Assembly (NCBI GenBank): GCA_040878325.1
Contig: JBBDMM010000016.1
Coordinates: 184,354 to 204,353 of the forward strand
From: Acidimicrobiia bacterium
GTDB taxonomy: Bacteria > Actinomycetota > Acidimicrobiia > Spongiisociales > UBA11373
Reading direction: 5' to 3'
DNA length: 20,000 nt
Both the position numbers and the translations under genes were made by a program. Under the pieces are notes generated by a model. That model had not been told where the DNA came from. It saw only the letters and a program-made list of their open reading frames with translations, and searched no databases. Positions 1 through 20,000 of this stretch are shown here, in pieces; the first letter of the stretch is position 1, and the number at the start of each line of letters is the position of its first letter.

Positions 1-120
1 GGCGTCCAATGCCAGAGTGTCTGCCGTCGTGGTGTCCACACCCCCGTCCGGGAAACCGGCACAGGCGACAACGATCAAGGACGATGCGGTGAGCACCATC
101 CAACGTCCTCGCATTTGCAT
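1..120 (-). CDS. 5' end of a predicted lipoprotein (runs off the left edge)
   Basis: Manual translation from ATG at 120: MQMRGRWMVLTASSLIVVACAGFPDGGVDTTTADTLALDA. It has a basic N-terminus, hydrophobic stretch and VVAC lipobox, and stays open to the edge. Confidence 0.6.
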   Translation of the reverse strand, partial: MQMRGRWMVLTASSLIVVACAGFPDGGVDTTTADTLALDA

Positions 121-369
121 GGTGCTGTGACGCTACCTCAGATGGGGTTCTACGACCGATGAGGCTCGATGCCCAGCGACCCACCCCGACTCGGGATCGT
201 CTCTCGGCATGCGTACCGTGGGAGGGATTAAGCGACAGCACCACCTAGCCCTCCTCCGCGGGGTGGGGGCGGCGCGGCCATGAGTCGTTCGCTATTGTCC
301 CGATCTCGCGCACCTCGTGCGCCCGGAGGGGTGGGTCTTGGAACCTGGCTGGCGCAGCGCGGCGGTCGC

Positions 370-1431
370 ATGACCACCTCAGCGGTCTCCCTCGAAGAAC
401 TCAGCAAGCGCTTCGGCGATGTCGTCGCCGTGGATGGCGTGTCTCTCGAGATCGAAGATGGCGAGTTCTTCTCGCTGCTCGGCCCGTCCGGATCGGGCAA
501 GACCACCTGCCTGCGCATGATCGCCGGGTTCGAAGAGCCCACCTCGGGCAGGGTGCTGCTTCACGGTTCCGACGTCACGGGGCTGGCCCCCTACCAGCGA
601 GACGTGAACACGGTGTTCCAGGACTACGCCCTGTTCCCCCACATGACGGTGGCCGCGAATGTCGGTTATGGCCTGATGGTGCGCGGCGTCGACAGAATGG
701 AGCGGGCCGCCAAGGTGGCCGAAGCCCTGGACTTGGTTCACCTCGGAGCACTCGGTGAGCGCAAGCCGGGCCAGCTCTCCGGGGGCCAACGGCAGCGGGT
801 GGCCCTGGCTCGGGCGCTGATCAACCGACCCAGGGTGATCCTGCTCGACGAGCCCCTGGGTGCCCTCGACCTCAAGCTGCGCCACGCCATGCAGATCGAG
901 TTGAAGTCGATCCAGCGCGACGTCGGCATCACCTTCATCTACGTGACCCACGATCAGGAGGAGGCGCTGAACATGAGCGACCGCCTCGCGGTCTTCAACC
1001 ACGGCCGCATCGAACAGGTAGGACCACCGCAGCAGGTGTACGAGACACCCCGAACCGCCTTCGTTGCCGGGTTCGTCGGCGTCTCCAATGTCGTTCCCGC
1101 CCACCTCGCCATGGCGCTCACCGGGCGCGCCGGGGCTTTCACCATCCGCCCGGAGAAGATCTCGCTACACGTTGCCGCGGCGCCCCCAGCAGATGCCGCA
1201 ACCTGCGACGTGAGCGGAACAGTGGTCGACGTGATCTACCTCGGCATGTTCACAAGATATGCCGTCGAGGTCGATCATGCCACCACCCTCGAGGTGGTTC
1301 GGCAGAACCTCGATGCGGCCCACCGGGAACGGGGGCTCCTCGGAGCCACCGTCCACCTGCAGTGGGCGCGCGAGTCCTGTCGGTACCTCTCCGAGGGATC
1401 AACGGAGGAAGACGAAGGAGGAACGAAATGA
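370..1431 (+). CDS. Polyamine-family ABC transporter ATP-binding subunit (PotA/YdcT-like)
   Basis: Walker A GPSGSGKT, signature LSGGQRQR, Walker [16 protein letters not shown] and a TOBE-like C-terminus. Start placed at ATG 370 ([11 protein letters not shown]). Confidence 0.95.
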
Positions 1432-2606
1432 CCAAGCGCCGAATTCTGGCGCTGGTGACGGTCATCGCCATGATGGCGGCGGCCTGCGGCGACGACGATG
1501 CCGGACCCGGTGGTCCGCTCACCGAAATCGGTGACGGTGAAGGTGCCGTGTCGATCATCGCCTGGGCGGGCTACATCGAGCGCGGCGACACGGATCCCAG
1601 CTTCGACTGGGTAACCCAGTTCGAGGCGGACACCGGTTGCATGGTGACCGTGAAGACCGCGGCTACCTCGGACGAGATGGTCGCCCTGATGCAGGGCTCC
1701 AACGACTTCGACCTGGTCACGGCTTCGGGCGACGCCAGCCTCCGGCTCATTGCCGGCGGCACCGTTCAGGAAGTGAACACCGACCTCATCGAGTCGTGGG
1801 GCGACGTCGACCCGCGCCTCCAGGAGGCCCCGTGGCACTTCGTCGACGGCGCCCACTACGGCGTGCCGTACCAGTGGGGCTCGAATGTGCTCATGTACAA
1901 CACTGAGGTGTTCGGGGACACGCCCCCGACCTCGTGGAACGTGGTGTTCGAGGAAGTGACCTTGCCCGACGGGGCGAGCAACGCGGGACGGGTCGAAGCC
2001 TACGACGGGCCGATCTACATCGCAGACGCTGCGCTCTACCTGATGCATCACCAGCCCGAGCTGGGGATCACCGATCCCTACGCGCTGAACCGTGCCCAGT
2101 TCAAAGCAGCGCTCGACCTGATGCGCCAGCAGCGGGAGTTGGTGTTCCGGTACTGGCATGACGCGTTCGTACAGATGGACGACTTCACCACTGAGGGTGT
2201 GGTCGCGTCCAGTTCGTGGCCGTTCCAGGTGAACATCCTGGCAGCGGGCGGTGCCCCCATTTCGAGCGTGATCCCAGTGGAGGGGGCCACCGGATGGGCC
2301 GACACCACGATGATGCACGCGAACGCCCCGCACCCGAACTGCGCCTACATGTGGATGGAGTGGTCACTGAACCCCCAGGTCCAGGGTGACCTGGCCGCCT
2401 GGTTCGGTTCGGTGCCAGCCAACCTCAGCGCCTGCACGGGCAATGCGCTACTCGGCGACACGGGTTGTGCGACCAACGGCGAGGGGAACTTCGACCAGAT
2501 CCATTTCTGGAAGACGCCTCAGGCCGACTGCTTTGGTTTGGGAGGCGAGTGCGTCCCCTACCACGAGTGGGTTACCCAATCGGTCGCCGTCATCGGCGGC
2601 CGGTAA
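1428..2606 (+). CDS. ydcS: ABC transporter substrate-binding lipoprotein, YdcS-like
   Basis: ATGA overlap with the upstream stop, GGAGGA RBS and AAAC lipobox. The segment IIAWAGYIERG...DWVTQFE...VKTAATSDEMV...DLVTASGDASLRLI matches YdcS as I recall it. Confidence 0.88.
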   Translation: MTKRRILALVTVIAMMAAACGDDDAGPGGPLTEIGDGEGAVSIIAWAGYIERGDTDPSFDWVTQFEADTGCMVTVKTAATSDEMVALMQGSNDFDLVTASGDASLRLIAGGTVQEVNTDLIESWGDVDPRLQEAPWHFVDGAHYGVPYQWGSNVLMYNTEVFGDTPPTSWNVVFEEVTLPDGASNAGRVEAYDGPIYIADAALYLMHHQPELGITDPYALNRAQFKAALDLMRQQRELVFRYWHDAFVQMDDFTTEGVVASSSWPFQVNILAAGGAPISSVIPVEGATGWADTTMMHANAPHPNCAYMWMEWSLNPQVQGDLAAWFGSVPANLSACTGNALLGDTGCATNGEGNFDQIHFWKTPQADCFGLGGECVPYHEWVTQSVAVIGGR

Positions 2607-2620
2607 CCCGGTCACAAGGG

Positions 2621-2652
2621 GGAGAGGGGGGCCCTGTGGGCCCCCCCTCTCC
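2621..2652 (+). promoter_or_regulatory. Strong intercistronic stem-loop after the substrate-binding gene
   Basis: GGAGAGGGGGGCCC-TGT-GGGCCCCCCCTCTCC inverted repeat with no U-tract. Such hairpins typically stabilise SBP mRNA in ABC operons. Confidence 0.65.
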
Positions 2653-2660
2653 ACTCCCCA

Positions 2661-3593
2661 ATGGTCATCGAATCCACCAACGTCGGACGCATCGGCCGGA
2701 TCTCGGGAGCGCTGCATCGCCGCCCGGGCCTTCGGCTGCTGCTCCTGCTGGGATTGCCCGCGCTATGGCTGGTCGGCGTGTACGGAGGATCGTTGCTCGC
2801 TCTCCTGTGGCAGTCCTTCTTCAGCCTCGACGAGTTCTCCGGCAATGTGAACCGCGACCTGACTCTGGAGACCTGGGGCGACCTATTCACCGATTCCAAC
2901 ATTTCGATCGCGATACGGACGTTGAGCATGGCGACCGCGGTCACCATCGGCGCTGCCGTCATCGCCTTCCCCATCGCCTACTACACGGTCCGCTACGCCG
3001 GCCCGAGGCTACGCGCCGCGTTCTTCGTCCTAATCCTGATCCCGCTGTGGTCGTCCTATCTGGTCCGGGTCTACGCGTGGAAGCTGATCCTTGCCCGTGA
3101 GGGCATTCTGTTCTGGTTCGTCGACACGCTCGGACTCAACTTCCTGCTAGACGCGGCCCTATCCGCCCCGGGGATCGGGGGCCCGTCGCTGAGCGCCTCG
3201 GCACTCGGTCAATTCTTCGTGTTCACTTACATCTGGCTGCCCTACATGATCCTGCCGGTTTACACCGCGCTCGAGCGAGTGCCACGCTCCTACCTGGAGG
3301 CCTCCGCCGACCTCGGAGCCCGACCAGCGCAGACGTTCCGCACCGTGATCTGGCCGCTCGCCATCCCCGGTATCGCCGCCGGATCGATCTTCACCTTCTC
3401 CCTCACCCTGGGCGACTACATCATTCCCACGATCATCGGGGACTCCTCGCCGTTCATCGGGTTGGCCATCTATTCATATCAGGGCGTGGCCGGGAACCTG
3501 CCGCTAGCGGCGGCCTTCTCGTTCGTCCCGATCGTGATCATGGTGATCTACCTGATCCTGGCCCGCCGGGCCGGAGCATTCGACGCGCTATGA
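2661..3593 (+). CDS. ABC transporter permease (PotB/YdcU-like)
   Basis: Multiple TM segments, [13 protein letters not shown], and EAA loop LEASADLGA. Confidence 0.93.
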
Positions 3594-4393
3594 GTACCCG
3601 CAGACCGCGCATCCGCAGGCACTTCGGGCTCCGCCTCTCCACCTGGGCGGTCCTGGCGTTTCTCCACTTCCCGATCCTGATCGTCGCGCTCTATGCGTTC
3701 ACCACCGAGGACGCCGCCTTCAGCTTCCCACCGCCGGGCCTGACCCTCGAGTGGTTCGGCGTGGCGTGGAGCAACGGCGCGGTTCGTGACGCCCTGTACC
3801 TGTCCCTCCGGGTCGCCACGACGGCTACCGCGATCGCCCTCGTGTTGGGGACGATGGCGGCGGCTGCGGTGTGGCGGCGACCGTTCTTCGGCCGGGAGGC
3901 GGTGTCTCTCTTCATCGTCCTGCCGATCGCCCTTCCCGGAATCATCACCGGCATCTCGCTGCGATCGGCGATCGCGTTGGGCAACATCCCATTTTCGTTC
4001 TGGACGATCGTGATCGGTCACGCCACCTTCTGCGTGGCAATCGCCTACAACAACGTCGTCGCCCGGATGCGCCGCACCTCACCGTCGCTGCTCGAGGCGT
4101 CTGCCGACCTCGGTGCCAACGGTTGGCAGACCTTCCGCCATGTGCTGCTCCCCCAGATCCGCCCGGCATTGATTGCCGGAGGCATGCTCGCCTTCGCCCT
4201 CTCTTTCGACGAGATCATCGTGACCACCTTCACCGCCGGGAACCAGCAGACCCTGCCGATCTGGATGTTCTCGTCGTTGGTACGGCCCAGGCAACGCCCG
4301 ATGACCAACGTGGTGGCGCTGCTCATCGTGGCGCTCACCTTCATCCCCATCCTCCTGGCGACCCGGATGACCAGGAACACCGAGGGGAGCTGA
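3590..4393 (+). CDS. ABC transporter permease (PotC/YdcV-like)
   Basis: ATGA overlap, TM segments, EAA loop LEASADLGA, and FALSFDE...TLP motif. Confidence 0.93.
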
Positions 4394-4424
4394 GGCCCGG
4401 GGTCGGCAGGGGTGAGTCCGACAA

Positions 4425-4456
4425 ACAAGACCCGGCCGGAAACGGTCGGGTCTTGT
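4425..4456. terminator. Hairpin, probably a bidirectional terminator for the ABC operon and the tRNA locus
   Basis: ACAAGACCCGGCCG-GAAA-CGGTCGGGTCTTGT, lying between the convergent ABC operon and the tRNA 3' end. Confidence 0.8.
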
Positions 4457-4461
4457 CGATT

Positions 4462-4505
4462 CGTAGCGGGGGCGGGATTTGAACCCGCGACCTTCGGGTC
4501 ATGAG
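4462..4505 (-). repeat. tRNA-fMet(CAT) 3'-half copy 1 (att-like scar)
   Basis: Reverse complement CTCATGACCCGAAGGTCGCGGGTTCAAATCCCGCCCCCGCTACG covers the anticodon loop, T-arm and acceptor 3' strand. No D-arm or 5' half is present. Confidence 0.85.
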
Positions 4506-4607
4506 TTATGACTCATCGACCGTGCCCTCCGCCGGGACCATACGTTCCGCTCACCCATCAAAAGGCTCTGGTCCCTACGACTGTGGTGACTGAGTTCTCT
4601 GTCGTGG

Positions 4608-5336
4608 CTAGGGCGATGTTCGACTCAGGTGCACGATGGATCCGCCCTCGAAAATCCGGGGTGAGGGTTCGACTCCCACTCGTCTGAAGACCCCCGCTGG
4701 TACGCCGAGGTCGGCCAGCCAGACGTCACCGACGTCGGATCCTTCCAGACCTTGTTTGGGCAGGGCGAGTGTGAGTGTCTCGGTGGGAGCAACGACCACA
4801 CCTGGTGCCTGACCAGTGTCTGCGTCGCGACCGGAAGGCACGTCCAACGAGATGACGGGCACGCCGGCTTCGTTGATGGCGGAGATCATCTCGGCGACCA
4901 ACCCCTGCGGCGCCTCGTTCAGTCCATATCCGATCAGGGCGTCGAGGATAAGCCCCGGCTGATCCTCGGGCATCGCGCCAAGGCGACCCGGCGTCTCCGA
5001 GTAAATCTCGAGCTGCTGGTCGAGGATCGTCCCTGGCGTGGGCTCACGGGCGAGGATCAATGTGACGTCGCCACCACGGTTGGCCAGATGCCGGGCCGCA
5101 GCCGTTCCGCCGCCACCGTTGCCGCCCGGACCGCCGAAGACTGTGATGGGTATACCCGTCCAGCCCTCCCCGATCACAGCGGTCGCCGCCGCGGCCAAGG
5201 CCCGACCGGCATTCTCCATCATCTGATAGATGTTCGGGGTCCGGCGCTCGACGGCGATACGGTCGACCTCCCTCATCTGCTCGACGGTCACGGTCGGTAC
5301 GACCACTCCCCGATCTGTTGTGAAAGACCAACTCAT
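4608..5336 (-). CDS. nnrE: NAD(P)H-hydrate epimerase (stand-alone YjeF N-terminal domain)
   Basis: Motifs MREVDR, MMENAG, GPGGNGGG, DALIGYG, SLDVPSG and TLTLALPK. Confidence 0.9.
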   Translation of the reverse strand: MSWSFTTDRGVVVPTVTVEQMREVDRIAVERRTPNIYQMMENAGRALAAAATAVIGEGWTGIPITVFGGPGGNGGGGTAAARHLANRGGDVTLILAREPTPGTILDQQLEIYSETPGRLGAMPEDQPGLILDALIGYGLNEAPQGLVAEMISAINEAGVPVISLDVPSGRDADTGQAPGVVVAPTETLTLALPKQGLEGSDVGDVWLADLGVPAGVFRRVGVEPSPRIFEGGSIVHLSRTSP

Positions 5337-5474
5337 CGGCGGGGTTGTCCCAGCCTGGCCTCTCGCCCGGGCCCCGCATCCGTTGGTGATTGGGCCGATG
5401 GCTCACGACCCAGAGCCCAACCGACTACGAGAGCGCCGACCCCGACCGACTCCAGATCGGTAGCCGCGCGGCGT

Positions 5475-6164
5475 TCAGCCGACATGACCGGCCGCGACCT
5501 CGTTGAGCTTCTCGGAGTCGACGACGCTGATCATCCGATACCCGGTGTTGATCGCACCCATGTCGCGCAGCGTTCTCACGGCCTCGTTGACGGTCTGCCT
5601 GCTCGAGCCGAGCAATGTCGCAACCGCGGCCTGGGACAGCTGCAAGTCGGGGCCGGTCTTGGAGGCTTCCTCGACGAGGAGATCTGCGACCTTGGCGAGC
5701 ACCGTCTTGTGCAAGAGGTGAACGATTCGCCGTTGGGTGTTCTGCAGCTGGCGCAGCGCTGACACCAGCCAACGAAGGCAGAGCGCCGGGTGTTTCGCCA
5801 GCTCCGGGATCAGCACGTCTCGGTCGAATCGAAAGGCCTTGACCTGATTGACGGCCTGGGCCGAAGACATATAGGTGCCCTCACCGAACATGGCGATATC
5901 TCCGATCACCGAACCAGGCCCGACGCGAGCTACCACGCGACGTCGTCCGCTGTGCATTCGAAATAGGTCTACCTCACCCGACCTGATCACGTATGCGGCG
6001 ATTGCCGGTTCTCCCTCTTTGAACAGGTGCGAGCCGGTGAACCGGGAGATCGGCTCGGCCACGTTCTTGAGGGTGTCGATGTCGCCGGGGGTGAGAGGCA
6101 AATAGTCGGGTCGCCCGAAGGAGCGTGCCAGCCACGCCAGGTGCTGGTCCTCGGCGTTCTTCAT
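5475..6164 (-). CDS. Crp/Fnr-family transcriptional regulator
   Basis: cNMP-binding fold (LFKEGEP...GSVIGDIAMF) and C-terminal HTH (LSQAAVATLLGSSRQTVNEAV). Start placed at ATG 6164. Confidence 0.9.
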   Translation of the reverse strand: MKNAEDQHLAWLARSFGRPDYLPLTPGDIDTLKNVAEPISRFTGSHLFKEGEPAIAAYVIRSGEVDLFRMHSGRRRVVARVGPGSVIGDIAMFGEGTYMSSAQAVNQVKAFRFDRDVLIPELAKHPALCLRWLVSALRQLQNTQRRIVHLLHKTVLAKVADLLVEEASKTGPDLQLSQAAVATLLGSSRQTVNEAVRTLRDMGAINTGYRMISVVDSEKLNEVAAGHVG

Positions 6165-6403
6165 GCTGGCGGGGTCACCTGATCCAAGAGGCAAGATCGC
6201 GTAGAGCCTATACCGGGGGGAATGCTCTCTCAGGCTCAGCCAGCGGAAATGGCCATCCCCATCAGTTCGACCTCAGTGGCTACCGGATCGTCCGCGAAGA
6301 CATCCCGGCACGGACCTGCTCGAGGGCCCCAGTCAGAGCGAAGAAGTGTCGCTCCTCCGACACTCTCCCGAAAAGGGGTATCGCGAGCAGAGTTGACCTA
6401 GTC

Positions 6404-7615
6404 ATGCAAATGCGCACCCTCGGCCTCATGACTGGGACCGCACTTCTCGTCGTCGCCTGCGGGAACGGTGACAAGACGGGAACCAATGAGGGGGACCCGA
6501 CCCCCGAACCAGAGTCGACGACCACCGCTCCGCCGGCCACCAATGGACCAGGCGGGGAACTTCCTTCGGCGCTGGACAATATGGAGAACGCCTCCTTCCC
6601 CGAGCCCCTGATCGATCCTTCCGAGATCATCAGCGGCGGTCCCCCACCCGACGGTATTCCCCCAATCGACAATCCCCAGTTCGTCTCCGTCGAGAAGGCG
6701 GACGAGTGGATCGGTGCGAACGAGCCCGTGATCTATCTGGAGATGAATGGGGAGGTTCACGCCTATCCGGTTCAAATCCTCATCTGGCACGAAATCGTGA
6801 ATGACACCGTGGGAGGGGTTCCGGTTGCGGTGACCTACTGCCCGTTGTGCAACAGTGCGGTCAGTTACCTGCGAGAGGTGGCTGGTCAAGTCACCTCATT
6901 CGGGACCTCAGGGCGGCTGTATGCGTCCGCCCTGGTCATGTACGACCGAGCCACCGAATCGCTCTGGACCCACTTTGACGGCCGTGCGGTGGTGGGCGCG
7001 CTCACCGGGCAGAGGCTCGAGCCGATCTCGTCGCCCTTGCTCGGCTGGTCGGACCTCAAGGAGTCGTTCCCCGAGGCGAAGGTTCTCGACCGTCATTCGA
7101 CCGGATACAGCCGACCATATGGCACGAACCCCTATGCCGGCTACGACGATCCGGACACCCAACCCTTCCTCTTCCGAGGCACAGTCGACGACCGGGCGGC
7201 AGCCAAACAACGCGTCGTCGGCGTCGCCATCGACGGTGCTGCCCGCGCCTGGGCTCTCGATGGTCTGGCGGACGGAGATGCGTCGGCCACCAACAGTCAA
7301 GTAGGGGAAACACCCGTCGTCCTCTTCTGGAAGTCGGGCCAGGCGTCCGCGCTCGACACCGACCTCATCGTCAGCGGGCGGGAAGTCGGCTCGGCGGCGG
7401 TGTTCTCCCCGGTCGTCAACAGTCAGACCCTCACATTCGGAGTCGATGGGGATGAGTTCGTTGACGACCAAACCGGCAGCCGGTGGGACATCACTGGAAT
7501 CGCCGTCTCGGGCGAGCTCGCCGGCAGGTCGCTTGAGCAGATCCACCACCTCGACACTTTCTGGTTTGCGTGGGCCACCTACCAGCCGACGACCGATTTG
7601 ATCGAAGGCCGCTAG
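6404..7615 (+). CDS. DUF3179-family lipoprotein
   Basis: LVVAC lipobox, then GGPPPDGIPPID, AYPVQILIWHEIVND, VTYCPLC, FGTSGRLY, MYDRATESLW and FWFAW. Start placed at ATG 6404. Confidence 0.85.
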   Translation: MQMRTLGLMTGTALLVVACGNGDKTGTNEGDPTPEPESTTTAPPATNGPGGELPSALDNMENASFPEPLIDPSEIISGGPPPDGIPPIDNPQFVSVEKADEWIGANEPVIYLEMNGEVHAYPVQILIWHEIVNDTVGGVPVAVTYCPLCNSAVSYLREVAGQVTSFGTSGRLYASALVMYDRATESLWTHFDGRAVVGALTGQRLEPISSPLLGWSDLKESFPEAKVLDRHSTGYSRPYGTNPYAGYDDPDTQPFLFRGTVDDRAAAKQRVVGVAIDGAARAWALDGLADGDASATNSQVGETPVVLFWKSGQASALDTDLIVSGREVGSAAVFSPVVNSQTLTFGVDGDEFVDDQTGSRWDITGIAVSGELAGRSLEQIHHLDTFWFAWATYQPTTDLIEGR

Positions 7616-7693
7616 CGGCAGCCGAGCCGGGTCAGGGCCCCCCAGCCGGCGACCCTCCGGTCGAAGGCGAGAAACGAAGGAGCGTTGAGACAA

Positions 7694-9151
7694 ATGAGCC
7701 CCCGGCTAAATGGAGATGCACCGCCGGACTCGAGATACGACGTCCTGGTCATCGGCGGCGGCCCGGCAGGCGAGAACGCAGCTGACATCGCCGCCAGGGC
7801 CGGACTCCGCGTAGCCCTGATCGAGCACGAGCTGCTCGGAGGCGAGTGCACCTACTGGGCGTGCATGCCGTCCAAGGCTCTGCTCCGCCCAGGGGAGGCG
7901 CTGGAGGCGTTGCGTCGGGTACCGGGGGCCCAGAGCGCGGCATTGGGGGAAATCGACGTCGATGAGGCCCTCGCCCGCCGCGATTCGCTGGCCAGCCACT
8001 GGGACGACGCCGGTCAGGTGTCGTGGCTCGAAGATGCCGGAGTCGACCTGATACGTGGTCGCGGCCGGATCGGTGGCGAGCGACAGGTGACCGTGCAAGC
8101 TAGGGACGGATCGATTCATCTGTTTGAAGCTAGAAAGGCCGTGGTGGTAGCCACCGGATCCTCGGCGGCTAAGCCGCCAATCGAAGGGCTCGACAGCGCC
8201 GGGGTCTGGGACTCCCGAGACGTTACGACTGCGAAGCAGGTGCCCCGCAGACTCTTGGTCATCGGAGGAGGAGTCGTCGGCAGCGAGATGGCACAGGCCT
8301 GGAAGTGGCTCGGTGCAGAAGAAGTCACCCTGGTCGAGTTGACCGGCCACCTTCTACCCCGCGAGGAAACCTTCGCTGGAGAGGAGTTGGAGGCTGCGCT
8401 ATCCCGCATGGGGGTCGTCGTCCACACATCCGCGTCCACACGTTCGGTAACTCGCGTCAGCCCGGGCGGTCCCGCCACCGCCGAGATCGAATTGGCAGAT
8501 GGTGAGGTCGTGAAAGTGGAGGCCGACGAGATACTCGTGGCCACGGGACGCAGACCAAACACAGGCGACCTCGGGCTGGAGACCGTCGGTCTGGAGGCGG
8601 GTGGCATCATCGAGGTCGATGACCACCTGCAGGCCACGGCTGTGCCCGGTGGATGGCTGTACGCCGTGGGTGACGTGAACGGCAGATCGCTGCTCACCCA
8701 TACCGGAAAGTATCAGGCTCGAATCGCCGGGCGTCATATCGCAGGCGCGGCCACACACGCCTGGGGCGACACCAAAGCGACCCCGCGCGTGGTCTTCACC
8801 AGTCCAGAGATCGCCGCAGTGGGGCTCACCGAGCGGCAAGCGAGAGAACGCGGGGTCGACGTGCGCACCGTCACCTACGACATCGGACGGGTGGCCGCCG
8901 CGGCTGTGCTCGGACGTGGCTACCGCGGAACGTCGAAACTCGTCATCGACGCCGCGCGTGAAGTGATCGTCGGGGCTACCTTCGTCGGCCCGCGGACCGG
9001 AGAACTGCTTCACGCCGCCACCATCGCGATCGTTGCCGAGACACCGCTCGAGACGCTCTGGCATGCCGTCCCCGCCTTTCCGACTCTCAGTGAAGTGTGG
9101 CTGCGTCTGTTGGAGACTTATCGTGACGAGTACGAGAGGGAGTTCGTCTGA
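7694..9151 (+). CDS. Class I pyridine nucleotide-disulfide oxidoreductase (dihydrolipoamide dehydrogenase-like family)
   Basis: GGGPAG FAD motif, GGECTYWACMPSK redox disulfide, GGGVVG, ATGRRPN, AVGD, and C-terminal HAVPAFPTLSE. Confidence 0.9.
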   Translation: MSPRLNGDAPPDSRYDVLVIGGGPAGENAADIAARAGLRVALIEHELLGGECTYWACMPSKALLRPGEALEALRRVPGAQSAALGEIDVDEALARRDSLASHWDDAGQVSWLEDAGVDLIRGRGRIGGERQVTVQARDGSIHLFEARKAVVVATGSSAAKPPIEGLDSAGVWDSRDVTTAKQVPRRLLVIGGGVVGSEMAQAWKWLGAEEVTLVELTGHLLPREETFAGEELEAALSRMGVVVHTSASTRSVTRVSPGGPATAEIELADGEVVKVEADEILVATGRRPNTGDLGLETVGLEAGGIIEVDDHLQATAVPGGWLYAVGDVNGRSLLTHTGKYQARIAGRHIAGAATHAWGDTKATPRVVFTSPEIAAVGLTERQARERGVDVRTVTYDIGRVAAAAVLGRGYRGTSKLVIDAAREVIVGATFVGPRTGELLHAATIAIVAETPLETLWHAVPAFPTLSEVWLRLLETYRDEYEREFV

Positions 9152-9784
9152 CCCCGTCTCCAGGCGTCGAGGTCGCCCTTGCCCGTGCCCTCCGCTGGAC
9201 CTTGGTTGGAGCCTCGGTCAGCCTGCCGCTGCTCTTCGTTCCGGACGCGACGCCCGCGACATTGCTGCCGTACACGATGGTGCATCTCAGCGCCCTCGTC
9301 GCCTTCGGACTGATCGTGGTCGCCCACCTGGCCCGCCTCATCGACGATTCCTGGTTCGCCTCACTCGGCGCCACCGGCCGGCTCATATCCTCGGGAGCGG
9401 CGGTGGTGGCGCTCACAGTTCGGGGTGGTCGCCCTGGTCACCCTTCCGACGTCGGCCGCGCTCCGCTTCGACCCTTCTCTGCAGTTCCTCCAACTGCTCT
9501 CCGCACTGGACATCGCATGGGCAGCCGGGGCAACTCTCCTGGGTGTGGGGTGGATGACCACGAGGCGTTGGGATCATGCCGCGGGTGCGGTGGTAGGTGT
9601 GGTTTGTGTCTGGTCGATCTGGACCTACCTTTCTGCAATCGGCTTCGCCCCCGACGGTGGGTGGCAAGTCAACGGAGCCGCCCTGATGCGCTACGTGCTC
9701 CCCTACGACATGGCTGCGGCCATGGTCGCGGTGATCACCCTGTCGTTGGGGGCTCGACGTGACGGACGGACAACAAAGGCCTGA
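9148..9784 (+). pseudogene. Frameshifted multi-pass membrane protein
   Basis: ORF 9202.. (...GAAVVALTV) and ORF 9425.. (GVVALVTLPTSAALRFDPSLQFLQLLSALD...) join into one hydrophobic protein if one base near 9421 is removed. The start is uncertain: CTG 9148 overlapping the upstream stop, or TTG 9202. Confidence 0.6.
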
Positions 9785-9879
9785 GCCACATACAGCGACC
9801 CCGGCAGATTGCCATTAGCGAAAGGGCTCGGGGACCCGTCGGACTCAGTTGGTCAGTGCTGAGGTGGACGGCAGTCTTC

Positions 9880-10212
9880 TCAGGCCTTGGACACCTTGAC
9901 ACCACGCCAAAACGCGATGTGATCCTTGATGTGGGCGGCGGCCCGGGATGGGTCGGTATAGGTCCACGCTGCAGCCGGGTAGCGGGTTCCGTCGGCAACT
10001 ACGTCGTAGTAGGTGGCCAAACCCTTCCACGGGCACACTGAAGTCTCTGATGAGGGTTCAAGCATGTCCCAGTTGACGGCGTCCGGGGCGAAGTAGTCGT
10101 TGCCCTCGACCTTTACGGTCTGCTCGGCGGATGCAACCACCACGCTGCCAGCCATAGCCTGTGTGACCGATGAGTGATCGGACTTCTTGAATCGACGCAA
10201 TATGTCTGTCAT
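9880..10212 (-). CDS. DUF427 domain protein
   Basis: Motifs VEGNDYF, SVCPWKGLATYY, AAWTY and HIKDHIAFW. Confidence 0.88.
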   Translation of the reverse strand: MTDILRRFKKSDHSSVTQAMAGSVVVASAEQTVKVEGNDYFAPDAVNWDMLEPSSETSVCPWKGLATYYDVVADGTRYPAAAWTYTDPSRAAAHIKDHIAFWRGVKVSKA

Positions 10213-10310
10213 GACCAGCACAACACGACATGCCGTACAGGTATGGCATGGACTGTCGGACCTGCGACGATGTGCAGCTGCAATGAGGCTCGGGCACCGT
10301 TAACCCAGTC

Positions 10311-11093
10311 ATGGCCTCAGGCCCCAATCCCCTTTCGGTTGGACTGTCGGTGGTTCGATCTCTGGTCTCCGTCCGGCGACCGGGACCGTTTGGAACCTCC
10401 ACGGCCGACCACTCGCTTCTCACCACACCGCTGAGACGTCTTAAGAGCACGGGGCCTGGATTCCTGTCGGACCTGGAGGTCGACCTTGGTCGCTACCTGG
10501 ACCACGCCACAGGTCTGAGCCCGGATTCGCTGAGCAGGGCGGAAGCCCTGGCGTATTGGATCAACGTCTACAACGCCGGGGCACTGCTGCTCGCCGGCCA
10601 GGCACAAAAGGCCGGCCTCGGATCGGTGATGGGCATACCCGGCGGGTTCAACCAGGAAGTGATCCGCGTGGACGGAGAGAGCCTCTCGTTGGACGATATC
10701 GAGCACGGCAAGCTGCGCCGGTTTCGTGACCCGGGGATTCATGCGGCACTCGTCTGCGGCGCGGTCTCCTGCCCTACTCTTCGCAGCGAGCCGTATCGGG
10801 GGGAAACGCTGGGTGACCAGCTCGACGACCAGCTACGCAATTTCCTCATGGCCGGGGCCCTCGAAATCGACGAAGACCGGAAGGTCGTCTACCTCTCTCG
10901 CCTATTTCTGTGGTTCGGCGGCGACTTCACCCGGCCAAATCGCATGCCGACCTTTCTCCCAGCACGACGGTCGAGGGTCCTCAGCGCATTACGACCCTGG
11001 ATGGATCCCGCCGTCGCCCGATGGATAAATGAGGCCGATCCCGCAGTGGAATTTCAGGGGTACGACTGGGGCCTTCGCTGCACCGTCCGCTGA
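10311..11093 (+). CDS. DUF547 domain protein
   Basis: Motifs LAYWINVYNA, SLDDIEH, IHAALVCGAVSCPTL, LSRLFLWFGGDF and YDW. Confidence 0.88.
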   Translation: MASGPNPLSVGLSVVRSLVSVRRPGPFGTSTADHSLLTTPLRRLKSTGPGFLSDLEVDLGRYLDHATGLSPDSLSRAEALAYWINVYNAGALLLAGQAQKAGLGSVMGIPGGFNQEVIRVDGESLSLDDIEHGKLRRFRDPGIHAALVCGAVSCPTLRSEPYRGETLGDQLDDQLRNFLMAGALEIDEDRKVVYLSRLFLWFGGDFTRPNRMPTFLPARRSRVLSALRPWMDPAVARWINEADPAVEFQGYDWGLRCTVR

Positions 11094-11142
11094 CCATGCG
11101 TTCCCGGTGCCGCTAGTCACCTACGACGACCCCCAGGAAAGA

Positions 11143-12366
11143 TCACGCCGCGAACGGCACGGTGAACTCGAACCCGGACATGGACCCGTCGGCCACTTGT
11201 CGTATCTCCCCACTGTGAGCCGCCACCAACTCGCGCGCGATGGGCAGCCCCAGACCAAGTCCGGGGGCGGACATGGTCGGGTCGTCGACAAGACGCGCGT
11301 AGGGCACGAACGCCCTTTCCAGGTCACTCGACTCGATGCCCCGTCCAGCGTCGAGCACGCTGCAGCGAACCAATGCGTCATGGTTTGATGCGGTTACCAC
11401 GATCGGCGGCTCACCGTACTTGAGCGCATTGTCGACCAGGTTTCGCAACACCTGACGGATGCGGGGCGGGTCCGCCAGGATCATCGTCCGCGGCGGCACC
11501 CGGTTGGAGACATCTCCGGCCCGAGCGCCGAATTCCAAGAGCACCGCTGCGGTCAGCTCATGGAGATCGACCCGGGCCGGGGTAACGGTCACTCCTCCTG
11601 CGCTCATCTGGCCGAAGGTGATCACATCCTCGATGAGCGCGTGTAGCTCGTCGGCCTGGTCCGCCATGATCGTGAGAAACTCCCGCCGCTCCGTAGGGCT
11701 CACATCGTCGTCGAGCAGGGTCTGGGTGAAGCCCTTGAGTGTCGTCAGAGGGGTGCGCAGCTCGTGGCTGACGGTGGCCACGAACCGGTCCTTGAGCGAG
11801 TTGAGCTCACGCTCCCGGCCGAGGTCCGCAGCCAGGGCGCGCTGACCCCTTCGCACCATGCCGGCAATGCCCACCATCAGAATCCCGATGCCGAGCAGCA
11901 ACGCGGCCTTGATGCCCTCTCCGGTGAGGAATTCCGAGGTCGGCACCGGGCCCGGGGGGTGAAAGAGCGGGAGCGACACCTCACCGGCGACGAAGTGGAG
12001 AGCCACCTCGACCGGTACGGTGAACAAGGCGGCGCCCACGATCACGCGAGTATCCCGGAGAACCATCACGAAGGGACCCACGGCGACCACGCCCAGGGCG
12101 ATGAACGCGGCACCCGACACGGGCCCATACAGCCACCAGACCGCGACCGACACAGAGAGGTCGATCAACAGCAGGCCCCGAACCGTCATCCCGCCCGGGA
12201 ACACCGCGCTGATGGACGCCAGGAGGAAGACGGCTGCCATTCCGGCCCGTCGCGGATCGGGGCCTATGACCAGCGCAGCGACCGTGCCGCCGAAGACGAG
12301 GCAGTACACCACCCGCCTCCATCGGCCAAGCGGACGCTCGAGTTCGGCAAGTGCCCCTCTGTCCAT
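11143..12366 (-). CDS. Membrane sensor histidine kinase (orphan in this window)
   Basis: N-terminal TM segments, H-box VSHELRTPLT, N-box NLVDNALKY, G1 DAGRGI and G2 GLGLGLPI. Confidence 0.92.
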   Translation of the reverse strand: MDRGALAELERPLGRWRRVVYCLVFGGTVAALVIGPDPRRAGMAAVFLLASISAVFPGGMTVRGLLLIDLSVSVAVWWLYGPVSGAAFIALGVVAVGPFVMVLRDTRVIVGAALFTVPVEVALHFVAGEVSLPLFHPPGPVPTSEFLTGEGIKAALLLGIGILMVGIAGMVRRGQRALAADLGRERELNSLKDRFVATVSHELRTPLTTLKGFTQTLLDDDVSPTERREFLTIMADQADELHALIEDVITFGQMSAGGVTVTPARVDLHELTAAVLLEFGARAGDVSNRVPPRTMILADPPRIRQVLRNLVDNALKYGEPPIVVTASNHDALVRCSVLDAGRGIESSDLERAFVPYARLVDDPTMSAPGLGLGLPIARELVAAHSGEIRQVADGSMSGFEFTVPFAA

Positions 12367-12422
12367 TCCCGGTACATCGGCGGCTGTCGCGCACTAATAA
12401 AGCGTGCTGTGGAACCCGCGGG

Positions 12423-12686
12423 TCACTGCCCTGCGAAGACCTCGATCTCGGCGGCGCCGGTGTTGCCTCCGGTCGAGGTGGTGACATCGAAGCGGATGAT
12501 CTGCCCGGTGAACGCGACGTCGCTGCGACCCACCGGGAACGGCCCATAGATGTCATCGCCGTCGACCGTGACGGTGAAGGCTTCGGTGGTCGCGGTGCCG
12601 TCGGACATCGAGCGGGTATGGAACCCGACGGCGACCACGTCGACCGCCCTACCGAGGTCGATCACCAGGTAGCCGTCGTCTCCGTC
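12423..12686 (-). pseudogene. C-terminal remnant of a discoidin/F5-8 type C-like domain
   Basis: DGDDGYLVIDLGRAVDVVAVGF...IIRFDVTTSTGGNTGAAEIEVF resembles the C-terminal part of a discoidin domain. There is no credible N-terminal half or start before the divergent redoxin gene. Confidence 0.55.
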
Positions 12687-12757
12687 GCGAAGCGGGCGAC
12701 TCCCGGCAGGATCCTCGAGACCTGACGGGAGGCGCGGTGTCGGGTAGGGTTGCCGCG

Positions 12758-13432
12758 ATGCAGGCGCCGACGTTCACTCTCGAGGACCAGGCGGGACGCC
12801 CCTTCTCGCTCGGCGACCATCTCGACGCCGCAGTGGTCCTCTTCTTCCTCCGCGGCGACTGGTGACCGTATTGCAACGGCCAGCTGGTCAGCTTGGCACA
12901 GGGACATCCCGACTTCACGAACGCGGGTGGGAGGATCGTCGGGATCAGCGTGGACTCGCCGGGGCAAAACGCCGCCATGGTCGAGACGCTGGGCCTGCCG
13001 TTTCCGCTTCTCAGCGACCCCGAGCGAACCGGGGCGATCGAGCCATACGGGGTGGCCGACCCGCGGGACGAGCGCAACATCGCCCTGCCCACAGTCGTCC
13101 TCGTCGGTCCAGACGGCGAGGAGAAGGCGCGATTCACATCGCGCGACTTTGCCGACCGGCCCTCCGAGGACGAGGTCCTCACAGCCTTGAGGTCGCTCGG
13201 CCTACCCCCCGTCGAGCAGGTGTCTCCCGAGCTCGGTGAGGCCCGGCCGGGACCGAATGCCATGCCGTTCCAGAATCTGCTGCCCTACTACCGGGGGGCG
13301 CGCTTCGCGGTGATAGCCATGGCCGGGCGCCACCCCGAGACTCGTGATGAGGCGGACGAATATGTTGCCCTGCTCGACCGCTACACAGAGGCCACGAAAC
13401 AGGCGTATCGCGCCAAACGGGATGCCGGCTGA
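12758..13432 (+). CDS. AhpC/TSA (redoxin/peroxiredoxin-like) protein, predicted selenoprotein with a UxxC motif
   Basis: MQAPTFTLEDQAGRPFSL...VVLFFLRGDW-TGA(12863-12865)-PYCNGQL is in frame with ORF 12893..13432 (IVGISVDS, FPLLSDP). The TGA replaces the first Cys of WCPxC. Confidence 0.88.
12879..12897 (+). promoter_or_regulatory. Candidate bacterial SECIS hairpin of the redoxin gene
   Basis: GCCAGCT-GGTC-AGCT(T)GGC: a 7-bp stem with a bulged U and a G-first apical loop starting 20 nt after the UGA. Folded by eye only. Confidence 0.6.
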
Positions 13433-13476
13433 GGCGCCCAGTAAGCCGGCGGCGGTGGCCGAGGTCTTGACCACCA

Positions 13477-13712
13477 GGCCACATCCCCGGGGCGAACTCG
13501 GTGCCCTGGACGCGTTGGAGGCTCGACTTGGCGCGCTCCCCAAGGATGCCGAGATCGTCGCCTAATGCCGGGGCCCCTACTGCGTGCTCGCCCCGCAGAC
13601 CTTCCAACTTCTCCGCCAGCACGGATATCAAGCCCGCCGGCTTCAAGACGGGCTCCCCGAATAGCGCCGGGCCGGACTACCCGTCGGCACCGGACCGGTG
13701 GAACGGAGCTGA
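13477..13712 (+). pseudogene. Decayed rhodanese domain (type found in ArsR-rhodanese fusions)
   Basis: GHIPGANSVP / frameshift / LDALEARLGALPKDAEIVA*CRGPYCVLA...ARRLQDGLPE*RRAGLPV. TAA at 13563 replaces Tyr, TAG at 13662 replaces Trp, and the 5' end is truncated. Confidence 0.8.
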
Positions 13713-13719
13713 GCGCTGA

Positions 13720-14121
13720 TCAGCGGGTGGCGGTGAGGATCCGGCAGACGCTCTCCGGCGGACAATCGGTCGGGTCGAACCGGGCGGCGGTCTCCGCGAC
13801 GGCGGCCAGGTCCTTACGTAGCCTTCGCAGGTCCCTGATCCTCTGGTCGATATCGCCGATGTGACGGTCGACCAGTTCGGCCACGTGCGAGCACGGGAGG
13901 TCACCCCGGTCCCGGATCCCGAGCACCTCCTTCAGCTCGGCCAGGGTGAACCCCACCGCCTGGCCGGCCCGAATGAACATGAGACGGTCGATCACAGCCG
14001 GGGCGTACTCCCGGTACCCCGATCGGGTCCGCTCCGGTTCGGGCAGCAGACCCGACTCCTCGTAGAAACGGATAGCCGAGGTGGCCACCCCGACCTTGCG
14101 TGCCACCTCACCTATCTGCAT
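13720..14121 (-). CDS. merR: MerR-family heavy-metal-responsive regulator
   Basis: MQIGEVA...AIRFYEESGLLPEPERTRSGYREY HTH and three Cys (LPCSHV, TDC, SVC). Divergent from merA. Confidence 0.85.
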   Translation of the reverse strand: MQIGEVARKVGVATSAIRFYEESGLLPEPERTRSGYREYAPAVIDRLMFIRAGQAVGFTLAELKEVLGIRDRGDLPCSHVAELVDRHIGDIDQRIRDLRRLRKDLAAVAETAARFDPTDCPPESVCRILTATR

Positions 14122-14137
14122 GACGGCACCATACCAC

Positions 14138-14169
14138 TTGACATTCAACCGCACTTGAAGGTGTAGGTT
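14138..14169 (+). promoter_or_regulatory. MerR-type promoter/operator for merA
   Basis: -35 TTGACA (14138-43), an extended 20-bp spacer containing the dyad TTCAA-N6-TTGAA, and -10 TAGGTT (14164-69). Confidence 0.85.
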
Positions 14170-14176
14170 TACCGGA

Positions 14177-15850
14177 ATGAGGACCAAGCGCGAGAAGATA
14201 GATAACTCCGCAGAGCCGATCCGCCTCGCCATCGAGGGGATGACCTGCGACCACTGCGAGATCACGGTGGGCAAGGCGCTCAGCCGGGCCGGGCTGCAGG
14301 ACCCGCAGGTGGACTGGCAGACCGGGACCGCGGTGGGCCTCGCCACCCCTGCGTTCTCGGCCGATAGGGCCACTACGGAGCTGGCGAACGACGGCTACGG
14401 CCTCGTCGAAGACGACGAGCGGGGCTCCGAGCGACTCGCCGAGTCCCCGAGTGACGGAGACCACGACCTGCTCATCATCGGTTCCGGGTCGGCGGCATTC
14501 GCCGCCGCAATCAAGGCCTCCGAGCTGGGGGCCCGTGTCGCCATGGTGGAACGGGGCACAGTCGGTGGTACCTGCGTGAATGTCGGCTGCGTACCCTCCA
14601 AGGCGCTGCTCCGAGCCGCCGAGCACTATCACCGGGCCCGTCACTCTCCCTTCGCCGGGTTGCCCACCGCGGTCGGGAGCGTCGACCTGGCGGCCCTGGT
14701 CGCCCAGAAGGATGACCTGGTGAACACCATGCGCCGGGAGAAGTACGAGGATCTGATCGAGGTGTACGGCATCGAACTGATTTGGGGTGAGGCCCGGTTC
14801 ACCGGACCAGACACCGTGGAGGTCAACGGTCAGGTGGTGTCGGCCGGCCGCTACCTGATCGCCACCGGCGCCGCCCCGTGGGCGCCACCGATCGCAGGGC
14901 TCAACGAGGCCGGCTATCTCACCTCCACCACCGCGCTCGAGCTCACCGAGCTGCCCGCTGAAATGATCGTGGTGGGGGCCAACGCCATTGGCCTCGAGCT
15001 CGGTCAGCTGTTCGCCCATCTGGGCAGCCGGCTCACCCTGGTCGAGGTGCTGGATCGGATCGCACCCTTCGAGGAACCGGAGATCTCCGCCGCCCTCCAG
15101 GCGCACCTCGAGTCGATCGGTACCCGGGTCCTCACCTCGGCCACGATCACCAAGGCGGGCCGCAGTGGCGACCGTCGCTGGCTCGACATCACCATCGCCG
15201 GCATCACGGAGCGAATCGAGGCCGACCAGCTCGTCATCGCCACCGGCCGTCGCGCCGACACCGCCGGCCTCGGCCTGGAGGCCGCGAGAGTGGATACCGA
15301 CCCGCGGGGGCATGTCGTCGTCGACAGTGCGATGGCGACCACCAACCCCCGGGTCTTCGCCGCCGGCGACGTCACCAACCTCCCCCAGTTCGTCTACGTG
15401 GCCGCCCGCTCTGGTGGGGTCGCCGCCGAGCATGCCCTCAGAGGCACCGGCCGACGCATCGACCTCAATAGCATGCCCCGGGTGACGTTCACCAGCCCGC
15501 CCATCGCCTCCGTGGGATTCACCGAGGCTCAGGCCGTCGACGCGGGCCACCGGGTGATCACCTCGCTGCTGCCCCTCAGCGCGGTACCTCGCGCCCTGGT
15601 CGACCATGACACCACCGGACTGGTGAAGCTGGTTGCCGACGAGGCCACCGGCCGGATGCTTGGCGCCCACATCCTCGCCGAGGGTGCCGGCGACGTCATC
15701 CAGGCGGTGGTGATCGGCCTTCAACACCGGGTCACCATCGAAGAGATCGCCGGCACCTTCCACCCCTACCTGACGATGGCCGAGGCACTCAAGCTTGCCG
15801 CCCAAGGATTCTCCAAGGATGTCGCCCACCTGTCCTGCTGTGCCGCTTGA
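14177..15850 (+). CDS. merA: Mercuric reductase
   Basis: N-terminal HMA domain GMTCDHC, GSGSAAFAAA, GGTCVNVGCVPSK, QFVYVAA, FHPYLTMAEALKLAAQ, and the C-terminal vicinal Cys pair LSCCAA. Confidence 0.96.
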   Translation: MRTKREKIDNSAEPIRLAIEGMTCDHCEITVGKALSRAGLQDPQVDWQTGTAVGLATPAFSADRATTELANDGYGLVEDDERGSERLAESPSDGDHDLLIIGSGSAAFAAAIKASELGARVAMVERGTVGGTCVNVGCVPSKALLRAAEHYHRARHSPFAGLPTAVGSVDLAALVAQKDDLVNTMRREKYEDLIEVYGIELIWGEARFTGPDTVEVNGQVVSAGRYLIATGAAPWAPPIAGLNEAGYLTSTTALELTELPAEMIVVGANAIGLELGQLFAHLGSRLTLVEVLDRIAPFEEPEISAALQAHLESIGTRVLTSATITKAGRSGDRRWLDITIAGITERIEADQLVIATGRRADTAGLGLEAARVDTDPRGHVVVDSAMATTNPRVFAAGDVTNLPQFVYVAARSGGVAAEHALRGTGRRIDLNSMPRVTFTSPPIASVGFTEAQAVDAGHRVITSLLPLSAVPRALVDHDTTGLVKLVADEATGRMLGAHILAEGAGDVIQAVVIGLQHRVTIEEIAGTFHPYLTMAEALKLAAQGFSKDVAHLSCCAA

Positions 15851-15869
15851 CGATCGAAGGGAGCAACAA

Positions 15870-17288
15870 ATGGACGACAGGTACGACCTGGCCGTGATCG
15901 GAGCCGGGATGGGCGGCATCAATGCCGCCTTTCGAGCCGCAGGGCTGGGGGGCCGGGTGGCTCTCATCGAACGCCACAAAGTGGGTGGCACCTGAATCAA
16001 CGTGGGGTGTATCCCCACCAAGGCCCAGGTCGGGTCTGCAAAGGCGATTCAGATGGCGCAGCGGGGGGAGGAGTTCGGGTTTCGGATCGGGCGGCTGGAG
16101 GTCGATTGGCCCCGGATCAGGACCCGCAAGGATGAGATCGTCTCGCTCATCCGGAGCCGGCTGGAACGCCGGATCGATGAGCACCCCCGAATCGACCTGA
16201 TCCGCGGCTCCGCCCGCTTCGCAGGCCCCGGCCGCCTCTCCATCGACGGCCGCGAATTGGAGGCGGAGAAGGTGATCGTCGCTTCCGGCGTGGTACCGGT
16301 GGTACCCGACATCCCCGGGCTCGCAGAAGCGGGATTCGAAACCAATGAGACGGTCATGGACATGGACACGCTTCCCGGGTCGATGGTCGTCATCGGTGGC
16401 GGCCCCGAGGGGATGGAGTTTGCCCAGATGCTCCATCGCTTCGGCGTGAAGGTCACCGTGCTGCAGCGGCGGGGCCGAGTGCTCCCCCGAGAGGATGAAG
16501 AGATATCGACAGCGCTGGAGGCGATCCTCGGGGAGGAGGGCATCGACATCCGCACCCGGGCCGAGCCGACCAAGGTCGAGGCTGTCGGCGGGGGCAGGTT
16601 GGCAGTGACCGCCGATGTGGCCGGCACCACCGAGCGCTTCGAGTGCGACCGTATCTTGGTGACCGCCGGGCGTCGACCCCACCATGTCGGCGACATGGAC
16701 CTGGAGGCGGCAGGCGTCGAGGCGGATCCGGAGACGGGAATCGCCATCGACGACACACTGCAGACCACCGCCCCCAACGTCTGGGCCATGGGAGACGTCA
16801 TCGGCCGCCTGCAGTACACCCACTTCGCCGTGTACACCGCCGGGGTGGCGGTGGACAACGCCCTCAAGGGCGCCGGCCGGGCCTACGAGACGGACCGCAT
16901 CCCCGGGGCGGTGTTCACCGACCCGGAGGTGGCCAGCGTGGGACTCACCGAAGAGGAGGCCGTTACCGCGGGGCGGAGCATCAAGATCGGTCGCCAGCCA
17001 CTGCGGCGAGTGGGCCGGGCCATCGCCATGGGCGAGACTGCCGGATTCGTCAAGTTCGTCGTCGACGCCGACACTGACGAGCTGCTCGGCATGCACGTTC
17101 TCGCCCACCTCGGCGCCGATCTCCTGTCGCAGGGGATCCTGATGCTGCACACCGCGGAACGGAGCATCTCTCCGCTTACCAACTGCATATGCGTCCACCC
17201 CACCCTCTCCGAGGGAGTCAAGGCGGCGGTGACCAACCTGAAACCTGTCGAGGCGGTCGCCACCGCAGCCGGCGACCTGGCCGACTGA
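15870..17288 (+). CDS. MerA/RclA-like flavin disulfide oxidoreductase, predicted selenoprotein (UxxxxC active site), 472 aa
   Basis: AAGGGAG RBS and ATG 15870. MDDRYDLAVIGAGMGG...IERHKVGGT-TGA(15993-15995)-INVGCIPTK is in frame with ORF 16002..17288 (GGGPEG, TAGRRP, AMGD, LQYTHFA, VFTDPEVASVG, HPTLSE). Confidence 0.88.
16021..16037 (+). promoter_or_regulatory. Candidate SECIS hairpin of the Sec oxidoreductase
   Basis: AGGCCC-AGGTC-GGGTCT stem-loop with the loop 31 nt after the UGA. A second hairpin, GTGGGG-TGTAT-CCCCAC, lies at 16002-16018. Folded by eye only. Confidence 0.45.
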
Positions 17289-17326
17289 AGCGGATGAGTC
17301 CCCAGCGCATGTCCGACATCTAGTCA

Positions 17327-17461
17327 GTGCCCGTCGGCCACGGCCACCGCTACTCCCCCAGCGCCTACATCGACTTCGGGATCACTGATCCCCCGGGCCG
17401 GACCCAAGCCGACGCGACCAGGCTCAAGGCCCTCTTCGCCGCCGAAGAGACCGGCGACTGA
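17327..17461 (+). pseudogene. Probable C-terminal remnant of an alpha/beta-hydrolase-family membrane protein
   Basis: VPVGHGHRYSPSAYID...PPGRTQADATRLKALF resembles, from memory, the PxGHGHxY...PxGW...D..RL C-terminus of Abhydrolase_9 proteins. An in-frame TAG precedes it at 17321. Confidence 0.45.
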
Positions 17462-17598
17462 CTGCGGCGCGGCGGCCCGTTCTTGGCTTCCGGAAGGGCA
17501 GCCCGCCGAGCACGAGGACAACGAGAGACCGGTCCGACCGGCCCCGGAGGGCCACCCGAACCGGTGTTCCCATTGGCTCTCGGCGCCCCGCTGGGGCA

Positions 17599-18561
17599 CT
17601 AGACAGCTATCGCTTTCTCCGCCTCCTCAGCCCTCGCGACGATGAAACCGGCGAGATCCACGAAGGGATCGAACCCGATCACCTGGGGTGCGTCGGCTAC
17701 GAAGTTGGAGAGGGCGTTGATGTCGTAGAAGTAGGGCCGGCCGTCTCTGGAGTTCACCAGATACTCCACGCCACCGAGGTCCATTCCCGCGCCTTCGATT
17801 ATCCGCTTCGTGATATCGATCACATCCTCGGGTGGTGTGAACGCCTCCACCGGGAGCCCCCGGCCGGAGACGCCGTCGGCGATGCCCGGGACTTCGCAGT
17901 AGTCGGCCGGGCACAGGTTGAATGAGCCCGGGAGGAGCCGGAGGCGAATCGCGTAGAGATACTCGCCGTCGAGGATCTCCACCCTCACGATGCTGTCGCC
18001 CTCTGCGGGCAGATGCTCCTGCACCAGTGCCAAGCCGTCGTAGCTCAGATCCTCCAGCTCACCTGATCGTACGGCCGCTTCCAACTCAGCGGTGTCGGCG
18101 AACGACCGGATGCCCGCTCCGCTCCCGCCGAGATTGGGCTTCACCAGAATCGGGAAGCGAAGACCAGTCGCGGCTTCGATCACCTCCGCCGGGTCGCTGA
18201 ACGGTCTTCCCGCCGGATGACTGACACCCAGGTCTGCGAGCAGCTCGAGCTGACGTGTCTTCGATATCTCGTATTCGAAGGCTGCGGCCCCGTTGATGAC
18301 CGGCACTCCATCGGTATCGAGTCGCCGAAGGAGATCCTGAGTCCTGGCAATCGCCGGGCCGTTCCCCCTGGTCCAGGCGGACGGGCTCATCCGGTTGACC
18401 ACCAGACGGCAATCCTCGAGCGCACCCACCAGGTCAATCCGCGAGTCCGAGGCGTCCACCGGCAAATACTCCACACCACGCCGATCCAGCTCGGCGAAGA
18501 GCGGTTTGAACCAGAGCGGATGCTCGTACAAGATTCCGATGGGTTGTGTGATGGCTCTCAT
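17599..18561 (-). CDS. RimK/glutathione-synthetase-like ATP-grasp protein
   Basis: LYEHPLWFKPLFAEL, VNRMSPS, FPILVKPNLGGSGAGI, LVQEHLP, FNLCPADYC, GGVEYL and YDINALSNF. Confidence 0.85.
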   Translation of the reverse strand: MRAITQPIGILYEHPLWFKPLFAELDRRGVEYLPVDASDSRIDLVGALEDCRLVVNRMSPSAWTRGNGPAIARTQDLLRRLDTDGVPVINGAAAFEYEISKTRQLELLADLGVSHPAGRPFSDPAEVIEAATGLRFPILVKPNLGGSGAGIRSFADTAELEAAVRSGELEDLSYDGLALVQEHLPAEGDSIVRVEILDGEYLYAIRLRLLPGSFNLCPADYCEVPGIADGVSGRGLPVEAFTPPEDVIDITKRIIEGAGMDLGGVEYLVNSRDGRPYFYDINALSNFVADAPQVIGFDPFVDLAGFIVARAEEAEKAIAV

Positions 18562-18729
18562 GCCCGCCTTGGTTTAGCGTTACGCTGCCCGTAGTAGCTA
18601 CTCAGTGTCGTATATCCGACACGTCCTGCACCATTGCTCCATGAATCCACCCAGGGACAACCTTCCCGGTCATCACACCTAGACGGCTCTTCTGATCCGT
18701 TTGTCGATTTCGACTGCGACCAGAACGGT

Positions 18730-18765
18730 AGAAACCCGGTCAGCGTACTGCTGACCCCGGCTTCT
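18730..18765 (-). terminator. Imperfect terminator-like hairpin downstream of tRNA fragment copy 2
   Basis: GGTCAGC-GTACT-GCTGACC core with AGAA/TTCT outer pairing. Confidence 0.55.
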
Positions 18766-18767
18766 AC

Positions 18768-18810
18768 TAGCGGGGGCGGGATCTGAACCCTCGACCTTCG
18801 GGTTATGAGC
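18768..18810 (-). repeat. tRNA-fMet(CAT) 3'-half copy 2 (degenerate att-like scar)
   Basis: Reverse complement GCTCATAACCCGAAGGTCGAGGGTTCAGATCCCGCCCCCGCTA. It has the canonical CTCATAA loop, two T-arm substitutions relative to copy 1, and no 5' half. Confidence 0.82.
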
Positions 18811-18952
18811 GAGGCCGGGGTGTTCGCTGACCTGAGGAAATGCGCGAAATGCCTGTTCAGAAGCCATTTGTGTTTCGCGACATTTCGGGTTCGTGACCGT
18901 CCCATCGCATCCTCTCGCGATATGGACGCGCGATGGAAGCGCCTTCGCTGGG

Positions 18953-19471
18953 TCACCCTCTCAGGGTTCTGTGGATGTCTTTCATCAACAGGACGAGGTG
19001 CAGCGCGTCGGTAGGTGACTGTGCGAATTCGGGGATGAGATTGACGTAGAAGTCTCGAGCCTCCGGCCTCTCGGCGTGAACAAGTAGGCCCCGGCATCCG
19101 ATCTCAACTCCCAACTGCGCAGTCCGACCGATGGCATCGGCGAGGAGACCGGCACCGAGTCCTCGGCCTTCGTGCTCTTGGGATACACCAAGTCGGGCGA
19201 GCAGCGCAACGGGCTGCGGGTACCGTCCCGCACCCTGGCGCGCCCGTGCCGGAGCATCCTCGATCGAGATACTGGCCATCGACCAGGCGTAGTAGGCGAC
19301 CACCAGGACACTGTCATCCGGAGTGACGACCAGCACCTTCGCTGTTCCCGCCGCGTGGGCCTGTCGTGCATGGTGGCGTAGCCAGTCGGTCTGTTCGGCG
19401 GATCGACACTCGAACGGGTCGACGATGTCACCGGCCTCCAACAGCCTGGGAGGCCGATACCGTTGCGTCAC
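18953..19471 (-). CDS. GNAT acetyltransferase toxin (TacT/AtaT family)
   Basis: GTG start overlapping the antitoxin stop (GTGA). Motifs FEC...WLRHHA, VVAYY, PVALLARLGVS...GRGLGAGLLADAI, LLVHA, ARDFY and LMKDI. Confidence 0.9.
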   Translation of the reverse strand: MTQRYRPPRLLEAGDIVDPFECRSAEQTDWLRHHARQAHAAGTAKVLVVTPDDSVLVVAYYAWSMASISIEDAPARARQGAGRYPQPVALLARLGVSQEHEGRGLGAGLLADAIGRTAQLGVEIGCRGLLVHAERPEARDFYVNLIPEFAQSPTDALHLVLLMKDIHRTLRG

Positions 19472-19755
19472 TCGTCGGTGAACGGCGACGGCCGTGCCAT
19501 CAACTCGCGGAGCCCGGTCAGGCTGCGAGCACGACGACGGTTGATCTCCTCCCACGCGGCTCGAGCCTCAGGTTCGAGCACAAACTTGGTCCGGTCGGCC
19601 AGCACCCGACGGGACGCCACGGTCAGATTGGTGATGACGAAGTCGGTCAGGTCGGTTCCGGACGCCGTTACCGCCCGGTCAATGAGCGCACGATCCTCAG
19701 GAGTCGTCCGCACCTCGAGACGCTCACTGCGAGTTCGCTTCGTGCCGGTGGCCAT
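19468..19755 (-). CDS. DUF1778 ribbon-helix-helix antitoxin (TacA/AtaR family)
   Basis: RSERLEVRTT...LIDRA...LTDFV...VLADRT.F.L; 95 aa; AAGGA RBS; directly upstream of the GNAT gene. Confidence 0.9.
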   Translation of the reverse strand: MATGTKRTRSERLEVRTTPEDRALIDRAVTASGTDLTDFVITNLTVASRRVLADRTKFVLEPEARAAWEEINRRRARSLTGLRELMARPSPFTDE

Positions 19756-19862
19756 GGTTCAACTTTCCTTCAGTACGGCCAGTGTACGGCCACACCCAGG
19801 GATGGTCAACCAGTGACTGCGTTGCGCTCCAGCGCAACCTGGCATCAGCCCGATCGGACAAC

Positions 19863-19902
19863 GTCAGAGGCCCTCTCCGATTTCCCGGAAAGGGCCTCTG
19901 AC
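19863..19902 (-). terminator. Terminator-like hairpin downstream of tRNA fragment copy 3
   Basis: GTCAGAGGCCCT...AGGGCCTCTGAC, a 12-bp perfect outer stem. Confidence 0.75.
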
Positions 19903-19915
19903 TTGGTTGTTCACT

Positions 19916-19960
19916 TGGTAGCGGGGGCGGGATTTGAACCCGCGACCTTCTGGCTCCGAA
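19916..19960 (-). repeat. tRNA 3' fragment copy 3 (fMet-type T-arm/acceptor with CCA and a divergent anticodon loop)
   Basis: Reverse complement TTCGGAGCCAGAAGGTCGCGGGTTCAAATCCCGCCCCCGCTACCA. Identical to copy 1 over more than 30 nt, with no D-arm upstream. Confidence 0.82.
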
Positions 19961-20000
19961 CCAACACTGCGCGCCCGACGAAGCAGAAGACCGGCCTAAA

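Follow-up and report, generated by a model that had tools for sequence, protein, structure and literature searches.

What is a reductase with an in-frame UGA at its active site doing directly behind merA, in a small divergent merR-merA unit? The locus (Table 1) raises a series of narrower questions: is the UGA read as selenocysteine, is the enzyme (hereafter SecRed) a second mercuric reductase, does it share the control of merA, and what would a selenoenzyme contribute to an operon of this kind?

Table 1. Features of the locus, in positions of the window (the whole stretch of DNA analysed, 20,000 nt).
Feature	Position	Strand	Description
Left repeat copy	4464-4505		42-nt tRNA-half-like direct repeat, island boundary
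AhpC/TSA-family selenoprotein candidate	12758-13432	+	W-U-PY-C; PF00578, 95 bits with TGA read through
merR-family gene	13720-14121	-	133 aa; divergent from merA; Cys77, Cys120, Cys126
MerR-type promoter/operator	14138-14169	+	TTGACA, 20-nt spacer, TAGGTT
merA, mercuric reductase	14177-15850	+	557 aa; N-terminal HMA (NmerA) domain; C-terminal CCAA
Intergenic spacer	15851-15869	+	19 nt; ribosome-binding-like GGGAG
SecRed, predicted Sec-containing class-I flavoprotein disulfide reductase	15870-17288	+	472 aa; ATG at 15870, stop at 17286-17288
In-frame UGA, almost certainly selenocysteine 42	15993-15995	+	GGT-U-INVGC-IPTK; replaces first Cys of CxxxxC
SECIS-like element	16002-16036	+	Two short hairpins; second with apical GGU loop about 32 nt past UGA
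Second repeat copy	18768-18809		93%
Third repeat copy	19919-19960		86%

As to the first question, the TGA almost certainly encodes selenocysteine, since it is kept in all 28 related loci that cover the site (56-98% identity, several phyla, 16 lineages), the annotations of homologues begin after it in 120 of the 120 listed, the SECIS-like hairpin is conserved, and the source genome carries selA, selB, selC (tRNA-Sec) and selD; its retention in 28/28 loci also argues against chance or error. That count comprises the motif-matching loci (25 of 25), L034, and G473 and G506 from a protein search, and leaves out seven fetched loci ending short of the site. Within the SECIS-like element, 96.6% of 204 cells are paired, with 0 of 500 shuffles as high, and synonymous codon identity reaches 0.63 vs 0.37 elsewhere, above all 153 other windows; covariation is limited (two pairs with double changes, the pairing being partly forced by the protein motif), and the single-sequence fold has a z of -1.87. 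No SECIS consensus could be defined for the source genome, for which a genome-wide scan of TGA motifs was too noisy. Full-length selA is present in nine of ten other host genomes, G437 giving weak matches only. Cysteine homologues of SecRed appear at 40-41% identity, none was found inside the SecRed clade, and a plasmid search returned only Cys-type or unannotated homologues (39-41% identity). Matches to the TGA pattern in two viral contigs and in G890 are non-coding and were set down to chance.

Is SecRed, then, a mercuric reductase? It has the Pyr_redox_2 and Pyr_redox_dim domains and the fold of class-I disulfide reductases, with the redox pair U42-xxxx-C47 (Sec for the first Cys), the H443-x4-E448 dyad, the motifs GGGPEGME and LQRR, and a C-terminus, AVATAAGDLAD, devoid of a vicinal Cys pair. 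Among the 120 listed homologues, a C-terminal CC is found in none, His-Pro-Thr/Ser in 112 and [LM]QR in 104. The AlphaFold model (pLDDT 95.8) superposes on structures of LipDH and MerA with a TM of about 0.9, the fold being an alignment-based prediction (pLDDT 34.5 from the single sequence). SecRed stays below the cut-off of each of the 25 top-ranked NCBIfam models, the top match being PRK06370.1-4 at 408 bits, with TIGR02053 at 382 vs a cut-off of 454, and none of the equivalog cut-offs for LipDH, GR, Mtr, RclA or PRK06370 is reached. The signature of MerA consists of the C207/C212 redox pair, Y264, Y/F605 and a vicinal C-terminal Cys pair (PMC8261052). The product of the upstream gene carries it in full (C133/C138, Y190, Y531, C554-C555) and exceeds the TIGR02053 cut-off (560.3 > 454.45 bits), so that gene is, judged by its sequence, a true merA. 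SecRed shares 36% identity with that product and has, in pairwise alignment, Glu99 and His443 at Tyr264 and Tyr605; with His for Tyr605 and no CC tail, its residues identify it as something other than a MerA. It probably uses NADPH, and under a motif rule that we take to govern nucleotide preference (VEVLD vs LQRR) the merA product and SecRed look to differ in cofactor.

The control region is of the MerR type, as the preliminary description had proposed. The spacer of the promoter holds the dyad ACATTCAA-N6-TTGAAGGT (7/8 matched), and a scan limited to 16-18-nt spacers misses this promoter; the 20-nt type is also found ahead of the SecRed operons of L011 and L023 and of merB in G008, while other merA loci of the host's taxonomic family have spacers of 19 nt. 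The regulator matches Pfam MerR_1/MerR-DNA-bind and stays below all NCBIfam cut-offs (CadR-PbrR 105/151, MerR 99/151), including the Hg-MerR model TIGR02051 (99.4 < 150.85), and its C77/C120/C126 set departs from what we take to be the three-Cys spacing of canonical Hg-MerR. A mercury role is assigned to it from context, namely merA in the source genome and merB in G008, where an orthologue (69% identity) stands back to back with merB and has a promoter of the same type. A decayed rhodanese remnant adjoins merR.

Other elements of the original account also stood: the selenocysteine gene does start 19 bp past the merA stop with its own GGGAG, no terminator-like site was found in 13500-17700 (0 vs 1.2 expected in shuffles), and merT, merP, merC and merB are missing from the 18 window ORFs scanned with profiles. 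Folding of the junction is at the level of shuffled sequence (z 0.11). A genome-wide search of the source genome did not find MerT (PF02411) but placed a MerB-family gene some 170 kb from the locus. Minimal merR-merA units that lack merT/P are frequent in the host's taxonomic family and nothing unusual in themselves. SecRed most likely shares a transcript with merA and is mercury-inducible.

How general is this arrangement? In a FastTree tree of 84 rows, with SH-like support only and no bootstrap, SecRed forms its own clade (SH-like 100), separate from that of the CC-tailed MerA proteins; another UxxxxC gene, which does have a CC tail, is the sister of the MerA clade. The distribution is patchy (3/401 class genomes; 6/94 and 1/201 in two other groups), and across the 15 evaluable lineages there is no one partner gene that is always kept. 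Four of these lineages, covering at least two phyla, have a merA or merB within 6 kb, and two more have other metal operons there; the 11 without a mer gene nearby include L007, L012, L014, L051 and L073, where genes for metals and for thiol redox are both missing from the neighbourhood. Within the 6 kb, thiol-redox genes occur in 8/15, counting CcdA labels given by eye and by motif, for which there was no Pfam match, and two such proteins did not match each other in BLAST; in L038 and L034, mer genes are nearby but thiol-redox genes are not. MerR-type 20-nt-spacer promoters stand upstream, on the same strand, in three SecRed lineages, ahead of merA, copA-copZ and DF-family cargo, respectively. 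In L008 a terminator-like hairpin is found directly ahead of SecRed (4 such sites vs 3.0 in shuffles). At L074:2868-4061, a DUF3179 assignment was dropped in view of a weak PQQ_2 match.

The conserved merR-merA-SecRed architecture that had been anticipated found no support in the synteny survey: merA is immediately upstream in 1/15 lineages, the direct adjacency occurs only in the source genome (G000) and G001 (97% DNA identity), and it is peculiar to the host genus. What survives of the proposed link between a selenoenzyme and mercury is the MerR-type promoter, the 4/15 lineages with merA or merB within 6 kb and the merB of G008. The merA-SecRed locus is cargo of a 14.3-kb island bounded by tRNA-like repeats, which match the end of the C13 tRNA-Met over 26 nt and are multi-copy in G001, G005 and G008. 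SecRed travels as island cargo and has come under metal-responsive regulators on several occasions.

What would it do there? SecRed is read as a disulfide reductase from its active site, which is of that type, and the reading that we prefer, about evenly poised between right and wrong, is that of a Sec-dependent reductase for thiol/selenol repair that metal-stress operons have recruited. Of the options first put forward, repair of thiol/selenol pools suits the active site best, and SecRed is most likely an accessory repair enzyme here, not a core Hg-detoxifying one. Following the mechanism of glutathione reductase and lipoamide dehydrogenase, a homodimer with Sec in place of the substrate-facing (interchange) cysteine would pass electrons from NADPH to FAD and on, through Cys47, to the Se-S bond; the Sec42 selenolate, with acid/base help from His443'-Glu448', would attack a disulfide, selenenylsulfide or metal-bridged thiol. 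Under thiol stress, such an enzyme would restore the reduced state of thiol/selenol pools or of small proteins with a Trx fold (AhpC, Grx, TlpA, DF-family). It counts against a repair role under mercury induction that mercury should target the selenolate as well.

Are the two genes connected at all? They might be independent island cargo with no functional link to mercury, a rather unlikely reading that draws on the contact with merA in G000 and G001 only, the five other merA-bearing genomes of the host's taxonomic family that lack SecRed, the regulator's G008 orthologue, which drives merB together with a DF-like gene, the convergent order of a 78%-identical merA and SecRed in L038, and the decayed remnant beside merR. 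Against it stand the 19-nt spacing with a ribosome-binding site and no terminator, the same-strand position behind MerR-type promoters in three lineages, and a mer proximity (4/15) far above the ~0.1% expected for a random gene, an estimate from merA in 6/41 and 21/94 genomes and an excess that shared islands inflate.

Slightly less probable still is that SecRed handles Hg(II) or organomercurials itself, as a selenium-based second route in which the Sec42 selenolate, without a CC tail, would pull Hg(II) or RHg+ off thiolates for reduction by the flavin, transfer to MerA or sequestration as Hg-Se. If this unlikely reading were true, UxxxxC reductases, including the CC-tailed MerA sister, would make up a branch of mer systems that has gone unnoticed in several phyla. 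The mer-linked lineages argue for it, as does L034, where SecRed faces ArsR and merB divergently, a position often held by merA; so do the solved structure closest in sequence (MerA, 5x1y), the CC-tailed sister gene and the other Hg-related selenoproteins of PMC13188914 Table 1. Nevertheless, three of the four features in the MerA signature are missing from SecRed, a merA-type gene lies within 6 kb in all four mer-linked lineages anyway, 11/15 lineages have no mer gene nearby, and MerA is not enriched at the genome level (4/11 carriers vs 17/83 others, Fisher p 0.26, the MAGs being incomplete and kin not independent).

The suggestion that SecRed replaces MerB or is an obligate heterodimer partner of MerA is improbable to a much greater degree: merB is absent from the cluster and the fold is homologous to that of MerA, but merB is near SecRed in L008 and L034, a MerB-family protein is encoded in G000, SecRed and MerB have unrelated folds, MerA was not found in 7/11 carriers of one phylum (incomplete MAGs), and the two enzymes look unlike in nucleotide preference under the assumed rule. 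Finally, that SecRed is a pseudogene and its TGA a nonsense mutation is very hard to credit, in spite of frameshifts in two relatives (L009 and L075), given the identical TGA over 16 lineages, strong selA matches in 9/10 host genomes, the constrained synonymous sites and hairpin, and the intact FAD-binding segment upstream of the TGA.

SecRed adds a multi-phylum selenoprotein family, start-truncated in all the listed records, whose named members go under LipDH, mercuric reductase or generic FAD oxidoreductase. A bacterial selenoprotein inventory of 119 families (2026) does not list it, and no published account was found in the literature searched, supplements aside; Deng et al. reportedly described, in 2026, unvalidated new selenoprotein candidates from groundwater MAGs, which could include it. 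No listed example of natural Sec at the flavin-adjacent catalytic pair was found besides SecRed, and this position, together with the lack of a Cys form inside the clade, makes it a natural enzyme to probe what Sec adds at the interchange site. Since it recurs under Hg/metal regulators, a single operon would suffice to test Hg-Se antagonism in bacteria.

Compared with known systems, SecRed resembles MerA (TIGR02053; PDB 5x1y, 1zk7), a frequent neighbour, in fold (TM 0.91 to 5x1y) and in the position of the inner redox pair, and differs in the Sec at the first Cys, Glu/His for Tyr264/Tyr605, the missing CC tail and its separate clade. RclA/hypothiocyanous acid reductase (NF040477, NF041853; PDB 6kgy) is likewise MerA-like, without a CC tail and linked to oxidant stress, but SecRed scores 267/740 and 234/650 against its models and the inventory holds no Sec form of it. 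LipDH, glutathione and mycothione reductases and PRK06370 FAD oxidoreductases share the CxxxxC-type centre and the His-x4-Glu dyad; unlike them, SecRed has Sec, GGGPEGME, LQRR and sub-cut-off scores, and E1/E2 genes neighbour it in 1/15 lineages only (L075). Mammalian thioredoxin reductase, also a Sec FAD/NAD(P)H oxidoreductase, carries Sec on a C-terminal arm and retains Cys at the flavin-adjacent pair, so that the position of Sec differs. Precedent for Sec in Hg/metal settings is given by MerT-like proteins, the UxxU metal-binding "putative mercuric reductase" NF041115 (a metal-binding model of 74 positions), SaoL and HgcA/HgcB, none with a class-I disulfide reductase domain (PMC13188914 Table 1). 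The same table holds two further Sec flavoenzymes, the CoA-disulfide-reductase-like family (UGxP, TIGR03385) and type III SQR (HxxU, NF049943), which are, like SecRed, Sec FAD/NAD(P)H oxidoreductases, of different families and with different motifs.

The gene coordinates (see the table) bear out the positions that the preliminary description had given for merR, merA and the second reductase, here SecRed, and the 19-bp gap with a ribosome-binding site that it had seen after merA is present as 19 nt containing GGGAG; like that description, our scan, which is weak for high-GC organisms, detected no terminator-like site there. The upstream reductase scores 560 against TIGR02053 (cut-off 454) and has 4/4 of the MerA signature features in the available part of PMC8261052, and the closest named relative (98%, same genus) is recorded under Acidimicrobiia. 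In a closed genome (G008), a 69% orthologue of the regulator drives merB and a DF-like gene from the same promoter type, which supports Hg-type regulation and means that the cargo is exchangeable.

The locus lies within a 14.3-kb segment bounded by 42-nt tRNA-half-like direct repeats (the copies at 4464 and 18768), and the AhpC/TSA candidate, DUF3179, another reductase and the decayed rhodanese are on this segment too. Relatives (G001 C101, G005 C31 and G008) carry several copies a few kb apart, which suggests that cargo modules have been added in tandem at a single tRNA site. Since G001, a close relative, has the whole F5/8-domain gene and a thioredoxin at this place, approximately 1 kb has been deleted here, and another genome (G003) has the ArsR-rhodanese fusion, 52% identical to the local remnant, near merA. 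The GNAT-looking ORF has no family match and was so named by eye.

Features of the locus, its island and related genes elsewhere
Feature	Position	Remarks
Direct repeat copies, 42 nt, tRNA-half-like	4464-4505, 18768-18809, 19919-19960	
Class-I reductase, Cys type	7685-9151	third reductase of this class; long branch; beside DUF3179 and DUF547, on island
F5/8-domain gene	12423-12700	3' part only
AhpC/TSA protein	12758-13432	in-frame TGA (UxxC); second selenoprotein candidate on island
Decayed rhodanese remnant	13428-13680	two stops; 52% identity to ArsR-rhodanese fusion
MerR-family gene	14121-13720 (-)	
Promoter TTGACA-20 nt-TAGGTT	14138	7/8 dyad
merA	14177-15850 (+)	above TIGR02053 cut-off
Second reductase (SecRed)	15870-17288 (+)	single in-frame TGA at 15993
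TacA1-like antitoxin (PF08681), then GNAT-looking ORF	18953-19755	module of 1.15 kb, flanked by repeat copies 2 and 3
Stand-alone MerB-family gene	G000:C16:27763-28506 (= L093:1258-2001)	PF03243, 88.5 bits
Second mer locus	G000:C2:157362-158123 (L057)	19-nt-spacer promoter, merR, C-terminal end of merA only
Second UxxxxC reductase type	L074:4565-5990 (G463:C214)	C-terminal CC tail and His-Pro-Thr

Judged by its sequence context, the TGA of SecRed is a selenocysteine codon, as had been proposed: it sits at the first Cys of GGTCxNVGCxPxK and, in the 33 related loci examined (L017, a 17-residue match, being dropped), it recurs in 26 of the 26 that cover the site. With two more loci found by protein search (G473 and G506), the total is 28 loci, which form 16 lineages when grouped at 88% identity; their records are titled Acidimicrobiia, Chloroflexi, Bacillota and unnamed bacteria. 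The genome holding the locus (G000) encodes selA, selB, selD and tRNA-Sec, and strong selA was found in 9/10 other host genomes. Protein matches at E<=1e-100 number 183, and all of the 120 listed start after residue 42; the closest full-length Cys proteins in a 50%-representative library are 40-41% identical. At conserved degenerate sites 3' of the TGA, codon identity is 0.63 versus 0.37 elsewhere and exceeds that of all 153 other windows (14 sequences), and two hairpins are retained in 17 sequences (96.6% paired, double changes at two pairs), figures inflated by relatedness and protein constraint, so that the putative RNA element is termed SECIS-like only. The UxxxxC class-I reductase is absent from Table 1 and parts of section 7 of an inventory of 119 selenoprotein families (PMC13188914), and a literature search found no paper on the enzyme; the family may be among those in Deng et al. 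2026. SecRed is a genuine selenoenzyme family and an apparently uncatalogued one.

The expected merR-merA-reductase adjacency did not generalise. After 5 of 20 lineages (39 loci) were left out for flanks below ~1 kb, merA lies directly upstream of SecRed in 1 of 15, and the three-gene architecture is genus-level. Within the host family, merA exceeds the cut-off in 6/41 genomes and SecRed was found in G000 and G001 only (3/401 genomes of the class). The Hg link stood in part, merA or merB lying within 6 kb in 4/15 lineages: besides the present locus, L008 (SecRed preceded on its own strand by merA, merB, MerE-like and AhpC/TSA genes, but with a terminator-like hairpin immediately before it), L034 (divergent from ArsR and merB, merA at 5 kb) and L038 (merA convergent, 1.2 kb apart). 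It failed as an enrichment, MerA being found in 4/11 SecRed carriers versus 17/83 other genomes in the phylum of G435 (Fisher p 0.26; the MAGs are incomplete and scoring covered 15 candidates in each genome). Two further lineages have SecRed behind MerR-type 20-nt-spacer promoters (L011, MerR-copA-copZ-DUF7482-SecRed; L023, MerR-DF family-SecRed). The association with metal/Hg genes is recurrent but non-obligate. Thiol-redox genes (Trx, Grx, AhpC/TlpA, CMD) lie near SecRed in 8/15 lineages, and 5/15 lack metal and redox neighbours alike. We give an even chance to a thiol/selenol repair enzyme recruited into metal-stress operons. Incidental island cargo is a doubtful reading, and direct handling of Hg by SecRed seems unlikely. 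A MerB substitute or heterodimer partner is very improbable: the reported absence of merB holds locally, but G000 has its own MerB-family gene on C16. A pseudogene, with the same TGA in so many lineages, is scarcely credible.

That MerB-family gene has an in-frame TGA within FT-U-STMNLF and a weak match to SaoL NF040728 (61/140), and is a probable MerB-like selenoprotein. The second mer locus of G000 is partly deleted, G001 having full merA at a similar locus. A noisy TGA scan also gave a candidate TlpA/Trx-like selenoprotein (FWAEW-U-SVC; G000:C12:238523, minus strand). Four protein records (P0129, P0132, P0157 and P0163) of 41-44%-identical reductases begin just after the first active-site position and are possible additional Sec subfamilies.

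By its predicted structure (pLDDT 95.8; TM ~0.9 to both LipDH and MerA), SecRed is a class-I flavoprotein disulfide reductase; its score stays below the cut-off of each of the 25 best-matching NCBIfam models, and it retains His443-x4-Glu448. GPEG and [LM]QR motifs occur in 102 and 104, respectively, of the 120 listed family proteins. The [LM]QR type goes with NADPH and the VEVLD type with NADH, which points to a preference for NADPH in SecRed and for NADH in the adjacent MerA. The analysis establishes the sequence, modelled fold, Sec context and operon-like placement of SecRed. For the proposed repair enzyme, with the GR/LipDH mechanism as the model, NADPH would reduce the FAD, electrons would pass via Cys47 to the Se-S bond, and the Sec42 selenolate would then attack a disulfide or a metal-bridged thiol. 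In a FastTree phylogeny (84 rows, SH-like support) the family forms a clade (100) separate from CC-tailed MerAs, two more N-truncated records group with it (94), and the CC-tailed L074 reductase, frameshifted in its assembly and placed after CopZ-like genes and before AhpC/TSA and membrane genes, is sister to the MerA clade (97). SecRed itself is ruled out as a MerA, because the positions of Tyr264 and Tyr605 in MerA are taken by Glu99 and His443, and the C-terminal CC tail of MerA is missing.
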